This document shows positions 1-38,751 of a DNA stretch of 38,751 nucleotides, piece by piece (positions within the stretch are counted from its first letter, which is position 1; every line of letters begins with the position of its first letter). This DNA is from a phage. The stretch lies in the sequence record PZ465525.1; one strand, 5' to 3'. A program made the translations under genes and the position numbers. A model generated the notes under the pieces. The model was given only the letters and a program-made list of their open reading frames with translations. It did not search any database and had not been told where the DNA came from.

Positions 1-174
1 GACATAATGGACGTGACGAACTTGGTGATTGACCCAGAGTTCGAGTCGCGGGAACTCCATAAGTTCCTGAGTGGTCGCTTTAAGGAGCTGGCCGAGCTGA
101 ATGGTCTACAATGGGTGTCCCGCTGCAAGCACGACTCTGCGGGAACGATGAAGGTTTACTTTAAGGGGGTATGA
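1..174 (+). CDS. 7: Gene 7 host-range/virion protein, C-terminal part (continues in frame from 38394-38630 across the permuted window ends)
   Basis: Frame 1 is open from base 1 to TGA at 172-174; it joins in frame with the ORF starting ATG 38394, giving ~136 aa resembling T7 gp7 (recalled). Confidence 0.8.
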   Translation, partial: DIMDVTNLVIDPEFESRELHKFLSGRFKELAELNGLQWVSRCKHDSAGTMKVYFKGV

Positions 175-177
175 GTC

Positions 178-447
178 ATGGGTAAGAAAATCACGAAGGC
201 TGTGAAGAAGGTTGTCAAAGAGGTTACCCGTCCGATCAAGCAGGTTGCTGGTGCGCTGGCGGGTGCTCCCGACATGCCTGAGATTGCACCGCCGACACCT
301 TCTGCTGCACTGATTGAAGTTCCTCAACAAGAGGAGGTGCAGACCGATACTGATGCTGCTACCGAATCCAGCCGTAAGAAAGCCCGAGCAGGCGGTAAGA
401 AATCGCTGAGCGTGGCCCGTAGTGCTGGCGGTGGCATCAACATCTAA
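178..447 (+). CDS. 7.3: gp7.3 tail/virion protein
   Basis: 89-aa ORF MGKKITKAVKK...SVARSAGGGINI; Lys-rich N-terminus and C-terminus resemble T7 gp7.3 (recalled); RBS AAGGGGG upstream. Confidence 0.85.
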   Translation: MGKKITKAVKKVVKEVTRPIKQVAGALAGAPDMPEIAPPTPSAALIEVPQQEEVQTDTDAATESSRKKARAGGKKSLSVARSAGGGINI

Positions 448-460
448 AGAGGAGTGACAC

Positions 461-2071
461 ATGGCTGAGAAACGCACTGGATTTGCCGAGGAGGGCGCGA
501 AGTCCGTGTACGAACGCTTGAAGAACGACCGTGCTCCCTATGAGACACGAGCCGAGAACTGTGCGAAGTACACCATTCCGTCCCTCTTTCCGAAAGACTC
601 CGATAACGCCTCTACAGACTACACAACTCCGTGGCAAGCGGTAGGTGCCCGTGGTCTGAACAACCTAGCGTCTAAGCTCATGCTGGCGCTGTTCCCGATG
701 CAAACATGGATGAAGCTGACTATCTCCGAGTTTGAAGCCAAGCAACTGTTAGGAGACCCCGAAGGTCTCGCCAAGGTTGACGAAGGACTCTCGATGGTTG
801 AGCGAATCATTATGAACTACATCGAATCCAATAGCTACCGCGTGACCCTCTTTGAGGCCATTAAGCAACTGGTGGTGGCTGGCAACGTCCTGCTGTACCT
901 ACCGGAACCAGAGGGTGTCTCGTATAACCCGATGAAGCTGTACCGATTGTCTTCTTATGTTGTCCAGAGGGACGCATACGGCAACGTCCTTCAAATGGTT
1001 ACTCGTGACCAGATTGCCTTTGGTGCCCTCCCCGAGGATGTTCGCAAGGCTGTAGAAGGCCAAGGTGGCGAGAAGAAGCCCGACGAAATCGTTGACGTTT
1101 ACACTCACGTCTACCTTGACGATGAATCTGGCGAATACATCCGGTACGAGGAGGTGGAAGGTAACGAGATTCAGGGCTCTGACGGTTCATACCCGAGGGA
1201 CGCCTGCCCGTACATTCCGATACGCATGGTTCGTCTTGACGGTGAATCCTATGGCCGCTCCTACATTGAGGAGTACCTTGGGGACTTGCGTTCCCTTGAG
1301 AACCTTCAAGAGTCCATCGTGAAGATGTCGATGATTAGCTCCAAGGTCATTGGTCTGGTTAACCCTGCTGGTATCACCCAGCCGCGCCGACTGACCAAAG
1401 CCCAAACGGGAGACTTTGTGACTGGCCGACCGGAGGACATTTCGTTCCTCCAACTGGAAAAGCAAGCAGACTTCTCCGTGGCCAAGGCTGTCAGTGACGC
1501 TATCGAGGCTCGCCTCTCGTTTGCCTTCATGTTGAACTCTGCGGTTCAGCGTACTGGCGAGCGGGTGACTGCCGAGGAAATCCGATACGTTGCGTCCGAA
1601 CTCGAAGATACTCTTGGCGGTGTCTACTCCATCCTCTCTCAGGAACTCCAATTGCCTCTGGTACGTGTGCTGCTCAAGCAACTCCAAGCAACCCAACAGA
1701 TTCCTGAGTTACCGAAGGAAGCCGTAGAGCCGACCATTAGTACCGGTCTGGAAGCAATCGGTCGGGGCCAAGACCTCGATAAGTTGGAACGCTGTGTGGC
1801 CGCTTGGGCCGCCCTTGCGCCTATGCAGGAAGACCCTGACATTGATATTGCAGTCATTAAGCTGAGAATCGCTAACGCTATCGGTATCGACACGTCTGGC
1901 ATCCTGCTGACTGACGAACAGAAACAACAGCGGGCCGCAATGAAGGCTGCTCAGATGGGCATGGACTCTGGTGCTGCTGCACTTGGTCAGGGCATGGCCG
2001 CTCAGGCTACCGCTTCGCCAGAGGCGATGGCTGCTGCTGCCGACTCTGTGGGCCTCAAGGTAGGACTTTAA
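461..2071 (+). CDS. 8: gp8 portal (head-to-tail connector) protein
   Basis: 536-aa ORF, same length as T7 gp8; RBS AGAGGAG; stop TAA overlaps the phi9 promoter. Confidence 0.95.
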   Translation: MAEKRTGFAEEGAKSVYERLKNDRAPYETRAENCAKYTIPSLFPKDSDNASTDYTTPWQAVGARGLNNLASKLMLALFPMQTWMKLTISEFEAKQLLGDPEGLAKVDEGLSMVERIIMNYIESNSYRVTLFEAIKQLVVAGNVLLYLPEPEGVSYNPMKLYRLSSYVVQRDAYGNVLQMVTRDQIAFGALPEDVRKAVEGQGGEKKPDEIVDVYTHVYLDDESGEYIRYEEVEGNEIQGSDGSYPRDACPYIPIRMVRLDGESYGRSYIEEYLGDLRSLENLQESIVKMSMISSKVIGLVNPAGITQPRRLTKAQTGDFVTGRPEDISFLQLEKQADFSVAKAVSDAIEARLSFAFMLNSAVQRTGERVTAEEIRYVASELEDTLGGVYSILSQELQLPLVRVLLKQLQATQQIPELPKEAVEPTISTGLEAIGRGQDLDKLERCVAAWAALAPMQEDPDIDIAVIKLRIANAIGIDTSGILLTDEQKQQRAAMKAAQMGMDSGAAALGQGMAAQATASPEAMAAAADSVGLKVGL

Positions 2072-2091
2072 TACGACTCACTATAGGGAGA
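2069..2091 (+). promoter_or_regulatory. Phage RNAP class III promoter (phi9)
   Basis: Exact match to TAATACGACTCACTATAGGGAGA; +1 G near 2086. Confidence 0.95.
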
Positions 2092-2136
2092 CCACACAAC
2101 GGTTTCCCTGTAGTTTTAACTTTAAGGAGATTGATA

Positions 2137-3057
2137 ATGGCTGGTGAATCTAACGCTGACGTTTACGCATCCTTTGGTGTTAACTCTGCCGTGATGACTG
2201 GGGACTCCGTAAGTGCCCATGAGCAAAACATGCTGACTCTTGACGTTGCTGCCCGTGATGGCGATGATGCAATCGAGCTGGGTGAACCGACCGAGCGTGA
2301 CCTTTATGACAACTCTGACCCGTTCGGTCAAGAGGACGATGAAGGCCGCATTCAGGTTCGTATTGGTGAAGACGGTCAGGTCGTTGAAGAAGCCGCTGAG
2401 GTTGAGACTGGTGGCGAACAGGATGGCGAACCTACCGAGTTCACTCCGCTGGGTGATACCCCTGAGGCACTGAAAGCTGCCCAAGCGCAACTGGCTGAGC
2501 ACGACGCTGGCTTCCAAGAGATGATTAGCATGGCGATGGAACGTGGCATGACCGCTGAGACCATCGAGCGCATCCAAGCCGAGTACGACTCCGAAGCGGG
2601 TATCTCTGAGAAGTCCTATCGGGAACTCGCTGAGATTGGCTACACCAAGGGTTTCATCGACTCTTACATCCGTGGTCAAGAAGCTCTCGTTGAGCAATAC
2701 GTTGCGGGTATCGTAGAGTACGCTGGTGGTCGTGAGCAATTCGATGCTCTGTACCAGCACCTTGAGAACACCAACCCCGAGGCGTCAAAGGCCCTTGAGA
2801 CTGCCCTTGAGAACCTTGACGTTGCAACCGTTAAGGCAATCATCAATCTGGCTGGCGAATCCCGTGCGAAGACCTTTGGTCGCAAGCCGACCCGAAGTGT
2901 CACTCAACGTGCTGTCCCTGCGAAACCTCAAGCTCCCAAGAAGGTAGGCTTTGAGTCGCGCGCTGAAATGGTCAAAGCAATGAGCGATGTGCGCTACCGG
3001 ACTGACGCTAAGTATCGCGCAGAAGTTGAGCAGAAAGTGTGGAACTCCAACTTCTGA
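2137..3057 (+). CDS. 9: gp9 capsid scaffolding protein
   Basis: ORF track starts at TTG 2131; the ATG at 2137 (MAGESNADVYASFGV...) after RBS AAGGAG matches the T7 gp9 N-terminus; acidic protein of ~306 aa. Confidence 0.93.
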   Translation: MAGESNADVYASFGVNSAVMTGDSVSAHEQNMLTLDVAARDGDDAIELGEPTERDLYDNSDPFGQEDDEGRIQVRIGEDGQVVEEAAEVETGGEQDGEPTEFTPLGDTPEALKAAQAQLAEHDAGFQEMISMAMERGMTAETIERIQAEYDSEAGISEKSYRELAEIGYTKGFIDSYIRGQEALVEQYVAGIVEYAGGREQFDALYQHLENTNPEASKALETALENLDVATVKAIINLAGESRAKTFGRKPTRSVTQRAVPAKPQAPKKVGFESRAEMVKAMSDVRYRTDAKYRAEVEQKVWNSNF

Positions 3058-3069
3058 CCAACGGTAAAT

Positions 3070-3092
3070 TAATACGACTCACTATAGGGAGA
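3070..3092 (+). promoter_or_regulatory. Phage RNAP class III promoter (phi10)
   Basis: Exact consensus TAATACGACTCACTATAGGGAGA upstream of the capsid gene. Confidence 0.95.
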
Positions 3093-3156
3093 AGGTAACC
3101 CGCCGACTCCCTGTAATCCAACTTTGAAGTTAACTTTGATAGAAGGAGAATGAACA

Positions 3157-4194
3157 ATGGCTAACATGCAAGGCGGTCAACAACTGGGCACTAACCAAGG
3201 CAAGGGTGCTAGCAACGCTAGTGACAAACTCGCGCTGTTCTTGAAGGTATTCGGCGGCGAAGTCCTGACTGCGTTCGCTCGCACCTCTGTGACCACTTCT
3301 CGTCACATGATGCGCTCCATTTCAAGCGGTAAGTCCGCTCAGTTCCCTGTTCTGGGTCGAACCAATGCGGCCTATTTGGCACCCGGCGCGAACCTCGATG
3401 ACATCCGTAAGGATATTCCGCATACCGAGAAGACCATTTCAATTGATGGCCTACTGACTGCGGACGTTCTGATTTATGACATCGAAGACGCAATGAACCA
3501 CTATGATGTTCGCTCAGAGTACACCGCACAACTGGGTGAGTCTCTGGCGATGGCTGCTGACGGCGCTGTACTGGCTGAAATCGCCGGTCTGTGCAACCTG
3601 CCGGAAGCTGCCAATGAGAACATCGCTGGTCTTGGCAAGGCAACCATTCTGGAAACCTCTAAGCCGAAGGGCGCGCTGTCAACCCCTGCGGCAATCGGAA
3701 CCGAAGTCATTGAGCTGCTGGCCCGTGCCCGTGCTGCTCTGACCAAGAACTACGTTCCGGCTTCCGACCGTGTGTTCTTCTGTGACCCTGACACCTACTC
3801 TGCGATTCTGTCTTCGCTGATGCCGAATGCTGCGAACTACGCTGCAATCATCGACCCTGAGCGTGGCTCTATCCGCAACGTAATGGGCTTTGAGGTCGTT
3901 GAGGTTCCGCACCTGACCTCTGGTGGTGCTGGCGATAGCCGTGAGAAGCTGGATACCAACCAGAAGCACCAGTTCCCTGCTACCGTTCATGGTAACGCCA
4001 AGGTTGCCAAGAGCAACGTTATCGGCCTGTTCATGCACCGCTCTGCGGTAGGTACTGTCAAGCTGAAAGATTTGGCTCTGGAACGCGCTCGCCGTGCTAA
4101 CTTCCAAGCTGACCAAATCATCGCTAAGTACGCTATGGGCCACGGTGGTCTGCGACCGGAAGCTGCTGGTGCCATCGTTTTCAAGGCGGGGTAA
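3157..4194 (+). CDS. 10A: gp10A major capsid protein
   Basis: 345-aa ORF, strongly similar to T7 gp10A along its length (recalled, roughly 85% identity); strong RBS GAAGGAG. Confidence 0.97.
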   Translation: MANMQGGQQLGTNQGKGASNASDKLALFLKVFGGEVLTAFARTSVTTSRHMMRSISSGKSAQFPVLGRTNAAYLAPGANLDDIRKDIPHTEKTISIDGLLTADVLIYDIEDAMNHYDVRSEYTAQLGESLAMAADGAVLAEIAGLCNLPEAANENIAGLGKATILETSKPKGALSTPAAIGTEVIELLARARAALTKNYVPASDRVFFCDPDTYSAILSSLMPNAANYAAIIDPERGSIRNVMGFEVVEVPHLTSGGAGDSREKLDTNQKHQFPATVHGNAKVAKSNVIGLFMHRSAVGTVKLKDLALERARRANFQADQIIAKYAMGHGGLRPEAAGAIVFKAG

Positions 4195-4352
4195 TGCTGG
4201 GAGTGACCTCAACGGTCACTGCTAGTACCGAGGAGGTGAGTGTTACTTCAACAGAAGAAACCTTAACGCCAGCGCAGAAGGCCGCACGAACACGCGCTGC
4301 TAACAAAGCCCGAAAGGAAGCTGAGTTGGCTGATGCCACCGCTGAGCAATAA
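4194..4352 (+). other. 10B: Gene 10B extension: -1 frame continuation of the capsid ORF (minor capsid protein 10B by programmed frameshift)
   Basis: The -1 frame is open from just before the 10A stop to TAA 4350-4352 and encodes ...EETLTPAQKAARTRAANKARKEAELADATAEQ, near-identical to the T7 10B tail; GTTTTC slippery run at 4177-4182. Confidence 0.75.
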
Positions 4353-4400
4353 CTAGCATAACCCCTTGGGGCCTCTAAACGGGTCTTGAGGGGTTTTTTC
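4353..4400 (+). terminator. T-phi late terminator for phage RNAP
   Basis: CTAGCATAACCCCTTGGGGCCTCTAAACGGGTCTTGAGGGGTTTTTTC, a GC-rich hairpin plus U-run matching the T7 T-phi sequence (recalled). Confidence 0.93.
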
Positions 4401-4424
4401 GTGTTAACCACATAAGGAGGCTCT

Positions 4425-5015
4425 ATGCGCTCTTATGACATGAGTGTTGAGACCGCCGCTGAGCTTGCAGCCGTGAACGACATCTTGGCCGCTATCGGTG
4501 AACCTCCGGTATCGACCCTTGAAGGTGACTCGAACGCTGACGTTGCGAACGCCCGCCGGATTCTCAACAAGATTAACCGTCAAGTCCAATCACAGGGCTG
4601 GACGTTCAACATTGAGGAAGGCGTAATGCTTCTCCCTGACGTGTTCTCCAACCTGATTACCTACAGTGACGATTACCTGTCCATTATGTCCCCCTCTGGA
4701 CAATCCACCTACGTCAATCGTGGTGGTTACGTCTACGACCGGACTAACCGGACAGACCGCTTCACTGAGGCTATTACCGTAAACCTGATTCGTCTCCGTG
4801 AGTTTGACGAAATGCCAGAGTGCTTCCGCTATTGGATTGTCACTAAGGCGTCCCGTCAGTTCAACAACCGGTTCTTCGGGGCACCAGAAGTAGAGGGCGT
4901 CCTCCAAGAGGAAGAAGACGAAGCACGGCGACTCTGCATGGAGTACGAAATGGACTACGGTGGGTACAACATGCTGGACGGTGACGCGTTCACTTCTGGT
5001 CTACTGACTCGCTAA
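4425..5015 (+). CDS. 11: gp11 tail tubular protein A
   Basis: 196-aa ORF, same length and near-identical to T7 gp11 (recalled); RBS AAGGAGG. Confidence 0.95.
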
Positions 5016-5026
5016 TAGGAGGCCCT

Positions 5027-7408
5027 ATGGCTCTAATTTCGCAATCCATTAAGAACTTGAAGGGGGGTATCAGCCAACAGCCTGACATCCTTCGCTATCC
5101 TGACCAAGGCTCTCGCCAAGTCAATGGGTGGTCTTCGGAGTCTGAGGGTCTTCAAAAGCGCCCTCCTATGGTGTTCATCAAGACCCTTGGCGACAAAGCC
5201 GCTTTGGGTCAGTCTCCGTACATCCACTTGATTAACCGTGACGAATATGAGCGGTACTACGTTGTGTTCACTGGAAGCGGTATCCGCGTGTTCGACCTTG
5301 CTGGTAACGAGAAGGCTGTCAAGTACAGCGCGAACAAAGCGTACATCACCACGGCCACCCCAAGGGAAGACCTTCGGATGGTAACGGTGGCTGACTACAC
5401 GTTCATCGTGAACAGGGACTACACGGTTGCTTCCGGCGGTTCCATCAACATGAGAGGGTTCAACCCTAAGCAGGACGCCTTGATTAACGTTCGAGGCGGC
5501 CAGTATGGACGAACTCTGCAAGTGATGATTAACGGTGGTACTCAGGCGACATACCAGATTCCAAATGGTGACAACCCTACGCACGTTCAGAATACCGATG
5601 CCCAATGGCTGGCAGAGGAGCTGGCCAAGCGGTTGCGAGCCAACCTCCCTACGTGGTCAGTCACAGTCGGCCAAGGGTACATCCATATCGTGGCACCTGC
5701 TGGTCAACAGATTGATTCCCTTGTGACGAAGGACGGTTACGCTGACCAGCTAATCAGCCCTGTGACTCACTACGCTCAGACCTTCACTAAGTTGCCGCTC
5801 AACGCTCCTGATGGGTACATCGTGAAGATTGTTGGGGACACCGCTAAGTCTGCCGACCAGTATTACGTGAAGTACGATGCGTCCCGTAAGGTCTGGTCTG
5901 AGGTTGTCGGGTGGGACGTTGAGGTTAACCTTCGGGCCGAGACGATGCCACATGCGCTCGTTCGGGCTGCTGATGGTAACTTCGAGTTCAAGACTCTGAG
6001 CTGGTCTGACAGGAAGTGTGGTGACAACGACACTAACCCGTGGCCCTCATTTGTTGACTCGACCATCAACGATGTGTTCTTCTTCCGTAACCGTCTTGGC
6101 TTCCTGACTGGCGAGAACATCGTGCTAAGTCGAACCGGTAAATACTTCAACTTCTTCCCTGCGTCCGTTGCGAACCTTAGCGATGATGACCCGATTGACG
6201 TTGCTGTGAGTGTTAACCGGATTTCCATCTTGAAGTACGCCGTTCCGTTCTCTGAGGAGCTGCTGATTTGGTCTGACGAGACTCAGTTCGTGTTGACCTC
6301 TGCGGGAACCTTAACGTCCCGTTCGGTTGAGCTGAACCTGACCACTCAGTTTGATGTGCAAGACCGAGCGCGTCCCTATGGGATTGGTCGTAACGTGTAC
6401 TTTGCGAGCCCACGGTCTAGCTTTACGTCCATCAGCCGTTACTATGCGGTGCAGGATGTAAGTTCCGTGAAGAACGCCGAGGACATTACCGCCCACGTCC
6501 CGAACTACATCCCGAATGGTGTGTTCGCAATCTGCGGCTCTGGCACCGAGAACTTCTGCTCAGTGTTGACCGATGGAGACCCTAGCAAGATTTTCATCTA
6601 CAAGTTCCTGTACCTCAACGAGGAGCTTCGCCAACAGTCTTGGTCTCACTGGGACTTTGGGCCGAACGTTCAGGTACTAGCTTGTCAAGCTATCGGGTCT
6701 GACATGTACGTGGTGATGCGGAACCAATACAACACCTTTATGTCTCGAATCTCTTTCACTAAGAACGCCATCGACATCATTGGGGAGCCTTACCGAGCCT
6801 ATCTGGACTTCAAGGTTGCCTACACGATTCCCGCTGGTACTTACAACGATGATACCTACGAGACAACCATCAACCTCTCGACCCTCTACGGAGCTCGTTT
6901 TGACCGTGGCAAGGTGACAGTTCTTGAGCCAGATGGTCGTGCCCACATCTTTGAAGACCCTGATGGTGGCTGGGCCAATGCGCCGCTGATTCGCCTAGCG
7001 GGTAACATGGAGGGCAAGAGGGTGTTCCTTGGGTTCAACTTCACGTTCCTTTACGAGTTCTCGAAGTTCCTCATTAAGCAAACCGCTGACGATGGCTCAA
7101 CGGCTACCGAGGACATTGGGCGACTTCAACTGCGAAGGGCTTGGGTGAACTACGAGGATTCCGGTACTTTTGACATCTACGTGGAGAACCAATCGTCAAA
7201 CTGGAAGTACACGATGGCTGGTGGCCGCTTGGGCTCCAACTCACTGAGGGCCAGTAAGTTGAACCTTGGCACGGGCCAGTACCGATTCCCTGTAGCGGGG
7301 AACGCCAAGTTCACTACTGTCTTAATCGCATCTGACGAGGCAACACCGCTGAACGTTATCGGCTGTGGCTGGGAAGGCAACTACCTGCGCCGGAGTTCCG
7401 GCATCTAA
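5027..7408 (+). CDS. 12: gp12 tail tubular protein B
   Basis: 793-aa ORF at the position and size of T7 gp12 (794 aa); RBS TAGGAGG. Confidence 0.95.
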   Translation: MALISQSIKNLKGGISQQPDILRYPDQGSRQVNGWSSESEGLQKRPPMVFIKTLGDKAALGQSPYIHLINRDEYERYYVVFTGSGIRVFDLAGNEKAVKYSANKAYITTATPREDLRMVTVADYTFIVNRDYTVASGGSINMRGFNPKQDALINVRGGQYGRTLQVMINGGTQATYQIPNGDNPTHVQNTDAQWLAEELAKRLRANLPTWSVTVGQGYIHIVAPAGQQIDSLVTKDGYADQLISPVTHYAQTFTKLPLNAPDGYIVKIVGDTAKSADQYYVKYDASRKVWSEVVGWDVEVNLRAETMPHALVRAADGNFEFKTLSWSDRKCGDNDTNPWPSFVDSTINDVFFFRNRLGFLTGENIVLSRTGKYFNFFPASVANLSDDDPIDVAVSVNRISILKYAVPFSEELLIWSDETQFVLTSAGTLTSRSVELNLTTQFDVQDRARPYGIGRNVYFASPRSSFTSISRYYAVQDVSSVKNAEDITAHVPNYIPNGVFAICGSGTENFCSVLTDGDPSKIFIYKFLYLNEELRQQSWSHWDFGPNVQVLACQAIGSDMYVVMRNQYNTFMSRISFTKNAIDIIGEPYRAYLDFKVAYTIPAGTYNDDTYETTINLSTLYGARFDRGKVTVLEPDGRAHIFEDPDGGWANAPLIRLAGNMEGKRVFLGFNFTFLYEFSKFLIKQTADDGSTATEDIGRLQLRRAWVNYEDSGTFDIYVENQSSNWKYTMAGGRLGSNSLRASKLNLGTGQYRFPVAGNAKFTTVLIASDEATPLNVIGCGWEGNYLRRSSGI

Positions 7409-7436
7409 CACTTTCTCCCTGTAGTTGGGTCAATAT

Positions 7437-7459
7437 TAATACGACTCACTATAGGGAGA
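7437..7459 (+). promoter_or_regulatory. Phage RNAP class III promoter (phi13)
   Basis: Exact consensus, followed by the partial repeat ACAATACGACTACGGGGAGGG as in T7. Confidence 0.93.
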
Positions 7460-7487
7460 ACAATACGACTACGGGGAGGGTTTCTTA

Positions 7488-7895
7488 ATGTTCATCCGTA
7501 ACACTACACCTAACGATTTCACTATGTTCACTCCGGCCTACCATGACATTCTTGAGGCTAAGGCTATAGGTATCACCCCAAGTTTCCCTGACGCTTCCGA
7601 GTGTGTCACGCTAGACCACGGTGGAACTCCTCTGGCTATCGGAGGTAACTGCGGTGATAGATGCTGGTTCGTAACGAGCGACCGAGCGTGGAAGCTCTCA
7701 AGGAAAGACAAGATGCGTTTCCGTAAGGCAATCATGGAGTACCGCGATAAGATGCTTGAGAAGTACCCTGTGCTCTGGAATTATGTGTGGGTGGGTAATA
7801 CCACTCACATTAGGTTCCTCAAGACTATCGGAGCGGTGTTCCATGAAGAATACACTCGTGATGGTCAGTTTCAACTATTCACGATAAGGAGGTGA
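7488..7895 (+). CDS. 13: gp13 internal virion protein A
   Basis: 135-aa ORF between phi13 and gene 14; RBS GGGGAGGG; size and position as T7 gp13. Confidence 0.85.
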   Translation: MFIRNTTPNDFTMFTPAYHDILEAKAIGITPSFPDASECVTLDHGGTPLAIGGNCGDRCWFVTSDRAWKLSRKDKMRFRKAIMEYRDKMLEKYPVLWNYVWVGNTTHIRFLKTIGAVFHEEYTRDGQFQLFTIRR

Positions 7896-7899
7896 CGCT

Positions 7900-8490
7900 A
7901 TGTGCTGGATGGCCGCAATTCCTATCACAATGGCGGGCGCTCAGGCCATTAGTGGTCAAGCCACTGAGGCCAACATGCTTGGTGCTCAGATTAACGCGGG
8001 TCGCCGTCAAGCGATGGAACTGTTAAAGCAGACCAACATTCAGAATGCGGACTTAACGCTACAAGCAAAGTCCAACCTTGAGGAAGCCTCTGCGGAACTG
8101 TCTACTCAGAACATGCAGAAGGTTCAAGCTATGGGTGCTATCCGTGCTGCTATCGGAGAGTCCAACCTTGAGGGCCGCTCAATGGAGCGAATCCAGAGAG
8201 TGACCGAGGGACAATTCGTCCGAGAGGCCAACATGGTCACTGAGAACTACCGCCGGAACTATCAGGCTATCTTCGCTCAACAGATTGGTGCTCACCAGTC
8301 TACCGTAAGTCAAATCAAAGAGATTTACAAAGGGGAGCAGAAAGGTAAGAGCAAGCTGCAACAGATTCTCGACCCGCTGGCTGCTGTCGGTAGTCAGGCT
8401 GCCTCTGCATATGCTTCTGGTTCGTTCGATGGGCCAGCCTTCGGAGGCAAGTTCTCTAGCAAGTCCACCGCGAAAGGAGGTAAGAAATGA
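7900..8490 (+). CDS. 14: gp14 internal virion (core) protein B
   Basis: 196-aa ORF, same length as T7 gp14; RBS AAGGAGG; ATGA overlap with gene 15. Confidence 0.9.
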   Translation: MCWMAAIPITMAGAQAISGQATEANMLGAQINAGRRQAMELLKQTNIQNADLTLQAKSNLEEASAELSTQNMQKVQAMGAIRAAIGESNLEGRSMERIQRVTEGQFVREANMVTENYRRNYQAIFAQQIGAHQSTVSQIKEIYKGEQKGKSKLQQILDPLAAVGSQAASAYASGSFDGPAFGGKFSSKSTAKGGKK

Positions 8491-10742
8491 GTAAACTGAG
8501 TGCCGCACTTCAAGCGGCCCAACCGGGTCTTAGCCGTCTGCGGTCTGGTGGAGGTGGTATGGGCTACCGTGCTGCCACTACTCAAGCGGAAGGCGTAAGG
8601 CCAAGCCTGCTGGACTCCGTGATGCGATTCGCTAAGGCTGGTGCTGACATGTACCAAGCAAAGGAGCAACGCCAACGTGACCTTGCGGATGAACGCTCCA
8701 ACGAGATTATCCGTAAGTTGACCCCTGAGCAACGCCGTCAAGCCCTGAACAACGGGACTCTGCTGTATCAGGATGACCCATACGCTATGCAAGCACTTAG
8801 GGTCAAATCTGGTCGTAACGCTGCGTACCTTGTCGATGACGAGGTGATGCAGAAGGTACGCATGGGCCACTTCCGTTCCCGAGAGGAAATGGAGGAGTAC
8901 CGCCACCAGCGTCTCCAAGAAGGCGCTAAGTCCTACGCTGAGTCCTTCGGGATTGACCCTGATGACGCTGACTTCCAACGAGGGTTTAACGGTGACATCA
9001 CCGAGCGTAACATTTCGCTGTACGGTGCCCATGATGCCTTCCTGAGCGAACAGGCTCAGAAGGGTGCCATCGTGAACAACCGAGTGGAACTCAACGCTGT
9101 CCTTAATGACCCTGAGCTGCTGCGCCGCCCTGACTCTGGGCATTTCTTCGAGGCATGGATGAACAACAACCTCGCCTCTGGTGCAATCCCTAGTGATGCC
9201 CAAGCGACCCAGCTTATTAGTCAGTCGTTCAGTGACATTTCTAATCGGGCTGGTGGTGCTGATTTCCTGCTGCAAGTCGAGAACAAGAAGGTGACACTCA
9301 ACGGGGCCACTTCGACTTACCGAGAGTTACTTGGGGACGAACAGTGGAATGCCCTGATGGTCAACGCTCAGAAGTCCCAGTTCGAGAATGACGCAAAGCT
9401 CAACGAGAAGTACCGCTTGCAGATTAACTCTGCGCTCAATCAGGATGACCCTCGTCAGTCTTGGGAAATGCTTCAAGGCATCAAAGAGGAGCTGGACAAG
9501 ATTCAGCCTGACGAGCAGATGACACCGCAACGGGAATGGCTCATTAGTGCTCAGGCCCAAGTGCAGGACAAGATGCGAGCATGGACAGACGCCCAAGCGA
9601 AGGCTCTGGACGATGCCCAAAAGTCCCTCAACAAGCGAGCCGTTATTGACGCTCAGTTCGAGAAGCGCATGGCTGGTCAGTGGGTCTCTACCGACCTCAA
9701 AGACATGCCTACCAACGAGAACACTGGGGAGTTCAAGCGGAGTGACTTGGTGAACTACGCCAGCGCTAAACTCGCTGAGATTGACCAGATGCAGATTCCC
9801 GATGGGGCCAAAGACCGCTTGAAGTTGAAGTACCTTCGGGCCGACTCAAAGGATGGAGCTTTCCGTTCCGCCTTCGGCACTATGGTTACTGATGCTAGTC
9901 AAGAGTGGTCTTCTGCTGTGATTAACGGTAAGATGCCCAACGAGACTCCTGCTCTGGATGCTCTGCGCCGAGTTCGTAACGCTGACCCTCAACTGATGGC
10001 CGCTCTCTACCCAGATGCCGCCGAGTTGTTCCTCACGATGGACATGATGGACAAGCAAGGGATTGACGCTCAAGTCATTATTGATGCTGACCGTCTGGTT
10101 TCCACTCGCTCCAAGGAGCAACGGTTCGAGGACGATAAGGCGTTCGAGTCTGCCCTGAACAGCTCCACGGCTGCCGAGATTGCCCGTATGCCCGCTTCCC
10201 TTCGGGACTCTGCACGGAAGATTTATGACTCCGTGAAGTACCGCTCAGGGAACGAGAACATGGCAATGGAGCAGATGACTAAGTTCCTTCAAGGTTCCAC
10301 CTACACCTTCGAGTCTGAGGACGTGGAGAGTGGGACTATCGGTGTCATTCCGAAGAACATGATGCAGGTCAGTGATGACCCCAAATCGTGGGAGCAGGGA
10401 CGTGACATCCTTGAGGAGGCCCGTAAGGGCATCATTGCTCAGAACCCTTGGATTACCAACCAGCAACTCACCATGTACGCCCAAGGCGAGTCTATCTACA
10501 TGATGGACACCACTGGTGAGGTTCGCATCCGGTACGACAAGGAGCTGCTGACTAAGGTGTGGCAGGAGAACTCCCGCCGAGCCGAAGAGAAAGCCCGAGA
10601 GGAAGCCTTAGCCAAGGCCAACAAGCGAGCACCAATCACTGCGGTCAACAAGGCCAAGGAAACCGCTCGGAAACGTGCCGAGGAGAAACGCAAGCGCACT
10701 CCGAAGTGGATTTACCGTAAACCGCCGGAGGGCGAACAATAA
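8487..10742 (+). CDS. 15: gp15 internal virion (core) protein C
   Basis: 751-aa ORF at the conserved position (T7 gp15 is 747 aa); RBS AAAGGAGG. Confidence 0.92.
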   Translation: MSKLSAALQAAQPGLSRLRSGGGGMGYRAATTQAEGVRPSLLDSVMRFAKAGADMYQAKEQRQRDLADERSNEIIRKLTPEQRRQALNNGTLLYQDDPYAMQALRVKSGRNAAYLVDDEVMQKVRMGHFRSREEMEEYRHQRLQEGAKSYAESFGIDPDDADFQRGFNGDITERNISLYGAHDAFLSEQAQKGAIVNNRVELNAVLNDPELLRRPDSGHFFEAWMNNNLASGAIPSDAQATQLISQSFSDISNRAGGADFLLQVENKKVTLNGATSTYRELLGDEQWNALMVNAQKSQFENDAKLNEKYRLQINSALNQDDPRQSWEMLQGIKEELDKIQPDEQMTPQREWLISAQAQVQDKMRAWTDAQAKALDDAQKSLNKRAVIDAQFEKRMAGQWVSTDLKDMPTNENTGEFKRSDLVNYASAKLAEIDQMQIPDGAKDRLKLKYLRADSKDGAFRSAFGTMVTDASQEWSSAVINGKMPNETPALDALRRVRNADPQLMAALYPDAAELFLTMDMMDKQGIDAQVIIDADRLVSTRSKEQRFEDDKAFESALNSSTAAEIARMPASLRDSARKIYDSVKYRSGNENMAMEQMTKFLQGSTYTFESEDVESGTIGVIPKNMMQVSDDPKSWEQGRDILEEARKGIIAQNPWITNQQLTMYAQGESIYMMDTTGEVRIRYDKELLTKVWQENSRRAEEKAREEALAKANKRAPITAVNKAKETARKRAEEKRKRTPKWIYRKPPEGEQ

Positions 10743-10761
10743 GTGAAAGAAGGAGACCCTA

Positions 10762-13700
10762 ATGGATAAGTACGATAAGAACGTACCAACTGAGTACGAT
10801 GGTCTGTTCCAGAAAGCTGCTGATGCCAACGGGGTCTCCTATGACCTTCTGCGCAAAGTGGCGTGGACAGAATCCCGCTTCAAGCCTACCGCCAAGTCTA
10901 AGACTGGCCCGTTGGGCATGATGCAATTCACAAAGGCCACCGCTACGGCGATGGGCCTCAAAGTAACCGGAGGTGATGACGACGAACGTCTGGTGCCAGA
11001 ACTGGCAATCAACGCTGCCGCTAAGCACCTAGCGACCCTCGTTGGGAAGTTCGATGGTGACGAACTCAAGGCTGCCCTTGCGTACAACCAAGGGGAAGGC
11101 CGAGTTGGCGGTAAGCAACTGGAAGCCTACGCCCGAGGCGACTTCGCGTCTATCTCCGAGGAAGGTCGCAACTATCTGCGCTCCCTGATGGACGTGGCTA
11201 AATCCCCTATGGCTGGTCAATTGGAGTCCTTTGGTGGTATCACCCCAAAGGGTAAAGGCATCCCTGCTGACCAAGCGTTTGCAGGGATCACCAACGACCG
11301 GAAGCGCAAGGTAGGCACTGACCTGCCGGAGTCCACTGGGTTTGACGTTAAAGGTATCACACAGGAGGAAAAGGCAGACTCGTTCGGCCATTCCTTTTGG
11401 AAGTACCACGGCGAAACCCTTGACGAATACAACGAGCGTTCCACATTCTTCGGATTCTCTGATGCTGCCGAAGCAGAACTCTCTAATTCACTCCTTGGAG
11501 TTGCCGCTCGTGCTGCTCGCCTCGATAACGGTTACGATGTTTTCATCGACACTATTACGCCGACTAAGTGGAACTCTCACGTCTGGACTCAAGAAGAGCT
11601 AGAGAAGATTAGAACCGAGGTGAAGAACCCTGCGTACATCAACGCGGTGACTGGTGGTTCACCAGAGAACCTTGACGCCCTCATTAAGCTGGCTAACGAG
11701 AACTATGGGCTGGACGCTAAGGCGGCTGATGCTGGTCTTGGGGCTAAGCTGAGTGCGGGTGTCTTGGGTGCTGGTGTTGACCCGTTGAGTTACGTTCCGG
11801 TGGTAGGCGTGACCGGTAAGGGCTTCAAACTGGTGAACAAGGCGATGGTAGTAGGTAGCCAGAGTGCTGCACTTAACGTGGCCTCTGAGGGTCTGCGTAC
11901 CTCCGTTGCTGGTGGTGATGCTGACTACGCTGGTGCTGCCTTGGGTGGCTTTGTGTTCTCCGCTGGTATGACTGCCTTGGGTGACACCTTGGCTTCCAGA
12001 ATGAGCCGCACTAAGCCGGACGCTGAGTTCACCAACGAGTTCGCTGGGCCAGCCATCCGAATGGAAGCCCGAGAGACTGCACGTAACGCCAACTCCACTG
12101 ACCTGTCCCGAGTGAACACTGAGGGTATGGAGTTCAAAGGAGAACACAACGGCGTTCCGTATGCAGACTTCAAGGCCGAGGAAGGAGCGGTAGTCCTGCA
12201 CGATGGTTCAGTCATTAGTGCTGGCAACCCGATTAACCCGAAGACTCTGAAAGAGTTCTCCGAGGTTGACCCAGAGAAGGCAGCTTGGGGCATCCGCCTT
12301 GGTGGGCTGACCGAGATTGGCTTGAAGACCCTTGGGTCTACCAATGCCGACGTTCGGAGACTTGCGAGTGACCTTGTGCGCTCACCGACTGGTATGGAGT
12401 CCGGTTCTTCCGGTAAGTTCGGGGCTACCGCCTCTGACATCTATGAGCGCCTTAAAGGCACCGACCAGCGAACCTACAACGAGCTGTATGCTGCGATGCG
12501 GGTAGCGATGGATGGCCCTGAGTTCTCCACTGGTGCTGCCAAGATGTCTCGGGAACAGGCTCGCTACGAGGTTTACCGTAGGGCTGCCCTTGCGATTGAG
12601 CGACCGGAACTCCAAGCCAACCTGACGAAGGCTGAGCTGGGTGTGATGAACATCATCAAGCGACACTTCGACACTAAGCGTGAGCTGATGGAGAACCCTG
12701 CGACCTTTGGCCGATTGGATGCCAAGAGTATCTTCCCAGAGAGTCGCCATAAGGGAACCTACGTCCCACACGTTTACGACCGGAGTGCTAAGCAACTGAT
12801 GATTCAGCGGTACGGTGCCGAAGGTCTCCAAGAGGCCATTGCCCGTTCGTGGCTCACCAGCTACGCATCCCGTCCAGAGGTTAAGGCCCGAGTTGACGAA
12901 ATGTTGGCTGAACTTCATGGTGTCAAAGATGTAACGCCGGACATGGTGACTAAACACGCTATGGACAAGGCTTATGGTATCTCTCATTCCGACCATTTCT
13001 CCAACAGCTCTATCATTGACGAGAACATCGAGGGTCTGGTAGGTATCGAGAACAACTCCTTCTTGGAGGCTCGTAACCTCTTTGACTCTGACCTTCCGGT
13101 GACTCTGCCGGACGGCCAACAGTTCTCCGTGAATGACCTGCGTGACTTCGATATGTTCCGCATCATGCCAGCGTATGACCGCCGTATCAACGGTGACATT
13201 GCCATCATGGGCTCAACAGGGAAGACCGCTAAGGAACTCAAGGATTCCATCATGGAGCTGAGCAAGAAGGCCGAGAACAACGGTCAGCTCAAGGGCGAAG
13301 TGGAGGCTCTCAAGGATACCGTCAAGATTCTCACTGGGCGAGCCCGTAGGAACCATGACACTGCCTTTGAGACTGCACTACGTTCCATCAATGACCTTGG
13401 CTTCTTCGCAAAGAACGCCTACATGGGCGCTCAGAACATCACCGAGATTGCTGGTATGCTGGCAACAGGTAACGTTCGAGCACTGGGCCACGGTATCCCG
13501 ATTCTGTGGGACACTCTCTACAAGTCAAAGCCTGTAAGTGCTTCTGAGCTCAAGGAAATCCATGCGTCCCTGTTCGGGCGTGAGATTGACCAGTTGATTC
13601 GTCCCAAGCGAGCTGACATTGTGCAGCGCCTTCGGGAATCGACCGACACTGGGCCACTTCTCGCCAACATCGTTGGAACCTTGAAGTACAGCACTCAGGA

Positions 13701-14727
13701 ACTTGCAGCCCGCTCTCCGTGGACTAAGCTACTGAACGGCACGACCAACTACATTCTCGATGCTGCCCGTCAAGGGCTACTTGGGGATGTCATTGAGGCG
13801 ACCCTCAAAGGCAAGACAACCAAGTGGGAATCTGCTGGTTTCCTTCGAGGTGCCTCTGTGTCTCCTGAGCAGATGGCCGGAATCCGGTCACTAATTAAGG
13901 AACACATGGTTCGTGGAGAGGACGGTAAGTATTCCGTTAAGGACAAGCAGGCATTCAGTCTTGACCCACGGGCGATGGACTTGTGGCGACTGGCCGATAA
14001 GGTGGCCGATGAAGCGATACTGCGGCCACACAAGGTTTCCTTACAGGACTCCAAGGCGTTCGGTGCGCTTGGCAGGATGGCGTTGCAGTTCAAGACCTTC
14101 ACCATCAAGTCCCTGAACTCCAAGTTCCTGCGGACGTTCTATGATGGCTACAAGAACAACCGAGCGATTGACGCTGCACTCACTGGGATTATCTCAATGG
14201 GTCTTGCTGGCGGATACTACGCTATGGCTGCCCACGCTAAAGCCTACGCTCTACCTGAGGAGCGGCGAAAGGCGTACCTTGAGAAAGCACTGAACCCGAC
14301 CATGATTGCTCACGCTTCATTGTCCCGAAGTGCCCAACTGGGTGCCCCGATGGCGATGGTTGACCTTGTAGGTGGTGGCGTCTTTGGCTTTGAGTCCTCA
14401 AAGATGGTCCGTTCGTCAATCCTTCCGAAGGACACTTCGTACCAGCGCGACCCTAACAAGCCGTACACCGCTCAGGAGGTATTGGGAAACATGGGGTCTA
14501 ACCTGCTGGAACAGATGCCTTCGGCTGGCTTTGTGGCTAACGTTGGTGCTTCCGTGCTTAACGCTGCGGGAGTCGCTACGGCAACCAACAAGGCTACTGA
14601 GCAGGACTTTATGACTGGCTTGATGAACTCCTCTAAGGAGCTCGTACCGAATGACCCGTTGACCCAACAGTTAATCCTCAAAATATACGAAGCCAATGGC
14701 ATCAATTTGAAGGAGAAGCGCAAGTAA
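10762..14727 (+). CDS. 16: gp16 internal virion protein D with N-terminal lytic transglycosylase domain
   Basis: 1321-aa ORF (T7 gp16 is 1318 aa); N-terminal transglycosylase-like signature (...TESRFKPTAKS...GPLGMMQFTKAT...); stop TAA is the first three bases of phi17. Confidence 0.95.
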   Translation: MDKYDKNVPTEYDGLFQKAADANGVSYDLLRKVAWTESRFKPTAKSKTGPLGMMQFTKATATAMGLKVTGGDDDERLVPELAINAAAKHLATLVGKFDGDELKAALAYNQGEGRVGGKQLEAYARGDFASISEEGRNYLRSLMDVAKSPMAGQLESFGGITPKGKGIPADQAFAGITNDRKRKVGTDLPESTGFDVKGITQEEKADSFGHSFWKYHGETLDEYNERSTFFGFSDAAEAELSNSLLGVAARAARLDNGYDVFIDTITPTKWNSHVWTQEELEKIRTEVKNPAYINAVTGGSPENLDALIKLANENYGLDAKAADAGLGAKLSAGVLGAGVDPLSYVPVVGVTGKGFKLVNKAMVVGSQSAALNVASEGLRTSVAGGDADYAGAALGGFVFSAGMTALGDTLASRMSRTKPDAEFTNEFAGPAIRMEARETARNANSTDLSRVNTEGMEFKGEHNGVPYADFKAEEGAVVLHDGSVISAGNPINPKTLKEFSEVDPEKAAWGIRLGGLTEIGLKTLGSTNADVRRLASDLVRSPTGMESGSSGKFGATASDIYERLKGTDQRTYNELYAAMRVAMDGPEFSTGAAKMSREQARYEVYRRAALAIERPELQANLTKAELGVMNIIKRHFDTKRELMENPATFGRLDAKSIFPESRHKGTYVPHVYDRSAKQLMIQRYGAEGLQEAIARSWLTSYASRPEVKARVDEMLAELHGVKDVTPDMVTKHAMDKAYGISHSDHFSNSSIIDENIEGLVGIENNSFLEARNLFDSDLPVTLPDGQQFSVNDLRDFDMFRIMPAYDRRINGDIAIMGSTGKTAKELKDSIMELSKKAENNGQLKGEVEALKDTVKILTGRARRNHDTAFETALRSINDLGFFAKNAYMGAQNITEIAGMLATGNVRALGHGIPILWDTLYKSKPVSASELKEIHASLFGREIDQLIRPKRADIVQRLRESTDTGPLLANIVGTLKYSTQELAARSPWTKLLNGTTNYILDAARQGLLGDVIEATLKGKTTKWESAGFLRGASVSPEQMAGIRSLIKEHMVRGEDGKYSVKDKQAFSLDPRAMDLWRLADKVADEAILRPHKVSLQDSKAFGALGRMALQFKTFTIKSLNSKFLRTFYDGYKNNRAIDAALTGIISMGLAGGYYAMAAHAKAYALPEERRKAYLEKALNPTMIAHASLSRSAQLGAPMAMVDLVGGGVFGFESSKMVRSSILPKDTSYQRDPNKPYTAQEVLGNMGSNLLEQMPSAGFVANVGASVLNAAGVATATNKATEQDFMTGLMNSSKELVPNDPLTQQLILKIYEANGINLKEKRK

Positions 14728-14747
14728 TACGACTCACTATAGGGAGA
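14725..14747 (+). promoter_or_regulatory. Phage RNAP class III promoter (phi17)
   Basis: Exact consensus TAATACGACTCACTATAGGGAGA. Confidence 0.95.
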
Positions 14748-14797
14748 GGGAAGACCTCCTTCTCCCGATTTCTGATTCACTTTAAGAGGAGGTTTGC

Positions 14798-16660
14798 ATG
14801 GCTAACGTGATTAAAACTGTGCTGACTTATCCGCTGGATGGCTCGACTACGGACTTCAACATCCCGTTCGAGTATCTGGCCCGTAAGTTTGTCGTGGTGA
14901 CTCTGCTCGGTGTAGACCGCCGAGTCCTGACGTTGCCCACCGATTACCGATTCGCTACCCGCACGGTCATTGCAACCAACAAGGCGTGGGGGCCAGCCGA
15001 TGGTTACACTCAAATCGAAATCCGCCGAGTGACTTCGGCCACTGAGCGACTGGTGGACTTTACGGATGGCTCGATTCTCCGAGCGTATGACCTGAACGTC
15101 GCCCAAATACAGACCATGCACGTTGCTGAGGAGGCCCGTAACATGACCGCCGATACTATCGGTGTCAACAACGATGGTCATTTGGACGCCCGTGGTCGTA
15201 GGATTGTTAACTTGGCGTATGCCACAAGTGACCATGATGCCGTTCCTTTAAAGCAGATTAAAGAGCGTGAATCCTCTGCATGGAATGCCGTAACAAAAGC
15301 TAACGAACATGCTGACCGTTCCAATAGGGAGGCAAACCGTTCTCGTGACGAGGCCAGCCGCGCTCAACGTGAAGCTGACCGCTCAGCTCAACAGGCAGGT
15401 GTCTCTACGCAACAAGCAGTCGAGGCCAAGAAGCAAGCTGACCGTTCCAGCTCCGAGGCTGACCGAGCCAAAGGTTATGCTGACAGTATGACCGCAAGTG
15501 TCGCTGAGGCCAAGAAGCAAGCTGACCGTTCCGGCTCTGAGGCCAATCGTGCCAGTGATGGGGCCAATCGTGCTGCCGGAGAAGTGACTAAAGCTGCTGC
15601 TGAGGTTGCCAAGGCTGCTACACACGTTGGGACCGCTAAGGGACATGCTGATAGGGCTAACATTGAGGCAAACCGCTCCAAAGGTGAGGCTGACCGTGCT
15701 AAGTCTGAGGCCGACAAGTTGAAAAACATGAACGAGTTCGCTGGGGCGATTAAGGAGGTAACACCGAACAGCATTACGTTCAACCGTGGGGTTGTAGCCA
15801 ATAGCGCTGGGTTCCGATCAATGGTGGCCCCCCACCAGACTCCAAACGTTGGTGTTTGGCGGCAGGACAAGTCCGAGCTGAACATGACTGTTGACGAGAG
15901 TGGAAACACTGGATTCGTTGGGGCTGTTGGTACTCCGTGGCTTGGTTACTGGAACACCACTAAGGACACCTACGTTAGCACGACTACGTGGAACTACGAC
16001 AGCGGGGGTCGCCAAATCAAGGGAACTCTTGAGGTAGGGTACGGAAACAACTCGTCTATCCTTACAAGCTCTTTGGGTGAAAGTGATGCTGGCAACTGGA
16101 CATGTTTGACCAACTATAAGTGGTACAATGGGGGTGTCCGGATTGGCTCTGTACGTGGAAGCGGTCAAGATTGCAACGGACTCCTCCGCACAATCGATGG
16201 CTCTATAGGAAAATACATGGACTACTGGCAGAAAGTTGGTGAGAACAAGCATATTTTCTATAACCGCGAAGGTGGGAAAGCTCTTGAGGTACACGCAAAC
16301 GGCGATATGATTATGGAGTGGGGCGGCCTCCTGTCAGACCAAATACGAGCACGCTCACCCAAGCGGTGGACTTGGGTATACCTTGGGGCTGTAGCTGTTT
16401 CCAGTGACTTCGTTCTGAACTTCGGTCGCGATGTACGCGGGCTCCGTGGGTTCTTCGGCTTCCGTGGTGATCGAAGAGAGGTGGTGTATAAGCCGTTCAC
16501 GTTCCCGCCGCTGGACTGCAACTTCCAGATTAACCGAAAGGGGGACTGGCAGGTGTTCCAACTGACAAACGGTGGAACCACACTGATTCGCCGCTACGGA
16601 TGGCATGAGGGCGGGGACAACTACGAGTTCTACGCTGAGACTCCAAACGACAACTACTAA
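14798..16660 (+). CDS. 17: gp17 tail fibre protein (conserved N-terminal adaptor domain, coiled-coil shaft, divergent C-terminal receptor-binding region)
   Basis: 620 aa; N-terminal ~150 aa MANVIKTVLTYPLDGS...FEYLARKFVVVTL...ILRAYDLNVAQIQTMHVAEEAR nearly identical to T7 gp17; the shaft has repeated ADRS-type heptads; the C-terminal half has no resemblance to T7 gp17 (553 aa) as recalled. Confidence 0.93.
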   Translation: MANVIKTVLTYPLDGSTTDFNIPFEYLARKFVVVTLLGVDRRVLTLPTDYRFATRTVIATNKAWGPADGYTQIEIRRVTSATERLVDFTDGSILRAYDLNVAQIQTMHVAEEARNMTADTIGVNNDGHLDARGRRIVNLAYATSDHDAVPLKQIKERESSAWNAVTKANEHADRSNREANRSRDEASRAQREADRSAQQAGVSTQQAVEAKKQADRSSSEADRAKGYADSMTASVAEAKKQADRSGSEANRASDGANRAAGEVTKAAAEVAKAATHVGTAKGHADRANIEANRSKGEADRAKSEADKLKNMNEFAGAIKEVTPNSITFNRGVVANSAGFRSMVAPHQTPNVGVWRQDKSELNMTVDESGNTGFVGAVGTPWLGYWNTTKDTYVSTTTWNYDSGGRQIKGTLEVGYGNNSSILTSSLGESDAGNWTCLTNYKWYNGGVRIGSVRGSGQDCNGLLRTIDGSIGKYMDYWQKVGENKHIFYNREGGKALEVHANGDMIMEWGGLLSDQIRARSPKRWTWVYLGAVAVSSDFVLNFGRDVRGLRGFFGFRGDRREVVYKPFTFPPLDCNFQINRKGDWQVFQLTNGGTTLIRRYGWHEGGDNYEFYAETPNDNY

Positions 16661-16671
16661 AGGACAACCTC

Positions 16672-16687
16672 AGGCCCACGGAAGGGC
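16672..16687 (+). promoter_or_regulatory. Short hairpin downstream of gene 17
   Basis: GGCCC-ACGGAA-GGGCC: perfect 5-bp inverted repeat with a 6-nt loop; possible RNA processing or stability element. Confidence 0.35.
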
Positions 16688-16692
16688 CATCT

Positions 16693-16715
16693 TTATGACT
16701 CACTATAGGAGACAT
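16693..16715 (+). promoter_or_regulatory. Degenerate phage-promoter-like element between genes 17 and 17.5
   Basis: TTTATGACTCACTATAGGAGACA: matches the consensus core but has -12 T for C, one G missing at +1..+3, and a weak AT-rich upstream part. Confidence 0.35.
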
Positions 16716-16722
16716 TTCGTGT

Positions 16723-16926
16723 ATGTTGACACTAGATTTTAATAACGAGGTCATTAAGGCAGCGCCTATCGCTGGCGTTGCTGGGGCCGATGGTGTGGCT
16801 CGCCTGTTCTGGGGCCTGTCACTTAACGAGTGGTTCTACGTGGCCGCTATCGCCTACACAGTGGTTCAGATTGGTGCCAAGGTAGTCGATAAAGTAATTG
16901 ATTGGAAGAAAGCCAGTAAGGAGTAA
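16723..16926 (+). CDS. 17.5: gp17.5 class II holin
   Basis: 67 aa, MLTLDFNNEVIKAAPIAG...WFYVAAIAYTVVQIGAKVVDKVIDWKKASKE, near-identical to the T7 holin (recalled); one hydrophobic segment. Confidence 0.93.
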   Translation: MLTLDFNNEVIKAAPIAGVAGADGVARLFWGLSLNEWFYVAAIAYTVVQIGAKVVDKVIDWKKASKE

Positions 16927-16931
16927 CCACT

Positions 16932-17210
16932 ATGAGTAAACAACAGGACAAGAGCCTGACGGTGTTCCTTGAAATGCTGGACACAGCGATGGCTCAACGA
17001 ATGCTTGCAGACCTTGGGGATGACGACCGCCGTTCTCCTCAGCTCTACAACGCAATCAACAAACTGCTTGACCGACATAAGTTCCAAATCGGCAAGCTGC
17101 AACCTGACGAGCACATTCTCGGTGGACTTGCGGGTGCCTTGGAGGAATACAAGGCGAAGGTGGGCGATACTGGTCTGACTGACGACGACCTGTACTCTAC
17201 CATCCAGTGA
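16932..17210 (+). CDS. 18: gp18 terminase small subunit (DNA maturation protein A)
   Basis: 92-aa ORF after RBS AAGGAG at the conserved position; T7 gp18 is 89 aa. Confidence 0.9.
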   Translation: MSKQQDKSLTVFLEMLDTAMAQRMLADLGDDDRRSPQLYNAINKLLDRHKFQIGKLQPDEHILGGLAGALEEYKAKVGDTGLTDDDLYSTIQ

Positions 17211-17248
17211 TATACTCAAGGTCTCCCATTCGGGTGGCCTTTATGGAT
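17211..17248 (+). promoter_or_regulatory. RNase III-type processing hairpin (R18.5-like)
   Basis: TATACTCAAGGTCTCCCATTCGGGTGGCCTTTATGGAT fits the T7 RNase III site pattern ACTCAAGG...GGCCTTTATGAT. Confidence 0.7.
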
Positions 17249-17276
17249 GTCATTGGCACAAACAGAAGGAGGTACT

Positions 17277-17714
17277 ATGGGACTTCTCAAGAAGCTGGTT
17301 CCGTGGGTCTTCGCTGTGATGCTGTTCGGAACCGGATGGCATCTTGGCGCTGACTCTATGGATACTAAATGGAAACAGGAGGTACATCGTGAGTACGTTA
17401 AGAAAACCGAGGCAAGAGCTGCCACTCAAGCAGAAGTCAATAAGATTAGCCAAGGATACCAGCAAAAGCTGTCCACTCTGGAAGGCGACACTGATAGGCT
17501 TGTTACTGGCCTGCGTAGCGACAATAAGCGGCTGCGCGTCCGCGTCAAGCAACTTAGTGAAACCCCAAATGGTGACAGTGGATGCTTCACTGATGGTCGA
17601 GCCGAACTTGACGAACGAGATGCTAAGCGTATTCTCGCAGTGACCCAAAAGGGTGACGCATGGATTCGCGCTCTGCAAGAGACTATCAGGAAACTTCAAG
17701 AACAAAATCAATAG
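17277..17714 (+). CDS. 18.5: gp18.5 i-spanin (Rz-like)
   Basis: ORF track starts at ATG 17247, but the ATG at 17277 after RBS GAAGGAGG gives MGLLKKLVPWVFAVMLFGTGW..., an N-terminal TM segment plus coiled coil similar to T7 gp18.5 (recalled). Confidence 0.88.
   Translation: MGLLKKLVPWVFAVMLFGTGWHLGADSMDTKWKQEVHREYVKKTEARAATQAEVNKISQGYQQKLSTLEGDTDRLVTGLRSDNKRLRVRVKQLSETPNGDSGCFTDGRAELDERDAKRILAVTQKGDAWIRALQETIRKLQEQNQ
17389..17643 (+). CDS. 18.7: gp18.7 o-spanin (Rz1-like lipoprotein) embedded in the +1 frame of gene 18.5
   Basis: Embedded ORF with likely GTG start at 17389 after AGGAGG; lipobox ...ATISGC-ASASS; C-terminus MVTVDASLMVEPNLTNEMLSVFSQ resembles T7 gp18.7 (recalled). Confidence 0.8.
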   Translation: MSTLRKPRQELPLKQKSIRLAKDTSKSCPLWKATLIGLLLACVATISGCASASSNLVKPQMVTVDASLMVEPNLTNEMLSVFSQ

Positions 17715-17750
17715 GAGTAATCCGTTAGAGATAACATTTGGAGGAACGCA

Positions 17751-19511
17751 ATGTCTGTGCAGTCTAACCGTAATGCGCTCGTAGTGGCGCAACTGAAAGG
17801 TGACTTCGTGGCGTTCCTGTTCGTCCTTTGGAGGGCTCTGAATCTGCCGGAGCCCACAAAGTGTCAAATCGACATGGCCCGAACGCTGGCGAATGGGGAC
17901 AACAAGAAGTTCATCCTACAGGCTTTCCGAGGTATCGGTAAGTCGTTCATTACGTGTGCCTTCGTTGTGTGGTCGCTATGGCGTGACCCTCAATTGAAGA
18001 TTCTCATTGTGTCTGCCTCTAAGGAACGTGCAGACGCTAACTCAATCTTTATCAAGAACATCATCGACCTGTTGCCATTCTTGGCTGAGTTGAAGCCTAG
18101 AGCTGGTCAGCGGGACTCCGTAATCAGCTTTGACGTTGGCCCTGCGAAGCCTGACCACTCTCCGAGTGTGAAGTCCGTAGGTATCACTGGTCAGTTGACT
18201 GGTAGCCGTGCTGACATCATCATTGCGGACGACGTTGAGATTCCGTCTAACAGTGCGACTATGGGTGCCCGAGAGAAGCTGTGGACTCTGGTTCAGGAGT
18301 TCGCTGCGTTGCTTAAGCCCCTTCCGACTTCCCGAGTGATTTACCTTGGTACGCCTCAGACCGAAATGACCCTCTACAAGGAACTGGAAGATAACCGTGG
18401 GTACACCACCATCATCTGGCCTGCCATGTACCCGAGGAGCCGTGAAGAAGACCTGTACTACGCACAGCGTCTCGCACCGATGCTCCGAGCGGAGTACGAA
18501 GAGAACCCTGAGGCCCTGTCCGGTACACCTACCGACCCTGTGCGATTCGATAGGGAAGACCTGAGGGAACGTGAGCTGGAATATGGTAAGGCTGGCTTTA
18601 CGTTGCAGTTCATGCTCAACCCGAACCTGAGTGATGCCGAGAAGTACCCTCTGAGGCTCCGTGACGCTATCGTAGCGGCTCTGGACTTGGAGAAGGCACC
18701 GATGCACTACCAATGGCTGCCGAACCGTCAGAACCTCATTGAGGAGCTGCCAAACGTGGGCCTTAAGGGTGATGACCTTCATACGTATCACGCTTGCTCC
18801 AACAACACCAGTAAGTACCAACAGAAGATTCTGGTCATTGACCCGAGTGGTCGTGGTAAGGACGAAACTGGCTGGGCAGTGCTCTACACGCTCAACGGCT
18901 ACATCTACCTTATGGAGGCCGGAGGTTGCCGTGATGGTTACTCCGATAAGACGCTCGAACTGCTCGCTAAGAAGGCCAAGCAGTGGCAAGTCCAGACTGT
19001 GGTCTTCGAGAGTAACTTCGGTGACGGTATGTTCGGTAAGGTGTTCTCTCCGATTCTCCTTAAGCACCACAACGCTGTCCTTGAGGAAATCCGTGCGAGA
19101 GGCATGAAGGAGGTTCGCATCTGCGATACTCTGGAACCTGTCATGCAGACGCACCGCTTGGTTATCCGAGACGAGGTGATTAGGGCCGACTATCAGACCG
19201 CTAGGGACGCTGATGGTAAGCATGACGTGAAATACTCATTGTTCTACCAGATGACCCGTATCACCCGAGAGAAGGGCGCACTGGCTTACGATGACCGATT
19301 GGATGCTCTGGCGCTTGGCGTAGAGTTCCTTCGGGAGTCCATGCAGCTCGACTCAGTGAAGGTGGAGGGTGAACAGCTCGCAGACTTCCTTGAAGACCAC
19401 ATGAACCGTCCTACGGTCTCTGGTCACAACATCATGGAGCTGACTGTTGTTGGCCTTCACATCTACTCTGAGGATGACGATGGGTTCTCCGGTGGGTTCA
19501 TTGAGTGGTGA
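17751..19511 (+). CDS. 19: gp19 terminase large subunit (DNA maturation protein B)
   Basis: 586-aa ORF, same length as T7 gp19; RBS GGAGG; ATPase and nuclease gene at the conserved position. Confidence 0.95.
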
Positions 19512-19590
19512 TTTAGTCACGTAATGTGCATAAGGAAGCATAGGGAGCCAAGGAAGGCCCACTTGTAAGTTATTGATTCCTGAGGTGAAT

Positions 19591-19613
19591 CAATTCGACT
19601 CACTATAGGGAGA
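19591..19613 (+). promoter_or_regulatory. Phage RNAP promoter (phiOR-like) near the right end
   Basis: CAATTCGACTCACTATAGGGAGA: consensus core with two changes in the AT-rich upstream part; sits after gene 19 as phiOR does in T7. Confidence 0.85.
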
Positions 19614-19767
19614 GGAGGGACTAAAGGTTATATATAGTATACTGAATGAATAGACTTTGAGTGCATAAAGACCGCATAAAGTCCTACCTAAAGTTTACAC
19701 TAAGTGGTGGTGGTTATTATCAACAATACACCACCTAACTCTAAGAACACTCTAAGGAGGAGACCTC

Positions 19768-19920
19768 ATGTTCCGCTTTGTGCTGACCCCGCTGAAACAT
19801 CGGGTCACTTACCGATTTCTCGTTGTACTTGTTGCTGCCCTTGGGTGTGCATCAACTATTGGAGACACCATCGGTACATTGGAGTCTTACGTCTGTGCTG
19901 TACTCTCTTGTAGCGATTAA
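19768..19920 (+). CDS. 19.5: gp19.5 small hydrophobic protein
   Basis: 50 aa, MFRFVLTPLKHRVTYRFLVVLVAALGCASTIGDTIGTLESYVCAVLSCSD, similar to T7 gp19.5 (recalled); RBS AAGGAGG; too short for the ORF track. Confidence 0.8.
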   Translation: MFRFVLTPLKHRVTYRFLVVLVAALGCASTIGDTIGTLESYVCAVLSCSD

Positions 19921-19974
19921 GGTTCTAGTGACCGAATGGATTAACATTGCTTTCCGCTTAGCTGTGGACTACTG

Positions 19975-20365
19975 GGTCTGCCTAAGGCTCAACGCTGAGG
20001 GATTCAGCGGTATGATTGCATCACACCACTTCATCCCTATAGAGTCAAGTCCTAAGGTATACCCTAAAGGCCACACCTTAGGATTATCAATGGGTCTACC
20101 CAGAAGTCCACCTAAGGGTGGGCTGTACTGTGTGTGTGGTCTTAAAGAGGGAACCTAGGGAGTGCCCTAAGGAGACCCTTTAAAATATACCACAAAAATC
20201 TGAGCGACTATCTCACAGTTCAGAAACCCAAAGTTCCCCCATAGGGTATCCCAAGGGGTGGCCCTCTTAATGGCCCCACTTGAGACGCTTTGAGAGACCC
20301 TAAGGGATGACCTAAGGTTTACCATTGAGAGACCCTAAGGACTAAGCCTAGACCTAAGGGGAGGC
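19975..20365. repeat. Cluster of short CCTAAGG / CCTTAGG palindromic motifs at the right-end / concatemer-junction region
   Basis: About nine CCTAAGG-type motifs by eye (e.g. GCCTAAGGCTC, GTCCTAAGGTATACCCTAAAGG, CCACCTAAGGGTGG, GACCCTAAGGGATGACCTAAGG, GACCTAAGGGGAGG). Confidence 0.6.
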
Positions 20366-20442
20366 CATTAGGGGAGCTTTGAGGGGGGACATTGAGGGAC
20401 GTTGAGTGTCCTAGTGTCCCTATCTGTTACAACCTCTTAAAG
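20211..20442. repeat. Putative terminal repeat (single collapsed copy) marking the mature genome ends
   Basis: Begins TCTCACAG... like the T7 left end and ends ...CCCTATCTGTTACAACCTCTTAAAG like the end of the T7 terminal repeat; boundaries are by analogy only. Confidence 0.5.
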
Positions 20443-20633
20443 TATCCTCATAAAGCCACCTCTTAATGTCATTCCTAAAGCCTACACCTAAAGACTACAC
20501 CTAAAGACGCCATCGAGTCAATGCCTATCTTAAAGTATCCTCATAGAGTCACCTCTTAATGTCCTTCTTAAAGCCTACACCTAAAGATGCCCTGTTGTTA
20601 GCCATACAGAGATAATCTTCAATCATTGTCTCT
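20443..20633. repeat. Left-end array of ACCTAAAG-type short repeats with a duplicated ~80-bp unit
   Basis: CTCTTAAAGTATCCTCATAAAGCCACCTCTTAATGTCATTCCTAAAGCCTACACCTAAAGA recurs with small changes ~90 bp downstream. Confidence 0.6.
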
Positions 20634-20656
20634 TAATTCGACTCACTATAGGGAGA
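20634..20656 (+). promoter_or_regulatory. Phage RNAP promoter (phiOL-like) at the left end
   Basis: TAATTCGACTCACTATAGGGAGA: one mismatch to consensus. Confidence 0.85.
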
Positions 20657-20714
20657 CCACTTAAAGACCTTAAAGACCTTAAAGGGATTAATTTAAGATT
20701 TTAATAAAAGAGTA

Positions 20715-20751
20715 TTGACTTTAGGTCTAGCCTATAGGATATTTTGAGCCA
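20715..20751 (+). promoter_or_regulatory. Host sigma70 early promoter A1-like
   Basis: AAAAGAGTATTGACT-17 bp-GATATT...CCATCGAGAGGGACACGG: -35 TTGACT, -10 GATATT; near-identical to T7 A1 (recalled). Confidence 0.85.
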
Positions 20752-20841
20752 TCGAGAGGGACACGGTGAGTAGCCTTCCCAACCGATACCGGAGTCAACC
20801 GGATAAGTAGACAGCCTGCTCAGTCATACGAAAAACAGGCA

Positions 20842-20871
20842 TTGACAACACGAAGTAACCTGAAGTAAGAT
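20842..20871 (+). promoter_or_regulatory. Host sigma70 early promoter A2-like
   Basis: AAAAACAGGCATTGACAACACGAAGTAACCTGAAGTAAGATA: -35 TTGACA, -10 TAAGAT; as T7 A2 (recalled). Confidence 0.8.
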
Positions 20872-20940
20872 AATTAGCGTCAACACAACGGTGGCCCTCT
20901 GAAACGATACCGAAGGCGTCACGGCAAGAAAACCTAAGGG

Positions 20941-20972
20941 TTGACACTGAACGACAAACACGAAGTACACTG
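20941..20972 (+). promoter_or_regulatory. Host sigma70 early promoter A3-like
   Basis: GGTTGACACTGAACGACAAACACGAAGTACACTG: -35 TTGACA with a TACACT-type -10 at 18-19 bp spacing. Confidence 0.6.
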
Positions 20973-21112
20973 TAAGCACCTTAACGAAGACACCGAACGG
21001 CACGGTATACTGTCGGGCTCAGGATGAATTCCCTCTTGTGGGATGAAAAAGTGGGCATGGCGAAGGCACGAACTGCTACGCAAAGTAGCTATACCCAACG
21101 CCGAACACTGAA

Positions 21113-21158
21113 TGACTAACTCAAGGTCGTTCGCTAAGAGCGGCCTTTATGATAGTCA
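21113..21158 (+). promoter_or_regulatory. RNase III-type processing hairpin (R0.3-like)
   Basis: AACTCAAGGTCGTTCGCTAAGAGCGGCCTTTATGATAGTCAC. Confidence 0.75.
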
Positions 21159-21187
21159 CTCAACGAACCAACATGAGGTAACACAAA

Positions 21188-21643
21188 ATGATTTTCACTA
21201 AAGAACCTGCGAACATCTTCTATGTGCTGGTCTCTGCTTTCCGCTCAAACCTCGACGACGCTGAGAATATGAGCAGACACCGCCATATGGTTAGCACTTT
21301 ACGTGCCGCAGAAGGTCTTTATGGCTCCATTGAGTCAACCGATTTGACCGGATGCTATCGTGAGGAAATCGCAAGCGCGCCGACTGAGGAAAAAACTGTT
21401 CGTGTACGCTGCAAGGACGAGGCGCAGGCGCTCAATGTTGCACGTCTGGCTTGCAATGAGTGGGAACAAGATTGTGTGCTGGTATACAACTCCCAGACTC
21501 ACACTGCCAGCCTGATGTACGCTAAAGGCACCGATGGGCATAAGACCGAGCGTCTGGGGAGATTCCAAGAAGTGTCTAAAGGCGCACCGCTGCAAGGCTG
21601 CTACACGATTGACGAGTTTGGTCGCCGCTGGCAAGTACAATAA
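21188..21643 (+). CDS. S-adenosylmethionine-cleaving enzyme (T3 gene 0.3-type SAMase / SAM lyase), anti-restriction
   Basis: 151 aa, MIFTKEPANIFYVLVSAFRSNL...GAPLQGCYTIDEFGRRWQVQ, near-identical to the T3 SAMase as recalled; RBS GAGGT. Confidence 0.9.
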   Translation: MIFTKEPANIFYVLVSAFRSNLDDAENMSRHRHMVSTLRAAEGLYGSIESTDLTGCYREEIASAPTEEKTVRVRCKDEAQALNVARLACNEWEQDCVLVYNSQTHTASLMYAKGTDGHKTERLGRFQEVSKGAPLQGCYTIDEFGRRWQVQ

Positions 21644-21647
21644 GTGA

Positions 21648-21688
21648 TAAACTCAAGGTCGCTCTGTACGAGTGGCCTTTATGATTAC
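21648..21688 (+). promoter_or_regulatory. RNase III-type processing hairpin
   Basis: AAACTCAAGGTCGCTCTGTACGAGTGGCCTTTATGATTACC, close to the T7 R0.5 sequence (recalled). Confidence 0.75.
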
Positions 21689-21718
21689 CACTTTGAAACA
21701 ACGCACGGGATTACTGTC

Positions 21719-21856
21719 ATGCTGAAATATTACGTTATGCCAATCCGTCACTCCACTGGTGCCACTGTATGCACTCCAGATGGGTTCGCAATGAAAGCAC
21801 GTATCGAGCGCCTTAAGCGCGAACTCCGCACCAATCGCAAACTGAACAACATCTGA
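21719..21856 (+). CDS. 0.6: gene 0.6-like small early protein
   Basis: 45 aa, MLKYYVMPIRHSTGATVCTPDGFAMKARIERLKRELRTNRKLNNI, very similar to T7 gp0.6A (recalled); the ORF-track start 21644 lies inside the hairpin. Confidence 0.75.
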   Translation: MLKYYVMPIRHSTGATVCTPDGFAMKARIERLKRELRTNRKLNNI

Positions 21857-21888
21857 TAGCACACACACACAAACTGAGGTAACACACT

Positions 21889-22410
21889 ATGAAACGCAAT
21901 GCTAATGCTTATTACGAACTGCTGGCCGCTACTGTTGAGGCATTCAATGAGCGCATCCAAGAAGACAAGTTGACCGAGGATAGTGATTACCACGATGCCC
22001 TGCATAAAGTGGTTGACCGGATGGTTCCGAGCTACTACTGGGAAATCTTCATGGTCATGGCGGCTGACGGTATTGACGTTGAGTTTGACGATGATGGTCT
22101 GATGCCAGACACCAAGGATGTTACCCGAATCCTGCAAGCCCGCATCTACGAGGCGCTATATAACGATGTGCCCAACGATAGCGGGGTCGAATGGTACGAA
22201 GGCGAGGAGGAGGAGGAGCCCGAGGAGCCAAGCCAGTGGTATGTAATCAATGATGAAGAACACGGGAGCTTTGTGGTCTCCTTTCACGACTCACTAAAGG
22301 CAGCCATTGAGGCAGCCGATGAACGATACAATACGCTGGGCAAGCGGTGCCACGTTGAGGATGATACCAGCTCAGATGTGCTTTACAATCCGGTAACTGC
22401 TGACGAGTGA
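21889..22410 (+). CDS. ocr: Ocr-like DNA-mimic anti-restriction protein with a ~65-aa C-terminal extension
   Basis: 173 aa; residues ~30-100 (HDALHKVVDRMVPSYYWEIFMVMAADGIDVEFDDDGLMPDTKDVTRILQARIYEAL) align to T7 Ocr (117 aa, recalled); RBS CTGAGGTAACACACT-ATG is the T7 0.3-type initiation region. Confidence 0.85.
   Translation: MKRNANAYYELLAATVEAFNERIQEDKLTEDSDYHDALHKVVDRMVPSYYWEIFMVMAADGIDVEFDDDGLMPDTKDVTRILQARIYEALYNDVPNDSGVEWYEGEEEEEPEEPSQWYVINDEEHGSFVVSFHDSLKAAIEAADERYNTLGKRCHVEDDTSSDVLYNPVTADE
22281..22303 (+). promoter_or_regulatory. Promoter-like relic inside the Ocr-like coding sequence
   Basis: CTTTCACGACTCACTAAAGGCAG matches the consensus core ACGACTCACTA-AGG but lacks the TAATA upstream part; probably nonfunctional. 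Confidence 0.3.
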
Positions 22411-22450
22411 TAGACTCAAGGTCGTTCTTTAATGAGCGGCCTTTATGATT
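22411..22450 (+). promoter_or_regulatory. RNase III-type processing hairpin upstream of gene 0.7
   Basis: TAGACTCAAGGTCGTTCTTTAATGAGCGGCCTTTATGATTACC. Confidence 0.75.
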
Positions 22451-22485
22451 ACCACTTGAAACCTAATCATAAGGACAAACTTGAA

Positions 22486-23586
22486 ATGAACGTTAACGAA
22501 ATCTCCGCCCGTGTCTCTGAAATAGCTGCTCTGGGTCTCTCTGAGTTGACCAAACTCCAGCCGATGCTGGTGAAGCTAATTGCCGACATTGTGAACCACG
22601 AAACGGAAAACGGCTATTTGACAATGAAAGAAGGCGACCGTGCGCTAGGGGCGATGCCCTATTGGAACAGCCTGATGGTTTACTTGAAGGATGCTGGCTT
22701 TGAGCTGCTGGGCAATGGTCACTTTTCGGCTGCCTTTAAGCACCACCTTCTGCCACAAAAGGTTATCAAGGTCGGGTTCAAAAAAGAGGACTCAGGGGCA
22801 GCATACGCTGCGTTCTGCCGCATGAACCAAGGCAAGCAAGGCATCCCTACCATCCACGACATTCAACGTCACGCTGGCTGTTACACTGTGGTTCTTGACG
22901 AGCTGCGCAGCATCCAGACCGATGGGTGGGGGCTCATGGCTGATAGCCAATGGGTCGACGAACAATACGACTGCGCCCGTCAGGTAATCCAGTACGGTCT
23001 CTGCCCGAGCTACTACGAGGGCTTCGCGGCGGACGAACTCGCCAAGACCTGCGCGGAAATACGCAAGTTCTTCGAGGGAATCGCAGTCTTCGATATGCAC
23101 GCCGGTAACGCAATGGTTGACAAAGACGGCAATCTGGTAATTACCGACCCTGTATCGTTCGCCTCTGCGCTGCCTGAGAATGAGTTCCTCGTAGACCCCG
23201 AGGAACTCCTAGCGGAAATCGAGCAGATAGCCGAGCGCAAGATTATTGAGCGGTGCCGTGAGCGAAAAGCCAAGCGCGACCCTAACGGAATATTCCGGTT
23301 CAACCTCAAACAGCGCCAAAAGCGCCGCAAGGAATGCAAGAAGGCCGAACGCCTCCGGAAACGGGATGCTGCCAAGCTGGCGCTCCAAGCGCACAACCGT
23401 GATGTGGCCCTTAAGGAGCTTGGCATAACTCTCTGGATGAAAGCCTACTTCGACCTCCCAAACGCAAAGATGGTCGAAATGGAGGCGCAAGTTGCCGCCA
23501 AGGTCGCTAACCGCAACCACAAAGCAATTGCACTGGGTCAGGCTCTCGATATTGACAAAGAACTTGACGCAATGTTCCAAGGTTGA
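22486..23586 (+). CDS. 0.7: gp0.7 serine/threonine protein kinase / host transcription shutoff protein
   Basis: Start at ATG 22486 (ORF track 22432 is upstream in the hairpin); conserved blocks FELLGNGHFSAAF, VIKVGFKKEDSGAAY, RHAGCYTVVLDEL, KFFEGIAVFDMHAGN, ITDPVSF and ...IDKELDAMFQG match T7 gp0.7 (recalled). Confidence 0.9.
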   Translation: MNVNEISARVSEIAALGLSELTKLQPMLVKLIADIVNHETENGYLTMKEGDRALGAMPYWNSLMVYLKDAGFELLGNGHFSAAFKHHLLPQKVIKVGFKKEDSGAAYAAFCRMNQGKQGIPTIHDIQRHAGCYTVVLDELRSIQTDGWGLMADSQWVDEQYDCARQVIQYGLCPSYYEGFAADELAKTCAEIRKFFEGIAVFDMHAGNAMVDKDGNLVITDPVSFASALPENEFLVDPEELLAEIEQIAERKIIERCRERKAKRDPNGIFRFNLKQRQKRRKECKKAERLRKRDAAKLALQAHNRDVALKELGITLWMKAYFDLPNAKMVEMEAQVAAKVANRNHKAIALGQALDIDKELDAMFQG

Positions 23587-23588
23587 GT

Positions 23589-23622
23589 ATTATCTTCAAG
23601 GTCACTGCGGTGGCCTTTATAG
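23589..23622 (+). promoter_or_regulatory. RNase III-type processing hairpin (R1-like)
   Basis: TCTTCAAGGTCACTGCGGTGGCCTTTATAGG. Confidence 0.7.
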
Positions 23623-23652
23623 GTACGATTCACTGACACAACGAGGCACAAA

Positions 23653-26304
23653 ATGACTGTAATCGCAATCGAAAAGAACGACTTCTCCGACGTTGAGCTG
23701 GCTGTTATCCCGTTCAACACACTGGCAGACCACTACGGTGAGAAGCTGGCCCGTGAGCAGTTGGCACTTGAGCACGAAGCTTATGAAATGGGCGAGGCCC
23801 GTTTCCGCAAGATATTCGAGCGTCAGCTTAAGGCTGGTGAGGTTGCAGATAACGCTGCCGCTAAGCCGCTTGTCGCAACCCTGCTCCCCAAGATGATTGA
23901 GCGAATCCACGCTTGGTTCGAGGAGGTTTCCGTTAAGCGTGGCAAGCGCCCGACTGCCTTTAAGTTCCTGCAAGAGGTAAAGCCAGAGGCTATCGCTTAC
24001 ATCACCATCAAGACCGTTCTGGGTGCTCTGACAAGCGCTGAGCAAACCACTGTGCAAGCCGCCGCGTCTGCTGTTGGTCGCGCCATTGAGGACGAAGCCC
24101 GCTTTGGTCGCATCCGTGACCTTGAGGCTAAGCACTTCAAGAAGAACGTGGAGGAACAGCTTAACAAGCGTGTGGGCCACGTCTACAAGAAGGCTTTCCT
24201 GCAAGTGGTTGAGGCTGATATGCTGAGCAAGGGCCTGATGGGCGGTGAAGCGTGGTCTAGCTGGCACAAAGAAGACTCCATCCACGTTGGCGTTCGCTGC
24301 ATCGAAATGCTCATTGAGTCAACCGGTCTTGTTGTCCTTGAGCGTCAAAACGCTGGCGTCGTTGGCGCTGATGCTGAGACCCTGAGCCTTGCCTCTGAGT
24401 ATGCTGACGTAATCGCAACCCGCGCTGGTGCTCTGGCTGGTATCTCTCCAATGTATCAGCCTTGCGTAGTTCCGCCTAAACCTTGGACAACTGTGACTGG
24501 CGGTGGCTACTGGGCTAACGGTCGCCGTCCGCTTGCTCTGGTGCGTACCCACGGCAAGAAGGCGCTGATGCGCTACGAGGACGTTTACATGCCTGAGGTT
24601 TACAAAGCGGTCAACCTTGCGCAATCCACCGCATGGAAAATCAACAAGAAGGTGCTGGCGGTAGCCAACGAGATTACCAAGTGGAAGCACTGCCCTGTTG
24701 AGGACATTCCGGCAATCGAGCGCGAGGATCTGCCAGTTAAACCGGACGACATTGACGAGAACCCTGAGGCGCTGATCAACTGGAAACGTGCTGCGGCGGC
24801 TGTGTACCGCAAGGACAAGGCCCGCAAGTCTCGCCGTCTGTCCCTTGAGTTTATGCTTGAGCAGGCCAACAAGTTCGCAAACCACAAGGCCATTTGGTTC
24901 CCTTACAACATGGACTGGCGTGGTCGCGTTTACGCGGTCTCCATGTTCAACCCGCAAGGCAACGATATGACCAAGGGCTTGCTGACTCTGGCTAAGGGAA
25001 AGGCAATCGGCAAGGAAGGTTTCTACTGGCTGAAAATCCACGGTGCAAACTGCGCTGGTGTCGATAAGGTTCCGTTCCCTGAGCGCATCAAGTTCATTGA
25101 GGACAACCACGAGCACATCATGGCGTCCGCTAAGAACCCGCTTGAGTACACTTGGTGGGCCGAACAAGATAGCCCGTTCTGCTTCCTTGCGTTCTGCTTT
25201 GAGTACGCTGGGGTAATGCACCACGGCTTGTCTTATAACTGCTCCCTGCCGCTGGCTTTCGACGGCTCCTGCTCTGGCATCCAGCACTTCTCCGCGATGC
25301 TGCGCGATGAAGTTGGTGGTCGTGCGGTGAACCTGCTCCCGAGCGAGACCGTGCAGGACATTTACGGCATCGTAGCCAAGAGGGTGAACGAAATCCTGCA
25401 ACGCGATGTTATCTTTGGGACTGACGACGAGTTGGTCACTGAGACTGACAAGACCACTGGGGAAATCACTGAGAAAACCGTACTGGGCACTCGCACTCTG
25501 GCGGGCCAATGGCTGGCCTATGGGGTCAACCGTAGCGTAACCAAGCGTTCCGTAATGACTCTGGCGTATGGCTCCAAGGAGTTCGGTTTCCGTCAGCAAG
25601 TCCTTGAGGACACTATCCGTCCGGCTATCGACTCCGGCAAGGGCCTGATGTTCACCATCCCGTACCAAGCGGCTGGCTACATGGCTAAGCTGATTTGGGA
25701 CTCTGTGAGCGTGACCGTAGTTGCTGCGGTAGAGGCCATGAAGTGGCTGCAAAGTGCCGCTAAGCTGCTGGCCGCTGAGGTCAAGGACAAGAAGACTGGT
25801 GAGGTTCTGCGTAACCGCTGCGCTGTTCACTGGGTAACTCCCGATGGGTTCGCCGTATGGCAGGAGTACCGCAAGCCTCTGCAAACCCGTCTGAATCTGA
25901 TGTTCCTCGGTCAGTTCCGCTTGCAGCCGACCATCAACACCAACAAGGACTCTGGGATTGATGCTCATAAGCAGGAGTCTGGCATTGCACCTAACTTCGT
26001 ACACTCTCAGGATGGCTCTCACCTGCGCAAGACCGTAGTGTGGGCTCACGAAAAGTACGGCATCGAGTCTTTCGCTCTGATTCACGACTCTTTCGGAACC
26101 ATTCCGGCTGACGCTGGCAACCTATTCAAGGCTGTGCGTGAGACTATGGTTGACACCTACGAGAAGAACGATGTGCTGGCCGACTTCTACGAGCAGTTTG
26201 CTGACCAGCTCCACGAGTCCCAACTGGACAAGATGCCTGCTCTGCCGAAGAAAGGCAACCTGAACCTGCGGGACATTCTTGAGTCTGACTTCGCGTTCGC
26301 GTAA
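23653..26304 (+). CDS. 1: gp1 single-subunit DNA-dependent RNA polymerase
   Basis: 883 aa, identical in length and highly similar to T7 RNAP (MTVIAIEKNDFSDVELAAIPFNTLADHYGE..., ends ...LRDILESDFAFA). Confidence 0.98.
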   Translation: MTVIAIEKNDFSDVELAVIPFNTLADHYGEKLAREQLALEHEAYEMGEARFRKIFERQLKAGEVADNAAAKPLVATLLPKMIERIHAWFEEVSVKRGKRPTAFKFLQEVKPEAIAYITIKTVLGALTSAEQTTVQAAASAVGRAIEDEARFGRIRDLEAKHFKKNVEEQLNKRVGHVYKKAFLQVVEADMLSKGLMGGEAWSSWHKEDSIHVGVRCIEMLIESTGLVVLERQNAGVVGADAETLSLASEYADVIATRAGALAGISPMYQPCVVPPKPWTTVTGGGYWANGRRPLALVRTHGKKALMRYEDVYMPEVYKAVNLAQSTAWKINKKVLAVANEITKWKHCPVEDIPAIEREDLPVKPDDIDENPEALINWKRAAAAVYRKDKARKSRRLSLEFMLEQANKFANHKAIWFPYNMDWRGRVYAVSMFNPQGNDMTKGLLTLAKGKAIGKEGFYWLKIHGANCAGVDKVPFPERIKFIEDNHEHIMASAKNPLEYTWWAEQDSPFCFLAFCFEYAGVMHHGLSYNCSLPLAFDGSCSGIQHFSAMLRDEVGGRAVNLLPSETVQDIYGIVAKRVNEILQRDVIFGTDDELVTETDKTTGEITEKTVLGTRTLAGQWLAYGVNRSVTKRSVMTLAYGSKEFGFRQQVLEDTIRPAIDSGKGLMFTIPYQAAGYMAKLIWDSVSVTVVAAVEAMKWLQSAAKLLAAEVKDKKTGEVLRNRCAVHWVTPDGFAVWQEYRKPLQTRLNLMFLGQFRLQPTINTNKDSGIDAHKQESGIAPNFVHSQDGSHLRKTVVWAHEKYGIESFALIHDSFGTIPADAGNLFKAVRETMVDTYEKNDVLADFYEQFADQLHESQLDKMPALPKKGNLNLRDILESDFAFA

Positions 26305-26305
26305 T

Positions 26306-26328
26306 CAATACGACTCACTATAAGGAGG
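26306..26328 (+). promoter_or_regulatory. Phage RNAP class II promoter (phi1.1A-like)
   Basis: CAATACGACTCACTATAAGGAGG: consensus with A at +1. Confidence 0.8.
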
Positions 26329-26345
26329 GCTCCCGATGGTGGTCT

Positions 26346-26368
26346 TAATACGACTCACTATTGGGAGA
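26346..26368 (+). promoter_or_regulatory. Phage RNAP class II promoter (phi1.1B-like)
   Basis: TAATACGACTCACTATTGGGAGA: one mismatch at -1. Confidence 0.85.
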
Positions 26369-26459
26369 CCTTAAGGTTCTACTTTAAGACCCTTAAGACT
26401 CTTACTTTAAGATTTAATTTAAGACCAAATTTAAGACTTAACTCTAAGGAGACTTTAAG
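26369..26459. repeat. AT-rich TTTAAGA/CTTAAG repeat region downstream of the phi1.1A/B promoters; candidate primary replication origin
   Basis: CCTTAAGGTTCTACTTTAAGACCCTTAAGACTCTTACTTTAAGATTTAATTTAAGACCAAATTTAAGACTTAACTCTAAGG; T7 places its primary origin in the equivalent AT-rich region. Confidence 0.5.
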
Positions 26460-26582
26460 ATGCGTAATTTCGAGAAATTCACCAAGCGTTCTTCCCACAA
26501 AGACTTCGCTGAGTTCGCCCAAGAGGGACGCAAGATGAACAAGGTCAAGCGTGACCGTTCTCACAAACGCAACTGGGCATAA
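26460..26582 (+). CDS. 1.1: gp1.1 small basic protein
   Basis: 40 aa, MRNFEKFTKRSSHKDFAEFAQEGRKMNKVKRDRSHKRNWA, similar to T7 gp1.1 (recalled); RBS TAAGGAG; too short for the ORF track. Confidence 0.8.
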   Translation: MRNFEKFTKRSSHKDFAEFAQEGRKMNKVKRDRSHKRNWA

Positions 26583-26592
26583 GGAGGTCTTT

Positions 26593-26832
26593 ATGGCGCT
26601 CGACGTGATGTTCTTTGAGAACCGCCTCAATAAGCTGGCCGCCTACGCTAACAGCATGGGTCTGCGCCTCCGGTGGATGAACGAACCGATGACCCTATCG
26701 CTGCGAGTGGGCATCTTTGAGCGAGGCTTTCAGGAGCCACTTGCAGAGAAGACGTTCGAGTGGGGCGCTAGTAGCCTTGACGTAGAACGCTGGGTCGCCA
26801 AGGTATGCAAGGACTACGCGAGCTGGGACTAA
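26593..26832 (+). CDS. Gene 1.2-position protein (possible functional analogue of the T7 dGTPase inhibitor; sequence-divergent)
   Basis: 79-aa ORF from ATG 26593 after RBS AAGGAGG; occupies the T7 gene 1.2 slot but shows little similarity to T7 gp1.2 as recalled. Confidence 0.6.
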   Translation: MALDVMFFENRLNKLAAYANSMGLRLRWMNEPMTLSLRVGIFERGFQEPLAEKTFEWGASSLDVERWVAKVCKDYASWD

Positions 26833-26852
26833 TACGACTCACTATCGAGAGA
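26830..26852 (+). promoter_or_regulatory. Phage RNAP class II promoter (phi1.3-like)
   Basis: TAATACGACTCACTATCGAGAGA: deviations at -1/+2 (the T7 phi1.3 is also nonconsensus downstream). Confidence 0.75.
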
Positions 26853-26862
26853 GAGAGGAAGA

Positions 26863-26896
26863 ATGCCCAAGGTCGCTCGCTGAGTGGCCTTCATCA
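26863..26896 (+). promoter_or_regulatory. RNase III-type processing hairpin (R1.3-like)
   Basis: ATGCCCAAGGTCGCTCGCTGAGTGGCCTTCATCATT. Confidence 0.7.
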
Positions 26897-26929
26897 TTCT
26901 ACTCACATAATCTGCAAAGGAGAATCGTC

Positions 26930-28048
26930 ATGATGAACATCAAGACCAACCCGTACAAAGCTGTGTCCTTCAACGAGAAAGCCGTTGAGAAGGCGCTCAA
27001 GCGTTCGCACTACCTGATTGCTGACATCAAGTATGATGGTGTGCGCGGGAACACTCTGGTCAAACCGTCTCAAGGTGCTTGCTGGCTCTCTCGGGTATCG
27101 AAACCGATTCCGGCGATTGAGCACCTGAACGATGGCGCTGCCCGTTGGGACAACCTGCTCAAGGATAACCGCTGCATGTTCCCGACTGGCTTTATGCTTG
27201 ATGGCGAGCTGATGGTTGACGGTGTGGACTTCAACACTGGCTCCGGCCTGCTGCGAACCAAGTGGCTAGACTCCAAGAATCAGGAGTTCCACAACGAGTT
27301 CCTGCCGCGCAACGTCAAGAAGTCCGAGAAGATTCCGTTCCGTCTGGACGCTGGCCTGCTCAAGGTCGTCATTTACGCCGTGCTCCCGATTGAAGTAGTG
27401 GAGTCCGGTGCCGACTATCCGGTCAAGAACCTGCTGATGCAGGAACACGTCAAGAACATGCTGCCTCTGCTCCGCGCTCACTTCCCTGAGATTAGCTGGC
27501 AAGCGGCTGAGTCCCATGAGGTGTATGATATGACCGAACTGTCTGCACTGTACGAAATGAAACGCGAGGAGGGTCACGAAGGTCTCATTGTGAAAGACCC
27601 GAGCGACACCTACAAGCGCGGCAAGAAGACTGGCTGGTGGAAGATGAAGCCAGAGAACGAGGCTGATGGTGTCATTCAGGGTTTGGTATGGGGCAACAAG
27701 GGTCTTGCTAACGAAGGCAAGGTGATTGGCTTTGAGGTGCTGCTAGAGTCTGGCCGTGTGGTCAACGCTTGCAATATCTCCAAGGCCCTGATGGACGAGT
27801 TCACGGCTGCCGTCAAGGCTAACACTCCGTGCGCTGGTAGCGGAATCTGTCAATACGCTCAGGACATTGCGATGCCTGAACATCACTGCTCTGGACAGTG
27901 CCAGTACGAGGGCCACGCGATGGCCAACCCGTACCACGGCTGGGCTTGTCAAATCAGCTACATGGAGGAGACCCCTGACGGCTCCCTTCGCCACCCTTCC
28001 TTTGTGATGTTCCGTGGCACCGAAGCGGAACCGACCGAGAAGATGTAA
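26930..28048 (+). CDS. 1.3: gp1.3 ATP-dependent DNA ligase
   Basis: 372 aa; MMNIKTNPYKAVSF...IADIKYDGVRGN (adenylation motif KYDGxR) ...EGLIVKDP...WWKMKPE...DGSLRHPSFVMFRGTE; highly similar to T7 ligase (recalled). Confidence 0.96.
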   Translation: MMNIKTNPYKAVSFNEKAVEKALKRSHYLIADIKYDGVRGNTLVKPSQGACWLSRVSKPIPAIEHLNDGAARWDNLLKDNRCMFPTGFMLDGELMVDGVDFNTGSGLLRTKWLDSKNQEFHNEFLPRNVKKSEKIPFRLDAGLLKVVIYAVLPIEVVESGADYPVKNLLMQEHVKNMLPLLRAHFPEISWQAAESHEVYDMTELSALYEMKREEGHEGLIVKDPSDTYKRGKKTGWWKMKPENEADGVIQGLVWGNKGLANEGKVIGFEVLLESGRVVNACNISKALMDEFTAAVKANTPCAGSGICQYAQDIAMPEHHCSGQCQYEGHAMANPYHGWACQISYMEETPDGSLRHPSFVMFRGTEAEPTEKM

Positions 28049-28068
28049 TTCGACTCACTATTGGGAGA
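28046..28068 (+). promoter_or_regulatory. Phage RNAP class II promoter (phi1.5-like)
   Basis: TAATTCGACTCACTATTGGGAGA. Confidence 0.8.
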
Positions 28069-28073
28069 CTAAT

Positions 28074-28110
28074 GGCCTGCACCTTCTTAGGGTGTGGGCC
28101 TTTGTAGTTT
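28074..28110 (+). terminator. Putative intrinsic terminator for host RNAP (TE-like early terminator after the ligase gene)
   Basis: GGCCTGCACC-TTCTTAG-GGTGTGGGCC: 10-bp stem with two G-U pairs, then TTTGTAGTTT; at the position of T7 TE. Confidence 0.55.
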
Positions 28111-28133
28111 CTATAAGGCTCACTAAAGGAGAC
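28111..28133 (+). promoter_or_regulatory. Degenerate phage promoter-like element (phi1.6 position)
   Basis: CTATAAGGCTCACTAAAGGAGAC: CACTAAAGGAG core as in T7 phi1.6, but -12/-10 changed; activity uncertain. Confidence 0.4.
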
Positions 28134-28137
28134 AACT

Positions 28138-28407
28138 ATGAAATTCAAGCTGCATTACCATAAGCTGTTCAAGCACTTTACCGTTCGCCGCTCCGATACC
28201 CGAGCAATCGTGTTCACCACCGAGCGCCGCTTTGTCATTCCGATGATTGGTCGGACTGTTGAGCTGTCCCCGAAGGTTCACGTAATCATCACCCGTGGCA
28301 AATTCCAAGAAGCAACCAACAAGACCCGTCCGGTTCTTAACGTGGCAGTGACCCGTTTCCCGTTCGTCAAGTTGCTGATTGAGCGCATCAAGGAGGTGCT
28401 GAAATGA
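28138..28407 (+). CDS. 1.6: gp1.6 protein
   Basis: 89 aa, ...[18 protein letters not shown]...[23 protein letters not shown], similar to T7 gp1.6 (recalled). Confidence 0.85.
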
Positions 28408-28715
28408 TTGCCGAAGCGTTTAACACTGAGCTGGCTGGTGAGCTGCCAGAGCTGCCGAAGATAACCGCACCTAAGGAAATCGAAGGCGTCCAGAAGCCGT
28501 CCCACTATTACCTGTTCGATGACATCGAGGTCATTGAGGTAATCGCACGTAGCATGACCCGCGAGCAATTCAAGGGTTACGTCTTTGGGAACATCCTCAA
28601 GTACCGCCTGCGGGCTGGTAAGAAGGGTGAACTGGCCTACCTTGAGAAGGACATGGCGAAAGCCGAGTTCTATGAGACCCTTTACGAACAACACAAAGGG
28701 AAATGCTATGCGTAA
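28404..28715 (+). CDS. 1.7: gp1.7-like protein (matches only the C-terminal domain of the T7 gp1.7 nucleotide kinase)
   Basis: 103 aa; ...[76 protein letters not shown] aligns to the last ~80 aa of T7 gp1.7 (196 aa, recalled). Confidence 0.8.
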
Positions 28716-28899
28716 CCAACGCCAAGCCCCAACCTACCGTAATGCGCCAGACGACAAGGACTTTCAGTCCAGCCCACATCATGGTCTGTGCTCCGACTGG
28801 TGCTATAGGCAGTGGGGGGCTGCCCTGAATCAGGGAGACCAGCGAGCCGCTGACGCCTACATGAAGATGTACGACATGTGGAAAGAGAGGAACCAATAA
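28708..28899 (+). CDS. 1.8: gp1.8-like small protein
   Basis: 63 aa from ATG 28708; C-terminus ...CSDWCYRQW...[14 protein letters not shown] resembles T7 gp1.8 (recalled); the ORF-track start 28585 lies inside gene 1.7. Confidence 0.65.
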
Positions 28900-29120
28900 T
28901 GACTACTCTGTATGATACAACTACCAACAACCGCATGGACAAAGGGTCTGCCGTGGTGGAAAACCGGAAGTTCTGGGCGACCATCCAGTCGTCTGAGCAC
29001 TCCTACGATATGCCCATTTACGCTGTGAGCCTTGACGAGGCCACCGAGTTGGCTGAGCGTCAGTACGTTCCGGCTGGCTTTGAGGTAATCCGAGTGCGCC
29101 CTTGCCGCCTTCCGGTTTAA
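28899..29120 (+). CDS. 2: gp2 inhibitor of host RNA polymerase
   Basis: 73 aa from ATG 28899 (TAATG overlap with 1.8); ...[48 protein letters not shown]... matches T7 gp2 (recalled). Confidence 0.88.
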
Positions 29121-29140
29121 TACGACTCACTATTGGGGAC
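29118..29140 (+). promoter_or_regulatory. Phage RNAP class II promoter (phi2.5-like)
   Basis: TAATACGACTCACTATTGGGGAC. Confidence 0.85.
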
Positions 29141-29183
29141 ACACCCCGCATCAACATTCACAATCACTTTAGGAGACTCATTT

Positions 29184-29876
29184 ATGGCTAAGAAGATTTT
29201 CACTTCCGCTCTGGGCACCGCTGAGCCTTACGCTTACATCGCCAAGCCTGACTACGGCAACGAGGAGCGTGGTTTCGGCAACCCGCGAGGTGTCTACAAG
29301 GTTGACCTGACTATTCCCAACAAAGACCCGCGCTGCCAGCGTATGGCCGATGAAATCGCGAAGTGCCACGAGGAGGCTTACGCTGCTGCCGTTGAGGAAT
29401 ATGAAGCGAACCCGCCCGCTGTAGCTCGTGGCAAGAAACCGCTGCAGCCATACGAGGGCGACATGCCGTTCTTCGATAATGGTGACGGCACCACTACCTT
29501 CAAGTTCAAGTGCTACGCGTCCTTCCAAGACAAGAAGACCAAGGAGACCAAGCACATCAATCTGGTTGTGGTTGACTCCAAGGGTAAGAAGATGGAAGAC
29601 GTTCCGATTATCGGTGGTGGCTCTAAGCTGAAAGTCAAATACTCTCTGGTTCCGTATAAGTGGAACACCGCTGTAGGTGCAAGCGTCAAGCTGCAATTGG
29701 AATCCGTGATGCTGGTCGAACTGGCTACCTTCGGTGGTGGCGAGGATGACTGGGCAGACGAGGTGGAAGAAGGTGGTTACGTTGCCTCTGGCTCTGCACG
29801 AAGCAAGCCACGCGATGAAGAAGACTGGTCTGAGGACACCGAAGAAGAGTCTGCGGGTGACGATGAGGACTTCTAA
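29184..29876 (+). CDS. 2.5: gp2.5 single-stranded DNA-binding protein
   Basis: ATG 29184 after RBS TAGGAGA (ORF-track TTG 29133 is upstream); MAKKIFTSALGTAEPYAYIAKPDYGNEERGF... with acidic C-terminal tail ...DDEDF; ~97% identical to T7 gp2.5 as recalled. Confidence 0.97.
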   Translation: MAKKIFTSALGTAEPYAYIAKPDYGNEERGFGNPRGVYKVDLTIPNKDPRCQRMADEIAKCHEEAYAAAVEEYEANPPAVARGKKPLQPYEGDMPFFDNGDGTTTFKFKCYASFQDKKTKETKHINLVVVDSKGKKMEDVPIIGGGSKLKVKYSLVPYKWNTAVGASVKLQLESVMLVELATFGGGEDDWADEVEEGGYVASGSARSKPRDEEDWSEDTEEESAGDDEDF

Positions 29877-30332
29877 ATGTCTGGCGCATACGCTGCGCGT
29901 GGTATCCGAAAGGTCGGGGCATTCCGCTCCGGCCTTGAAGATAAGGTCTCTAAGCAGCTAGAGAGTAAAGGAGTGAAGTTTGACTACGAGTTGTGGAAGA
30001 TTCCATACGTAGTCCCTGCAAGCAATCATGGGTATACACCAGACTTCCTGCTGCCTAATGGAATCTTCATTGAAACCAAAGGTTTATGGGATAGTGACGA
30101 CCGAAAGAAACACTTATTGATTCGTGAACAGTTTCCCGAACTGGACATCCGTCTAGTGTTCTCAAGCTCTCGCACGAAGCTGTACAAAGGGTCTCCGACC
30201 AGTTACGGTGAGTGGTGCGAGAAGCACGGTATCCTGTTTGCTGACAAATTAATTCCTGTAGAATGGCTCAAAGAACCCAAAAAGGAGGTGCCATTTGACA
30301 AGCTGAAACAATTGAAGGGAGGAAAGAAGTAA
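29877..30332 (+). CDS. 3: gp3 endonuclease I (Holliday junction resolvase)
   Basis: 151 aa, ...GIRKVGAFRSGLEDKVSKQLESKG...PDFLLPNGIFIETKG..., highly similar to T7 gp3 (recalled). Confidence 0.96.
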   Translation: MSGAYAARGIRKVGAFRSGLEDKVSKQLESKGVKFDYELWKIPYVVPASNHGYTPDFLLPNGIFIETKGLWDSDDRKKHLLIREQFPELDIRLVFSSSRTKLYKGSPTSYGEWCEKHGILFADKLIPVEWLKEPKKEVPFDKLKQLKGGKK

Positions 30333-30787
30333 TGTCTCGAGTACAATTCAAACAGAGGGAGGCGACTAACGCCATTTTTGTACACTGCTCTGCAACCAAG
30401 GCAACTCAGGACGTTGGTGTCCGTGAGATTCGCCAGTGGCACAAGGAGCAAGGCTGGCTTGACGTAGGCTACCACTTCATCATTCGCCGTGATGGCACTA
30501 TCGAAGATGGCCGAGACGTTAACGCCGTGGGCTCTCATGCCCGTGGTTACAACCACAACTCCGTAGGCGTGTGCCTTGTTGGGGGCATTGACGAGAAGGG
30601 TCGGCACGAAGCCAACTTCACTCCTCAACAGATGTCTGCCCTGCGCACACTGCTGGAAGTCCTGATGGACAAGTACCCGAGCGCGGTACTTCGCGCCCAC
30701 CACGATGTTGCACCGAAGGCTTGCCCTTCGTTCGACCTGCAACGCTGGTGGAGGCACAATGAGCTGGTCACTTCTGACCGAGGCTAA
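30332..30787 (+). CDS. 3.5: gp3.5 lysozyme (N-acetylmuramoyl-L-alanine amidase; RNAP inhibitor)
   Basis: 151 aa, MSRVQFKQREATNAIFVHCSATK...AHHDVAPKACPSFDL..., highly similar to T7 lysozyme (recalled); TAATG overlap with gene 3. Confidence 0.97.
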   Translation: MSRVQFKQREATNAIFVHCSATKATQDVGVREIRQWHKEQGWLDVGYHFIIRRDGTIEDGRDVNAVGSHARGYNHNSVGVCLVGGIDEKGRHEANFTPQQMSALRTLLEVLMDKYPSAVLRAHHDVAPKACPSFDLQRWWRHNELVTSDRG

Positions 30788-30807
30788 TACGACTCACTAA
30801 AGGGATG
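30785..30807 (+). promoter_or_regulatory. Phage RNAP class II promoter (phi3.8-like)
   Basis: TAATACGACTCACTAAAGGGATG. Confidence 0.85.
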
Positions 30808-30870
30808 ACCGAAAGGTTGTCCCTTTGTTTCAACACAGGGAGGAAGCTATAGAGGCCATGTCTAACTTGA

Positions 30871-32586
<1,716 letters not shown>

Positions 32587-32605
32587 GCGCATCCTTGACG
32601 ACTTT

Positions 32606-32628
32606 TAATACGACTCACTAATGGGATA
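32606..32628 (+). promoter_or_regulatory. Phage RNAP class II promoter (phi4.3-like)
   Basis: TAATACGACTCACTAATGGGATA. Confidence 0.8.
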
Positions 32629-32659
32629 ACCCACACATCAACCGAGAAGGAAGCACACT

Positions 32660-32878
32660 ATGAGCATCATGAAAATCATCAAAGGCTTTGGCCGCATTGT
32701 CGTTCGCATGTATAACCACGAGGCTGCCCGCCTGAACAAGGTTGCCCGTGCGGAAGCCACTCTGGCCCGCGAGCTGGCCGAGCGTTCCAACAAGCTGAGC
32801 GCAAGCTCCATGAAGAACATCGATGAGGCCGCTAAGGTAGCCTCTCAGGCCCAAGAGCTGTCCAAGTTCTTCGCTTAA
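32660..32878 (+). CDS. 4.3: gp4.3-like small protein
   Basis: 72-aa ORF with RBS GAAGGAAG, at the T7 gene 4.3 position. Confidence 0.7.
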   Translation: MSIMKIIKGFGRIVVRMYNHEAARLNKVARAEATLARELAERSNKLSASSMKNIDEAAKVASQAQELSKFFA

Positions 32879-32921
32879 TCCTACAGATACCAACCTGACA
32901 ACCACAAGAGGAGAGTTCACT

Positions 32922-33194
32922 ATGAGCAAGGTATCCCAGACTATCGCCCTGTCCGACACCATCGACCAGTGGGGCCGCAAGGTTCACATCAACGTTCGCA
33001 ACGGCAAGGCCACTATGGTCTACCGCTGGAAGGACACCAAGTCCAACAAGAAGCATACCCAGCGCATGACTCTGAGTGACGAGCAAGCGTTACGTCTGCT
33101 GAAAGCATTGACAGGCGCTGTTGTCCACGCGGTTGAGGCCAGTGGTCGCCAAGAGCAGGCTATGGAGATTCTGAACCGAATCGAGGCTGAGTGA
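32922..33194 (+). CDS. 4.5: gp4.5-like small protein
   Basis: 90-aa ORF with RBS AAGAGGAG, at the T7 gene 4.5 position. Confidence 0.7.
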   Translation: MSKVSQTIALSDTIDQWGRKVHINVRNGKATMVYRWKDTKSNKKHTQRMTLSDEQALRLLKALTGAVVHAVEASGRQEQAMEILNRIEAE

Positions 33195-33195
33195 T

Positions 33196-33234
33196 AGGCT
33201 TAAGGTCGTTCCTTCGGGAGCGGCCTTTGTGACT
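33196..33234 (+). promoter_or_regulatory. RNase III-type processing hairpin (R4.7-like)
   Basis: GGCTTAAGGTCGTTCCTTCGGGAGCGGCCTTTGTGACTG. Confidence 0.7.
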
Positions 33235-33236
33235 GT

Positions 33237-33262
33237 TATTCGGCTCACTTCTATAGATAGGT
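33237..33262 (+). promoter_or_regulatory. Decayed phage-promoter-like remnant (phi4.7 position)
   Basis: TTATTCGGCTCACTTCTATAGATAGG resembles the consensus but has an insertion and substitutions; no gene 4.7 ORF follows. Confidence 0.3.
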
Positions 33263-33299
33263 TGGGGAATGCCATAAGGTATCTTAAAGGAGAACTCTA

Positions 33300-35258
33300 A
33301 TGATTGTCTCAGACATCGAATCAAACGGCCTACTTGAGACCACTACTAAATTCCATTGCGCGGTTATCTATGACTACAGTACAGGAGAATACAGCAAGTA
33401 TCGCCCTGTGGACTTTAATAAATACCTTGACGCATTAGAAGCTGAGGTAGCAAAGGGAGGACTCATAGTAGGACATAACTTCGCTAAATTTGACATCCCT
33501 GCGTTAACCAAGTTGGCTAAGTTGCAATTGAACCGAGAGTTCAACATTCCTCGTGAGAACTGTGTGGATACCCTCGTGCTGTCCAGACTGATTCACTCGA
33601 ACCTCAAGGACACCGATATGGGTCTCCTGCGCTCCGGTAAACTGCCGGGCAAACGCTACGGTTCCCACGCTCTGGAAGCATGGGGCTACCGCTTAGGCGA
33701 AATGAAGGGTGAGTACAAGGACGACTTCAAGGCTGCTCTTGAGGAGCAAGGTGAGGAGTACGTTGAGGGAATGGAGTGGCGCTCATTCAACGAGGACATG
33801 CTGGCCTATAACGTTCAGGACGTTGTGGTCACTAAGGCCCTCCTTGAGAAGCTACTTTCCGACAAGCACTACTTCAAGCCTGAGGTGGACTTCACGGATG
33901 TCTCTGCGGATACCTTCTGGATGGAGGCTATCGAGGCGATTGACGTGGAGCACCGAGCCGCTTGGTTGCTCGCTAAGCAGGAGCGCAACGGCTACCCGTT
34001 CAACACCAAGGCTATCGAAGACCTGTACGTTGAGCTGGCCTCTCGCCGCTCTGAGTTGCTGAAGCGACTGACCGAGACGTTCGGCTCTTGGTATCAGCCT
34101 AAGGGTGGCACCGAAATGTTCCTACACCCACGCACTGGTCAGCCGCTCCCGAAGTATCCGCGAGTGAAGACCCCGAAGGTCGGAGGCATCTTCAAGAAGC
34201 CCAAGAACAAAGCCCAGCGCGAAGGTCGTGAGCCCTGTGAGCTGGACACTCGGGACTTCGTTGCTGGTGCCGTTTACACTCCGGTGGAGCACGTTGTCTT
34301 CAACCCTTCGTCCCGCGACCACATCCAGAAGAAGCTCCAAGAGGCTGGCTGGGTGCCCGAGAAGTTCACCGATAAGGGTGCTCCGGTAGTGGACGACGAG
34401 GTGCTTGAAGGCGTTGTTGTGGACGACCCTGAGAAGCAAGCAGCCATCGACCTCATTAAGGAGTACCTGATGATTCAGAAGCGAATCGGTCAGAGTGCTG
34501 AGGGCGACAAGGCGTGGCTGCGCTACGTTGCGGAGGACGGTAAGATTCATGGTAGCGTTAACCCTAACGGTGCGGTTACTGGTCGTGCCACTCACGCCTT
34601 CCCGAACCTTGCGCAAATCCCAAGTGTTCGGTCTCCGTATGGCGAACAGTGCCGTGCTGCATTCGGGGCTGAACACCATCTTGATTACGTCACTGGGGAA
34701 CCTTGGGTTCAAGCTGGTATCGACGCATCCGGTCTTGAGCTGCGCTGCTTGGCCCACTTCATGGCTCGATTCGACAACGGCGAGTATGCCCATGAGATTC
34801 TGAACGGTGACATTCACACCAAGAACCAGTTGGCTGCCGAGCTGCCGACCCGAGACAACGCCAAGACCTTCATCTACGGTTTCCTCTATGGGGCCGGAGA
34901 CGAGAAGATTGGTCAGATTGTTGGTGCTGGTAAGGAACGCGGTAAGGAACTCAAGAAGAAATTCCTTGAGAATACCCCTGCGATTGCTGCGCTCCGTGAG
35001 TCCATCCAATCGACTCTCGTTGAGAGTTCCCAATGGGTGGCTGGTGAACAGCAAGTCAAGTGGAAGCGCCGTTGGATTAAGGGCATGGATGGCCGTAAGG
35101 TTCACGTCCGTAGCCCACACGCTGCGCTGAACACTGTGCTGCAATCCGCTGGTGCGCTTATCTGCAAGCTGTGGATTATCAAGACCGAGGAAATGCTCAT
35201 TGAGAAGGGCTACAAGCACGGCTGGGATGGAGACTTTGCGTACATGGCATGGGTGCAT
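33300..35258 (+). CDS. 5: gp5 DNA polymerase, exon 1 (codons 1-653)
   Basis: Near-identical to T7 DNA polymerase through ...GWDGDFAYMAWVH, then drops into 8 unrelated codons and a stop (35282); the real coding sequence resumes at 35861. Confidence 0.93.
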
Positions 35259-35860
35259 AAACTATCTCATTGTGCACGTTAAATCTGGTGAACTCGGTGA
35301 AACCCTTCTGGGGGCAATACCGAGCCAAGCCATAGGGAGGATATATGAGAGGCAAGAAGTTAATCCTTGCGACCACAGAGAGTGGTTGTATCATCCCTAC
35401 GTCACACAAACTTAATGCTGATGGTTATTTCCGAAAGAAGACGAACGGTGTCCTAGAGATGTATCACAGGACAGTCTGGAAGGAGCACTACGGAGATATA
35501 CCAGAAGGGTATGAAGTAGACCATAGGTGTAGGAACAGGGCGTGCTGTAACGTAGAGCACCTTCAGTTACTAGAAGGTTCTGAGCATACAGTAAAGACAA
35601 ACAGGGAACGCTACGCTGACCGTAAAGAGTCCGCGAAGGAATACTGGTTGGAGACTGGATGCACAGGAACACACTTAGGTGAGAAGTTTGGTGTAACGTT
35701 CTCTGCAGCTTGTAAGTGGATTAGAGAGTGGAAGGCGTAGAGACTATCCGAAAGGAGTAGGGCCGAGGGTGAGACTCCCTCGTTACCCGAAGCGCCAGAC
35801 AGTCAACTCAAAGACTGATGATATAGTCCGACACTCCTAGTAATAGGAGAATACAGAAAG
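35259..35860 (+). mobile_element. Group I-type self-splicing intron interrupting gene 5 at polymerase motif C, carrying an HNH homing endonuclease ORF
   Basis: 602-nt insertion between the H and DE codons of the conserved VHDE motif; exon 1 ends in T (35258) and the insert ends in G (35860); GTGCAC at 35272-35277 can pair with the exon end GTGCAT to form P1 with a U-G pair at the splice site; downstream helices (GACTAT/ATAGTC, GAGGG/CCCTC, GGAGT/ACTCC) present. Confidence 0.85.
35345..35740 (+). CDS. Intron-encoded HNH homing endonuclease
   Basis: 131-aa ORF with RBS GGGAGG; HNH/zinc motif ...EGYEVDHRCRNRACCNVEHLQLLEGSEHTVKTN... Confidence 0.88.
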   Translation: MRGKKLILATTESGCIIPTSHKLNADGYFRKKTNGVLEMYHRTVWKEHYGDIPEGYEVDHRCRNRACCNVEHLQLLEGSEHTVKTNRERYADRKESAKEYWLETGCTGTHLGEKFGVTFSAACKWIREWKA

Positions 35861-36016
35861 GATGAGATTCAAGTAGGTTGCCGTACCGAAGAGATTGCTC
35901 AGGTAGTCATTGAGACCGCCCAAGAGGCTATGCGCTGGGTAGGCGAGCACTGGAACTTCCGGTGTCTGCTGGATACCGAAGGCAAGATGGGGCCTAACTG
36001 GGCCGTGTGCCACTAA
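35861..36016 (+). CDS. 5: gp5 DNA polymerase, exon 2 (C-terminal 51 codons)
   Basis: In-frame continuation DEIQVGCRTEEIAQVVIETAQEAMRWVGEHWNFRCLLDTEGKMGPNWAVCH*, matching the T7 DNA polymerase C-terminus; joined product is 704 aa, the T7 length. Confidence 0.9.
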   Translation, partial: DEIQVGCRTEEIAQVVIETAQEAMRWVGEHWNFRCLLDTEGKMGPNWAVCH

Positions 36017-36036
36017 TACGACTCACTAAAGGAGAC
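36014..36036 (+). promoter_or_regulatory. Phage RNAP promoter overlapping the gene 5 stop codon (drives 5.5-5.7-5.9-6)
   Basis: TAATACGACTCACTAAAGGAGAC: class II-type variant (CACTAAAGGAG); the TAA stop of gene 5 is its first three bases. Confidence 0.8.
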
Positions 36037-36040
36037 CACT

Positions 36041-36343
36041 ATGGCTATGACCAAACGATACAAAGTAACCTTCGAGATTACCGCGAAGCTGGCCACCAAG
36101 GAGGTGGAGACGTTCACCAATGGTCTTATCGAGACCTCTCGCAAAATCGTTGAAGGTAAACCCGTTAACCCAGAACTTCGTGCTTGCGTAATGGCTGCCC
36201 TTGAGGGAGGCGTTGAGGCCGCTGTTGAGTGCGTCTATCGCCGTGGTGTTCGTGAACTGATTCGCGATGCCTACAACGAAATGTGCAGCGAAGAACGTGC
36301 AGCCACTAAGTTCTCACCAGCAACCGTGGAGGTGTTGAAATGA
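36041..36343 (+). CDS. 5.5: gp5.5 (H-NS-binding protein homologue)
   Basis: 100 aa starting MAMTKRYKVTFEITAK..., ending ...SPATVEVLK, like T7 gp5.5 (99 aa, recalled). Confidence 0.85.
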   Translation: MAMTKRYKVTFEITAKLATKEVETFTNGLIETSRKIVEGKPVNPELRACVMAALEGGVEAAVECVYRRGVRELIRDAYNEMCSEERAATKFSPATVEVLK

Positions 36344-36549
36344 GTGAGTACATCAAGGTTCTTCAAGCAATCAAGGGCTGCCCTAAGTCCTTTCAGTCTA
36401 ACTACGTGCGGAACAATGCGAGCATCGTTGCGGAGGCCGCTTCCCGTGGGCACATTTCGTGCCTGACTACCGGTGGCCGTAACGCTGGGGTCTGGGAGAT
36501 TACCGCATACGGTGTCCAATTCCTTGACGAAATGGGAGGTTGCGTATGA
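36340..36549 (+). CDS. 5.7: gp5.7 protein
   Basis: 69 aa, MSEYIKVLQAIKGCPKSFQSNYVRNNASIVAEAASRGHISCLTTGGRNAGVWEITAYGVQFLDEMGGCV, near-identical to T7 gp5.7 (recalled). Confidence 0.92.
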   Translation: MSEYIKVLQAIKGCPKSFQSNYVRNNASIVAEAASRGHISCLTTGGRNAGVWEITAYGVQFLDEMGGCV

Positions 36550-36776
36550 GCGTCCGTAAGAGCTGGAATGACGAGGTGGTCTCTATGACTGCCGAAGCAT
36601 GGAACGAGACCTTGAAGAACATCAAGGAACTCGAAGACCGCATTGAGGAGCTTGAGCAGATTCTGGCTGACCATGAAGAAAACGTTGCGTTCCTGTATGC
36701 GCTGGAAACTGCTGGCGTGGACAACTGGGATGGCTACGAGCTTGCTTGCAAGATTTACAAAGGGGAGGGTTTCTGA
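36546..36776 (+). CDS. gp5.9-like acidic protein (probable RecBCD inhibitor / DNA mimic), longer than the T7 version
   Basis: 76 aa from ATG 36546 (RBS GGGAGG); acidic (WNDE..., LEDRIEELEQILADHEENVAFL) resembling T7 gp5.9 (52 aa, recalled) plus ~25 extra C-terminal residues. Confidence 0.65.
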   Translation: MSVRKSWNDEVVSMTAEAWNETLKNIKELEDRIEELEQILADHEENVAFLYALETAGVDNWDGYELACKIYKGEGF

Positions 36777-37690
36777 TGGCTGTGCTGAGTCTAAAAGAGT
36801 TCCGCGATATGCGCGAAGGCTGCGACGGTAAGGGCATCCTTGTGATGGATGGCGACTGGCTGGTCTTTCAAGCAATGAGTGCCGCTGAGTTCGATGCCTC
36901 TTGGGAGGAGGAGATTTGGCACCGCTGCTGTGACCACGCTAAGGCCCGTCAGATTCTTGACGACTCCATCAAGTCCTACTCAACCCGCAAGAAGGCGTGG
37001 AACGGTGCGCCTATCGTTCTAGCCTTTACGGACACCATCAACTGGCGCAAGGAGCTGGTTGACCCGACCTACAAGGATAACCGGAAGGCCACCAAGAAGC
37101 CAGTTGGCTACTTCGAGTTCCTTGACGCCCTGTTCGAGCGTCCTGAGTTCTACTGTGTGCGCGAGGACAAGCTGGAAGGTGATGACGTTATGGGCATCAT
37201 TGGGTCTAACCCCAGTGCCTTTGGCGCTCGCAAGGCGGTCATTATCTCCTGCGACAAGGACTTCAAGACCATCCCTGACTGCGATTTCCTGTGGTGTACC
37301 ACTGGGAACATCCTGACTCAGACCCAAGAGTCTGCCGATTGGTGGCACCTGTTCCAGACCATCAAGGGTGACATAACCGATGGCTACTCTGGGATTGCTG
37401 GCTGGGGAGACTCCGCTGAGGGCTTCCTCAATGACCCGTTCATAACCGAGCCTCAAGTCTCCATATTGAAGTCCGGTAAGAACAAAGGGCAGGAGGCCAC
37501 TAAGTGGGTCAAACGCGCTCCTACCGAATCTGAGACGCTGTGGGACTGCATCGTGTCGATCGCTGCGAAAGCTGGGATGACCGAGGAGGATGTTATTAAG
37601 CAAGGCCAGATGGCCCGCATCCTTCGGTTTAACGATTACAACATCGACACCAAGGAGATTACGCTATGGAGACCTTCGGCATCGTTCTGA
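36776..37690 (+). CDS. 6: gp6 5'-3' exonuclease
   Basis: Start at ATG 36776 (TGATG overlap with 5.9; ORF-track TTG 36746 is upstream); ...EGCDGKGILVMDGDWLVFQAMSAAEFDASWEEEIWHRCCDHAKARQIL... near-identical to T7 gp6 (recalled). Confidence 0.96.
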   Translation: MAVLSLKEFRDMREGCDGKGILVMDGDWLVFQAMSAAEFDASWEEEIWHRCCDHAKARQILDDSIKSYSTRKKAWNGAPIVLAFTDTINWRKELVDPTYKDNRKATKKPVGYFEFLDALFERPEFYCVREDKLEGDDVMGIIGSNPSAFGARKAVIISCDKDFKTIPDCDFLWCTTGNILTQTQESADWWHLFQTIKGDITDGYSGIAGWGDSAEGFLNDPFITEPQVSILKSGKNKGQEATKWVKRAPTESETLWDCIVSIAAKAGMTEEDVIKQGQMARILRFNDYNIDTKEITLWRPSASF

Positions 37691-37776
37691 TAGTCGGCCT
37701 TGCGGCATTACCATATGTGGTGATGATTTTCAAGACTGTCAAGTTCTTCAACGCAATGTCTAAGATTAAGTGGTAA
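37666..37776 (+). CDS. gp6.3-like small hydrophobic protein
   Basis: 36-aa ORF METFGIVLIVGLAALPYVVMIFKTVKFFNAMSKIKW with RBS AAGGAG; overlaps the 3' end of gene 6; at the T7 gene 6.3 position. Confidence 0.5.
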   Translation: METFGIVLIVGLAALPYVVMIFKTVKFFNAMSKIKW

Positions 37777-37842
37777 ACTCAAGGCCCTTATCGAGTCCGA
37801 AATTAATACGACTCACTATAGGGGATAGGGGCCTTTATGATT
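37777..37842 (+). promoter_or_regulatory. RNase III-type hairpin (R6.5-like) with the phi6.5 promoter in its loop
   Basis: ACTCAAGGCCCTTATC...(promoter)...GATAGGGGCCTTTATGATT; arms AAGGCCCTTATC / GATAGGGGCCTT are near-complementary. Confidence 0.7.
37804..37826 (+). promoter_or_regulatory. Phage RNAP class III promoter (phi6.5)
   Basis: TAATACGACTCACTATAGGGGAT. Confidence 0.9.
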
Positions 37843-37890
37843 ATTACTTAAAGACCTTTAAGGTTTAACTTAGAGTGAGGAATCATTATC

Positions 37891-38139
37891 ATGTTAAAAC
37901 CAATCCAACACTTTATGAATCACCCTGAGGATGTGCCCGATGTGCCCCTAGCGGTCGCTGAGTACCTACAGGTTCGATTCAACTATGCGTACCTCGAAGC
38001 AACCGGTCACATTGGTCATATGCGAGCCTCTGGCTGTAGTGAAGCGCACATCCTTGGGTTCATCCAAGGTCTGCAATACGCGGCCAACGTGATTGACGAA
38101 ATCGAGTTGCGTAAGGAGCAACTGAACGAGGAGGAATAA
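37891..38139 (+). CDS. 6.5: gp6.5 protein
   Basis: 82-aa ORF at the conserved position after phi6.5. Confidence 0.8.
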
Positions 38140-38142
38140 GCT

Positions 38143-38394
38143 ATGTGCTTTTCGCCTAAGATTAGAGTCCCTCAGATGAACGTGGAGAAGGCCCCTGAGC
38201 CCGCACCGCTGACCGAGCTACCAACTGGGGTAGAGTTCGGCGGTGACACTCCGACCGATGGGACTGGGGAGGAATCCGGTCGCAAGACTCTCAAGGTTGA
38301 ACGGAAGGAGACTCCGATGACCAAGCCCAAGAGCGGCCCTAGTGGTAGCATGAAGGCAACAATCCGTAAGTCCGCGTTTGGGAGCACTAAGTGA
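38143..38394 (+). CDS. 6.7: gp6.7 virion protein
   Basis: 83 aa, MCFSPKIRVPQMNVEKAPEPAPLTE...SGRKTLKVER...IRKSAFG..., clearly similar to T7 gp6.7 (recalled). Confidence 0.9.
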   Translation: MCFSPKIRVPQMNVEKAPEPAPLTELPTGVEFGGDTPTDGTGEESGRKTLKVERKETPMTKPKSGPSGSMKATIRKSAFGSTK

Positions 38395-38751
38395 TGACCA
38401 AGAAGCGGTTCGTTAGCGTAGAGGCGGTCAGTCGCTTCCACGCGATTATGTGGACTGTGCAGTACCTTGGGGTGCCCACTGGTTTCCGCGACTTCTGGGA
38501 TTACGAAGGATACGTCAATAACATCATGGACGCTGCTGAGTTCGAGGAGGAGTACATCATGGACTCCACTACTGGCAACTTGGTGGCCTACTTCACGTGG
38601 TGTGTCAGTAACGACATTCACCACAAGGGAGACATAATGGACGTGACGAACTTGGTGATTGACCCAGAGTTCGAGTCGCGGGAACTCCATAAGTTCCTGA
38701 GTGGTCGCTTTAAGGAGCTGGCCGAGCTGAATGGTCTACAATGGGTGTCCC
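38394..38751 (+). CDS. 7: Gene 7 host-range/virion protein, N-terminal part (truncated by the window end; continues at 1-174)
   Basis: ATG 38394 overlaps the 6.7 stop (TGATG); MTKKRFVSVEAVSRFHAIMWTVQYLGVPTGF... is in frame with bases 1-174 once the 121-bp end overlap is removed. Confidence 0.8.
   Translation, partial: MTKKRFVSVEAVSRFHAIMWTVQYLGVPTGFRDFWDYEGYVNNIMDAAEFEEEYIMDSTTGNLVAYFTWCVSNDIHHKGDIMDVTNLVIDPEFESRELHKFLSGRFKELAELNGLQWVS
38631..38751. repeat. 121-bp exact duplicate of window positions 1-121 (circular-assembly overlap, not a biological repeat)
   Basis: 38631-38751 (GACATAATGGACGTGACGAACTTGG...ATGGGTGTCCC) is identical to 1-121; it lies inside gene 7. Confidence 0.9.

Follow-up and report, generated by a model that had tools for sequence, protein, structure and literature searches.

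The question raised by this locus is whether the out-of-frame reading frame that follows the major capsid gene is translated as the tail of a minor capsid protein, and whether the shift can operate at a slip site whose first base differs from that of T7. The DNA analysed here (the window: record PZ465525.1, 38,751 nucleotides) is a Teseptimavirus genome. Its nearest relatives are the Aeromonas phages vB_AroA_KFSA9, avDM11-UST and PZL-Ah1, Stenotrophomonas phage IME15 and Escherichia phage Ebrios (~95-97% nucleotide identity; ~96-97% for KFSA9, IME15, Ebrios and PZL-Ah1), avDM11-UST being the closest whole genome. The position of gene 10, close to the left end, suggests that the window is a complete genome of ~38.7 kb in an order permuted relative to T7. 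Thirteen matches to the T7 RNA polymerase promoter consensus were found between positions 2069 and 37826, all on the + strand, for a chance expectation of 0; four of them are exact 23-mers (2069, 3070, 7437, 14725).

Gene 10A occupies positions 3157 to 4194 of the + strand and encodes a major capsid protein of 345 amino acids (36.4 kDa). It is driven by a phi10-type T7 RNA polymerase promoter, TAATACGACTCACTATAGGGAGA (3070-3092, + strand), an exact match to the consensus at a place equivalent to that of promoter phi10 in the T7 record. The Shine-Dalgarno sequence AAGGAG (3143-3148, + strand) is read directly 8 nt upstream of the ATG at 3157. Gene 10 is 81.6% identical between the window and T7. 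The protein is homologous to T7 gp10A, as indicated by Pfam family PF21703 (Gp10A-like, E 8.5e-103) and by the PDB structures of T7 10A (2xvr/3j7v, E 1.4e-180), to which residues 1-343 align. The T7 capsid structures solved so far contain the 345-residue 10A only.

The 10A frame closes its 345-codon ORF with ATC GTT TTC AAG GCG GGG TAA (ATC at 4174-4176, TAA at 4192-4194), exactly as the first-pass annotation had read it. The slippery run GTTTTC (4177-4182), which it had described as kept, occupies codon positions identical to those of T7, and comparison of the sequences confirms the difference it had noted in the preceding base, C here (4176) and G in T7. The shift site is thus C GUU UUC (4176-4182, + strand; codons Val341-Phe342), three codons before the 10A TAA, as compared with G GUU UUC in T7. 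The 52 open codons of the -1 frame were likewise recovered as an ORF from ATG 4194 to TAA 4350-4352, whose ATG overlaps the 10A stop as TAATG; the -1 frame is actually open from position 4128 on, 21 codons ahead of the 10A stop. Read from the slip site, the 10B extension (4182-4352, + strand) consists of 56 sense codons, from CAA 4182-4184 to CAA 4347-4349 followed by TAA, and its translation is QGGVMLGVTSTVTASTEEVSVTSTEETLTPAQKAARTRAANKARKEAELADATAEQ. The predicted 10B therefore has 342 + 56 = 398 residues and a mass of 41.9 kDa, against 36.4 kDa for 10A, and is equal in length to the T7 10B CDS.

The near-identity of this tail to that of T7 10B, claimed at first pass, amounts to 49 of 56 residues from the slip site, or 46 of 52 counted from the Met. 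The extension matches PHROG 12582 ('head protein') with an E value of 1.8e-28, and the tail has no Pfam match. It does reach the terminator: the hairpin of Tphi, the T7 RNA polymerase terminator, begins 8 nt past the -1 stop. A terminator scan places Tphi at 4360-4399 of the + strand (hairpin 4360-4395, followed by a U-run), with 100% identity to T7 and to 17 of 17 T7-group relatives. The +1 frame after the slip site closes at 10 codons. In the + strand ORFs of at least 100 amino acids of the window, in-frame U_UUC occurs 31 times, and the 10A site alone is followed by at least 50 open codons in the -1 frame.

These features were compared across 86 loci, comprising 80 relatives from IMG/VR, five from GenBank and the window itself. 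An in-frame slip motif was present 0-6 codons upstream of the 10A stop in all 86 loci. The -1 frame was open for 38-96 codons in 85 of them, the exception being locus L079, and the +1 frame closed within 2-17 codons in every case. GTTTTC stood at the slip position in 80 loci, preceded by G in 71, by C in 6 (all in the clade of the window, hereafter the C clade) and by A in 3. The G of the T7 prototype, absent from the window, is therefore a base that varies among relatives keeping the extension, and the A-variants retain it too. The remaining loci are five T3-like ones with C CCA AAG and one (L078) with G GTA AAG. Pattern scans of IMG/VR yielded, as true capsid loci, only IME15 (C) and one A-variant, with no additional C-variants; the other matches were due to chance and lacked gp10 homology.

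The census also showed that the slip site turns over. The Berlinvirus-like loci L074, L079 and L082 (about 1620-1640) carry G GTT TTC AAA AAG, so that in these three G loci a Lys-type motif, AAA AAG, stands directly behind the Phe-type site; the tail of L079 is a natural truncation, cut short by a stop 16 codons beyond that of 10A. In the T3-like loci (L021-L026), C CCA AAG is accompanied by a Big_2 tail. KP32-like Klebsiella relatives (L028 and about 40 similar ones) have a 96-residue -1 extension after GGTTTTC, containing …TVAIAGDSLKVTLDGL…FKLVVTN, which shows no relation to the T7 tail and no significant hit in Pfam.

We then considered whether the extension is conserved as a coding sequence. 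Among related loci, the tail motif LTPAQKAARTRAANKA is retained while third codon positions vary, and the motif LTP[AQ]QKAAxTRAxNKA is kept in 42 loci through 27 distinct nucleotide versions. Within the 16-codon block of this motif, the minimum numbers of changes are 35 at third, 7 at first and 6 at second positions. As the block was chosen by the motif itself, this is not an unbiased dN/dS and the codon-position bias is supportive rather than independent evidence. As far as the sequences tell, the comparison shows that the peptide is kept while the nucleotides drift. Between the window and T7, the extension gives pN 0.056 and pS 0.160. In 17 T7-group sequences, every length difference in it is divisible by three (-3, +3, +6, -21). 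The five distinct sequences of the C clade, among which there are insertions of 6 and 3 nt and a deletion of 3 nt, all retain the open frame. Furthermore, 33 of the 86 loci contain no ATG in the entire extension although the tail motif is preserved, and the tail is reachable there from gene 10 only, not as a separate gene. In the records of T7, 13a, BA14 and Kvp1, the tail is annotated as a 10B tail or as part of a joined CDS.

The initial proposal that a frameshifted minor capsid protein is made is thereby supported by comparative evidence, namely the homology, the slip position, the coding-type conservation, the loci devoid of ATG and the products identified in T7 and Kvp1. We consider it probable that the locus represents the gene 10A/10B programmed -1 ribosomal frameshift of T7-group phages. 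In this scheme, late transcripts would start at the phi10 promoter and end at Tphi, and most ribosomes would read 10A through to the TAA at 4192-4194. A minority would slip by -1 at Val341-Phe342 (GUU UUC, 4177-4182), where tRNA-Phe would re-pair from UUC to UUU, and would continue with CAA GGC GGG GUA AUG until the TAA at 4350-4352. The product would be a minor capsid protein of 398 amino acids combining the 10A shell domain with a 56-residue tail, itself predicted to consist of a Ser/Thr/Glu-rich linker followed by the basic stretch LTPAQKAARTRAANKARKEAEL. While the anatomy of the site, the homology and the coding-type conservation of the -1 frame are direct observations, we infer from them that the shift occurs in this phage, at what rate and with what contribution of the 3′ RNA, and that the product is incorporated into the capsid. 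This is an ordinary and well-known feature, with a small variant at one base of the slip site.

The C at the first position of the heptamer follows from the coding sequence: residue 340 is Ile (ATC) here versus Val (GTG) in T7, and no Ile codon ends in G. T7 gene 10 has been classed as an X_XXY_YYZ intermediate, with G_GU as X_XX (PMC5009743). From anticodon rules, the slip would leave the P-site tRNA-Val opposite CGU, where it would pair at the wobble position alone, versus two of three positions with the GGU of T7. The C thus removes part of the P-site re-pairing of T7, so that the site would act more like a U_UUC tetramer, aided by the 3′ RNA context. In E. coli, U_UUC ranks second among tetramers in its tendency to shift, given a stimulator, and tetramer-type sites are ~10-fold weaker than the best heptamers (PMC4066793). 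The efficiency of the shift in the C clade may be lower than in T7; judged from its sequence, the phage of the window probably still shifts, at a lower rate than T7. The clade offers a natural test of the importance of the first base of the T7 heptamer.

The loss of the G required for T7-type P-site re-pairing leads to a different reading, in which the extension of the C clade would no longer be translated meaningfully and would persist through nucleotide-level constraint (terminator context, stability of the 3′ mRNA) or recent recombination. The distribution of synonymous changes fits it. Third-position identity between the window and T7 is 57% in codons 1-100 of 10A, 59% in the first 93 codons of gene 11 and 77% in codons 281-342 of 10A; it rises to 88% in the -1 reading of the extension, and the segment between the -1 stop and the end of the Tphi hairpin is 100% identical at all positions. 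When the C clade is compared with the remaining T7-group sequences, the extension diverges by 0.179 at third positions, less than any 56-codon window of 10A (minimum 0.232, median 0.434). The suppressed synonymous divergence spans about 4000-4396. This island suggests that the nucleic acid itself is under constraint, at the RNA level, or that the 3′ module was recently exchanged or recombined, and because of it nucleotide conservation alone is no proof of translation. However, the frame is intact in the five distinct C-clade sequences despite their in-frame indels, the pN/pS ratio of the extension is below 1, the A-variants keep the extension as well, and U_UUC alone is able to shift when a stimulator is provided (PMC4066793). 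We therefore regard the persistence of the extension as an untranslated relic as improbable, and favor its translation by frameshifting.

Folding of the RNA 3′ of the slip site revealed a candidate structure at 4188-4249 (+ strand), made of a hairpin (4199-4223) and an outer helix (4188-4197/4240-4249) that begins 5 nt past the slip site. The segment 4183-4230, with the core GUGACC-UCAAC-GGUCAC, folds with -22 kcal/mol (z -3.98), and the whole helix/hairpin at 4188-4249 folds better than shuffled sequences (z -2.7 to -4.0). In an RNAalifold analysis of 17 relatives, 98.9% of cells were paired, a value that the shuffle control did not discriminate; the eight variable pairs were all one-sided changes to or from wobble, and no compensatory covariation was found in the 4188-4249 structure across these relatives. 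The search of Rfam gave no family match. A candidate 3′ hairpin is compatible with these data. The RNAalifold consensus structure was rejected: in it the slip site is itself paired to bases further downstream, an implausible arrangement for a stimulator.

A CCCC sequence in Tphi is reported to affect frameshifting of T7 gene 10 at long range, an effect that is unexplained (PMC5009743). In the window the CCCC is found inside Tphi at 4362-4365, ~180 nt from the slip site. Its pairing with a G-run near the slip site was unsupported, the G-runs being located at shifting offsets or absent among relatives. It is conceivable, though we would rather bet against it, that the C and A variants reveal a T7-type capsid frameshifting that has no need for P-site re-pairing, where slippage of the single tRNA-Phe would be driven by a long RNA element spanning the extension to Tphi. 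Such an element would fit with the synonymous conservation of the extension, the strongest in the gene 10 region, and, if real, would give a handle on the long-range effect of the CCCC. The synonymously conserved region from about 4000 to Tphi is the one to dissect for the long-range stimulator of T7 gene 10.

The TAATG overlap raises the possibility that the 52-codon ORF starting at ATG 4194 is a small protein of its own, translated by termination-reinitiation. Both the overlap and the ATG are invariant within the T7 group, and G-rich runs can serve as weak Shine-Dalgarno sequences for starts in the -1 frame (PMC4066793). Moreover, PHROG 12582 is a family of 52 residues, and the tail is annotated as a separate CDS of 52-54 amino acids in KFSA9 (L001, 1338-1496), IME15 (L002, 1338-1502), Ebrios (L003, 1338-1496) and PZL-Ah1 (L101, 1338-1496). 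These entries, labelled 'minor capsid protein' or 'head protein', are equivalent to 4194-4352 of the window, with a start ATG overlapping the 10A stop. PHROG 12582 (52 positions) appears to have been built from such separate entries, and the separate-CDS annotation is probably a propagated artefact. Against reinitiation, no ATG at all is available in the extension of the 33 loci mentioned above, the ATG at 4194 is preceded by no strong Shine-Dalgarno sequence (AAGG at 4183-4186 only, as compared with AAGGAG for gene 10 and AAGGAGG for gene 11), and the tail is fused to the capsid protein in T7 (PMC1635266) and Kvp1 (PMC2579914), consistent with the 10B tail given in the T7, 13a, BA14 and Kvp1 records. 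A free-standing tail protein is in our opinion very unlikely.

A 10B protein could also arise by slippage mainly at G GGG UAA (4188-4194, + strand), a possible secondary shift site suggested by the sequence, where the P-site tRNA-Gly would slip at the 10A stop. No stop interrupts the -1 frame over 4188-4194, the re-pairing of tRNA-Gly one base back would be cognate with a stop codon in the A site, and the protein would contain ...FKAGVMLG... in place of ...FQGGVMLG.... This motif is nevertheless absent from T7 (GTG GAG TAA) as well as from IME15 and PZL-Ah1 (GGG GAG TAA), so that it is unconserved even within the clade, the conserved element being GTTTTC instead. In addition, UAA followed by U is generally seen as an efficient stop context. 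We give little credence to this site as the main point of slippage. Transcriptional slippage was set aside as implausible, since the polymerase is not known to slip on as few as four T.

The main value of the analysis is for annotation: a joined 10B CDS should replace the free-standing tail gene. Because display on T7 uses the 10B tail as the fusion point, relatives in which 10B is functional could be adapted to phage display as T7 has been. The PDB matches to the translation of 4182-4349 are not natural homologues; they correspond to read-through tails of T7-derived pET vectors and to an engineered tag. The vector tails appear as C-terminal AANKARKEAELAAATAEQ in many unrelated proteins, and entry 8rcx has an acidic variant, PEEASVTSTEETLTPAQEAAETEAANKAEEEAELEAETAEQ, near its N-terminus that looks like an engineered tag from T7 10B.

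Among known systems, the closest is the 10A/10B -1 frameshift of T7 at G GUU UUC (Condron, Atkins and Gesteland 1991, as cited in PMC5009743 and PMC1635266), which produces 10B in about 10% of translations (PMC1635266, PMC5009743); bioRxiv 2025.10.02.679949 contains nothing on the T7 capsid sites. The window and T7 share a homologous capsid gene of 345 amino acids, the slip codons Val341-Phe342, a product of 398 amino acids, the TAATG overlap and an identical Tphi with its CCCC ~180 nt downstream, in addition to the 49 identical tail residues. They differ by the first base of the heptamer (G in T7, C in the window), by seven tail residues and by the codons between slip site and stop, AAA GTG GAG in T7 versus AAG GCG GGG in the window, the latter creating the G GGG UAA motif. 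The frameshift product gp10B of Kluyvera phage Kvp1 (Berlinvirus) has been proven by mass spectrometry (MS/MS; PMC2579914). Kvp1 likewise has a Phe-type GTTTTC slip site a few codons before the 10A stop, and the LTPQQKAARTRAANKARKEAEL motif closes its tail, ahead of a T7-type terminator. This phage of another genus differs in having G GTT TTC as its site and an unrelated linker part in its tail.

In T3 and phiYeO3-12, a -1 frameshift near the end of a homologous capsid gene also yields a minor capsid protein (PMC5009743, PMC2579914). There the shift occurs at Lys codons, in the motif C CCA AAG, and in place of the basic tail of T7 the T3-like loci encode a Big_2 Ig-like domain (Pfam E 1.3e-12). 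The U_UUC tetramer sites of E. coli and insertion sequences resemble the site of the window in that the A-site tRNA-Phe alone re-pairs cognately (UUC to UUU), P-site re-pairing being poor (PMC4066793). They were measured with nearby IS3/IS911 stimulators (PMC4066793), whereas the nearby stimulator in the window is a candidate only, and in T7 it is a distant element in the terminator that has been implicated (PMC5009743).

Follow-up and report, generated by a model that had tools for sequence, protein, structure and literature searches.

The open reading frame at 14798-16660 of the window, by which the whole analysed stretch of 38,751 nucleotides is meant, probably encodes a functional gp17 tail fibre of a T7-like (Teseptimavirus) phage, which has its own phi17 promoter and whose modules have been swapped by recombination (probability about 0.85). 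The fibre is a mosaic of four modules and not of two, and sequence comparison supports module exchange as the signature of the locus. The informative reference for this fibre is its own clade rather than T7. The gene and its immediate surroundings comprise the following features.

14798-16660, plus strand: gene 17, tail fibre protein (PHROG 4242 'tail fiber protein' over residues 1-611, E 5e-192)
14725-14747, plus strand: phi17 promoter, an exact 23-nt T7 class III consensus (TAATACGACTCACTATAGGGAGA), read from the sequence
14784-14792, plus strand: ribosome-binding site AAGAGGAGG, 5 nt 5' of the ATG, read from the sequence
16661-16722, plus strand: short intergenic region between gene 17 and gene 17.5, of the type shared with KFSA9 by alignment

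Gene 17 has an intact frame of 620 codons plus a stop, and its start and end peptides are those given by the first-pass annotation. It is located on the plus strand between gp16 (10762-14727) and the holin gene 17.5 (16723-16926), an arrangement which matches that of T7 and six relatives. The phi17 promoter overlaps the stop codon of gp16 (14725-14727) and is annotated at the equivalent position in T7, BA14 and Yepe2. On the 3' side, the intergenic region at 16661-16722 marks the limit of the variable region and is without a segment of about 90 nucleotides, containing a 40-residue reading frame, that is present in IME15, Ebrios and PZL-Ah1. The 3' hairpin GGCCCACGGAAGGGCC is no more stable than shuffled sequence (z -0.98) and is therefore not claimed as a terminator. 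Reading frames on the minus strand also overlap gene 17; the annotated genes of the relatives are nearly all on the plus strand, the sole exception being one short hypothetical reading frame in KFSA9.

The window is a circularly permuted genome of the clade that includes IME15, PZL-Ah1, Ebrios, KFSA9 and avDM11, with about 96% nucleotide identity to these five phages, a level from which the fibre alone departs among the structural loci. In the comparison with KFSA9, identity drops below 85% in just three segments, of which only the fibre patch is in a structural gene. Identity within gene 17 shifts stepwise at domain boundaries, namely at about 15249 with respect to the IME15 type, at 15712 with respect to Ebrios and at 16013-16029 with respect to KFSA9, and from 16691 onward it is back at about 96-97% to all relatives. 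Synonymous divergence (dS) is 0.10-0.15 across the backbone, including the flanking gene 16, and 0.05-0.10 over residues 1-305 of the fibre, and it is saturated over residues 406-620. The modules and the main joint between them are as follows.

14798-15223, plus strand: module 1, N-terminal adaptor which docks the fibre on the tail (aa 1-142; PF03906 and T7 structures)
15248-15730, plus strand: module 2, alpha-helical shaft of 23 heptads (aa 151-311; lag-7 autocorrelation z = 9.6)
15707-15760, plus strand: joint between shaft and tip, EADKLKNMNEFAGAIKEV (aa 304-321), conserved and repeatedly used for crossover (the resemblance to Ebrios stops at 15712)
15713-16012, plus strand: module 3, proximal beta-rich neck of KFSA9 type (aa 306-405; 76-96% nucleotide identity to KFSA9)
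16013-16657, plus strand: module 4, distal module (aa 406-620), in which a variable stretch (aa 406-520) precedes a terminal beta-sandwich (aa ~521-617)

The adaptor belongs to the family PF03906 (Phage_T7_tail), which matches residues 1-155 with an E-value of 3.6e-62 and 209 bits against a cut-off of 25.2 bits, and phmmer aligns it with the solved N-terminus of T7 gp17 (7BOZ/8E4G, E 1e-82 to 1e-86). Residues 1-142 are 98-100% identical to the adaptors of the clade, with a dS of 0.05-0.07 to KFSA9 and Ebrios, and 87% identical to T7. The first-pass annotation had called the first ~150 residues almost identical to T7 gp17; they are indeed similar, but at 85% identity over aa 1-150 the wording is too strong. 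The N-terminal 149 residues of gp17 bind the tail, and swapping the C-terminal part transfers host range (bioRxiv 10.1101/020891).

The shaft was correctly recognised in the first-pass annotation as a coiled coil of ADRS-type heptads, of which 23 follow one another uninterrupted with alanine or valine at position a and alanine or serine at position d, as judged at the level of sequence. The exchangeable unit spans approximately aa 143-305 (nt 15224-15712) and is 91-93% identical to the shafts of Ebrios and KFSA9, as against about 36% to those of IME15, PZL-Ah1 and avDM11. The same 23-heptad cassette, with the same register and end joint, is found in EG1, Bas104, Yanou, BA14, Yepe2 and S523 (Berlinvirus), which differ in their tips, genera and hosts (E. 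coli, Yersinia pestis, Cedecea). All sampled fibres, T7 included (ADKLENYNGLAGAIDKV), keep the joint motif which follows, and each has a different tip beyond it. T7 gp17 (NP_042005; PDB 4A0T/4A0U for residues 371-553) resembles the present fibre in genomic position, phi17 promoter and adaptor family, and its layout is collinear, with an adaptor, a coiled coil, an ADKLxNxN..AGAI..V joint, a beta region and a terminal beta-sandwich. T7 differs in carrying another shaft allele. The lengths of 620 residues here and 553 in T7 gp17 are as annotated earlier, and the C-terminal region is longer as claimed, but by less than the 67 extra residues would suggest: 42 of them (6 heptads) are in the shaft and just about 25 after it.

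The neck is shared with KFSA9 at 65-85% amino acid identity. Its dS to KFSA9 of 0.22 is close to that of the backbone, with a dN of 0.16 and a dN/dS of 0.73, and these substitution rates indicate that some accelerated change in place does occur in gene 17. The structure model is of low confidence across this module.

Residues 406-620, the distal module, share at most 65% identity with anything found, and the proportion of synonymous differences (pS) is 0.64-0.83 against every relative; because the synonymous sites are saturated, the segment would have been imported rather than have diverged in place, and we infer from this divergence that it was exchanged with a donor in an unsampled lineage. 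The closest distal relatives are the fibres of IME15 (Stenotrophomonas, AFV51478.1), PZL-Ah1 (Aeromonas, QMP81574.1) and avDM11-UST (UYD60892.1), which have the same adaptor on a backbone of about 96% identity and are collinear over the distal module at 64-65% identity with saturated synonymous sites, but differ in their shorter, T7-type shaft (the ~36% noted above) and in another neck allele. Tips of the IME15/PZL-Ah1 type are recovered by tblastn at 57-63% identity over 98-99% of the tip, and alignments show collinear homology with this family through the neck, the variable region and the terminal domain DVRGLRGFFGF...FPPLDCNFQINRKGDWQVFQL. PHROG 4242 also matches the tip on its own (E 4e-15). 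Within the family, conservation of the tip is highest in the beta-sandwich (69-77% identity), and aa 406-520 vary most. The beta-sandwich is the specificity domain of T7, and its conservation here, while aa 406-520 vary most, makes the actual specificity surface uncertain.

Near-identity of the C-terminal region to a characterised fibre, which the first-pass annotation had named as the finding that would speak against a mosaic, did not turn up in the searches: the closest match is 62-65% identical, and no relative above 65% came from the phage, IMG/VR, JGI metagenome, GTDB genome or 15-billion-protein collections. A word-indexed search of 5.8 billion proteins, queried with both the sequence and a family profile, yielded nothing but a PZL-Ah152-like fragment, and an exhaustive HMMER search over 1.84 billion representatives gave 5 matches, all at or below 56% identity except for one fragment of 87 residues. 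The only tip relative in IMG/VR was IME15 itself, none was found in JGI metagenomes or GTDB genomes, and the exact 620-residue protein is absent from a collection of 15 billion proteins. The distal allele adds one specificity cassette to a very small family, known from five isolates and a few SRA contigs.

According to the first-pass annotation the C-terminal region does not resemble the T7 tip. This is true of the sequence, since the phmmer alignment to T7 ends at aa ~336 of the fibre (T7 aa 294) and finds no match to the crystallised T7 tip, but the terminal domain is homologous by fold and profile. The T7 fibre tip comes out of both the fold search and the profile search, with 11-16% identity in the structural alignments; a single-sequence hhalign comparison is weak (E 0.012), and the relationship is drawn from profile-profile comparison. 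On these grounds the predicted terminal beta-sandwich is homologous to the T7 tip domain (4A0T fold), though very far diverged from it, and is not an unrelated domain. The structures were modelled as monomers from alignments of 7 sequences, with mean pLDDT values of 51 and 59 and low confidence outside the last ~95 residues. The structural reading is therefore restricted to the ranking of the fold search and the terminal domain. The fold alignments span 132-190 residues of 4A0T, but the region which would correspond to the pyramid domain before the tip is modelled with a pLDDT below 50, and that domain is interdigitated, so that a monomer cannot form it. A BFVD fold search gives weak matches to other phage fibres only. 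When mapped onto the predicted loops, the variation within the family is weakly suggestive of a T7-like exterior-loop pattern, and this is not relied on.

Some gp17 proteins with the same adaptor carry very different ends, K11-type spikes being among the PDB matches and collar/HxH tips being present in Ebrios and P0002, and the C-terminal region might on this precedent be an enzymatic tailspike or depolymerase or a T4 gp12-like collar/HxH tip. The preference of the fold and profile searches for the T7 fibre tip refutes this. A K11-like depolymerase was rejected, as Pfam detects neither an enzymatic nor a collar domain and the spike structures in the PDB match adaptor residues 4-156 only. An Ebrios-type tip was likewise rejected, the identity to the Ebrios tip being 18% and the HxH region of Ebrios and P0002 being absent here.

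A distal region which diverged in place from a clade-type ancestor under strong diversifying selection would require no recombination, and the dN/dS of the neck at near-backbone dS shows the kind of change that this calls for. It is disfavoured and very unlikely, given the pS over aa 406-620 against every relative beside a gene 16 dS of 0.10-0.15, and an abrupt boundary which coincides with a module boundary. The boundary before the distal part is used independently in P0002. The pattern could alternatively be produced by an assembler which joined reads of two co-occurring related phages inside gene 17; the window is a circularly permuted assembly and the joints lie in allele-conserved sequence, where assemblers can switch haplotypes. 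Such a chimera is exceedingly unlikely, as the frame stays open across all joints, which coincide with domain boundaries, the distal part is not available from any sequenced phage, and both flanks of the novel part are of KFSA9 type, as expected for the replacement of a patch in one genome.

T7-like gp17 fibres are homotrimers, six to a virion, which bind LPS. By analogy with T7, the present fibre would assemble as a homotrimer attached to the gp11/gp12 tail by aa 1-142. Its 23-heptad coiled-coil shaft (aa 151-311) would be about 24 nm long and would lead through the beta-rich neck (aa 306-405) to the distal receptor-binding end (aa 406-620) with its T7-type beta-sandwich tip. The modules were probably brought together when co-infecting relatives recombined, through homology or microhomology, at the conserved joints which separate the domains. 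The adaptor is the clade-wide form, the shaft a widespread BA14/Berlin-type cassette and the neck one shared with Aeromonas phage KFSA9, and the distal 215 residues probably come from an unsampled lineage akin to the tips of Aeromonas phages and IME15. A natural T3/T7 crossover within gene 17 occurred at 8 nt of microhomology (PMC3276506). This hybrid and engineered gp17 swaps (PMC3276506; bioRxiv 10.1101/020891) have their crossover just past the adaptor at short microhomology, with the adaptor kept; there the donors are known and the change in host range was measured, whereas here the donor is unsampled. Escherichia phage Ebrios (AVJ51925.1), which infects E. coli C, has the same backbone and 96.6% nucleotide identity over adaptor and shaft up to 15712, but an unrelated collar/HxH-type tip past the joint.

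Most likely, the distal module sets the receptor, probably LPS, and the strains or species recognised. The receptor of T7 is rough E. coli LPS. The first-pass annotation had read the locus as an exchange of a host-range module; the mosaic, the stepwise identity and the saturated pS support the exchange, but trimer formation, receptor type, host and change of host range are all points that we infer. The exchange may also have been host-neutral, with the same receptor class and host species retained (A. hydrophila LPS for instance) and at most a shift in strain or serotype, which is possible if somewhat doubtful. All named relatives of the tip family are A. hydrophila phages or IME15, whose fibre is ~95% identical to theirs; tips no more alike than 47-52% identity (those of KFSA9 and PZL-Ah152 compared with the IME15 type) are all carried by A. 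hydrophila phages, and the beta-sandwich is conserved at 69-77% across these phages. As two tip alleles with 47% identity are both found on A. hydrophila phages, a change of allele does not by itself imply a change of host species. However, the divergence over aa 406-620 is saturated, with no more than 65% identity, and the changes cluster in predicted loops and the C-terminal tail. Host-specific activity in T7 is controlled by the exterior loops of its tip domain, and single substitutions in tip loops are enough to shift host preference (PMC8043750); a difference in host range has also been reported between KFSA9 and PZL-Ah1 (PMC12828811).

The six phages with a ~96% identical backbone and differing combinations of shaft, neck and distal module amount to a clean natural experiment, with E. 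coli C, Aeromonas hydrophila and Stenotrophomonas as reported hosts, and the joints at about aa 142-151, 305 and 405 could be used as splice points for engineering T7-type fibres. The locus is a clear but ordinary swap of a host-recognition module, which illustrates and does not alter the current view of how phage host range evolves.

The closest overall frame for the fibre is that of Aeromonas phage vB_AroA_KFSA9 (XMN70149.1, 692 aa; PMC12828811), which has an identical adaptor, a shaft with 93% identity, a related neck and the same short 3' intergenic type, but differs in its own distal allele (47% identical over aa 406-620) and in a perfect tandem duplication of 70 residues in the shaft. 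This duplication bears on the repeats in the shaft of the present fibre.

15296-15344, plus strand: repeat copy 1, with the 12-nt core GCTGACCGTTCC at 15311-15322
15422-15470, plus strand: repeat copy 2, with the core at 15437-15448
15506-15554, plus strand: repeat copy 3, with the core at 15521-15532

The near-perfect direct repeat noted earlier is real, with 27 nt exact, but its second copy begins at 15506 and not at ~15511, and there are four copies rather than two, three of which have exact 12-nt cores. Copies 2 and 3 are identical over their first 27 nt and 88% identical over the 49-nt unit, with a spacing of 84 nt (4 heptads); in 200 codon shuffles the longest exact repeat averaged 10.4 nt and reached at most 14 nt. 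The in-phase cores may permit unequal crossover which alters the length of the shaft by whole heptads. The duplication in KFSA9 is 210 nt long (10 heptads), its two units are identical at 210 of 210 positions, and its junction is at GCTGACCGTTCC, with the upstream (5') flank of copy 3 joined to the downstream (3') flank of copy 1; the distance from copy 1 to copy 3 is also 210 nt. The earlier suggestion that repeats drive variation in shaft length is borne out by this junction on the same 12-nt core, yet such variation is rare, as 8 of the 9 sampled fibres with this shaft type have 23 heptads. It is conceivable, though improbable, that the distal 215 residues confer a receptor specificity new among characterised phages, possibly for a host outside A. 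hydrophila, that the neck is a second adaptively evolving contact surface and that the 12-nt cores serve as a built-in device for tuning length by whole heptads, as in KFSA9. The KFSA9 junction gives a direct view of heptad-phased repeats altering shaft length with the coiled-coil register intact.

The tail fibre gene of the window, gene 17, is intact and encodes the peptides quoted in the first-pass annotation at the coordinates assigned to it. PHROG 4242 (tail fibre) spans its product end to end, and all the testable features that define a gp17 fibre are present in the protein. Tested as a depolymerase spike and as a carrier of a collar-type tip, it failed on both counts, and these readings were rejected. 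The gene and its surroundings are arranged as follows.

10762-14727: gene 16, before gene 17
14725-14747: T7 consensus promoter TAATACGACTCACTATAGGGAGA, an exact 23-nt match that overlaps the gene-16 stop codon
5 nt before the gene 17 ATG: strong ribosome-binding site AAGAGGAGG
14798-16660, + strand: gene 17, tail fibre, intact ORF of 620 aa
16661-16722: short gene 17 to 17.5 intergenic region, of KFSA9 type by nucleotide comparison
16723-16926: holin gene, 67 aa

A segment of ~90 nt with a 40-aa ORF, which IME15, Ebrios and PZL-Ah1 have, is missing from the intergenic region. Ahead of the holin gene the window has a degenerate promoter-like sequence (ATGACTCACTATA-GGAGACA, one G missing), and the small hairpin GGCCCACGGAAGGGCC in the 16661-16722 region does not exceed shuffled sequence in stability.

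The window is a circularly permuted Teseptimavirus genome of about 38.7 kb which shares 94-96.5% nucleotide identity with five phages whose names indicate Stenotrophomonas (IME15), Aeromonas (PZL-Ah1, avDM11-UST and vB_AroA_KFSA9) and Escherichia (Ebrios) as hosts. A match of at least 85% identity in KFSA9 is found for 97% of the window; the segments for which neither KFSA9 nor IME15 offers one number just three.

16030-16348: part of gene 17
27814-27931: part of the ligase gene
35258-35860: DNA polymerase gene intron

Of the structural and adsorption loci, the fibre alone thus departs from the clade. It had been described as a mosaic of two parts; a mosaic it is, but protein and nucleotide comparisons show identity to the clade shifting in steps that delimit four modules.

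aa 1-142: adaptor, 98-100% identical to all five relatives
about aa 143-305: shaft, 91-93% identical to Ebrios and KFSA9, ~36% to IME15, PZL-Ah1 and avDM11
aa 306-405: neck, KFSA9-type, 76-96% nucleotide identity in 45-nt windows
aa 406-620: distal module, nucleotide identity to KFSA9 dropping to 36-58% near 16013

The N-terminus corresponds to the T7 tail-fibre N-terminal domain (PF03906, aa 1-155, Pfam E 3.6e-62) and matches the solved T7 gp17 N-terminus (phmmer E 1e-82 to 1e-86). It is clearly T7-like, although "almost identical" overstates an identity to T7 of 87% in aa 1-142 (85% when extended to aa 1-150). IME15, PZL-Ah1 and avDM11 carry a T7-type shaft instead, and their DNA similarity to the window ends at 15249. 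Similarity to Ebrios (96.2% nt) ends at 15712, within the conserved EADKL of the shaft-to-tip joint, beyond which Ebrios has an unrelated collar/HxH tip. The distal module is closest to IME15-type tips (64-65% aa identity), followed by P0002, a metagenomic fibre protein (56%), the Aeromonas hydrophila phage PZL-Ah152 (52%) and KFSA9 (47%). At the 3' limit, identity to every relative is about 96-97% back from 16691.

Substitution rates (Nei-Gojobori) decide between divergence of the distal module in place and its acquisition from elsewhere. The backbone, represented by gene 16 against KFSA9 and IME15, has a dS of 0.10-0.15 and a dN/dS of 0.13-0.18, and fibre aa 1-305 against KFSA9 and Ebrios gives 0.05-0.10 and 0.00-0.38. 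In the neck these values reach 0.22 and 0.73 against KFSA9, which suggests local relaxed or diversifying selection. Synonymous sites of aa 406-620 are saturated against every relative (pS 0.64-0.83), with dN/dS mostly not computable and 0.08-0.14 where it can be estimated. This saturation rules out in-place divergence from a clade-type ancestor, and we infer that a distant, unsampled lineage supplied the distal module. Together with the stepwise breakpoints, it supports, at the level of sequence, the module exchange already proposed. The boundary near aa 402-405 has been used independently in P0002 (Logan assembly, 702 aa), which has only the distal module (aa 486-700) from the tip family of the window, joined to a PZL-Ah152-type adaptor and shaft and an Ebrios-type collar/HxH (aa ~248-467). 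This three-way chimera demonstrates that the distal module can follow a different receptor-binding domain.

The C-terminus had also been judged unlike the T7 tip. This holds for pairwise similarity to T7, which stops at aa ~336 (T7 aa 294; phmmer), but not for fold or profile. An AlphaFold model of aa 306-620 has a mean pLDDT of 51 but reaches 70-89 in its final ~95 residues, modelled as a beta-sandwich of eight strands, and its top four matches among 350,542 PDB chains are all T7 gp17 371-553 (4A0T/4A0U; Foldseek E 5e-5, probability 1.0). The tip-family profile matches a T7-type tip profile with 96.6% probability (E 5.8e-10, 105 columns), pairing window aa 486-598 with T7 aa ~426-537. These matches and the end-to-end PHROG assignment identify the tip as a very diverged T7-tip homologue and not a foreign domain. 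Within the tip family the terminal beta-sandwich is best conserved (69-77% identity) and aa 406-520 are most variable; sandwich differences appear to cluster in some predicted loops and the C-terminal tail of the low-confidence model.

The proposed ADRS-type heptad shaft is borne out at the sequence level by 23 uninterrupted heptads in a single register (aa 151-311; lag-7 autocorrelation z = 9.6). Position a is A/V in all of the 21 clearest heptads, and position d A/S in 19 of them. The same 23-heptad cassette and ADKLxNM joint occur in EG1, S523, BA14, Yepe2, Bas104 and Yanou, which belong to two genera, infect E. coli, Yersinia pestis and Cedecea, and each carry a different tip after the joint. 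Such recurrence across genera and hosts marks the shaft as a common, standard cassette. Between the same landmarks T7 has 17 heptads, so that the shaft, longer by 6 heptads (42 aa), holds most of the 67-aa excess over T7; the fibre is indeed longer, but its post-shaft region by only about 25 aa.

The near-perfect direct repeat reported in the shaft is present, and its 27-nt exact match lies far above chance (mean 10.4 nt, maximum 14 nt in 200 codon shuffles).

15422-15470 and 15506-15554: main repeat pair, first 27 nt identical, 49-nt unit 88% identical
15296 and 15653: weaker repeat copies
15311, 15437 and 15521: three copies of the core GCTGACCGTTCC

The copies are spaced by multiples of 21 nt throughout, and any unequal crossover would therefore keep the heptad register. 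Ebrios also has three copies of the core, and KFSA9 has five. The fibre gene of KFSA9 carries a perfect tandem duplication (two units of 210 nt; L005, 1934-2353), which adds 70 aa, or 10 heptads. Its junction fuses the upstream flank of copy 3 to the downstream flank of copy 1 at the core, which is direct natural evidence that the repeat can drive shaft-length variation as suggested, and the 210/210 identity of the units implies a recent event. The KFSA9 paper gives only 'divergent tail fiber', and the duplication is apparently not described there as such (PMC12828811). Exactly 23 heptads are kept in eight of nine sampled fibres with this shaft type; length change is thus rare, and is probably selected against in most cases. 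Copies 2 and 3 agree at 27/27 positions in the window and 25/27 in Ebrios and KFSA9, a window-specific identity that could reflect gene conversion or chance.

The tip family comprises five sequenced isolates, with one hit in a 5.8-billion-protein index and five among 1.84 billion representatives, all SRA-derived T7-like fibres. JGI metagenomes and GTDB genomes yielded no members, and IMG/VR only IME15. Since the named carriers are all Aeromonas phages, or IME15 with its 95%-identical fibre, the host is likely Aeromonas or a relative. IME15, labelled a Stenotrophomonas maltophilia phage, has a fibre ~95% identical to those of two A. hydrophila phages (PZL-Ah1 and avDM11; genomes about 96%); either a receptor is shared or the recorded host deserves re-examination.

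In T7 gp17 the N-terminal ~149 residues bind the tail and the remainder forms the shaft and receptor-recognition tip, and a C-terminal swap transfers host range (bioRxiv 10.1101/020891); the tip domain bears host-specific function in its exterior loops (PMC8043750). The crossover that gave rise to a natural T3/T7 hybrid lies within gene 17, at codon 167, in 8 nt of microhomology (PMC3276506), and a divergent fibre in the clade was already noted with KFSA9 (PMC12828811). Gene 17 of the window fits fully with this picture of T7-type fibre exchange. What is new is a distal allele within a well-known kind of fibre, which is not surprising; the mapped natural splice points in gene 17 form a useful set.

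Elsewhere in the genome, 22909-23521 (protein kinase, gene 0.7, region) and 30830-31077 (the start of the primase/helicase gene or the stretch immediately before it) lack a match of at least 85% in IME15 and are matched in KFSA9, which shows that the clade is also mosaic on a small scale in its early and replication regions. The window is a circular permutation of the canonical T7 map: the first base of the Ebrios and KFSA9 records falls near 20.17-20.21 kb (~20166-20211), and the ends of the physical genome, with the terminal repeat, are therefore expected there. A group I intron, absent from KFSA9 and IME15, splits the DNA polymerase gene at 35249-35850 (Rfam RF00028, full model length, E 6e-8; its 37.7 bits fall short of the gathering score, 50) and contains an ORF (35345-35740; Pfam E 1.6e-16) for an HNH_3 homing endonuclease of 131 aa. 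The polymerase exons, located by a tblastn search with the polymerase of KFSA9, which is uninterrupted, are 33300-35258 and 35861-36013. The DNA ligase ORF (26930-28048) encodes 372 aa against 340 in KFSA9 and IME15, the excess being a 32-aa Cys/His-rich insertion (…NTPCAGSGICQYAQDIAMPEHHCSGQCQYEGHAMANPY…) at 27814-27931 in the C-terminal OB domain, which may be a metal-binding knuckle.

Follow-up and report, generated by a model that had tools for sequence, protein, structure and literature searches.

The weak class II promoters of bacteriophage T7 are those shut off late by T7 lysozyme. The class II promoters phi1.6 and phi4.3 have the start sequence GGAGAC, and phi4.7 reads CTATTC GACTCACTATA GGAGAT; at these three promoters the GGAG doubles as the Shine-Dalgarno (SD) sequence of the next gene, and the start codon follows +1 by 11–13 nt at phi1.5, phi1.6, phi4.3, and phi4.7. 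Promoter relics beside the tail-fibre gene (gene 17) have a known precedent in T3, the record of which carries an annotated, unused T7 promoter ahead of gene 17 (32757–32779). RNA hairpins in late transcripts are also known from T7 and T3, namely the RNase III sites (R18.5; annotated as features of 51–53 nt in T3 and phiSG-JL2) and the Tphi terminator. RNase III needs a duplex of roughly two helical turns. For CsrA/RsmE, the optimal site is (A/U)CANGGANG(U/A), the GGA of which lies in an apical hexaloop (PMC5864733), and the optimal distance between two CsrA sites is ~18 nt (PMC4894983).

Here we describe the gap between genes 17 and 17.5 of a T7-like phage, which is 62 nt long and holds a hairpin and a promoter-like element. 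The window (the whole stretch of DNA that was analysed, 38,751 bases) is a complete, circularly permuted genome of the genus Teseptimavirus, the closest database relatives of which are the Aeromonas phages avDM11-UST, PZL-Ah1, and KFSA9, Stenotrophomonas phage IME15, and Escherichia phage Ebrios, all ~95–96% identical across most of the genome; at 79% and 77%, respectively, Edwardsiella phage PVN09 and T7 are further removed. The holin is 100% identical to that of IME15, and an exact look-up of the tail-fibre protein matched no record. Because the RNA polymerase closely resembles that of T7 (Table 1) and the alignment of the two proteins shows conservation of its specificity loop and its AT-rich recognition loop, promoter data obtained with T7 should be transferable to this phage. 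Matches to the T7 consensus at 17 other sites in the window indicate that the phage uses promoters of T7 specificity.

Table 1. Positions of the features discussed, numbered along the window.
Feature	Position	Strand	Basis or remark
phi17 promoter, consensus	14725–14747	+	39.3 bits; comparison site
Gene 17, tail fibre, 620 aa	14798–16660	+	ORF list; stop TAA 16658–16660
Conserved stem-loop GGCCC-ACGGAA-GGGCC	16673–16688	+	Candidate CsrA/RsmA-type binding hairpin
Right-hand junction of tail-fibre module exchange	16691–16697	.	In or beside shared CTTTA(C/T)GA
T7-type promoter-like element, -17 to +6	16691–16713	+	CTTTAT GACTCACTATA GGAGAC; predicted +1 = G16708
GGAG, promoter +1 to +4 and holin SD-like sequence	16708–16711	+	11 nt before ATG
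Gene 17.5, class II holin, 67 aa	16723–16926	+	ORF list; Pfam PF10746 on identical products
Second hairpin copy GCC-AAGGAA-GGC	19547–19558 (cluster 19534–19558)	+	Between gene 19 and phiOR
Phage RNA polymerase gene, 883 aa	23653–26304	+	89% identical to T7 RNAP, gapless alignment

Sequence, score, and predicted strength of the promoter-like element

The element is composed of CTTTAT (-17 to -12), GACTCACTATA (-11 to -1), and GGAGAC (+1 to +6). Its core is identical to the T7-type core at 11 of 11 positions, including the specificity positions -11 to -7, and the whole element departs from the consensus TAATACGACTCACTATAGGGAGA by five differences, that is, -17 T>C, -16 A>T, -15 A>T, -12 C>T, and the loss of one G of GGG (+3). 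The upstream half thus agrees with TAATAC at 2 of 6 positions; 4 of the 5 bases at -17 to -13 are still A or T. The preliminary description of this DNA had recognized the retained core, the T at -12, and the missing G, all of which we found, and its list of defects was short by the CTT at -17 to -15. The 13-mer GACTCACTATAGG occurs in 8 copies in the window, every one of them on the + strand, and has 30 near matches there, more than in any shuffle; since its exact occurrence is expected by chance only ~0.001 times per window (from the window length and 4^13), the element is no chance match.

To rank the element, we used a weight matrix trained solely on the 17 annotated promoters of T7, on which those promoters themselves score 26.4–39.3 bits and the 15 clear promoters of the window 28.8–39.3 bits. 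The element scored 18.5 bits and ranked 16 of ~77,000 positions in the window, 8 bits under the weakest T7 promoter, whereas the best background position reached 10.7 bits. It is, therefore, in a grey tier, far from chance, yet under every accepted T7 promoter. This tier also holds two doubtful sites, 22288 and 28117, with 17.2 bits each. The former (22282–22304; TTTCAC GACTCACTAAA GGCAGC) is an early-region site ahead of the kinase gene and reads TATTAC GACTCACTAGA GGCAGC in IME15, KFSA9, Ebrios, PZL-Ah1, and avDM11; neither T7 nor PVN09 yielded a counterpart. The latter (28111–28133; CTATAA GGCTCACTAAA GGAGAC), a weak promoter, appears to be a hybrid that arose by deletion between two promoters. 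Promoters of the parental types are present 114 bp apart, flanking a small ORF, in IME15 (positions 7815–7837 and 7929–7951 of its record, L174), PZL-Ah1, and avDM11, and KFSA9 keeps the second of them only.

The element is intergenic and co-directional with the holin gene, with +1 located 15 nt ahead of the holin ATG, compared with the 11–13 nt at the T7 promoters named above. The GGAG of the promoter is the sole SD sequence of the holin gene, as read from the window sequence, and the same overlap of promoter and ribosome-binding site (RBS) recurs at 36020 and 28117. This layout makes the element class II-like, as does its start sequence GGAGAC, which is also that of phi1.6 and phi4.3. It shares with phi4.7 the core (in its TATA form), C at -17, T at -16, and the start GGAGA, and differs from it only at -15, -13, -12, and +6; at -13 the window element, unlike phi4.7, has the consensus base. 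In contrast to the T7 class II promoters, it is a late-region element, located between genes 17 and 17.5, carries extra mismatches at -15 and -12, and is polymorphic, with knockout alleles in its lineage. The proposal that it boosts lysis-gene expression late was not supported, given this class II-like layout and start sequence. No promoter between genes 17 and 17.5 is annotated in the records of T7, T3, or phiSG-JL2, and the statement that T7 has none here agrees with the T7 record, in which no phage promoter is annotated between phi17 and phiOR and the corresponding sequence holds a hairpin and no promoter motif. The T at -12 creates an ATG (16694), which was judged irrelevant, since it has no SD sequence and is not in the reading frame of the holin.

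Transcripts that enter gene 17.5 by read-through of gene 17 come mainly from phi17, which is invariant across IME15, KFSA9, Ebrios, PZL-Ah1, PVN09, and T7. As a separate observation, a 10-bp hairpin (GGGAGAGGGAAGACCTCCTTCTCCC, 14742–14766) begins at the +1 of phi17, so that transcripts from phi17 would carry a stable stem-loop at their very 5' end; similar-looking sequences follow phi17 in the relatives.

The strength of the element was estimated from published in vitro measurements on barcoded T7 promoter variants, in which the wild type has a value of ~169 (PMC5937735; Komura 2018, file S2). The single mutants that correspond to the upstream changes have values of 149 (-17 T>C), 114.5 (-16 A>T), 115.7 (-15 A>T), and 99.1 (-12 C>T), each retaining 59–88% of the wild-type activity. 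The product of the four effects is ~24% of wild type if they are independent, in a data set that has one barcode per variant, stops at +2, and lacks the exact four-fold mutant of the window. In the same set, a multi-mutant with CTAATC ahead of the core was measured at 24%, and 12–24% is kept both by variants with T-rich replacements at -16/-15 and by those mutated at several upstream-half positions while the core is intact. On the other hand, 97% of all multi-substituted variants have <1% activity, the active ones carrying 2.4 substitutions on average, and the -7 C>A single mutant has a value of 0.054 versus 169, or 0.03% of wild type (PMC5937735). The effect of the missing G at +3 may be judged by analogy with the natural class II promoters. 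Two promoters that otherwise match the consensus, one at the phi10 position in PVN09 and one at the phi1.3 position in KFSA9, likewise have T at -12.

Allele states and the junction of the tail-fibre exchange

We compared the element in 13 genomes, which were the window, six GenBank phages (KFSA9, IME15, PZL-Ah1, PVN09, avDM11, and Ebrios), and six Logan/NCBI assemblies encoding the identical holin (referred to by their L numbers). In each of the 12 other genomes of this IME15/Ebrios/KFSA9 lineage that were obtained, the element immediately precedes the holin start. An intact core followed by GGGAGA is present in 5 of the 13 (IME15, PZL-Ah1, PVN09, L182, and L183), one G is missing, giving GGAGAC, in 4 (the window, KFSA9, L186/L187, and L191), and the remaining 4 (Ebrios, avDM11, L184, and L189) have C>A at -7, with an additional G>T at +1 in Ebrios. 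The one-G deletion that had been proposed is thus real relative to the ancestral GGGAGA, which is kept in the outgroup PVN09 as well as in IME15, PZL-Ah1, L182, and L183. The C-to-T change at -12 was likewise borne out, the T being private to the window (1 of 13), whereas the CTT at -17 to -15 is common to all 13 genomes. The assembly of avDM11-UST (L179; OP380607) is without orthologues of five class III promoters and has its RNA polymerase gene split into five ORFs, and we therefore gave its evidence little weight; its portal gene is also fused to downstream sequence, and all of these defects are probably artefacts of assembly or trimming.

With 0.03% activity for -7 C>A, the copy of the element is dead in a third of the lineage. 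The strong promoters phi6.5, phi9, phi10, phi13, phi17, and phiOR, like most class II promoters, have invariant cores in these genomes, so that the three allele states of the element set it apart from the conservation seen in functional promoters. Such drifting orthologues beside invariant strong promoters indicate a real promoter homologue under weak or no purifying selection. Furthermore, because GG(G)AG is the only SD sequence of the holin gene and GAC TCA CTA TAG forms the end of a small ORF in part of the lineage, the presence of the core is no proof of selection for a promoter, and GG(G)AGA may be kept purely as the holin RBS. A pattern scan of IMG/VR for the promoter plus leader returned IME15 alone, with otherwise only chance matches in unrelated contigs, and a metagenome scan for the holin leader returned two chance matches in a GC-rich bacterial contig. 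A literature search yielded nothing on a promoter before gene 17.5, nor on the promoters of IME15, PZL-Ah1, or KFSA9.

The element coincides with a break in homology. By blastn against IME15, Ebrios, PVN09, and T7, gene 17 from ~15250/15712 to its 3' end is a swapped module, high identity ending after 15249 for IME15, PVN09, and T7 and after 15712 for Ebrios. Megablast and blastn matches to IME15, Ebrios, PVN09, avDM11, and PZL-Ah1 resume at 16691 or 16697 with 94–97% identity; for IME15, Ebrios, and PVN09, this compares with no identity or 67% to the left of that point. Two states are found to the left of the element, namely the hairpin (the window, KFSA9, L182, L186/L187, and L189) and an ORF of 38–40 codons (IME15, PZL-Ah1, PVN09, L183, L184, L191, Ebrios, and avDM11). 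Each of them is paired with at least two of the promoter alleles, a pattern suggestive of recurrent exchange at the element or close to it. In other phages, the sequence after the hairpin is often CTTTA, as in GACTTTATGAG of the phage sequence L065; the CTTTAT of the window may therefore derive partly from the donor, and the joint would then lie within a CTTTA microhomology.

The small ORF (MALETSQVGDQLLWALPVGGAIATDIVAIQFMGLTL...; 34813–34935 in the IME15 record, L174) ends at the TAG within the TATAG of the promoter and has counterparts in L003, L005, L006, L007, L183, L184, and L191. It is frameshifted in PVN09 and in the Logan assembly ERR11042439, which makes its coding status doubtful.

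The hairpin downstream of gene 17

The small hairpin that had been reported just after gene 17 is present exactly as described, with its arms at 16673–16677 and 16684–16688 and the loop at 16678–16683, and starts 12 nt past the stop codon. Its RNA folds with -10.9 kcal/mol and accounts for 99% of the ensemble; the fold of the whole 101-nt region is unremarkable (z = -1.0), the small hairpin being the sole stable part. T7 has the equivalent AGTCC-ACGGAT-GGACT at the same place. To assess its conservation, we gathered 19 distinct versions from IMG/VR and from GenBank phages of the T7/T3 type, in which 4 of the 5 stem pairs covary, with changes on both sides. Of the cells, 91.6% were paired compared with 78% in shuffles (0 of 500 shuffles as high), and only 14–47% when the partner strand was slid. 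The loop with its closing pair is CANGGANG, that is, C-A-N-G-G-A-N-G, in 19 of 19 versions, with the columns C7, A8, G10, G11, A12, and G14 invariant, under a search pattern that forced A-N-GGA-N and left the C-G closing pair free. Thus, the hairpin is an element separate from the promoter and older than it, conserved across T7/T3-like phages including T7. It is annotated in none of the T7, T3, and phiSG-JL2 records, the same being true of the second copy described below, and a literature search yielded nothing on a hairpin after gene 17.

The hairpin lies upstream of the holin SD sequence, the distance from the GGA of its loop to that of the SD being 14–21 nt in 21 sequences of the T7/T3 type and 28–29 nt in promoter-bearing genomes (28 in the window), where the spacing is wider because the promoter lies between the two. 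The second copy is accompanied by two more GGA motifs, at 19534 and 19544. It was present in all 9 genomes checked, with counterparts in T7 (39163–39180), T3, phiSG-JL2, PVN09, IME15, Ebrios, and PZL-Ah1, and its stems covary (GACC/GGTC, GGCC/GGCC, and GCC/GGC). Clusters of this kind span 39135–39180 in T7 (L093) and ~7370–7410 in T3 (L192), and the distance from the first to the last GGA is 17–18 nt in T3, T7, and the window.

The preliminary description had also raised RNase III processing at the hairpin, for which we found no support. Although both are RNA hairpins of late transcripts, as is the Tphi terminator, the R18.5 features are far longer than the window hairpin, which has 16 nt, a 5-bp stem around which nothing longer folds, and no conserved U run. 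The hairpin resembles the sites bound with high affinity by CsrA/RsmE (the hcnA RBS, the flaA leader, and the Rsm/Csr sRNAs), with which it shares CANGGANG in all versions; GGA is located in the loop of a short hairpin, as C-ACGGAA-G (PMC5864733; PMC4894983), and a second GGA is found at the SD sequence. The spacing of 14–21 nt in T7/T3-type sequences fits the ~18 nt that are optimal for a CsrA dimer bridging two sites (PMC4894983), whereas that in the window exceeds it. The flanks also differ, being C/G in the phage hairpin, owing to its longer stem, and A/U in the CsrA/RsmE optimum. A search of the whole window against Rfam at gathering thresholds gave no match, and nothing above noise emerged from permissive scans of the two hairpin regions (RsmV, 9.7 bits against a gathering score of 100); a literature search found no link of CsrA to T7-like phages. 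It is only tentatively, on the level of the motif and with a distinctly minor chance of being right, that we propose the hairpin as an unannotated conserved cis-element of T7/T3-like phages through which CsrA, a global regulator of the host, would repress the holin or be titrated. If so, CsrA would bridge the hairpin and the SD sequence and repress translation of the holin, so that the timing of lysis would be tied to host physiology; alternatively, late transcripts would titrate CsrA. In the window, hairpin-less transcripts from the weak promoter would escape this control.

In four T3-like IMG/VR sequences (L160, L163, L158, and L125), we also observed a further ATG, which has an AAGGA of its own and overlaps the hairpin (AAGGACAACACACAATGACCACGGATGGTC...); it lies ~40 nt before the start of the holin, 12 codons upstream and in frame. 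It is missing from T7 and the window. In the T3-like phages, it might give rise to an N-terminally extended holin, as in the dual-start pairs of holin and antiholin.

Origin and significance of the locus

We consider it most probable (roughly 60%) that two unrelated elements were joined here by recombination and that the promoter is a lineage-specific class II-style unit of promoter and RBS, which is weak and little selected. The element would then be the window allele of a lineage-specific promoter for the phage RNA polymerase, which could be named 'phi17.5', with a CTT at -17 to -15 that is common to the whole lineage, a deletion of the +3 G that is also found in three relatives, and a private -12 C>T. 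Its residual firing is predicted to be weak, roughly a tenth to a quarter of that of a consensus promoter in vitro. The transcript would begin with GGAGAC at G16708 and would be a minor, hairpin-less RNA for genes 17.5 to 19.5, adding to the read-through from phi17. From the allele states, set beside the invariant strong promoters, we infer little or no purifying selection on 'phi17.5', which coincides with the right-hand junction of the tail-fibre swap, and the hairpin would have arrived with the 3' end of the swapped module. The independence and conservation of the hairpin, the role of GGAG as the only SD sequence of the holin gene, and the position of the promoter at a recombination junction had been missed in the preliminary description.

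That description had left a choice between a weak promoter and a decaying relic, which the grey-tier score, the drifting orthologues, and the -7 C>A in 4 of 13 genomes show to be the right alternatives. A dead relic, on which no meaningful initiation occurs and which persists as the GGAG of the holin RBS and for want of time for its erasure, is a less probable explanation that still has an appreciable chance. It would account for five departures from the consensus, a score under all annotated promoters, and the tolerance of the -7 knockout in the lineage; the window copy is, moreover, the most mutated of the C-7 alleles owing to its private -12 T, and few multi-substituted variants in the in vitro data remain active at all. 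However, the four upstream changes are individually mild in those data, upstream multi-mutants keep measurable activity, the critical block from -11 to -5 and the GG start are intact, and a natural T7 promoter, phi4.7, has the same C-17, T-16, and GGAGA start. We regard it as unlikely that the element serves mainly as a short, conserved patch of homology which, together with the conserved 5' part of gene 17 or phi17, allows exchange of the tail fibre, any promoter activity being incidental. The homology breaks exactly at the element, both left-hand states (hairpin and small ORF) are paired with all three promoter alleles, site 28117 resembles a promoter-to-promoter deletion hybrid, and T3 has its unused T7 promoter before gene 17. 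Nevertheless, any conserved sequence beside a hypervariable gene looks like a boundary, 17–23 bp are short for homologous exchange, and the origin of the element in one lineage only would be left unexplained. The T3 relic and the window element are alike in being phage-promoter sequences that flank the tail-fibre gene and are explained by recombination, not by need; they differ in that the specificity of the T3 relic does not suit the polymerase of its own phage and the relic lies on the opposite side of gene 17, whereas the window element has the right specificity and is merely weakened.

It is very improbable that the hairpin and the T-rich run after it stop or process read-through transcripts, whether as an intrinsic terminator, a T7 class I or II terminator, or an RNase III site, and that the promoter restarts transcription of the lysis and packaging genes. 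A simple scan did list the hairpin as terminator-like, with the tail ATCTTTAT, but such matches are not enriched in the window (5 found versus 4.9 expected), the stem is no longer than 5 bp, and the T run is not continuous. ATCTGTT is the pause signal of T7 class II. Within the locus, CATCTTTAT agrees with it at 5 of 7 positions, and we rejected this candidate as a partial match confined to genomes of the window type. The hairpins of T7/T3-like phages are followed by CTCTCAAGG or CTCAACAAT, without a T run, which argues that termination is not the conserved function; the annotated RNase III sites of the relatives are stem-loops of another size, as described above, and most promoter-bearing members of the lineage have no hairpin. 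A chance resemblance to a promoter, in favor of which only the sub-threshold score can be cited, is effectively refuted by the exact 13-mer, the placement of all its copies on one strand, the number of near matches, and the conservation of the element at the same position in 12 other genomes.

Taken together, the promoter would be a new, lineage-specific member of a well-known class, probably weakly active and dispensable, and, as one more promoter of the T7 type, of small weight for the biology of the phage. It nonetheless provides a clean natural example of a promoter that was born, reused as an RBS, and degraded in several independent ways at the junction of a host-range module, and it could be of use in annotating T7-like therapeutic phages and in swapping tail fibres within the IME15 lineage. 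The hairpin could be of greater weight. T7 is among the best-studied genomes, yet a covarying stem-loop with an invariant loop is absent from the annotation of T7, T3, and phiSG-JL2. If this hairpin binds CsrA, host control of the timing of T7 lysis would become directly testable.

Follow-up and report, generated by a model that had tools for sequence, protein, structure and literature searches.

Where does the linear genome of this phage begin and end, and which elements of the DNA between gene 19.5 and the early genes may direct the cutting of its concatemers? The window, that is the whole stretch of 38,751 nucleotides analysed here, is an assembler-closed circle: by exact matching, its first 121 nt are identical to its last 121 nt, which gives a unit length of 38,630 bp. 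The initial annotation had read positions 19921-20700 as the concatemer junction of a T7-like phage whose genome had been closed as a circle and whose terminal repeat had been collapsed into a single copy. Both parts of this reading held, as the 121-nt end overlap closes the circle, gene 19/19.5 leads directly into gene 0.3 across the junction and an exact-match search detected no second copy of the terminal repeat within the window. The region is very probably the head-to-tail junction of a T7-type linear genome, circularised by the assembler because both genome ends carry the same direct repeat; assemblers put the first base at a random position (PMC5557969).

By its DNA similarity, the window is a Teseptimavirus of the Ebrios/IME15 clade. 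It is 93-97% identical over 80-96% of the genome length to Ebrios, IME15, PZL-Ah1, KFSA9 and avDM11-UST, compared to only about 77-83% DNA identity for T7-like genomes from outside the clade that the whole-genome searches listed. Going by their names, the clade members are an Escherichia phage (Ebrios), a Stenotrophomonas phage (IME15) and Aeromonas phages (PZL-Ah1, KFSA9 and avDM11-UST), all of them Teseptimavirus. The T7-type gene set is complete on the + strand, from the portal to the tail genes, gp18, an Rz-like spanin, gp19 and 19.5, and the gene order runs gp18, gp19, 19.5, junction, SAM hydrolase, Ocr and kinase. Gene 18 (16932-17210, +) encodes the terminase small subunit (PHROG 1351, E=1e-39; 86% identity to T7 gp18) and gene 19 (17751-19511, +) the large subunit (PHROG 38, E=5e-134), the latter product being 91% identical to T7 gp19 over 586 aa free of gaps. 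Gene 19.5 (19768-19920, +; PHROG 2193, E=6.5e-20) is the last gene before the right end, at the same place as in T7. Past the junction, a T3-type SAM hydrolase (21188-21643, +) comes first, and an Ocr-like protein (21889-22410, +) and a 0.7-type kinase come next. Gene 1 (23653-26304, +) encodes a single-subunit RNA polymerase (RNAP) with 89% identity to T7 RNAP over 883 aa free of gaps, which is the reader of the phage promoters and of the pause signal discussed below, and gene 3.5 (30332-30787, +; PHROG 822, E=9e-78) encodes the amidase/lysozyme. The T7-type terminase gp18/gp19, RNAP gp1 and lysozyme gp3.5 are in this way all encoded by the genome. Approximately 1.27 kb of non-coding DNA follows gene 19.5. 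The small ORFs at 19823-20158 (+) and 20167-20325 (-) gave no match, or a marginal family match confined to the overlap with gene 19.5, and the region was taken to be non-coding, like its T7 counterpart; an Rfam scan of 19400-21300 returned no family.

By alignment, 19921-20700 is the orthologue of the T7 concatemer junction, with base-for-base correspondence to T7, T3 and Yanou at both borders of the repeat. The order of elements is T7/T3-like throughout: promoter, gene 19.5, right-end region, repeat, ATCTGTT, left-end array, promoter, tandem repeat and host promoters. On the upstream side, a phage-RNAP promoter at 19592-19613 (+; AATTCGACTCACTATAGGGAGA) is the positional equivalent of phiOR, which is annotated at the corresponding position in T7 and T3, and transcription from it would run rightwards through the junction. 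An identical 22-mer at 20635-20656 (+), where phiOL is annotated in T7 and T3, is the positional equivalent of that promoter on the downstream side. Perfect 18-mer cores of the phage promoter occur six times in the genome, against 0.01 expected. A 9-nt tandem repeat (CTTAAAGAC, 2.8 copies) followed by an A+T-rich stretch lies at 20660-20684 (+), and T7 phiOL has a similar sequence after it. Further to the right, an A1-like host-type early promoter (TTGACT-17-GATATT, 20715-20743, +) and an A2-like one (TTGACA-18-TAAGAT, 20842-20871, +) are found at the place where A1-A3 are annotated in T7 and T3.

Between these promoters, the unique right-end region (19921-20210, +) carries four CCTAAGG, one CCTTAGG, one CCTAAAG and one CTTAAAG, and aligns with the right ends of T7 and T3; as judged from this alignment, it corresponds to the repeat array that precedes the right terminal repeat in T7. 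The left-end heptamer array (20422-20634, +; four CCTAAAG and three CTTAAAG) aligns with T7 nt 161-395 and corresponds, by the same comparison, to the array that follows the left terminal repeat in T7. Within the latter array, the initial annotation had noted a duplicated unit of about 80 bp; the duplication itself is present with 56 of 60 positions identical (20435-20494 and 20528-20587, starts 93 nt apart), with a core of 60 nt rather than some 80 bp, and its first copy contains part of a 13-nt tandem repeat at 20474-20508. The junction as such is already known, as an orthologue of that of T7 in a genome 93-97% identical to deposited ones: the T7 junction was described in 1983 (Dunn & Studier) and dissected between 1990 and 2004 (Chung & Hinkle 1990, Zhang & Studier 2004).

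To place the borders of the repeat, we relied on records that carry both copies. Exact matching in these gave repeats of 160 bp in T7, 231 bp in T3, 159 bp in Yanou and 189 bp in IMM-002. The T3 231-bp repeat (NC_003298) and the 159-bp repeat of Cedecea phage Yanou are also annotated as such; IMM-002 is an Escherichia phage. In all four genomes the repeat begins with TCTCA(C/T)AG, ends with ...TC(C/T)CT and has ATCTGT(T/A) directly after it; the ending reads ...GTGTCCCT in T7, T3 and Yanou, and ...GAGTCTCT with ATCTGTA next in IMM-002. In the window, TCTCACAG starts at 20211. The left terminus TCTCAYAG is preceded in the concatemer by a conserved ...AAAAATCTGAGYGRSTA flank, 20177-20218 matching T7, T3 and Yanou, and the left flank of the window, CCTTTAAAATATACCACAAAAATCTGAGCGACTA/TCTCACAG (the slash marking the border), agrees with T7 at 32 of 34 positions. 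More widely, the flank of the left-end cut, ACCCTTTAAAATATACCACAAAAATCTGAGCGACTA/TCTCACAGT...CCCAAAGTTCCCCCATAGGG (20175-20246, +), is conserved in eight to nine of nine genomes, the same sequence standing before the repeat in T7, T3 and Yanou. On the other side, T7, T3 and Yanou share the GTGTCCCT/ATCTGTT found at 20414-20428, and the window reads ...GTGTCCTAGTGTCCCT/ATCTGTTACAACCTCTTAAAG across its right border, with the slash between 20421 and 20422. The landmarks TCTCAYAGT and ATCTGTTA each occur exactly once in each of the nine junctions compared; they delimit lengths of 159-242 bp, reproduce the known repeats of T7 (160), T3 (231) and Yanou (159) and predict 198-242 bp for the five clade relatives. 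As the interior of the repeat varies in sequence and in length among relatives, the predicted borders rest on the conserved flanks.

These comparisons place a predicted direct terminal repeat of 211 bp at 20211-20421 (+), with borders set by homology to T7, T3, Yanou and IMM-002. The mature left end most likely lies at 20211, as the initial annotation had proposed: TCTCACAG is found there, and many deposited genomes, among them Ebrios, Yanou, N30, IMM-002 and many T7 records, begin at the homologous base (at least 20 among the best 60 records matching 20211-20262). The predicted virion DNA would start at 20211 (5'-TCTCACAGTTCAG...) and end at 20421 (...GTGTCCTAGTGTCCCT-3'), with predicted terminal reads 5'-TCTCACAGTTCAGAAACCCA... 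and 5'-AGGGACACTAGGACACTCAA...; since 20211-20421 is predicted at both virion ends, the mature length would be 38,841 bp. Measured ends of relatives agree with this type of arrangement. The T3 termini defined by read pile-ups are TCTCATAG... and ...GTGTCCCT, the pile-up ends being TCTCATAGTT... and, on the reverse strand, AGGGACACAT... (PMC3896407), PhageTerm recovers the 160-bp repeat of T7 and the 231-bp repeat of T3 (PMC5557969), and for five T7-like phages of Citrobacter, whose repeats measure 183-242 bp, run-off sequencing bore out the ends that alignment had predicted (PMC4925675).

The right border was initially drawn elsewhere, giving a repeat of about 230 bp that ended near 20442, taken as the counterpart of the T7 repeat end. 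In that case the repeat would span 20211-20442 (232 bp) with ...CTGTTACAACCTCTTAAAG as its final bases. The string is truly present at 20422-20442, and repeats of about this length exist in the family (231 bp in T3, and 230 bp in SH1 and 232 bp in phiYeO3-12 as quoted in PMC4925675). However, ATCTGTTACAACCTCTTAAAG (20422-20442) matches the 21 nt that come after the 160-bp repeat of T7: its T7 homologue, ATCTGTTACAGTCTCCTAAAG, occupies nt 161-181, outside the repeat, and is missing from the T7 right end. T3, Yanou and IMM-002 are arranged as T7, with the string beyond the repeat, and the measured right end of T3 is ...GTGTCCCT. The longer repeat is consequently very unlikely, and the four two-copy genomes together with the T3 pile-ups bring the border 21 bp earlier, to 20421. 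Even less credible is a genome that has no fixed ends at all, packaged by the headful and circularly permuted, and for that reason seen as a circle in the window. A circular assembly alone cannot separate permuted from terminally repeated genomes, but with a terminase 91% identical to its T7 counterpart, conserved flanks at both cut sites and exact short repeats in the relatives whose ends were measured, we give this alternative next to no weight.

The deposited records of the clade offer little independent help on the borders. In none of the five is the repeat annotated or carried twice, and three are broken inside or next to the junction. The Ebrios record opens at the T7-homologous base and shows the repeat a single time, its first nucleotide having been set by alignment (Ebrios paper); the KFSA9 record starts 47 nt left of that base, the IME15 record is cut 73 nt inside the repeat and the PZL-Ah1 record, called circular, has a 115-nt duplicated overlap within the junction. 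An exact search for terminal repeats in Ebrios, KFSA9, IME15 and N30 returned none in each, and in PZL-Ah1 only the 115-nt assembler overlap. The borders cannot be fixed from these records, and the assignment of termini for this clade is one by homology.

The repeat is adjoined on its right by ATCTGTT (20422-20428, +), the class II pause/termination signal of T7-type RNAP, known as the CJ pause site. This signal is defined as the exact heptamer with A, C or T before it, read along the non-template strand in the direction of transcription, and is strictly sequence-specific, pausing or termination falling 6-8 nt downstream of it. At 20421-20428 the + strand reads T followed by ATCTGTT, downstream of the 19592 promoter, which agrees with the definition. 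In the whole genome the heptamer occurs once on the + strand (20422) and six times on the - strand, with about 1.7 expected per strand as estimated from composition. We considered avoidance of ATCTGTT on the + strand and dropped it, as counts of one and six are too small to support it. [quoted passage not shown] That these two positions are exceptional points to the cut-site and pause region, and not to any single heptamer, as the critical part.

Because every part is present here in near-identical form, the best inference is that the T7/T3 mechanism would operate here too. By analogy with these phages, replication would yield concatemers in which neighbouring genomes share one repeat copy, and the phage RNAP would start at 19592, transcribe rightwards across the junction and, together with the lysozyme gp3.5, pause just past ATCTGTT (20422). 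The paused RNAP would then meet the terminase gp18/gp19, which would bind the pac elements and cut both repeat borders, and the missing repeat copy would be made by 3' extension from staggered nicks, possibly via a hairpin intermediate. In T7, the complex of RNAP with gp3.5, its partner at the junction pause, pauses at the CJ site, which has a role in starting maturation, and meets gp18/gp19 there (PMC3276506). Pac is divided into PacB, recognised by gp18, and PacC, cut by gp19 (PMC9860248), and the repeats of T7 and T3 arise by 3' extension at staggered nicks, at fixed positions (PMC5557969). A plasmid gets packaged if it combines a T7 origin with a pac site and the repeat. The packaging of T7 DNA proceeds from the right end leftwards.

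Which sequences at the junction might the terminase recognise? The initial annotation had pointed to about nine CCTAAGG/CCTTAGG palindromes. Nine sites are indeed present, left of and inside the repeat, namely CCTAAGG at 19981, 20051, 20111, 20166, 20299, 20311, 20334 and 20353 and CCTTAGG at 20076, five of them left of 20211 and four inside the repeat, and their concentration is extreme: the 780 bp hold eight of the 11 genomic copies of CCTAAGG and the one copy of CCTTAGG, with about 0.05 expected per motif from base composition. They are not palindromes, as the reverse complement of CCTAAGG is CCTTAGG and eight of the nine sites share one orientation. CCTAAGG is rather a directional heptamer, a spelling variant of CCTAAAG. 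CYTAAAG (CCTAAAG plus CTTAAAG) has 12 of its 16 genomic copies in the same 780 bp, all on the + strand, and when all are taken together as CYTA[AT]RG, seven heptamers are found left of the repeat, four inside it and seven right of it, none of them reversed. The exceptional CCTTAGG at 20076 owes its name to a central T that is private to the window in the nine-genome alignment; the site reads CCTAAGG in six of the eight other aligned genomes, the five close relatives and Yanou (the latter by column counts), and is neither CCTAAGG nor CCTTAGG in T7 and T3. The strongest simple hairpin in the window, at 20050-20083 (TCCTAAGGT...ACCTTAGGA), depends on this private CCTTAGG, and as relatives have CCTAAGG there, we rejected it as not functional.

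One could still regard the CCTNAGG sites as a junction cluster of symmetric targets, which a dimeric protein or a restriction-type enzyme like Bsu36I, for instance, might recognise. Formally the motif is an interrupted palindrome, and nine of its 22 genomic sites lie in the junction. Against such symmetry, the centre is A on the + strand in eight of the nine sites, the lone CCTTAGG is the window-private one and the motif grades into the non-symmetric CCTAAAG and CTTAAAG within the same arrays, which makes a symmetric target highly improbable. Based on the alignments, the directional CCTAAGG/CCTAAAG arrays are this lineage's version of the T7 arrays that flank the repeat.

As directional arrays, the heptamers could be the sites that the terminase or another packaging or replication protein recognises, the inverted repeat described below and the cut-site flanks being secondary. 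Their enrichment, in which no copy is reversed, is extreme and strand-specific, and like arrays stand beside the repeat in all nine genomes compared; in other phages, moreover, the small-terminase binding regions are typically multi-copy directional repeats. On the other hand, the nine aligned junctions keep the type and direction of the heptamers but not their number and position, and among close relatives number, spacing and spelling drift while the flanks and the inverted-repeat block are invariant. The tolerance of T7 for most insertions near its genome ends, positions 142 and 162 excepted, likewise speaks against the heptamers. We regard their direct recognition as possible but somewhat doubtful. 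The best conserved elements of the junction are the inverted repeat at 19998-20038 and the flanks of the two cut sites, which we consider to be better candidates for sequence-specific signals.

Three stretches are invariant in the nine-junction alignment: 19997-20050, the left-cut flank at 20175-20246 and, at about 20405-20440, the right-cut flank together with the pause site. The first, a 54-nt block, is the most conserved non-coding block and is conserved in all nine aligned genomes. It is 100% identical to T7 nt 39568-39621 and to phiA1122 and several Salmonella, Serratia and Yersinia phages, and reaches at least 99% identity in 104 of the 144 records with a match. It contains an imperfect inverted repeat of 41 nt (19998-20038; T7 nt 39569-39609), whose 15 pairs fall into four segments about a central TGC and whose midpoint lies 193 nt to the left of the left-end cut. 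The T7-type and T3-type versions take the same dot-bracket fold, at -7.2 and -7.3 kcal/mol with DNA parameters. Among five distinct sequences all 75 of 75 cells pair and every stem change is compensated; when the partner is shifted by 1-3 columns as a control, pairing falls to 33-47%. Four pairs are changed on both sides between the T7 and T3 types (A-T/G-C, G-C/T-A, G-C/A-T and A-T/G-C), which amount to one comparison, effectively one T7/T3 lineage split, and not to many independent events. In a second phage group, whose terminase is about 80% identical, a different inverted repeat of 11 pairs with one compensated pair is centred 182-186 nt left of the cut, and IMM-002 and one more group have unrelated inverted repeats centred at -155 and -170. 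A simple ungapped hairpin search across genera in this way gives inverted repeats for three other groups, centred 155-186 nt to the left of the cut, which lends weak support, as stems of 8 to 10 pairs can arise by chance in 300 nt of repeat-rich DNA.

The conserved inverted repeat is compatible with a symmetric site for a protein as well as with a hairpin or cruciform formed by the DNA. The T7 hairpin is located close to the junction, on its left side. One speculative suggestion, to which we attach a rather low probability, is that 19998-20038 would be the cis element at which the 'hairpin end' known from T7 concatemers forms, or that it would act as a cruciform or as a symmetric site bound by the terminase (pacB). 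On where pacB/pacC and the T7 hairpin end have been mapped, our literature search gave secondary citations only, and the inverted repeat may already be covered in existing papers. As a candidate, it would represent a cis-acting packaging element in the T7 model system.

The value of locating the junction is practical, not conceptual. The advice of the initial annotation to re-linearise the genome at this point is correct by homology: the record should be opened at 20211, extended on the right by the 211-bp repeat to 38,841 bp and freed of the 121-nt assembler overlap. The same correction is due for the records of IME15, PZL-Ah1, KFSA9 and avDM11-UST, which are cut arbitrarily within the junction or close to it. 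Comparative genomics, phage rebooting and engineering and the design of plasmids with packaging signals all profit from correct ends.

Compared to the T7 junction, the window shows the same order of elements, cut-site flanks that are identical or nearly so on both sides, ATCTGTT adjoining the repeat, the same promoter core and an RNAP and terminase that are 86-91% identical. It differs from T7 in that its repeat measures 211 bp instead of 160 bp with a largely unalignable interior, that its clade spells the heptamer CCTAAGG (eight copies) inside and left of the repeat whereas T7 has mostly CCTAAAG, and that the second half of the left-end array duplicates the first unit where T7 has ACCAGACCTAAAG units. 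With T3 it shares the start TCTCAYAG, the end GTGTCCCT followed by ATCTGTTA, a similar repeat length, a T3-type SAM hydrolase as first gene after the junction and the same inverted repeat, with four compensated pairs. T3, in contrast, has T3-type promoters, only CCTAAAG heptamers and a shorter left-end array (142 nt), and its overall DNA similarity to the window is much lower. The closest counterparts are the junctions of Ebrios, IME15, PZL-Ah1, KFSA9 and avDM11-UST, which are 84-92% identical to that of the window and have a CCTAAGG-rich repeat of 198-242 bp between the same flanks, the window being set apart from them by point changes such as the CCTTAGG at 20076.

Within the concatemer junction (19921-20700), the non-coding 54-nt block at 19997-20050 shares every base with T7 nt 39568-39621 (100% identity), and 104 phage records contain it with at least 99% identity. 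Inside this block, positions 19998-20038 form an imperfect inverted repeat of 15 pairs, whose pairing is preserved through four compensatory changes between the T7 and T3 lineages. The reverse-strand reading, TTGACTCTATAGGGATGA, bears a loose resemblance to a truncated phage promoter. A group of IMG/VR contigs (loci L085, L091, L098 and L112-L119) with a terminase that is about 80% identical has another inverted repeat instead, AGTGATTATGG...CCTATAATCACT, with its centre 182-186 nt to the left of TCTCATAG; in two contigs of this group, one pair of it has switched from T-A to A-T with both sides compensated. In this group, as in T7, AGTCAA follows the inverted repeat.

To the right of the block, the CCTTAGG at 20076-20082 is the sole copy of this heptamer in the genome and results from a private A-to-T change, all five close relatives (Ebrios, IME15, PZL-Ah1, KFSA9 and avDM11-UST) having CCTAAGG at the same position. 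Together with the CCTAAGG at 20051 it can form a 10-pair hairpin that is absent from these five relatives. The RNAP pause heptamer ATCTGTT has a single copy on the transcribed (+) strand, the one at the junction (20422), compared to six on the (-) strand (1695, 5706, 8279, 8360, 14510 and 30627), with an expectation of approximately 1.7 per strand as we estimated from base composition; these strand counts are too small for avoidance to be claimed.

We also examined how the records of IME15 (JX872508/NC_019416), PZL-Ah1 (MT681669), KFSA9 (PQ824399) and avDM11-UST (OP380607), compared here as loci L007-L013, are cut. All four are linearised at arbitrary points inside or beside the junction, and none of them carries a terminal repeat annotation. 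The IME15 record breaks 73 nt inside the repeat, the KFSA9 record begins 47 nt before it, and the PZL-Ah1 record, which is labelled circular, contains a duplicated overlap of 115 nt. In the window itself, positions 1-121 are an exact copy of 38631-38751. This 121-nt duplication is an assembler overlap of a contig closed into a circle, and the true unit length is consequently 38,630 bp.

The recorded hosts of genomes that are 93-97% identical to the window differ widely and include Escherichia coli C, Aeromonas hydrophila and Stenotrophomonas maltophilia. The authors describing Ebrios obtained no plaques on their Stenotrophomonas strain. Host labels within this clade deserve caution.

The window encodes both a T3-type SAM hydrolase (21188-21643; PHROG 2226, E=2e-54) and, 245 nt downstream of it, a T7-type Ocr-like anti-restriction protein (21889-22410; PHROG 2568, E=6e-55). 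In the stretches inspected, the first gene of T7 is the Ocr-like gene 0.3 alone, and T3 has only a gene of the SAM hydrolase type. The SAM hydrolase/Ocr-like pair of the window is also present in avDM11-UST.

Follow-up and report, generated by a model that had tools for sequence, protein, structure and literature searches.

Why does the Ocr-like protein of a T7-like phage continue far past its acidic tail, and what is a string that resembles a phage promoter doing inside the added part? These questions are raised by the gene at positions 21889-22410 of the DNA analysed here (the window, i.e. the whole stretch of 38,751 nucleotides in sequence record PZ465525.1). [quoted passage not shown] To our knowledge, nearly all experimental work on Ocr has been done with the 117-aa protein of T7. 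A sequence-only reading of the window suggested that an Ocr gene had been fused to formerly intergenic or recombined DNA, and that the promoter-like string was a relic of this event.

Genomic setting of the long Ocr gene

The window is the genome of a T7-like phage and is circularly permuted relative to its relatives in GenBank. Over positions 21000-24000, the nearest relatives were Aeromonas phage KFSA9 (93%), Escherichia phage Ebrios and Stenotrophomonas phage IME15. Aeromonas phages PZL-Ah1 and avDM11 were further near relatives, and all five belong to Teseptimavirus. The following features of the window bear on the Ocr gene.

21109-21162: RNase III-type hairpin, one of a repeated set of three
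21188-21643: SAM lyase of the T3 type (PF23780, E = 1e-44)
21642-21693, + strand: RNase III-type hairpin, 5′ of the cassette formed by the 0.6-like ORF and Ocr (families D3-D5; -18.5 kcal/mol, z = -3.1)
21719-21856: small 0.6-like ORF of 45 aa, between the SAM lyase and Ocr genes
21876-21880, + strand: Shine-Dalgarno sequence GAGGT of the long Ocr gene, read in the sequence, 9 nt 5′ of the ATG
21889-22410, + strand: long-form Ocr gene, from the ORF list (ATG start, 173 codons and TGA, with an in-frame TAG next)
22404-22458, + strand: RNase III-type hairpin that overlaps the Ocr stop and precedes the kinase gene (families D4/D5; -21.4 kcal/mol, z = -3.7)
About 22486-23586: kinase gene, directly after the long Ocr gene in the gene order
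23653-26304: RNA polymerase gene, after the kinase gene
28878-29120: gene 2 protein of this phage

The early genes follow the order SAM lyase, 45-aa ORF, Ocr, kinase and RNA polymerase, and the Ocr gene has the early position that characterizes its family. The context of its ribosome-binding site recurs before the SAM lyase gene (repeat family D6). The three repeated hairpins, which contain internal loops (z = -3.1 to -4.4), part the early-gene cassettes from each other. The homologous sequences in T3 are annotated as the RNase III sites R0.3 and R0.5. Repeated hairpins that bracket cassettes in this way could provide shared sequence for the exchange of cassettes between phages.

We made some further observations in and around this region. 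A T3-type SAM lyase and an Ocr, which represent the two classical alternative gene 0.3 strategies against restriction and BREX, are found side by side in one phage (21188-21643 and 21889-22410). The same pair is present in IME15, Ebrios, KFSA9, PZL-Ah1 and the contig L013. Imperfect 60-nt direct repeats, rich in CCTAAAG, occupy 20435-20587, 5′ of the first phage promoter (20633); they probably represent a repeat array close to where the genome physically ends on the left. The kinase start given in the ORF list is the ATG at 22432, which falls inside the RNase III-type hairpin at 22404-22458. The start annotated in the relatives, ATGAACGTTAAC, lies here at 22486 and has the better ribosome-binding context.

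The Ocr core

The 173 residues can be divided into three parts.

21889-22197, + strand: Ocr DNA-mimic core, residues 1-103 (Pfam, T7 Ocr, AlphaFold/Foldseek)
22198-22236, + strand: acidic linker, residues 104-116 (EGEEEEEPEEPSQ), encoded by a (GAG)n run
22237-22407, + strand: C-terminal beta-beta-alpha-beta-beta domain, residues 117-173 (AlphaFold, dN/dS, conserved positions)

The ORF had been read as an Ocr homologue, and this was borne out. The Pfam family ocr (PF08684) matched residues 8-97 with 96.7 bits (cut-off 25) and E = 1.3e-27. T7 Ocr (PDB 1s7z), whose length of 117 aa had been given correctly in the sequence-only reading, aligned with residues 10-112 (E = 2.2e-24). The profile of PHROG 2568, 'ocr-like anti-restriction', matched residues 1-150 (E = 6e-55; profile positions 1-153 of 161). 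The Ocr fold was kept in the AlphaFold2 model of the full-length protein (pLDDT 83), in which the four Ocr helices span residues 7-26, 35-45, 50-59 and 76-96. A Foldseek comparison of the predicted model with 1s7z and Ocr complexes gave E-values of 3e-5 to 3e-4 and target-normalised TM scores of 0.61-0.69. The core has a pI of 4.2, with 24 D/E versus 9 K/R, and the whole protein has a pI of 4.1; the strong negative charge of an Ocr DNA mimic is present. In every feature of the Ocr family that can be computed (Pfam threshold, four-helix fold, charge and early position), the protein is an Ocr.

The linker and the C-terminal domain

T7 Ocr has nothing that aligns with the last 60 or so residues (114-173), in line with the sequence-only reading. 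The linker is the counterpart of the acidic tail at which short-form Ocrs end: those with 80-84% core identity stop directly after the tail WYEDEEEEEE. Among the relatives, the length of the linker differs by whole codons only, i.e. in frame. The T7 Ocr truncations Ocr99 and Ocr109 still block restriction, and the C-terminal tail of the T7 protein is dispensable (PMC3439906). Because the tail is dispensable in T7 Ocr and the short forms end there, it is a natural attachment point.

The AlphaFold2 model (43-sequence alignment) placed strands of the C-domain at residues 117-121, 128-133, 154-158 and 164-166 and a helix at 136-150. Modelled alone, the domain reached a pLDDT of 87.2 and a pTM of 0.73. 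In the full-length model, linker residues 108-110 were the only ones with a pLDDT under 50, and the pTM of 0.56 leaves the orientation of the two domains uncertain. According to these models, the extension is a folded domain. It is also under purifying selection, with dN/dS values of 0.09-0.41 versus 0.10-0.23 in the core (Nei-Gojobori method, window against ten relatives). The conserved positions are W117, V119, D122, G126, A139, Y147, G151, V156, E157, D159 and P168. The C-domain is itself acidic (pI 4.4). Reading the sequence, we found no in-frame start codon past the linker at which an internal translation start for the C-domain might lie.

Searches by sequence in Pfam, NCBIfam and PDB gave no credible relative of the C-domain. 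PepSY was matched by 2 of 26 members (E = 0.0018); the topology of PepSY differs from that of the C-domain. The best E-value of a Foldseek search of the C-domain model against PDB was 0.45. In BFVD, dozens of uncharacterised phage proteins of 55-75 aa resemble its fold, with TM scores of 0.6-0.8.

Distribution of the long form

The sequence-only reading had named a common occurrence of the extension among database Ocr homologues as evidence against it, and such homologues do commonly carry it. When 50,697 phage records were searched by tblastn, Ocr was matched in 569, of which 21 covered at least 80% of the query. The records with the full-length form include IME15, Ebrios, SH3 and Kc166A. When the extension alone was used as the query, the IME15 group, PZL-Ah152 and PZL-Ah8 were matched, and Kosakonia phage Kc166A was matched weakly. 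A scan of viral contigs with the extension returned IME15 alone. The proteins of Citrobacter phage SH3 (Kayfunavirus; 'antirestriction protein', 169 aa) and KKP_3263 aligned over the full length. In a collection of 5.8 billion proteins, about 108 of the best 120 clusters were 162-194 aa long with at least 97% query coverage, and they include named proteins from the phages CLB_P1, PH1061, ZH4 and Hafnia yong1. The identical sequence was absent from the databases searched, where the best match was 89%.

Judged by these comparisons, the protein is a newcomer to a long-form subfamily that GenBank and PHROGs already contain under an Ocr-like annotation. Its C-domain is also already known as a sequence and covered by PHROG 2568; it has no Pfam entry and is uncharacterised. 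Though common, the extension is not yet a named domain. In the literature on long or extended Ocr homologues, we found no paper that describes the C-domain.

Exchange of the C-terminal domain

When 1.84 billion representative proteins were searched with a C-domain profile, three real matches were obtained. All three carry the domain at their C-terminal end, and this set yielded no standalone homologue. The divergent Ocr P0124 (L016, 5001-5573) shares 22.5% identity with the window protein in the core and 57.7% in the C-domain. P0060 shows the reverse: its core is 80.6% identical to that of the window protein, its C-domain 23.4%. P0125 (L011, 987-1382) has a non-Ocr N-terminal domain (PHROG 9294/9396, uncharacterised), followed by an acidic linker and the same C-domain. 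Its gene is the first early gene 5′ of the RNA polymerase gene in another autographivirus. An RNA polymerase gene likewise follows the gene of P0124.

The discordant similarities of core and C-domain in P0124 and P0060 indicate that the C-domain is a shuffled module that has been exchanged between Ocr lineages. The site of exchange is probably the (GAG)n linker. Of the earlier suggestion that the extension came from formerly intergenic or recombined DNA, the recombined part stands, in the form of a shuffled protein module. The intergenic part does not, as the extension is folded and under purifying selection.

The promoter-like string

22281-22303, + strand: promoter-like string CTTTCACGACTCACTAAAGGCAG, codons 131-139 (S F H D S L K A A), weight matrix

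The 23-mer reads exactly as it had been quoted. Of the 14 positions of its core ACGACTCACTAAAG, 13 are shared with the promoter core of this phage, ACGACTCACTATAG, as the sequence-only reading had counted. Over the whole 23-nt consensus (TTAATACGACTCACTATAGGGAG), 17 of 23 positions agree. We scored the genome with a weight matrix built from its 17 strong promoters, all on the + strand. The string scored 19.6 bits and the next best non-promoter site 11.7 bits. Fifteen of the 17 real promoters outscored the string; left out of the matrix, the two weakest promoters reached 18.9 and 17.0 bits. Both of these weak promoter-like sites lie in normal intergenic positions, at 16690-16712 (TCTTTATGACTCACTATAGGAGA, between the tail-fibre and holin-like genes) and at 28110-28132 (TCTATAAGGCTCACTAAAGGAGA, just 5′ of the ATG at 28138). 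By chance, 0.004 sites of at least 19.6 bits are expected per genome on both strands, so the string is beyond a trivial chance match.

Within the string, the specificity region from -12 to -5 (CGACTCAC) is intact. The AT-rich element from -17 to -13 reads TTTCA versus TAATA, with agreement at 2 of 5 positions, and the initiation region from +1 to +3 reads GGC versus GGG, with a mismatch at +3; neither has the form expected of a functional T7-type promoter. The string lies in the middle of the domain, 45-80 nt 3′ of the junction at codons 104-116. In the Ocr reading frame, the consensus CTATAGG would give a TAG stop.

The site in IME15, Ebrios, KFSA9, avDM11 and PZL-Ah1 reads CTATTACGACTCACTAGAGGCAG and scores 24.2 bits, for which the chance expectation is 0.0003. 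The promoters of the contigs L012-L014 share the consensus of the window, and the string is not conserved in them. In L012 it reads CTACCACGACTCCCTAGAGGCAG (12.3 bits), with a synonymous change from TCA to TCC at -6; in L013 it reads CTATCATGACTCACTAGAGGCAG (15.7 bits); and in L014 the score is below 12 bits. The score in PZL-Ah152 is -4.9 bits. PZL-Ah152, SH3, KKP_3263 and Kc166A have the same or a similar motif in the C-domain, written in other codons, and no site. The string had been taken as a relic of the junction. Its place in the middle of the domain, 45-80 nt away from that junction, does not bear this out, and these four phages have the same domain without the string.

Published measurements with T7 RNA polymerase in vitro give an idea of what the deviations from the consensus would mean. 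The RNA/DNA ratio is about 140-190 for the wild type, 138-161 for -2A, 116 for -15T, 115 for -16T, 64-67 for -2G and 25 for -14C, the last being about 15% activity for that change alone (PMC5937735 supplement). A naive product of these ratios gives about 25-30% of the wild type for the version of the relatives. For the string of the window it gives about 5%, with the +3 G-to-C change left out.

Most likely, the string arose incidentally from the codons that encode the helix-capping motif (Y/H)-D-S-L-(E/K)-A. The calculated activities suggest that it may act as a promoter with weak residual activity. To judge from the comparison among relatives, it is not maintained by selection. It is uncomfortable to speak of 'coincidence' given an expectation of 0.004, or 0.0003 for the version of the relatives. 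We record this low chance expectation as an oddity and not as evidence of function.

Alternative explanations

The string might instead be a working, selected weak promoter from which the phage RNA polymerase transcribes the kinase and polymerase genes autocatalytically. Its score is close to what leave-one-out scoring gives for the two weakest promoters, both of them at normal intergenic places, and its critical positions from -13 to -3 are intact. The single-substitution data also suggest that the relatives' version could keep appreciable activity in vitro (PMC5937735 supplement). However, phages with the same consensus show the synonymous change from TCA to TCC at -6, a change from C to T at -12, or no site. 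The string lies in a coding region, and no gene starts 3′ of it before the hairpin. A promoter of consensus strength (20633, 37 bits) is already present 5′ of the whole early region. Moreover, the string has four substitutions between -17 and +2, more than the mean of 2.44 in variants that keep more than 1% activity (PMC5937735). A selected promoter at this place seems unlikely to us.

The extension itself has also been open to other explanations. A short Ocr might have lost its stop and read into formerly intergenic DNA, and the string would then be the relic of an intergenic promoter. This would fit the short Ocrs, which end exactly where the extension starts, and the presence of a rare promoter-like string inside it. 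However, the extension folds with confidence (pLDDT 87), has the low dN/dS values given above, and occurs without the string in distant lineages and in a second architecture; where the string is present, it lies mid-domain rather than at the junction. T7 has 17 promoters, a number already matched by the 17 of the window genome, and in T7-like phages the stretch from gene 0.3 to gene 0.7 is not known to contain a phage promoter; both points count against read-through, which we find scarcely credible. Still less credence is due to an assembly or sequencing artefact near codon 115, i.e. a frameshift or a missed stop. Indels do occur in sequences of the (GAG)n kind, but the same full-length frame was found in independent isolates and metagenomes, and every change of linker length is in frame. 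The sequence-only reading had named a sequencing error near codon 115 as an alternative; conservation of the full-length frame across more than 100 independent clusters rules this out. The C-domain might also be a module of the Gp2 type, with host RNA polymerase as its target, in which case the protein would be an Ocr-Gp2 fusion. The topology is similar (beta-beta-alpha-beta), Foldseek aligned the domain with T7 Gp2 (4lk0_M; TM 0.50/0.58, E = 0.98, 20% identity), hhalign aligned the helix region, and E. coli RNA polymerase is a known binding partner of Ocr itself (PDB 6r9b). A Pfam match to RNA_pol_inhib was obtained for 1 of 26 members at E = 0.051, although this is at chance level for 26 queries. 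The hhalign probabilities were 18% and 10%, from a thin Gp2 profile (3 proteins from a word-index search), and the profile search of 1.84 billion proteins contained no Gp2 relative. Many unrelated small phage proteins are closer in fold (TM 0.6-0.8), and a separate gene 2 protein is encoded by this phage at 28878-29120. On the Pfam, hhalign and profile-search results, homology to the Gp2 family (PF16857) was not supported, and we consider such a fusion very unlikely.

Proposed explanation and significance

We think it quite probable that the protein consists of an Ocr core, a linker and an exchanged folded module, and that the string is a by-product of the codons of this module. The gene would encode a two-domain early protein of a T7-like phage. 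By homology, its canonical Ocr DNA-mimic core (residues 1-103) would form dimers and inhibit the complexes of type I restriction-modification and of the BREX methyltransferase. A small, independently folding C-domain (117-173) would be attached to it by a flexible acidic linker (104-116). This domain would have been exchanged by recombination between different acidic first-early-gene proteins of Autographiviridae, and it would be a protein module, not translated intergenic DNA. Such C-domains might be accessory protein-binding modules that give the DNA mimic a second host target. Alternatively, they might alter how Ocr-sensing defences perceive Ocr and leave the mimic surface undisturbed.

A more specific proposal is that the C-domain is a mobile counter-defence module with an activity of its own, which might, for example, bind a second defence protein or mask Ocr from sensing systems such as PARIS. 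It would be swapped at the (GAG)n linker and tethered to first-expressed early proteins of autographiviruses (varied Ocr cores and, in at least one phage, an unrelated PHROG 9294-type domain). We regard this as possible but rather doubtful.

On present evidence, the protein is a routine member of a sequenced subfamily, and its potential for discovery lies in the C-domain only. The account of a fusion with a promoter relic is unsupported, and the string is not what it first seemed. What matters is that a sizeable Ocr subfamily carries a conserved, uncharacterised second domain. If this domain adds a target or alters sensing, predictions of which phages escape or trigger which defences would change. 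In that case, phage engineering would also gain a compact module.

Comparison with known systems

The string resembles the T7-type class II promoters (CTCACTAAAGG type), four of which are present in the genome. From -13 to +2 it is identical to those at 30784 and 36013. It differs from them by mismatches at -16 to -14 and +3, by its location inside a coding region and by its lack of conservation in relatives. The C-domain has a small alpha/beta topology like that of the small phage inhibitors T7 Gp2 (PF16857) and T4 Dmd (TM 0.50-0.58, about 0.55 for Dmd). However, there is no detectable sequence homology with T7 Gp2 and T4 Dmd, and the likeness is that of a common small fold only.

With T7 Ocr (gp0.3; 1S7Z; PF08684), the protein shares a homologous four-helix acidic core, with about 47% identity over residues 1-103 and with F54 and the acidic residues of the loop conserved. 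Both are encoded by early genes 5′ of the kinase and RNA polymerase genes, and both have an acidic tail. However, T7 Ocr has 117 aa versus 173 aa here, and of the two only the present protein has the 57-residue beta-beta-alpha-beta-beta domain past the acidic tail. In addition, the long Ocr coexists here with a T3-type SAM lyase. The long-form members of PHROG 2568 (IME15 AFV51442, Ebrios ebrios_3, SH3 gp2 and Kc166A Ocr) have the same two-domain architecture and the same genomic position. The identity is 83-90% to the group of IME15, Ebrios and KFSA9 and 56-61% to the Kayfunavirus forms. The window protein differs from its long-form relatives in its string, which has an A at -2 (lysine for glutamate) and a poorer upstream half.

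What the first reader, a model, noticed from the sequence alone, without database searches (positions are those of the whole stretch)
26369..26459. Candidate primary replication origin: AT-rich TTTAAGA repeat tract after the tandem 1.1A/1.1B promoters
Directly after the paired promoters at 26306-26368 there is a ~90-bp AT-rich tract made of reiterated CTTTAAGA/TTTAAGAC motifs. In T7 the primary origin maps to the AT-rich region downstream of phi1.1A/B, where transcription by the phage RNA polymerase primes replication. A similar short ACTTAAAGACC repeat tract follows the phiOL-like promoter (20657-20700) and may be a secondary origin.
Basis: partly seen in the sequence, partly recalled or inferred. 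Interest (0 to 1): 0.3.

Follow-up and report, generated by a model that had tools for sequence, protein, structure and literature searches.

The report
Orthologue of the T7 primary origin
This AT-rich repeat tract, which follows two phage-polymerase promoters, is the counterpart of the well-studied primary replication origin of phage T7, so it is an expected feature of a T7-like phage rather than a new kind of element.

Summary
Window 26369-26459 is the most AT-rich 91 bp of this 38.6-kb T7-like genome (GC 0.28-0.30 against 0.53). It carries 7 TTAAG cores where 0.75 are expected (0 of 5000 shuffles), arranged as eight units spaced 9-14 nt apart. It starts at +7 of a phi1.1B-like promoter, with a phi1.1A-like promoter 40 bp upstream, and it runs into the ribosome-binding site and ATG of gene 1.1.

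The tract aligns base-for-base with the T7 AT-rich segment downstream of phi1.1B. It shares its ACTTTAAG repeats with the stretch that the T3 GenBank record annotates as "primary origin of DNA replication".

In both T7 and the window, the four least stable 60-bp duplexes follow phiOL, phi1.1B, phi6.5 and phiOR. T7-type RNA polymerase, gp2.5, gp4 and gp5 are all encoded (86-97% identity).

The best reading is therefore a transcription-primed T7-type primary origin that also serves as the gene 1.1 leader. Function is inferred from homology and was not measured.

One modest extra: the unit is a conserved 9-nt motif, ACTTWAAGA. Arrays of it mark the first promoter after gene 1 across Studiervirinae, yet the motif-free phiOR tract also works as an origin, so the motif's own role is unresolved.

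Interest is low: a new member of a known kind.

The parts
23653..26304 (+). Gene 1, single-subunit phage RNA polymerase (883 aa)
   Evidence: PHROG 414, E = 0. 89.5% identity to T7 gp1 over 883 aa.
26306..26328 (+). phi1.1A-like promoter, CAATACGACTCACTATAAGGAGG
   Evidence: 3 mismatches to the T7 consensus. Same position as T7 phi1.1A.
26330..26367 (+). Hairpin in the phi1.1A transcript: 26330-26341 pairs with 26356-26367, the core of the phi1.1B promoter. It sits where T7 has the R1.1 RNase III site.
   Evidence: RNA fold z = -2.3. The arms are conserved in the five clade members.
26346..26368 (+). phi1.1B-like promoter, TAATACGACTCACTATTGGGAGA, with +1 at 26363
   Evidence: 1 mismatch to the consensus. 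Aligned with T7 phi1.1B.
26369..26459 (+). AT-rich tract of eight ACTTWAAGA-type units. Inferred unwinding and primer-handover zone of the primary origin, and also the 5' leader of gene 1.1.
   Evidence: Orthology to T7 and T3.
26388..26392 (-). gp4 primase recognition pentamer GGGTC, the homologue of the single site in the T7 origin
   Evidence: T7 5948 corresponds to window 26388. This unit is absent from IME15 and PZL-Ah1.
26423..26427 (-). Second primase pentamer, TGGTC, which T7 lacks
26445..26451 (+). Shine-Dalgarno sequence TAAGGAG of gene 1.1, formed by the seventh repeat unit
   Evidence: Read from the sequence. It lies 8 nt before the ATG at 26460.
26460..26582 (+). Gene 1.1 (40 aa)
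   Evidence: PHROG 2490, E = 2.6e-16. 66% identity to T7 gp1.1.
26593..26832 (+). Gene at the gene 1.2 position (79 aa), with a weak match to a dGTPase inhibitor
   Evidence: PHROG 32835, E = 1.4e-56, and PHROG 6515, E = 2.2e-4.
26658..26662 (+). First canonical primase site (GGGTC) on the displaced + strand to the right of the tract. Candidate start of leftward synthesis (inferred).
   Evidence: The T7 analogue is the + strand GGGTC at 6126, listed as a first priming site in PMC12839067.
20634..20656 (+). phiOL-like promoter
   Evidence: 1 mismatch to the consensus. Aligned with T7 phiOL.
20657..20714 (+). AT-rich tract after phiOL: CTTAAAGAC x 3 plus one TTTAAGA. Candidate secondary origin; it abuts the -35 element of an A1-like host promoter at 20715-20743.
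37804..37826 (+). phi6.5-like promoter
   Evidence: Aligned with T7 phi6.5.
37827..37890 (+). AT-rich tract after phi6.5 with two units (ACTTAAAGACCTTTAAGG). Candidate secondary origin and the gene 6.5 leader.
   Evidence: Third least stable 60-bp duplex. PMC8373140 names phi6.5 as a T7 secondary origin.
19591..19613 (+). phiOR-like promoter
19614..19720 (+). AT-rich tract after phiOR, with no ACTTWAAGA unit. Candidate secondary origin.
   Evidence: Fourth least stable duplex in both T7 and the window. PMC8373140 shows plasmid replication driven by the T7 phiOR origin.

Best explanation
The tract is the AT-rich half of a T7-type, transcription-primed primary replication origin.

Proposed mechanism:
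1. The phage RNA polymerase starts at the phi1.1A-like and phi1.1B-like promoters (+1 at 26363) and transcribes rightward into about 90 bp of very unstable duplex.
2. Short nascent transcripts are taken over there by the phage DNA polymerase (gp5 with thioredoxin) as primers for rightward synthesis.
3. The displaced + strand gives the gp4 helicase-primase a place to load.
4. gp4 then primes leftward synthesis at the first + strand (G/T)(G/T)GTC site (GGGTC at 26658), which makes replication bidirectional.

The same RNA is the untranslated leader of gene 1.1, so the tract has a second, mRNA-level role.

What is shown and what is inferred. Shown here: the anatomy, the orthology with the T7 and T3 origins, and the presence of the cognate enzymes. 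Taken from T7 biochemistry (as I recall Romano 1981, Fuller and Richardson 1985, and Rabkin and Richardson 1988; cited in PMC8373140 and PMC5997990 but not read here): the priming mechanism. Inferred: that the mechanism operates in this phage, and which sites are used.
For: 1. Two T7-consensus promoters lie directly upstream, with the tract starting at +7.
2. The tract is the most AT-rich 91-nt window of the genome and its second least stable 60-bp duplex.
3. The sequence is orthologous to T7 5923-6006. CCTTAAGGTT..ACTTTAAGACCCTTAAG and the GGGTC site are conserved.
4. The T3 record annotates the homologous repeat stretch as the primary origin.
5. The ranking of the four least stable duplexes (phiOL, phi1.1B, phi6.5, phiOR) is identical in T7 and in the window. 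This matches the set of primary and secondary origins named in PMC8373140.
6. RNA polymerase, gp2.5, gp3.5, gp4, gp5 and gp6 are 79-97% identical to their T7 counterparts.
7. 65 of 75 non-redundant relatives carry an array of at least 2 units in the 200 nt after the polymerase stop codon. The motif is 15-fold enriched there compared with the rest of the same loci.
Against: There are no replication data for this phage or its close relatives. IME15 and Ebrios carry no rep_origin annotation.

GC skew cannot locate the origin, even in T7 where the origin is known.

The tract differs from T7 in several ways. The promoters are 40 bp apart rather than 75 bp, the R1.1 hairpin between them is missing, and there is one extra 14-bp unit.

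The tract is also a perfectly good mRNA leader, and its units resemble the enhancer-plus-SD context of late genes. Conservation could therefore reflect translation rather than replication.

I could not read the original mapping papers.
Confidence: 0.8

Rival explanations
1. The tract is only an mRNA leader. It would be an unstructured, A/U-rich 5' UTR made of repeated copies of the T7-type translational enhancer and partial Shine-Dalgarno motif (ACUUUAAG-GAG). These copies would recruit ribosomes for genes 1.1 and 1.2, and replication would start elsewhere.
For: Single ACTTTAAG copies sit immediately 5' of, or overlapping, the SD of late genes in the window (159, 2120, 14780) and in T7 (genes 7.3, 9, 10 and 17; the gene 10 site at 22946 is the classic g10 enhancer) (PMC8748333).

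In nearly all relatives the array ends in the SD of the next gene.

The tract RNA has no significant secondary structure (z = 0.27), as expected of an open leader.

The motif-free phiOR tract still functions as an origin (PMC8373140), so the motif is not an origin requirement.
Against: The same kind of array follows phiOL, where no ORF or SD follows and the next element is a host promoter.

The orthologous T7 and T3 segments are the mapped or annotated primary origins (PMC2910064; PMC12839067).

The two roles are compatible, so evidence for translation does not remove the origin reading.
Confidence: 0.08
2. The repeats are sequence-specific binding sites of the iteron type. One version is repeated GTC-containing sites on the - strand that recruit the zinc-binding domain of gp4 primase to the duplex origin. 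In this reading the motif, not AT-richness, defines the origin.
For: The unit is a real 9-nt motif. Its flanks, which were not part of the search pattern, are A in 44 of 47 units and C in 45 of 47 units from 27 non-redundant tracts.

Arrays of at least 3 units occur genome-wide only at the promoter after gene 1, plus phiOL in the window.

All 5 GAC triplets of the tract give GTC on the - strand, with none on the + strand.

PMC2910064 raises the possibility that primase recognises the origin.
Against: The units of Berlinvirus and Przondovirus contain no GAC.

The unit carrying the T7-conserved GGGTC is naturally deleted in IME15 and PZL-Ah1.

PMC12839067, citing Kulczyk and Richardson 2016, states that the GGGTC in the T7 AT-rich cluster is not used for priming.

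phiOR works as an origin without any unit (PMC8373140).

T7-like phages have no Rep-type initiator. Spacing varies from 9 to 15 nt.
Confidence: 0.07
3. The repeats are a neutral by-product. Replication slippage duplicated the segment next to the ribosome-binding site in an AT-rich spacer. Only the AT-richness, or nothing at all, is under selection.
For: Close relatives differ by whole units. A 9-bp TTAAGACCC unit is present or absent within the clade, and the window has one more 14-bp unit than T7. The phiOL and phi6.5 tracts also have one more unit than T7.
Against: Arrays with the same core persist across at least four genera whose promoter specificities differ, while the spacers between units diverge. 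The tract is about as conserved as the flanking coding sequence within the clade (93% mean column identity, with most differences being indels).
Confidence: 0.05

Closest known systems
Primary origin of bacteriophage T7 (promoters phi1.1A and phi1.1B plus the roughly 61-bp AT-rich region, about T7 nt 5848-5990)
   Same: It lies in the same intergenic slot between gene 1 and gene 1.1 and has the same two tandem rightward promoters. The first 30 nt of the AT-rich segment are the same (CCTTAAGGTT..ACTTTAAGACCCTTAAG), including the - strand GGGTC primase site. The end is also the same (GACTTTAAG just before the ATG). The replisome genes match.
   Different: The promoters are 40 bp apart rather than 75 bp, and the R1.1 RNase III hairpin between them is missing. 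The tract is 13 nt longer, with one more repeat unit and a second primase pentamer. The leader is 97 nt rather than 84 nt. No experimental mapping exists for this phage.
Primary origin of bacteriophage T3 (rep_origin 5682-5758 in NC_003298, after promoter phi1.05)
   Same: It follows the first phage promoter after gene 1 and consists of ACTTTAAG-type units in AT-rich DNA.
   Different: T3 has a single promoter of T3 specificity. Its origin overlaps the start of an extra gene, 1.05. The units are more widely spaced.
T7 secondary origins (phiOR and phi6.5, with phiOL from memory)
   Same: Each is a promoter followed by an AT-rich tract. The window keeps all of them, with the same stability ranking as T7.
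   Different: phiOR has no ACTTWAAGA unit. These origins are used in T7 only when the primary origin is deleted (PMC8373140).
T7 gene 10 leader translational enhancer ('epsilon', the A/U-rich 9-nt element upstream of the SD)
   Same: The core ACTTTAAG is shared. T7's own origin tract contains the exact TTAACTTTA sequence, which is the enhancer sequence as I recall it (PMC8748333).
   Different: The enhancer is a single copy next to an SD. Here there are eight units, most of them far from the SD, and one array (after phiOL) has no gene behind it.
Other transcription-primed origins (ColE1 RNA II, and mitochondrial light-strand-promoter/CSB priming by a T7-like polymerase)
   Same: An RNA polymerase transcript is converted into the leading-strand primer.
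   Different: Those origins rely on G-rich, stable RNA-DNA hybrids and RNase H or other processing. Here the transcribed DNA is AT-rich and the RNA is unstructured. This comparison rests on my own knowledge.

Membership tests
T7-type transcription-primed phage origin | One or more promoters for the phage's own single-subunit RNA polymerase, directed into the origin | tested here: met
   26306-26328 and 26346-26368 match the T7 consensus with 3 and 1 mismatches. The polymerase gene is immediately upstream.
T7-type transcription-primed phage origin | An AT-rich segment of about 60 bp or more immediately downstream of the promoter | tested here: met
   GC is 0.30 over 91 bp starting at +7. This is the genome minimum for GC and the second least stable duplex.
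T7-type transcription-primed phage origin | Location between gene 1 and gene 1.1, about 15% from the genetic left end | tested here: met
   Gene order is 1, promoters, tract, 1.1, 1.2-like, ligase. The tract lies about 6.2 kb from the left end, which I inferred from IME15 coordinates, giving about 16%.
T7-type transcription-primed phage origin | Sequence homology to the mapped T7 origin segment | tested here: met
   blastn aligns T7 5906-6125, E = 4e-25, 73% identity. Alignment A1 confirms it.
T7-type transcription-primed phage origin | A gp4 primase recognition site within the AT-rich segment | tested here: met
   - strand GGGTC at 26388 (homologous to T7 5948) and TGGTC at 26423. The literature says the T7 site is not used (PMC12839067), and relatives lack it, so this feature is probably not essential.
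T7-type transcription-primed phage origin | Cognate replisome encoded (gp1, gp2.5, gp4, gp5) | tested here: met
   tblastn identities to T7 are 89%, 97%, 86% and 90%. gp5 is interrupted by an intron.
T7-type transcription-primed phage origin | Replication initiates here and depends on the phage RNA polymerase | not testable with these tools
   This needs nascent-strand mapping or a plasmid origin assay. GC skew is uninformative even for T7.
Iteron-type (Rep-dependent) origin | Regularly spaced direct repeats of about 17-22 bp, bound by a Rep initiator encoded nearby | tested here: not met
   Units are 9 nt with 9-14 nt spacing. No Rep-like gene lies nearby, and the neighbours are T7 genes 1, 1.1, 1.2 and 1.3.
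T7 R1.1-type RNase III processing site | A hairpin of about 50 nt with an internal loop in the transcript | tested here: not met
   Tract fold z = 0.27. There is no Rfam match. T7's R1.1 lies between the promoters, where the window has only about 17 nt; a different 12-bp hairpin forms there.
T7 g10-type translational enhancer | An A/U-rich 9-nt element upstream of an SD that raises translation | tested here: inconclusive
   The core ACTTTAAG is present in 3 units, and the same core sits at late-gene ribosome-binding sites. There is no exact TTAACTTTA in the window tract, and the effect on translation is not testable here.

The most novel reading that the evidence does not exclude
The ACTTWAAGA array is not just AT-rich filler. 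It would be a conserved, sequence-specific module that marks the primary-origin promoter throughout Studiervirinae and is read by a shared component, for example the elongating polymerase at the RNA-to-DNA handover, or ribosomes that couple gene 1.1 translation to origin firing. Unit number would then tune origin strength. The window clade has gained one unit at each of the phi1.1B, phiOL and phi6.5 tracts relative to T7.
Probability: 0.15. Interest if true: 0.45.

Novelty: new member of a known kind. Interest (0 to 1): 0.15.

Why it matters
Annotation. The origin of this phage and of its unannotated relatives (IME15, Ebrios, PZL-Ah1, KFSA9) can be placed with good confidence.

Engineering. 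T7-origin plasmids and orthogonal T7 replisomes are under active development (PMC8373140; bioRxiv 10.1101/2024.07.25.605042). Natural variants of the origin, with more repeat units, closer promoters and no R1.1 site, are ready-made test cases for what the AT-rich element needs.

Biology. It adds nothing unexpected. The only open point is what the conserved ACTTWAAGA unit does.

Tried and rejected
- GC and AT skew. Cumulative skew rises monotonically in both the window and T7. It has no turning point at the known T7 origin, so it cannot test the claim.
- Structured RNA or a known RNA family. There were no Rfam matches at gathering threshold over the whole window. The only hit in 26250-26950 was a chance one (E = 7). 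The tract fold is no better than shuffles.
- Host sigma-70 promoter or terminator inside the tract. None was found.
- Iteron/Rep origin. Rejected, because there is no initiator gene and the units are short.
- Primase-recruitment reading of the GAC-containing units. Judged weak, because the GAC is clade-specific and the conserved GGGTC unit is deleted in IME15 and PZL-Ah1.
- Co-variation between the array variant (TTTAAG or TTAAAG) and the variant found at ribosome-binding sites. A Przondovirus genome uses both variants at its ribosome-binding sites, so the test was uninformative.
- Literature. Saito 1980, Sugimoto 1987 and Lee and Richardson 2011 are not held. A search for the motif string found nothing relevant. 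Details of T7 origin biochemistry therefore rest on secondary citations and on my memory.

Full report
WHAT THE WINDOW IS

The window is a circularly permuted assembly of a T7-like podovirus. Its first 121 bases repeat exactly at its end, so the unit length is 38,630 bp. Thirteen matches to the T7 promoter consensus, all on the + strand, punctuate a T7 gene order.

The closest database relatives around the finding are about 95% identical. They are Stenotrophomonas phage IME15, Escherichia phage Ebrios, and Aeromonas phages PZL-Ah1 and KFSA9, all genus Teseptimavirus (genus from the records).

Upstream of the finding lies gene 1, the 883-aa RNA polymerase at 23653-26304. Downstream lie gene 1.1 (26460-26582, 40 aa), a 79-aa gene at the 1.2 position, a phi1.3-like promoter and the ligase gene.

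CHECKING THE OBSERVATION

The two promoters are at 26306-26328 (3 mismatches) and 26346-26368 (1 mismatch, +1 at 26363). The tract 26369-26459 starts at +7.

- AT-richness: GC is 0.297 against 0.529 for the genome. The most AT-rich 91-nt window of the whole genome is 26380-26470.
- Duplex stability: by nearest-neighbour stability it is the second weakest 60-bp duplex.
- Genome-wide motif count: TTTAAGA occurs 13 times in the window, with 3.15 expected, and 5 of those are in the tract.
- Test against composition: compared with dinucleotide-preserving shuffles of the tract itself, TTAAG occurs 7 times where 0.75 are expected, and none of 5000 shuffles reaches that. The repetition is therefore not a side-effect of base composition.
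- Layout: TAAG cores lie at 26372, 26385, 26394, 26408, 26420, 26432, 26445 and 26456. That makes eight units 9-14 nt apart. Tandem Repeats Finder also detects them.

The last two units form the Shine-Dalgarno sequence (26445-26451) and the spacer before the gene 1.1 start codon.

WHAT IT CORRESPONDS TO

blastn aligns window 26345-26577 with T7 5906-6125. A multiple alignment shows the segment after phi1.1B to be orthologous. CCTTAAGGTT, ACTTTAAGACCCTTAAG and GACTTTAAG before the ATG are shared, and the window clade has one extra 14-bp unit.

PMC12839067 places the A/T-rich cluster of the T7 origin at 3761-3821 of a 36,942-bp strain. Record MZ318362 has that length, with phi1.1B at 3755. Converted to wild-type coordinates, this gives T7 5929-5989, which is +7 to +67 of phi1.1B. 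That is exactly the stretch aligned with the window tract. The conversion is my inference.

PMC2910064 states that the T7 primary origin holds a single primase recognition sequence. That site is the - strand GGGTC at T7 5948, and its homologue is at window 26388.

The T3 GenBank record carries a rep_origin feature, "primary origin of DNA replication", at 5682-5758, right after promoter phi1.05. Its sequence is again made of ACTTTAAG-type units.

THE WIDER ORIGIN ARCHITECTURE IS ALSO CONSERVED

In T7 the four least stable 60-bp duplexes lie just downstream of phiOL, phi1.1B, phi6.5 and phiOR, in that order. In the window the four least stable duplexes lie downstream of the orthologous promoters in the same order: 20687-20746, 26401-26460, 37836-37895 and 19621-19680.

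PMC8373140, citing Rabkin and Richardson 1988, names phi1.1A and phi1.1B as the primary origins and phiOR and phi6.5 as secondary origins. It also shows that plasmid replication from a T7 origin needs the promoter and its surrounding sequence.

The proteins that act at the T7 origin are all encoded here:

| Protein | Identity to T7 |
|---|---|
| gp1 (RNA polymerase) | 89% |
| gp2.5 | 97% |
| gp3.5 | 79% |
| gp4 | 86% |
| gp5 | 90% |

HOW IT MOST LIKELY WORKS

I transfer the T7 mechanism to this phage. My account of that mechanism rests on my recollection of Romano 1981, Fuller and Richardson 1985, and Sugimoto 1987. These are cited in PMC8373140 and PMC5997990 but I could not read them here.

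1. The phage polymerase initiates at the two promoters and runs into the unstable tract.
2. gp5 takes over short transcripts as primers for rightward synthesis.
3. gp4 loads on the displaced + strand.
4. gp4 primes leftward synthesis at the first + strand recognition site. In the window that is GGGTC at 26658. The T7 analogue at 6126 is one of the two "first priming sites" listed in PMC12839067.

The anatomy and the orthology are shown here. The mechanism is inferred.

IS THE REPEAT MOTIF ITSELF MEANINGFUL?

I collected 80 related loci from IMG/VR using the C-terminal 200 aa of the polymerase as query. Of 75 non-redundant sequences:

- 65 have at least 2 and 55 have at least 3 TTTAAG, TTAAAG or CTTAAG units spaced 16 nt or less apart within 200 nt of the polymerase stop codon.
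- The motif density there is 15.5 per kb, against 1.03 per kb elsewhere in the same loci.
- T7, T3 and Berlinvirus types use ACTTTAAG. Przondovirus types use ACTTAAAG.

In 47 units from 27 non-redundant tracts, the positions I did not select on are strongly conserved: A at -2 in 44 of 47, C at -1 in 45 of 47, and A or T at +6 in all 47. The unit is therefore a 9-nt motif, ACTTWAAGA.

Arrays of three or more units occur genome-wide only at this promoter in T7 and in Klebsiella phage IME205. In the window they occur only here and after phiOL.

Three facts argue against the motif being what makes an origin:

1. The phiOR tract has no unit at all, in T7 or in the window, yet it supports plasmid replication (PMC8373140).
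2. The unit that carries the T7-conserved GGGTC is naturally missing from IME15 and PZL-Ah1. PMC12839067 reports that this site is not used for priming.
3. Single copies of the same core sit at the ribosome-binding sites of late genes. These include T7 gene 10, whose A/U-rich enhancer is documented (PMC8748333).

My reading is that AT-richness downstream of a phage promoter is the replication-relevant property. The motif probably derives from, and may still act as, a translational leader element. Its expansion into arrays at this particular promoter remains unexplained.

RIVAL READINGS

- A leader-only reading is unlikely. An array also follows phiOL, where no gene follows, and the orthologous T7 and T3 segments are the recognised origins.
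- An iteron or primase-recruitment reading is unlikely for the three reasons listed above.
- An RNase III or structured-RNA reading fails.
- Neutral slippage explains the unit-number differences between relatives. It does not explain persistence of the motif across genera.

THE phiOL CLAIM

The tract 20657-20714 is real and orthologous to T7's, with one more CTTAAAGAC unit. A secondary-origin role is plausible. From memory, the promoters phiOL and phiOR were so named for a possible origin role.

Two cautions apply. The held literature names only phiOR and phi6.5 as secondary origins. The tract also lies directly upstream of the -35 element of an A1-like host promoter (TTGACT at 20715), where AT-rich DNA may serve as an upstream promoter element.

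VERDICT

The element is a new member of a known kind. Interest is low (0.15). The only mildly novel point is the subfamily-wide ACTTWAAGA array.

Noticed in passing
window 33300-36013: Gene 5 (DNA polymerase) is split. T7 gp5 residues 1-653 align to 33300-35258 and residues 654-704 to 35861-36013. The 602-bp insert holds an HNH endonuclease ORF (35345-35740; Pfam HNH_3, E = 1.6e-16). It also matches the Rfam group I intron model over its full length at 35249-35850 (37.7 bits, below the gathering score of 50; E = 5.5e-8). This looks like the homing-endonuclease intron known from the polymerase genes of some T7-like phages (from memory).
   Followed up: partly
window 1-121 and 38631-38751: The first 121 bases are repeated exactly at the end of the window. 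This is the overlap of a circularised assembly, so the genome unit is 38,630 bp, with the concatemer junction collapsed near 20.2-20.4 kb.
   Followed up: yes
window 26330-26367: The transcript from the phi1.1A-like promoter can form a 12-bp hairpin. CTCCCGATGGTG pairs with CACTATTGGGAG, which is the core of the phi1.1B promoter. The fold has z = -2.3 and the arms are conserved in all five clade members. It replaces the R1.1 RNase III hairpin that T7 has between the two promoters. Its function is unknown.
   Followed up: partly
window 20657-20700, 26369-26459 and 37847-37862, compared with T7: Each of the three promoter-proximal tracts that contain the motif (phiOL, phi1.1B, phi6.5) has one more ACTTWAAGA unit than its T7 orthologue. 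Within the clade, a 9-bp unit (TTAAGACCC) is present in the window, Ebrios and KFSA9 but absent from IME15 and PZL-Ah1.
   Followed up: partly
window 20400-20600: The region after the collapsed terminal repeat carries the T7-type CCTAAAG / CTTAAAG short repeats (for example CCTAAAGACTACA x 2.7 at 20474-20508). It also carries an ATCTGTT sequence at about 20419-20425, which resembles the T7 concatemer-junction pause signal for the phage polymerase (from memory).
   Followed up: no
L025 (IMGVR_UViG_2974600872, vB_EcoP_IME390-like), downstream of gene 1: This T7 relative appears to carry a tandem duplication of the phi1.1A promoter together with the R1.1 hairpin, ahead of phi1.1B. This is another natural variant of the origin's promoter region.
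   Followed up: no

What the first reader, a model, noticed from the sequence alone, without database searches (positions are those of the whole stretch)
26593..26832. Gene 1.2 slot occupied by a protein unlike T7 gp1.2
Between gene 1.1 and the phi1.3 promoter, where T7 encodes the dGTPase inhibitor gp1.2 (also a known trigger or target in host exclusion), this phage has a 79-aa ORF (MALDVMFFENRLNKLAAYANSMGLRLRWMNEP...KDYASWD) that I cannot align convincingly to T7 gp1.2 from memory. It may be a very divergent orthologue or a replacement with a different host target.
Basis: inference. Interest (0 to 1): 0.3.

Follow-up and report, generated by a model that had tools for sequence, protein, structure and literature searches.

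The report
Divergent gp1.2 homologue lacking inhibitory plug
The small gene in the T7 "gene 1.2" slot of this Aeromonas-type T7-like phage is a real, very diverged relative of the T7 dGTPase inhibitor: it keeps the fold and genome position but lacks the N-terminal tail T7 uses to block the enzyme, so its exact host target is still open.

Summary
The 79-aa ORF at 26593-26832 (+) is real. It has a strong Shine-Dalgarno site, is conserved in all six phages of the IME15/Ebrios/PZL-Ah1 clade (ICTV 2025 genus Ebriosvirus), and has dN/dS 0.07-0.27.

It is still a homologue, not an unrelated replacement.
- Its profile matches the Klebsiella-phage slot-1.2 family (hhalign 95.8%, E 7e-9). That family matches the T7/T3 family (88.8%, E 2.5e-6). 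Both scores exceed all 200 shuffles.
- An AlphaFold model built without T7-type sequences (pLDDT 86.6) has T7 Gp1.2 (7U66_G, 7U65_G) as its best match among 350,542 PDB chains (TM 0.65).
- As in T7, the stop codon is the first triplet of the phi1.3 promoter.

It lacks the near-invariant MGRLYSGNL tail that T7 Gp1.2 inserts into the Dgt active site. The gene is also a sharply bounded hypervariable cassette.

Most likely it is a host dNTPase-binding early protein with an altered binding mode or specificity; a different target is not excluded. I rate it a new variant of a known kind, of modest interest.

The parts
26593..26832 (+). Gene-1.2-slot ORF, 79 aa (window type, phrog_32835): a divergent gp1.2-fold protein
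   Evidence: ORF. dN/dS 0.07-0.27. phrog_32835 E 1.4e-56 and phrog_6515 'dGTPase inhibitor' E 2.2e-4. hhalign to Klebsiella type 95.8%, E 7e-9. AF2 pLDDT 86.6. Foldseek top PDB hits are 7U66_G and 7U65_G.
26593..26604 (+). Codons 1-4 (MALD): the only residues ahead of helix 1. This short N-terminal stub stands where T7 Gp1.2 has its 7-residue active-site plug and the Klebsiella type has a 13-residue tail.
   Evidence: Model secondary structure has helix 1 starting at residue 5. The Klebsiella-type model has a disordered tail at 1-13. The global profile alignment puts window M1 opposite T7 N8. T7 contact residues come from PMC9478638.
26605..26655 (+). Predicted helix alpha1 (aa 5-21)
26662..26757 (+). 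Predicted three-stranded antiparallel sheet (aa 24-31, 36-43, 49-55). This is the most conserved part between the window type, P0120 and the Klebsiella type.
26773..26826 (+). Predicted helix alpha2 (aa 61-78), ending in the D-Y-x-S-W motif. W78 aligns with the invariant W84 of T7-type gp1.2.
26582..26587 (+). Shine-Dalgarno AGGAGG, 5 nt before the ATG. It overlaps the stop codon of gene 1.1.
   Evidence: Read directly from the sequence.
26460..26582 (+). Gene 1.1 (40 aa)
   Evidence: Pfam PF08200, E 1.8e-15.
26830..26852 (+). phi1.3-type phage promoter. Its first three bases, TAA, are the stop codon of the ORF, as in T7, T3-like, KP32-like and sister phages.
26855..26904 (+). Hairpin with internal loops downstream of phi1.3. 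It shares the AAGGTCGCTC core with the T7 region downstream of phi1.3; the T3-like phiYeO3-12 record annotates a putative RNase III site R1.3 at the same place.
   Evidence: Fold (z -1.29, so not significant on energy alone). Sequence conservation with T7 and relatives. The phiYeO3-12 R1.3 stem-loop annotation is.
26306..26368 (+). Two tandem T7-type promoters (phi1.1A/B equivalents) that drive genes 1.1 and 1.2
   Evidence: T7 annotation
26930..28048 (+). DNA ligase (gene 1.3), the downstream boundary of the slot

Best explanation
The ORF is the positional orthologue and a remote homologue of T7 gene 1.2. It is a ~9 kDa early protein with the same alpha-beta-beta-beta-alpha fold, transcribed from the phi1.1A/B promoters, and it ends on the phi1.3 promoter. 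It belongs to a small subfamily (phrog_32835) whose nearest relatives are the slot-1.2 proteins of Klebsiella Przondoviruses (phrog_6515), not the T7/T3 family (PF10922, phrog_2949). Shown here: the gene is real, the fold is gp1.2-like, homology is supported through an intermediate family, synteny is exact, and the T7 N-terminal plug is absent. Inferred: like T7 Gp1.2, it is a stoichiometric binder of a host protein. The most likely partner is the host's Dgt/SAMHD1-family dNTP triphosphohydrolase, which it would engage with helix alpha1 and the adjacent sheet edge at a subunit interface to protect the dGTP/dNTP pool for phage replication. With only about 4 residues ahead of helix 1 and no G-R-L-Y-S-G motif, it cannot copy the T7 mechanism of inserting the N-terminal amine and Arg3 into the active site. 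Any inhibition must therefore be steric or allosteric, or tuned to a differently shaped (Aeromonas) enzyme. I put about 0.9 on homology with gp1.2 and about 0.45 on the target being a Dgt-family dNTPase.
For: Gene reality: conserved in six phages with dN/dS 0.07-0.27; strong SD. Homology chain: hhalign window type vs Klebsiella type 95.8%, E 7.4e-9; Klebsiella type vs T7/T3 type 88.8%, E 2.5e-6; merged profile vs T7/T3 88.9%, E 2.4e-6. Observed scores of 46.9 and 35.7 exceed the maxima of 200 column shuffles, 20.7 and 17.7. A Klebsiella-type HMM finds this ORF as its only hit among 679 six-frame pieces of the window, E 2e-5. PHROG 'dGTPase inhibitor' phrog_6515 scores E 2.2e-4, in register to the C-terminus. 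Structure: AF2 pLDDT 86.6, pTM 0.76, with H5-21, E24-31, E36-43, E49-55, H61-78. This is the topology reported for Gp1.2. Foldseek ranks 1-2 of 350,542 PDB chains are 7U66_G and 7U65_G, TM 0.65/0.62, rmsd 3.0 A, against TM <=0.45 for the next hits, which are dsRBDs. The intermediate family's model also hits 7U66_G, 7U65_G and 2MDP first, TM 0.72-0.73. Synteny: gene 1.1, this gene, phi1.3, ligase. The ...TGG-NNN-TAA stop overlaps the promoter in T7, phiYeO3-12, KP32, Oda, the sister phage and this clade. Arms-race signature: it is the most diverged shared early gene versus the sister phage (37% aa against 59-94% for neighbours). Nucleotide identity to T7-type relatives falls to 23-43% exactly across the gene. 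The Klebsiella/Raoultella Dgt surface touched by Gp1.2 differs from E. coli at R137, H182, H227, R436 and F437, while the active-site residues are conserved. So variation of gp1.2 type with host Dgt surface is plausible.
Against: The direct comparison with the T7/T3 family is weak (hhalign 2.4% probability, E 0.019; 3 of 200 shuffles as good). Pfam PF10922 and my own T7-type HMM give no hit. The Foldseek E-value is only 0.03, and the fold is small and dsRBD-like. 2MDP was public before the AF2 training cut-off. The residues through which T7 Gp1.2 acts (G2 amine, R3, L4, Y5, S6, G7, A10, F12, K13) have no counterparts here, so function cannot be transferred from T7. Even the intermediate Klebsiella family's 'dGTPase inhibitor' label is untested: it has no Pfam domain and its deletion is tolerated. 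I could not establish whether Aeromonas has an E. coli-type Dgt (one search returned only Enterobacteriaceae).
Confidence: 0.55

Rival explanations
1. Same fold, different target. The gp1.2 scaffold has been retargeted in this lineage to a host protein other than a Dgt-family dNTPase, for example another defence or nucleotide-metabolism factor of Aeromonas. Alternatively, it has been reshaped mainly to escape a defence system that senses canonical gp1.2.
For: The T7 active-site plug and most of the helix-1 contact residues are missing. The N-terminal 22 residues are hardly conserved even between the window protein and its 38% identical relative P0120, whereas the sheet and helix 2 are. The hosts are mainly Aeromonas. 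Canonical gp1.2 is a known liability: it is a target for F exclusion (T7 annotation) and an apparent trigger of ApeA, which gives a selective reason to remodel it. The cassette boundaries are sharp.
Against: No positive evidence exists for any other partner. The closest relatives (Klebsiella type) keep a recognisable L-[FY]-x-G...aromatic version of the T7 N-terminal motif on a long flexible tail, so the wider branch is probably still Dgt-directed. Clade member Ebrios grows on E. coli C, which has Dgt.
Confidence: 0.3
2. Ordinary orthologue with unchanged function. It inhibits Dgt essentially as T7 Gp1.2 does, and the sequence is simply saturated by divergence.
For: Same slot, same fold, same size, similar acidic pI (5.4 vs 5.1). 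Positions aligned with the T7 contact residues Y28 (W28 here) and V65 (V64 here) are retained.
Against: Across T7, T3, Berlin and Dickeya-phage members that are only 29-40% identical overall, M1, G2, R3, Y5, S6, G7, N8 and L9 are nearly invariant. The plug is therefore the most constrained part of true Dgt inhibitors, and it is absent here. The model has only 4 residues before helix 1, which is too short to reach into an active site the way T7 residues 2-7 do.
Confidence: 0.1
3. Unrelated gene that displaced gene 1.2, with a convergent small alpha/beta fold; or a decaying, non-functional remnant.
For: There is no direct sequence match to T7 gp1.2. Nucleotide similarity drops to random across the gene. 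Truncated or frameshifted copies exist in metagenome data (P0003 61 aa, P0119 41 aa).
Against: The transitive profile links are far above shuffle controls. T7 Gp1.2 is the best structural match in the whole PDB. The invariant penultimate Trp and the stop/promoter overlap are shared. Purifying selection (dN/dS 0.07-0.27) and an intact ORF in all six isolates argue against decay.
Confidence: 0.05

Closest known systems
T7 Gp1.2, inhibitor of E. coli dGTPase (Pfam PF10922 T7-like_gp12; phrog_2949; PDB 2MDP, 7U65-7U67)
   Same: Same genome slot between gene 1.1 and phi1.3/ligase, with the stop codon lying on the promoter. Similar size (79 vs 85 aa) and acidic pI. Same alpha-beta-beta-beta-alpha fold, and best PDB match at TM 0.65. 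Conserved core residues include the penultimate Trp.
   Different: No HMM or pairwise sequence match. It lacks the near-invariant MGRLYSGNL N-terminus that enters the Dgt active site, and most helix-1 contact residues. Its hosts are mainly Aeromonas rather than Enterobacteriaceae. Function is untested.
Klebsiella Przondovirus (KP32-like) slot-1.2 protein, annotated 'dGTPase inhibitor' (phrog_6515; no Pfam family)
   Same: This is the closest detectable family: hhalign 95.8%, E 7e-9, HMM E 2e-5, about 30-35% identity over the sheet and helix 2, and a shared D-Y-x-S-W C-terminus. Same slot and stop/promoter overlap. Its model also matches T7 Gp1.2 best.
   Different: The Klebsiella type has a 13-residue flexible N-terminal tail with its own invariant motif (F9, G11, Q15, W16, R18, L19, G20). 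That motif aligns with T7 L4-Y5-S6-G7...F12. The window type has only 4 residues before helix 1 and none of this motif.
P0120 family: slot-1.2 protein of an uncultured sister lineage (contigs DRR848634_1204 and others)
   Same: Same PHROG (phrog_32835, E 3e-12). 37-38% identity. Same slot in a phage about 81% identical in nucleotides across the early region.
   Different: Four residues shorter, with a different N-terminal 20 residues and a basic pI of 8.0 against 5.4.

Membership tests
PF10922 / phrog_2949 (T7-like gp1.2, dGTPase inhibitor; target for F exclusion) | Sequence match to the family HMM above threshold | tested here: not met
   Pfam gives no hit at E<=10. An HMM built from 36 T7/T3/Berlin/JA10 members does not list the ORF at E<=10 with filters off. 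phrog_2949 is not among its PHROG hits. Positive controls T7, phiYeO3-12 and JA10 all match.
PF10922 / phrog_2949 (T7-like gp1.2) | N-terminal M-G-R-x-Y-S-G-N-L segment, the active-site plug and monomer-A contacts of Gp1.2 | tested here: not met
   The segment is nearly invariant in the family and its functional role is described in PMC9478638. The window N-terminus is MALDVMFFEN. The global profile alignment starts it at T7 residue 8. No plug-like motif occurs anywhere in the six-frame translation.
PF10922 / phrog_2949 (T7-like gp1.2) | Gp1.2 fold: three-stranded antiparallel sheet covered by two helices | tested here: met
   AF2 model at pLDDT 86.6 with H-E-E-E-H topology. Foldseek ranks 1-2 in the PDB are 7U66_G and 7U65_G, TM 0.65/0.62. 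Caveats: this is a predicted structure, and the Foldseek E-value is 0.03.
PF10922 / phrog_2949 (T7-like gp1.2) | Genomic position: directly after gene 1.1, ending at the phi1.3 promoter upstream of ligase | tested here: met
PF10922 / phrog_2949 (T7-like gp1.2) | Binds and inhibits host dGTP triphosphohydrolase; needed on optA1 hosts; target of F (PifA) exclusion | not testable with these tools
   This needs biochemistry and genetics. No published data were found for this clade.
gp1.2-fold superfamily in the broad sense (T7 type + Klebsiella type + window type) | Profile-profile homology to at least one established member family, above empirical controls | tested here: met
   Window type vs Klebsiella type 95.8%, E 7e-9. 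Klebsiella type vs T7 type 88.8%, E 2.5e-6. None of 200 shuffles reaches either score.
phrog_6515 (Klebsiella-phage 'dGTPase inhibitor') | Full-length HMM match including the conserved N-terminal tail motif LFDGSTSQWSRLG | tested here: not met
   Only residues 20-78 match profile positions 28-85, at E 2.2e-4. The tail motif appears as a 14-column gap in the window type.

The most novel reading that the evidence does not exclude
The gp1.2 fold is a modular early-gene scaffold whose N-terminal 'warhead' is exchanged or lost between phage lineages. On that reading, this plug-less Aeromonas-phage version inhibits a different class of host dNTPase (for example a shorter, non-enterobacterial Dgt/SAMHD1-like hexamer, or a defence dGTPase) by a purely interfacial or allosteric mechanism. 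Alternatively, it has been retargeted to a non-dNTPase host factor while evading defences that sense canonical gp1.2.
Probability: 0.3. Interest if true: 0.5.

Novelty: new variant of a known kind. Interest (0 to 1): 0.3.

Why it matters
Every public record of this clade labels the gene 'hypothetical protein', and PHROGs lists its family as unknown function. Linking it to the Gp1.2 fold gives it a testable hypothesis. More broadly, the analysis shows that slot 1.2 of T7-like phages holds at least three mutually remote subfamilies on one scaffold. The inhibitory N-terminus is the part that differs between them, and the Dgt surface contacted by Gp1.2 differs between host genera. That is the pattern expected of an inhibitor/enzyme arms race. 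It bears on the question raised by Klemm et al. of how widely phages have evolved dNTPase inhibitors. It is also a caution against transferring the 'dGTPase inhibitor' label by position alone. The finding is incremental, not a new kind of system.

Tried and rejected
1. Direct sequence routes to T7 gp1.2 all came back negative or marginal. These were Pfam and NCBIfam, phmmer against PDB sequences, a merged-profile hmmsearch against PDB, and a T7-type HMM against the six-frame window.
2. Deepening the window-type family largely failed. The word-indexed search gave only near-identical copies. The exhaustive HMMER search of 1.84 billion representatives added one true relative (P0120) and one spurious repeat protein (P0121). 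The viral-contig scan returned only the IME15 contig and the metagenome-contig scan returned nothing. The window-type profile therefore stays shallow (Neff 1.5).
3. I tried to retrieve an Aeromonas Dgt using E. coli Dgt as the query. The scan returned only Enterobacteriaceae, so the presence and type of the putative target in the main host is unresolved. Literature searches for Aeromonas dGTPase, and for the report I recalled that dGTPase activity is confined to Enterobacteriaceae, found nothing usable.
4. An alternative upstream GTG start (26551, 93 aa) was rejected. It overlaps gene 1.1, has no SD, and adds no plug-like motif.
5. A dsRNA-binding-domain function was considered because dsRBDs are the next Foldseek hits. 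It was rejected as the primary reading because their TM-scores are <=0.45 against 0.65 for Gp1.2. The paper also notes that Gp1.2 itself resembles dsRBD/HPF folds only generically.
6. No canonical gp1.2 is encoded elsewhere in the window.

Full report
OBSERVATION. AGGAGG lies 5 nt upstream, overlapping the stop codon of a 40-aa ORF that is a clear gene 1.1 (Pfam PF08200, E 1.8e-15). The ORF's TAA is also the first triplet of a perfect T7-type promoter core, TAATACGACTCACTAT. That core occurs 15 times in the window at <=2 mismatches, always on the + strand, against 0.01 expected by chance. DNA ligase follows at 26930-28048. The window is a circularly permuted T7-like genome of the IME15 / Ebrios / PZL-Ah1 / KFSA9 / avDM11 group, with 92-93% nucleotide identity over the early region. 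The records file this group under Teseptimavirus, and ICTV moved Ebrios and IME15 to a new genus, Ebriosvirus, in 2025. Three of the five isolates were grown on Aeromonas hydrophila, and KFSA9 lysed only A. hydrophila in a broad panel.

IS IT A GENE? Yes. All five relatives carry an intact 79-codon copy at 92-97% aa identity. Among the six sequences, 16 variable codons are synonymous only and 10 are non-synonymous. Pairwise dN/dS is 0.07-0.27. Every record calls it 'hypothetical protein'. The IME15 record numbers its neighbours 1.1 and 1.3 but leaves this gene unnumbered.

DOES IT RESEMBLE T7 gp1.2 BY SEQUENCE?
- Pfam gives nothing at E<=10, while T7, phiYeO3-12 and Dickeya phage JA10 gp1.2 all hit PF10922.
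- phmmer against PDB sequences does not find 2MDP or 7U65.
- tblastn with T7 gp1.2 finds 538 phage records, but none from this clade.
- An HMM I built from 36 T7/T3/Berlin/JA10-type proteins does not list the ORF even with filters off.
- The exhaustive HMMER search of 1.84 billion representatives found only near-identical copies plus one true relative, P0120 (75 aa, 38% identity, E 1.3e-7).
- P0120 sits in the same slot (gene 1.1, this gene, ligase) of an uncultured T7-like phage. That phage is a sister of this clade at about 81% nucleotide identity.

THE REMOTE LINK. PHROGs places the ORF in phrog_32835 (unknown function, E 1.4e-56). It also gives a weak, in-register hit to phrog_6515 'dGTPase inhibitor' (E 2.2e-4, residues 20-78 against profile positions 28-85 of 86). 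phrog_6515 is the slot-1.2 protein of Klebsiella Przondoviruses (KP32-like). That family has no Pfam domain and only a marginal hit to the T7 PHROG, so its label is positional, not experimental.

I built three alignments: window type (A1), T7/T3 type (A2) and Klebsiella type (A3). The hhalign results were:
- A1 vs A3: 95.8% probability, E 7.4e-9.
- A3 vs A2: 88.8%, E 2.5e-6.
- Merged A1+A3 vs A2: 88.9%, E 2.4e-6.
- A1 vs A2 directly: 2.4%, E 0.019, although the alignment is in register through to the penultimate Trp.

Column-shuffle controls (200 each) calibrate these scores. The observed scores of 46.9 and 35.7 compare with shuffle maxima of 20.7 and 17.7. The direct comparison (16.5) is equalled by 3 of 200 shuffles. 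A Klebsiella-type HMM picks this ORF as its only hit among all 679 six-frame pieces of the window (E 2e-5). Homology is therefore well supported through an intermediate family, but not directly.

STRUCTURE. I modelled the window protein with AlphaFold2, using an alignment of window-type and Klebsiella-type sequences only, with no T7-type sequence. The model has mean pLDDT 86.6 and pTM 0.76, with helix 5-21, strands 24-31, 36-43 and 49-55, and helix 61-78. This is the 'three-stranded antiparallel sheet covered by two helices' reported for Gp1.2 (PMC9478638).

Foldseek against 350,542 PDB chains ranks T7 Gp1.2 first and second (7U66_G and 7U65_G; TM 0.65/0.62, rmsd 3.0 A over 74 columns, probability 1.00). 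The next hits are generic dsRBDs at TM <=0.45. The Klebsiella-type model (pLDDT 79.6) also returns 7U66_G, 7U65_G and 2MDP as its top three, with TM 0.72-0.73 and rmsd 2.4 A. Three caveats apply. These are predictions, the Foldseek E-values are modest (0.03 and 0.002), and 2MDP was public (2016) before the AF2 training cut-off.

SYNTENY AT NUCLEOTIDE RESOLUTION. The gene ends ...TGG-NNN-TAA/TAG in all of T7, T3-like phiYeO3-12, KP32, Oda, the P0120 phage and this clade. In each case the stop codon forms the first bases of that phage's own phi1.3 promoter. The Trp encoded by that TGG is one of only three invariant columns in the T7/T3 alignment. It is also invariant in the merged window-plus-Klebsiella alignment.

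WHAT IS MISSING. Klemm et al. (PMC9478638) show how T7 Gp1.2 works.
- The N-terminus inserts into the active site. The free amine of G2 and the R3 side chain grip the (d)GTP phosphates. R3 stacks on the guanine, F391 and H126. The L4 carbonyl holds the catalytic H126.
- Y5, S6, G7 and A10 pack on monomer A.
- F12, K13 and Y28 make cation-pi contacts with R436 and F437 of monomer E.
- V65 touches H227.

In my alignment of family members that are only 29-40% identical overall, M1, G2, R3, Y5, S6, G7, N8 and L9 are nearly invariant. The plug is therefore the most constrained part of bona fide inhibitors.

The window protein begins MALDVMFFENRLNKL. A forced global profile alignment puts its M1 opposite T7 N8. 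Its model has only four residues before helix 1. No G-R-[LIVM]-[YF]-[SG]-G-[NS] motif exists in any frame of the window.

The Klebsiella type is different. It has a 13-residue low-confidence tail carrying an invariant motif. In the global alignment this motif lines up as W7-L8-F9-D10-G11 with T7 R3-L4-Y5-S6-G7, and W16 with F12. That branch plausibly keeps a plug, and the window type is the version that lacks one. Only two T7 contact positions have like-for-like counterparts in the local alignments: Y28 (W28 here) and V65 (V64 here).

A HYPERVARIABLE CASSETTE. Against the sister phage, neighbouring early proteins are 59-94% identical (RNAP 87%, gp1.1 76%, ligase 71%, gp2.5 90%). This protein is only 37% identical. 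Against the nearest T7-type Teseptimaviruses (CICC 80001 and Salmonella phage 3A_8767), which carry canonical MGRLYSGNL gp1.2 in this slot, nucleotide identity is 70-85% in the flanks. It falls to 23-43% exactly between 26582 and 26830 and recovers after the promoter. This fits either very fast evolution of the gene or allelic exchange within a conserved frame.

Such volatility is plausible for gene 1.2, which is both a counter-defence and a liability. It is the target for F exclusion (T7 annotation) and an apparent trigger of ApeA. The Klebsiella-type gene can be deleted in experimental evolution. On the host side, Klebsiella and Raoultella Dgt keep the active-site residues H126, A130, N133, K232, P233, Y272 and F391. 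They differ from E. coli at the peripheral Gp1.2 contacts: R137S (R retained in R. planticola), H182W, H227N/S, R436S and F437L. The inhibitor subfamilies may therefore track host Dgt surfaces.

MECHANISM, AND HOW SURE. Four things are shown: the gene is real, the fold is gp1.2-like, homology runs through an intermediate family, and the slot is the same. It is also shown that the T7 N-terminal plug is absent. The rest is inference. I infer that it is a stoichiometric binder of a host protein, most likely a Dgt/SAMHD1-family dNTPase, engaged through helix 1 and the sheet edge. Its mode would be interfacial or allosteric, or tuned to a non-enterobacterial enzyme. I put about 0.9 on homology and about 0.45 on a Dgt-family target. 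Retargeting to another host factor, or remodelling mainly to avoid detection, gets about 0.3. Unchanged T7-like inhibition gets about 0.1. Non-homologous replacement or decay gets about 0.05.

LIMITS. The window-type family is tiny (Neff 1.5), and scans of viral and metagenome contigs added nothing. I could not retrieve an Aeromonas Dgt, so I do not know whether the main host has an E. coli-type enzyme. My recollection that classical dGTPase activity is restricted to Enterobacteriaceae, and that Aeromonas has only the shorter 'Dgt-like' homologues, is unverified memory. Literature searches did not confirm it. No complex modelling was possible with the tools at hand.

VERDICT. The 'different target' alternative remains open. 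This is a new variant of a known kind, of modest interest.

Noticed in passing
window 27824-27920 (ligase aa ~299-331): The window's DNA ligase is 372 aa. It carries a 31-aa Cys/His-rich insertion (CAGSGICQYAQDIAMPEHHCSGQCQYEGHAMA) that is absent from Ebrios, IME15 and the sister phage, which are 340 aa each. T7 has a shorter, unrelated segment in the same loop. It could be a metal-binding insert in a variable loop.
   Followed up: partly
window 26847-26858: A (GA)n tract immediately after the phi1.3 promoter varies in copy number between near-identical phages: Ebrios 1, KFSA9/IME15/avDM11 3, this window 5, PZL-Ah1 7. This is slippage in the initially transcribed region.
   Followed up: no
window 26370-26450: An AT-rich stretch with repeated TTTAAGAC/CTTAAGAC motifs lies between the phi1.1B-type promoter and gene 1.1. 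From memory, this is where T7 has its primary replication origin.
   Followed up: no
L064, L071, L074, L087, L088 and other loci (enterobacterial dgt): Klebsiella/Raoultella Dgt keeps the active-site residues contacted by T7 Gp1.2. It differs at the peripheral contacts: R137S (R retained in R. planticola), H182W, H227N/S, R436S and F437L. F437L and changes at H227 also occur in Citrobacter, Salmonella, Lelliottia and Enterobacter. This is a possible host-side signature of an arms race with gp1.2.
   Followed up: partly
L020 (E. coli K-12 dgt), residue 193: The Klemm et al. text names 'F193' as the Dgt residue whose carbonyl bonds Gp1.2 Y5. Residue 193 of K-12 Dgt is Val in my translation, while all the other cited residues match by number. 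This is probably a typo in the paper's text.
   Followed up: no
L015 (avDM11-UST), locus 1-1001: The avDM11-UST record annotates the RNA polymerase gene as several short CDS fragments (1_2 to 1_5). That suggests frameshift errors in the assembly.
   Followed up: no
P0003 (61 aa) and P0119 (41 aa): Metagenome-derived copies of the gene diverge or stop after about residue 38. They are either frameshifted or truncated alleles, or sequencing errors.
   Followed up: no
L021, L022 and L055: Two genomes titled Enterobacter hormaechei carry a dgt 100% identical to E. coli K-12. A contig titled Chryseobacterium sp. carries an enterobacterial dgt at 86% identity. These are likely mislabelled or contaminated assemblies.
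   Followed up: no
L014 (IME15) vs L013, L016 and L001: Phages more than 90% identical in nucleotides are recorded on three very different hosts: Stenotrophomonas maltophilia, Aeromonas hydrophila and E. coli C. KFSA9 is strictly A. hydrophila-specific in tests. The published comparison points to tail-fibre differences, and the IME15 host assignment deserves a second look.
   Followed up: partly

Follow-up and report, generated by a model that had tools for sequence, protein, structure and literature searches.

A probable deletion scar of an endonuclease VII-type homing endonuclease gene between genes 4.5 and 5 of a T7-like phage

The spacer upstream of the DNA polymerase gene

A gap of 105 bp (33195-33299) precedes the DNA polymerase gene (gene 5) in the T7-like phage genome analyzed here (record PZ465525.1; the whole stretch of DNA, 38,751 nt, is referred to as the window). 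Upstream of the gap lies a homologue of T7 gene 4.5 (32922-33194, plus strand; 69% identity to T7 gp4.5, E 1e-39), and the gap contains, all on the plus strand, a hairpin, the upstream half of a promoter and the 3′ end of a homing endonuclease gene (HEG). An exact-protein look-up with gp4.5 of the window returned neither an identical record nor a sister assembly.

The window holds a T7-like genome in circularly permuted form. Since its ends are identical over 121 bases (positions 1-121 are an exact duplicate of 38631-38751), they represent the overlap of a circular assembly, which leaves a unique genome length of 38,630 bp; in relatives, the physical ends correspond to window positions near 20163-20284. 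The T7-like gene order is complete, as judged by tblastn with all annotated T7 proteins. The nearest cluster, a tight Teseptimavirus group, consists of Aeromonas phage vB_AroA_KFSA9, Stenotrophomonas phage IME15, Escherichia phage Ebrios and Aeromonas phages PZL-Ah1 and avDM11-UST, with ~93-96% nucleotide identity to the window in aligned regions, while the identity of T7 is ~72-89%.

The hairpin (33191-33239, plus strand), identified by folding and homology, is an R4.7-type structure and a putative RNase III processing site. It is composed of a lower stem (33191-33197/33233-33239), internal loops and an upper stem (33202-33212/33217-33227), and its predicted energy is -24.1 kcal/mol (z = -5.1; 0/200 shuffles were as good). 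It aligns with the hairpin located ahead of phi4.7 in T7 (T7 13860-13890), which we take to be the mapped R4.7 RNase III site and which is not annotated in the T7 record examined. The structure is thus stable, has two stems with an internal loop, is intergenic and is homologous to its T7 counterpart, which bears out the claim of an earlier, sequence-only reading of this DNA that the hairpin at the 4.7 slot has been kept. The hairpin belongs to a repeat family with members at 21642 and 22405, sister hairpins were located at window positions 21110, 21643 and 22406, and a search of the whole window, including the hairpin, gave no Rfam match at the gathering threshold. A role as an intrinsic terminator was rejected, as the hairpin is not followed by a T-run and a terminator scan of 30700-36100 was empty.

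Alignments and a position weight matrix (PWM) built from the window's 15 promoters, which are strong copies of the T7 consensus TAATACGACTCACTATAGGGAGA, revealed a truncated phi4.7 class II promoter at 33236-33249 (plus strand), represented by positions -17 to -4 only (TTATTCGGCTCACT). The sequence-only reading had described a degraded promoter at this place, quoting the string TTATTCGGCTCACTTCTATAGATAGG (33236-33261). A promoter-like string is real, at 33236-33258, but the description does not fit it: 13 of the 14 bases from -17 to -4 agree with phi4.7 of the relatives, with a private A>G at -10 (33243), and from -3 onward the sequence is foreign and derives from the 3′ end of an endonuclease gene. 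The recognition region -17 to -5 (TTATTCGGCTCAC) retains 10/13 consensus bases and 12/13 of those of the relatives' phi4.7, and the melting and initiation region -4 to +6 (TATAGGGAGA in the consensus) has been lost, the window reading TTCTATAGAT. The PWM score of the remnant is 0.8 bits in total (+12.5 for the upstream half and -11.7 for the downstream half), compared with 22.7 bits for phi4.7 of the relatives (upstream half 17.6), 21.7 for T7 phi4.7 and 29-40 for the 15 intact promoters of the window.

The fused sequence might nevertheless be read as a weak promoter which starts in TATAG/ATAGG and in which a C>T change is adaptive. Its recognition positions -12 to -5 are kept except for -10, the private C>T at 33254 makes the TATAG motif, and with the full-length PWM the remnant ranks 35th of 77,216 positions. 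However, this TATAG is part of the endonuclease tail (all four intact copies have TCTACAG) and is displaced by 3 nt from the consensus register, in which positions +1 to +3 are A, T and A, not GGG. Moreover, -10 lies within the recognition region of T7 promoters (-12 to -5), and 0.8 bits is to be set against at least 21.7 for class II promoters known to be weak, T7 phi4.7 among them. We therefore consider residual promoter activity improbable; judged from its sequence, the half promoter is very probably dead. It appears to have been cut at -4/-3 by a deletion itself, with no later erosion, and the A>G at -10 is the only substitution that could represent later decay.

The promoter set of the window differs from that of T7 in other places. 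There is an extra strong site at 36014-36036 (29.3 bits), directly after gene 5 and before 5.5, and phi4c inside gene 4 is missing (31983). The phi1.6-like position and the region upstream of 17.5 gave only weak matches, of 11.9 and 14.4 bits, respectively (sites 28111 and 16691).

The element that follows the half promoter is the 3′ remnant of an Endonuclease_7 (DHHRN-type) HEG (33250-33300, plus strand). It consists of the last 16 codons (SIDRLGNAIRYLKGEL) with the stop codon TAA at 33298-33300, is identical to the corresponding gene of KFSA9 at 48/51 nt and to that of Escherichia phage AV103 at 49/51 nt, and bears two or three private substitutions. Its peptide corresponds to DSTDRLWNAIRYLKGEL in the same frame in KFSA9, and the frame and the stop are those of the HEGs of KFSA9, AV103, Teseptimavirus PDP351P2 and Salmonella phage RN5i1. 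The TAA overlaps the ATG of gene 5, whose Shine-Dalgarno sequence AAGGAG (33287-33292) lies within the remnant. The Endonuclease_7 catalytic domain (CX2-4C, DHDH, R, CX2C, N) is not present in the scar, the remnant being located downstream of the motif, and we accordingly class the scar as what appears to be a remnant of an Endo VII-type HEG and not as a member of the family. As for hidden coding capacity, the spacer contains only a 23-codon fused GTG ORF on the plus strand, without a ribosome-binding site, and two ORFs in antisense, both unsupported.

Register comparison with KFSA9 places the deletion junction at 33249-33250, and BLAST alignments break at 33249 against every relative. The left flank (33186-33249), which contains the 4.5 stop, the hairpin and phi4.7 positions -17 to -4, is identical to KFSA9 14060-14123 at 62/64 positions and to avDM11 at 99%; the right flank (33249-33320) shows ~95% identity to KFSA9 from 14522. 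The intervening 398 bp (KFSA9 14124-14521) are missing from the window, and T33249 could belong to either flank, which gives 1 nt of microhomology. The sequence itself shows where the breaks lie and what each flank is, that the promoter has lost its melting and initiation half, and that the hairpin is intact. From this we conclude, with considerable confidence, that the spacer is the scar of one 398-bp deletion which removed a HEG and halved the promoter; transcription of gene 5 by read-through is predicted.

The junction (TTCGRCTCACTTCTAYAGATAGGTTG) gave 0 exact-pattern matches in viral, metagenome and genome contig collections, and no record spanned it in one piece when a 201-nt query across it was used in BLAST. 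As the junction is unique among the sequences searched, the evidence for it comes from this one assembly. This uniqueness, and the origin of the window from a circular assembly with a 121-bp overlap, would fit an assembly artefact or a deletion that occurred during laboratory propagation. We find this very improbable: the breakpoints contain no repeats that could mislead an assembler, only the 1-nt microhomology, and the private substitutions suggest elapsed time, although they could predate the deletion. Furthermore, a similar and more diverged second scar is present in the 3.8 slot of the window, and Salmonella phage Vi06 demonstrates such deletions in other sequenced isolates (both are described below).

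The lost endonuclease gene and the linked part of gene 5

The intact protein of KFSA9 (145 aa, annotated as 'endonuclease VII') contains an Endonuclease_7 domain (PF02945, E 1e-19, residues 62-142) with the C-terminal motif CIDHDH...R...CWHCN. The nearest intact copies are those of KFSA9 (XMN70176), AV103 (WPK33053) and RN5i1 (UJD21311), and besides KFSA9 the HEG is located directly upstream of gene 5 in AV103, PDP351P2 and RN5i1. Its protein is 94-98% identical between phages whose genomes are ~82% identical to the window or less. In AV103 and PDP351P2 the HEG occurs in place of gene 4.7, behind phi4.7 and with an identical left junction; in RN5i1 (Berlinvirus) it has been inserted between 4.7 and gene 5, and both genes are present. 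IME15, Ebrios, PZL-Ah1, avDM11 and T7 carry gene 4.7 in the slot, which may thus hold, depending on the phage, 4.7, the HEG, both, or a scar. The gene is therefore distributed sporadically and appears to have spread horizontally together with flanking sequence, as is expected of a HEG. Proteins with the Endo VII motif and such an architecture form a putative HEG clade found in podoviruses whose genomes encode endonuclease I as well (PMC6083498); the window contains an endonuclease I gene (29877-30332).

Windowed identity revealed that the 5′ part of gene 5 (33300-33540, plus strand) is of the HEG-linked allele type and forms a putative co-conversion tract. The region 33249-33540, i.e. the HEG tail and the first ~240 nt of gene 5, is 97% identical to AV103, 94-97% to KFSA9 and 61-62% to IME15; in the remainder of exon 1 (33541-35190) the values are 73-85% for AV103, 92-100% for KFSA9 and 93-98% for IME15. 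From these values we infer a mosaic of the kind that would be expected if the HEG had moved by homing and taken neighboring gene 5 sequence along. HEGs have been reported at boundaries of genetic exchange between phages (PMC10448857).

These data bear directly on the order of events suggested by the sequence-only reading, namely a clean deletion of the nonessential gene 4.7 followed by decay of phi4.7 through point mutations. Gene 4.7 is indeed missing (T7 gp4.7 gave no tblastn match anywhere in the window), it is present in the slot of four close relatives, and there is one private substitution at -10. Nevertheless, the sequence 3′ of -4 is the end of a HEG (48-49/51 nt) and does not resemble the transition from 4.7 to gene 5 in IME15 and Ebrios. 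In addition, nine promoter positions in a row are altered, precisely at the point at which homology to the HEG tail starts, which marks a breakpoint, and the adjacent 5′ end of gene 5 is HEG-linked and only 61% identical to the 4.7-linked type. Since the tail is a HEG end and the 4.7-type junction is different, the last occupant of the slot was the endonuclease gene, not 4.7, and decay after loss of 4.7 is extremely improbable. What survives of this proposal is the deletion of a nonessential gene and a promoter that is very probably disabled; the damage to the latter came from truncation in the deletion event, not from decay.

The opposite polarity was also considered, i.e. that the window represents an ancestral empty site into which the HEG was inserted in KFSA9, AV103 and PDP351P2. 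HEGs do insert intergenically, RN5i1 with its HEG between 4.7 and gene 5 being an example, but an insertion would leave unexplained both the missing promoter positions -3 to +6, which are present in T7, IME15, Ebrios, KFSA9 and AV103, and the 16 in-frame C-terminal HEG codons with an identical stop. This is the least probable of the explanations weighed here, and deletion of a resident HEG remains our preferred reading of the spacer.

Other gene slots, a second scar and the insert in gene 5

The reading made from the sequence had also listed T7 genes 0.4, 0.5, 3.8, 4.7, 5.3 and 7.7 as missing, and this stands, no free-standing homologue of any of them having been found by tblastn. Genes 0.4, 0.5, 4.7 and 5.3 have no homologue in the window, and the products of T7 2.8, 3.8 and 7.7 match only the HNH ORF in gene 5, the one exception being a weak hit of the C-terminal part of gp3.8 (residues 94-120) at 30828-30902. 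The close spacing of genes 7.3 and 8 was confirmed as well, the start of gene 8 (461) lying 13 nt past the stop of 7.3 (447).

The absences differ in their distribution among relatives. Free-standing 5.3 and 7.7 are absent from 5/5 closest relatives, and so do not represent losses specific to this genome. No 0.4 homologue was seen in the 0.3-0.6A slot of the relatives, and gene 0.5 is present in IME15, PZL-Ah1 and avDM11 and absent from Ebrios. The 4.7 slot, with its Endo VII-type HEG scar in the window, is occupied by 4.7 in IME15, Ebrios, PZL-Ah1 and avDM11 and by the HEG in KFSA9; the 3.8 slot bears a scar of a 3.8-type HEG with HNH and AP2 domains, which is present as a HEG in KFSA9 and Ebrios, IME15, PZL-Ah1 and avDM11 having none. 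T7 genes 3.8, 5.3 and 7.7 are mobile HNH genes. As 3.8 and 7.7 are HNH endonucleases according to the T7 record, their absence may be due to gain in T7 no less than to loss in the window.

The SAM lyase-0.6A slot (21691-21722) is empty in the window and in Ebrios, holds an unrelated 53-codon membrane-like ORF in KFSA9 and a homologue of T7 0.5 in IME15, PZL-Ah1 and avDM11, and in all of them the RNase III-type upstream hairpin is kept. The early region contains an S-adenosylmethionine lyase gene of the T3 0.3 type (21188-21643; PF23780, E 1e-44) and a homologue of the DNA mimic Ocr (21889-22410, 173 aa; PF08684, E 1e-27) with a C-terminal extension of ~75 residues past the Ocr domain. A 0.6A homologue lies between these two genes, an arrangement common to the whole IME15/KFSA9 clade.

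In the second scar (30829-30905, plus strand), the HNH_3+AP2 HEG is reduced to its leader with the ribosome-binding site (TTCAACACAGGGAGGAAGCTAT), joined to the final ~15 codons of its C-terminal coding end, as revealed by register comparison with KFSA9 11291-11779 and Ebrios_18. The HEG, which is intact in KFSA9 and Ebrios, is a longer homologue of T7 gene 3.8. Only a 15-codon ORF had been noted between the phi3.8-like promoter (30785) and gene 4 (30883), which is correct; this ORF (30858-30905) is the HEG tail and overlaps the start of gene 4. Loss of a gene at this slot is thus supported, and its trace had gone unrecognized in the sequence-only reading. This scar is more diverged than the one in the 4.7 slot. 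Here, too, the neighboring gene is affected: over its first ~180 nt, gene 4 is similar to that of the relatives which carry the endonuclease gene, and not to that of IME15.

An independent scar of the Endo VII-type HEG was found in the same slot of Salmonella phage Vi06 (FR667955, 786-955). There, a deletion of 343 bp with breakpoints other than those of the window (the left one at ~-13 of the promoter, with 3-6 nt of microhomology) left ~117 nt of the HEG tail. In 3/3 scars the part of the HEG that was kept includes the signals from which translation of the essential gene behind it starts, which offers a simple explanation for the absence of deletions with endpoints beyond it.

Gene 5 itself is interrupted by a group I intron-like element of 602 nt (35259-35860, plus strand), located between exon 1 (33300-35258) and exon 2 (35861-36013), to which T7 gp5 residues 1-653 and 654-704, respectively, map by tblastn. 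The insert matches RF00028 over its full length with 37.7 bits (E 6e-8); as the gathering score is 50, this match was obtained at a permissive threshold only. It follows codon 653, within motif C (VH|DE; Pol I site 881), and the predicted 5′ splice site is after U35258, with G35860 as the last intron base. It carries a 131-codon HNH_3 ORF (35345-35740; E 1.6e-16) and is 96-98% identical to the insert of AV103. The insertion site is the one reported for the introns of PhiI and W31 (PMC3428280), with which the window shares the interruption of motif C; in the window there is an RF00028 match and an HNH ORF, and splicing is predicted. A frameshift in gene 5, giving 660 instead of 704 residues, was rejected, because the missing 51 residues are found 602 nt downstream in exon 2. 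The 660-codon ORF is thus best interpreted as exon 1 read into the intron and not as a truncated gene, and the '5.3-type' endonuclease appears here to be intron-borne and not absent. Gene 5 of Vi06 is annotated as joined pieces.

The conclusion drawn previously from these absences, a streamlined accessory complement, is overstated and only weakly justified. With 38,630 bp the genome falls within the usual size range of its clade (37.6-39.8 kb), 5.3 and 7.7 are absent clade-wide, and the 602-nt intron-like element has been gained.

Outside these slots, the 3′ half of gene 17 (15249-16690) is the most divergent late-region part in comparison with the clade. This distal half shows ~67% identity to IME15 and PZL-Ah1, and KFSA9 and Ebrios match it partially; it contains four direct repeats of ~49 nt, of one family (15296-15701). 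The divergence may reflect a difference in host range.

Proposed course of the loss and comparison with known systems

The deletion that we favor may have proceeded as follows. The ancestor would have been similar to KFSA9 and AV103, with gene 4.5, an RNase III-type hairpin, phi4.7, a HEG of 145 codons and gene 5, the stop codon of the HEG overlapping the gene 5 start codon. Homing would have brought in the HEG, accompanied by ~290 nt of gene 5. One illegitimate deletion of 398 bp, at 1-nt microhomology, would then have fused the promoter at position -4 with the final 16 codons of the HEG, removing promoter positions -3 to +6, the ribosome-binding site of the HEG and its codons 1-129, and the HEG-linked allele of gene 5 would have been kept after the HEG was lost.

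The half promoter would have been silent from then on. Two intact promoters lie upstream on the plus strand, the phi3.8-like (30785-30807; PWM 34.0 bits) and the phi4.3-like one (32606-32628; 35.2 bits), the latter being the nearest functional-looking promoter upstream of gene 5. As the scan found no terminator-like structure in 30700-36100, gene 5 is predicted to be transcribed by read-through from both. By analogy with the homologous T7 site, host RNase III may still cut the hairpin, and gene 5 would be translated from the AAGGAG at 33287-33292 inside the HEG remnant. The tail of the HEG was presumably retained because it carries the Shine-Dalgarno sequence of this essential gene, only deletions ending upstream of the latter being viable.

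The finding represents ordinary turnover of HEGs and accessory genes in T7-like phages. It does correct the annotation of this region, an apparently decaying promoter being the clean deletion junction of a mobile endonuclease gene, and it provides a compact, datable example of a HEG that was shed while the translation signals of its essential neighbor and the linked allele were kept. For annotators and engineers, the spacer between 4.5 and 5 is predicted to lack a working class II promoter, so that gene 5 would depend on the upstream promoters; a putative intron interrupts gene 5, and its 660-codon ORF is not a truncated polymerase.

A broader proposal, which we put forward only tentatively and consider rather doubtful, is that the HEG is lost recurrently by one-step deletions, constrained in their 3′ endpoints by the gene 5 ribosome-binding site, and that the gene 5 allele left behind is presumably resistant to cleavage and cannot be re-invaded. 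If this were true, the empty site would be immune to homing and would offer an exit from the cycle of gain, loss and regain. On this view, the two scars of the window and the independent scar of Vi06 would suggest that purging of HEGs is selected in this lineage, and it might compensate for the gain of the 602-nt intron in gene 5.

The region resembles the R4.7/phi4.7 region of T7 in its location after gene 4.5 and in its homologous hairpin, in whose upper stem the bases of the window differ from those of T7 and are still complementary. T7 phi4.7 (ATTCGACTCACT) and the window (ATTCGGCTCACT) are homologous from -17 to -4. Unlike T7 phi4.7, the promoter of the window is devoid of the initiation half (-3 to +6) and is not followed by a gene of its own.

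The remnant corresponds to the 3′ end of a free-standing HEG of the DHHRN family, typified by F-CphI of cyanophage S-PM2 (PMC6083498). Like DHHRN HEGs, its intact relatives are sporadic, occur in phages that encode endonuclease I and are located directly before an essential gene. In contrast to these HEGs, the window keeps 16 codons and no catalytic residue, and homing by the copies of T7-like phages is putative, as judged from their sequences.

The patchy distribution of the HEG and the linked mosaic tract in the neighboring gene are features of a gain-loss cycle, and its states are represented by phages in which the HEG is intact (KFSA9, AV103), deleted (the window, Vi06) or in which the site was never invaded (IME15, T7). 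In the model of Goddard and Burt, HEGs are said to cycle through gain, degeneration and loss. The case described here departs from that cycle in two respects: the loss in the window was a one-step deletion and not a degeneration by point mutations, and the endpoints of such deletions seem to be constrained by the translation signals of the downstream gene.
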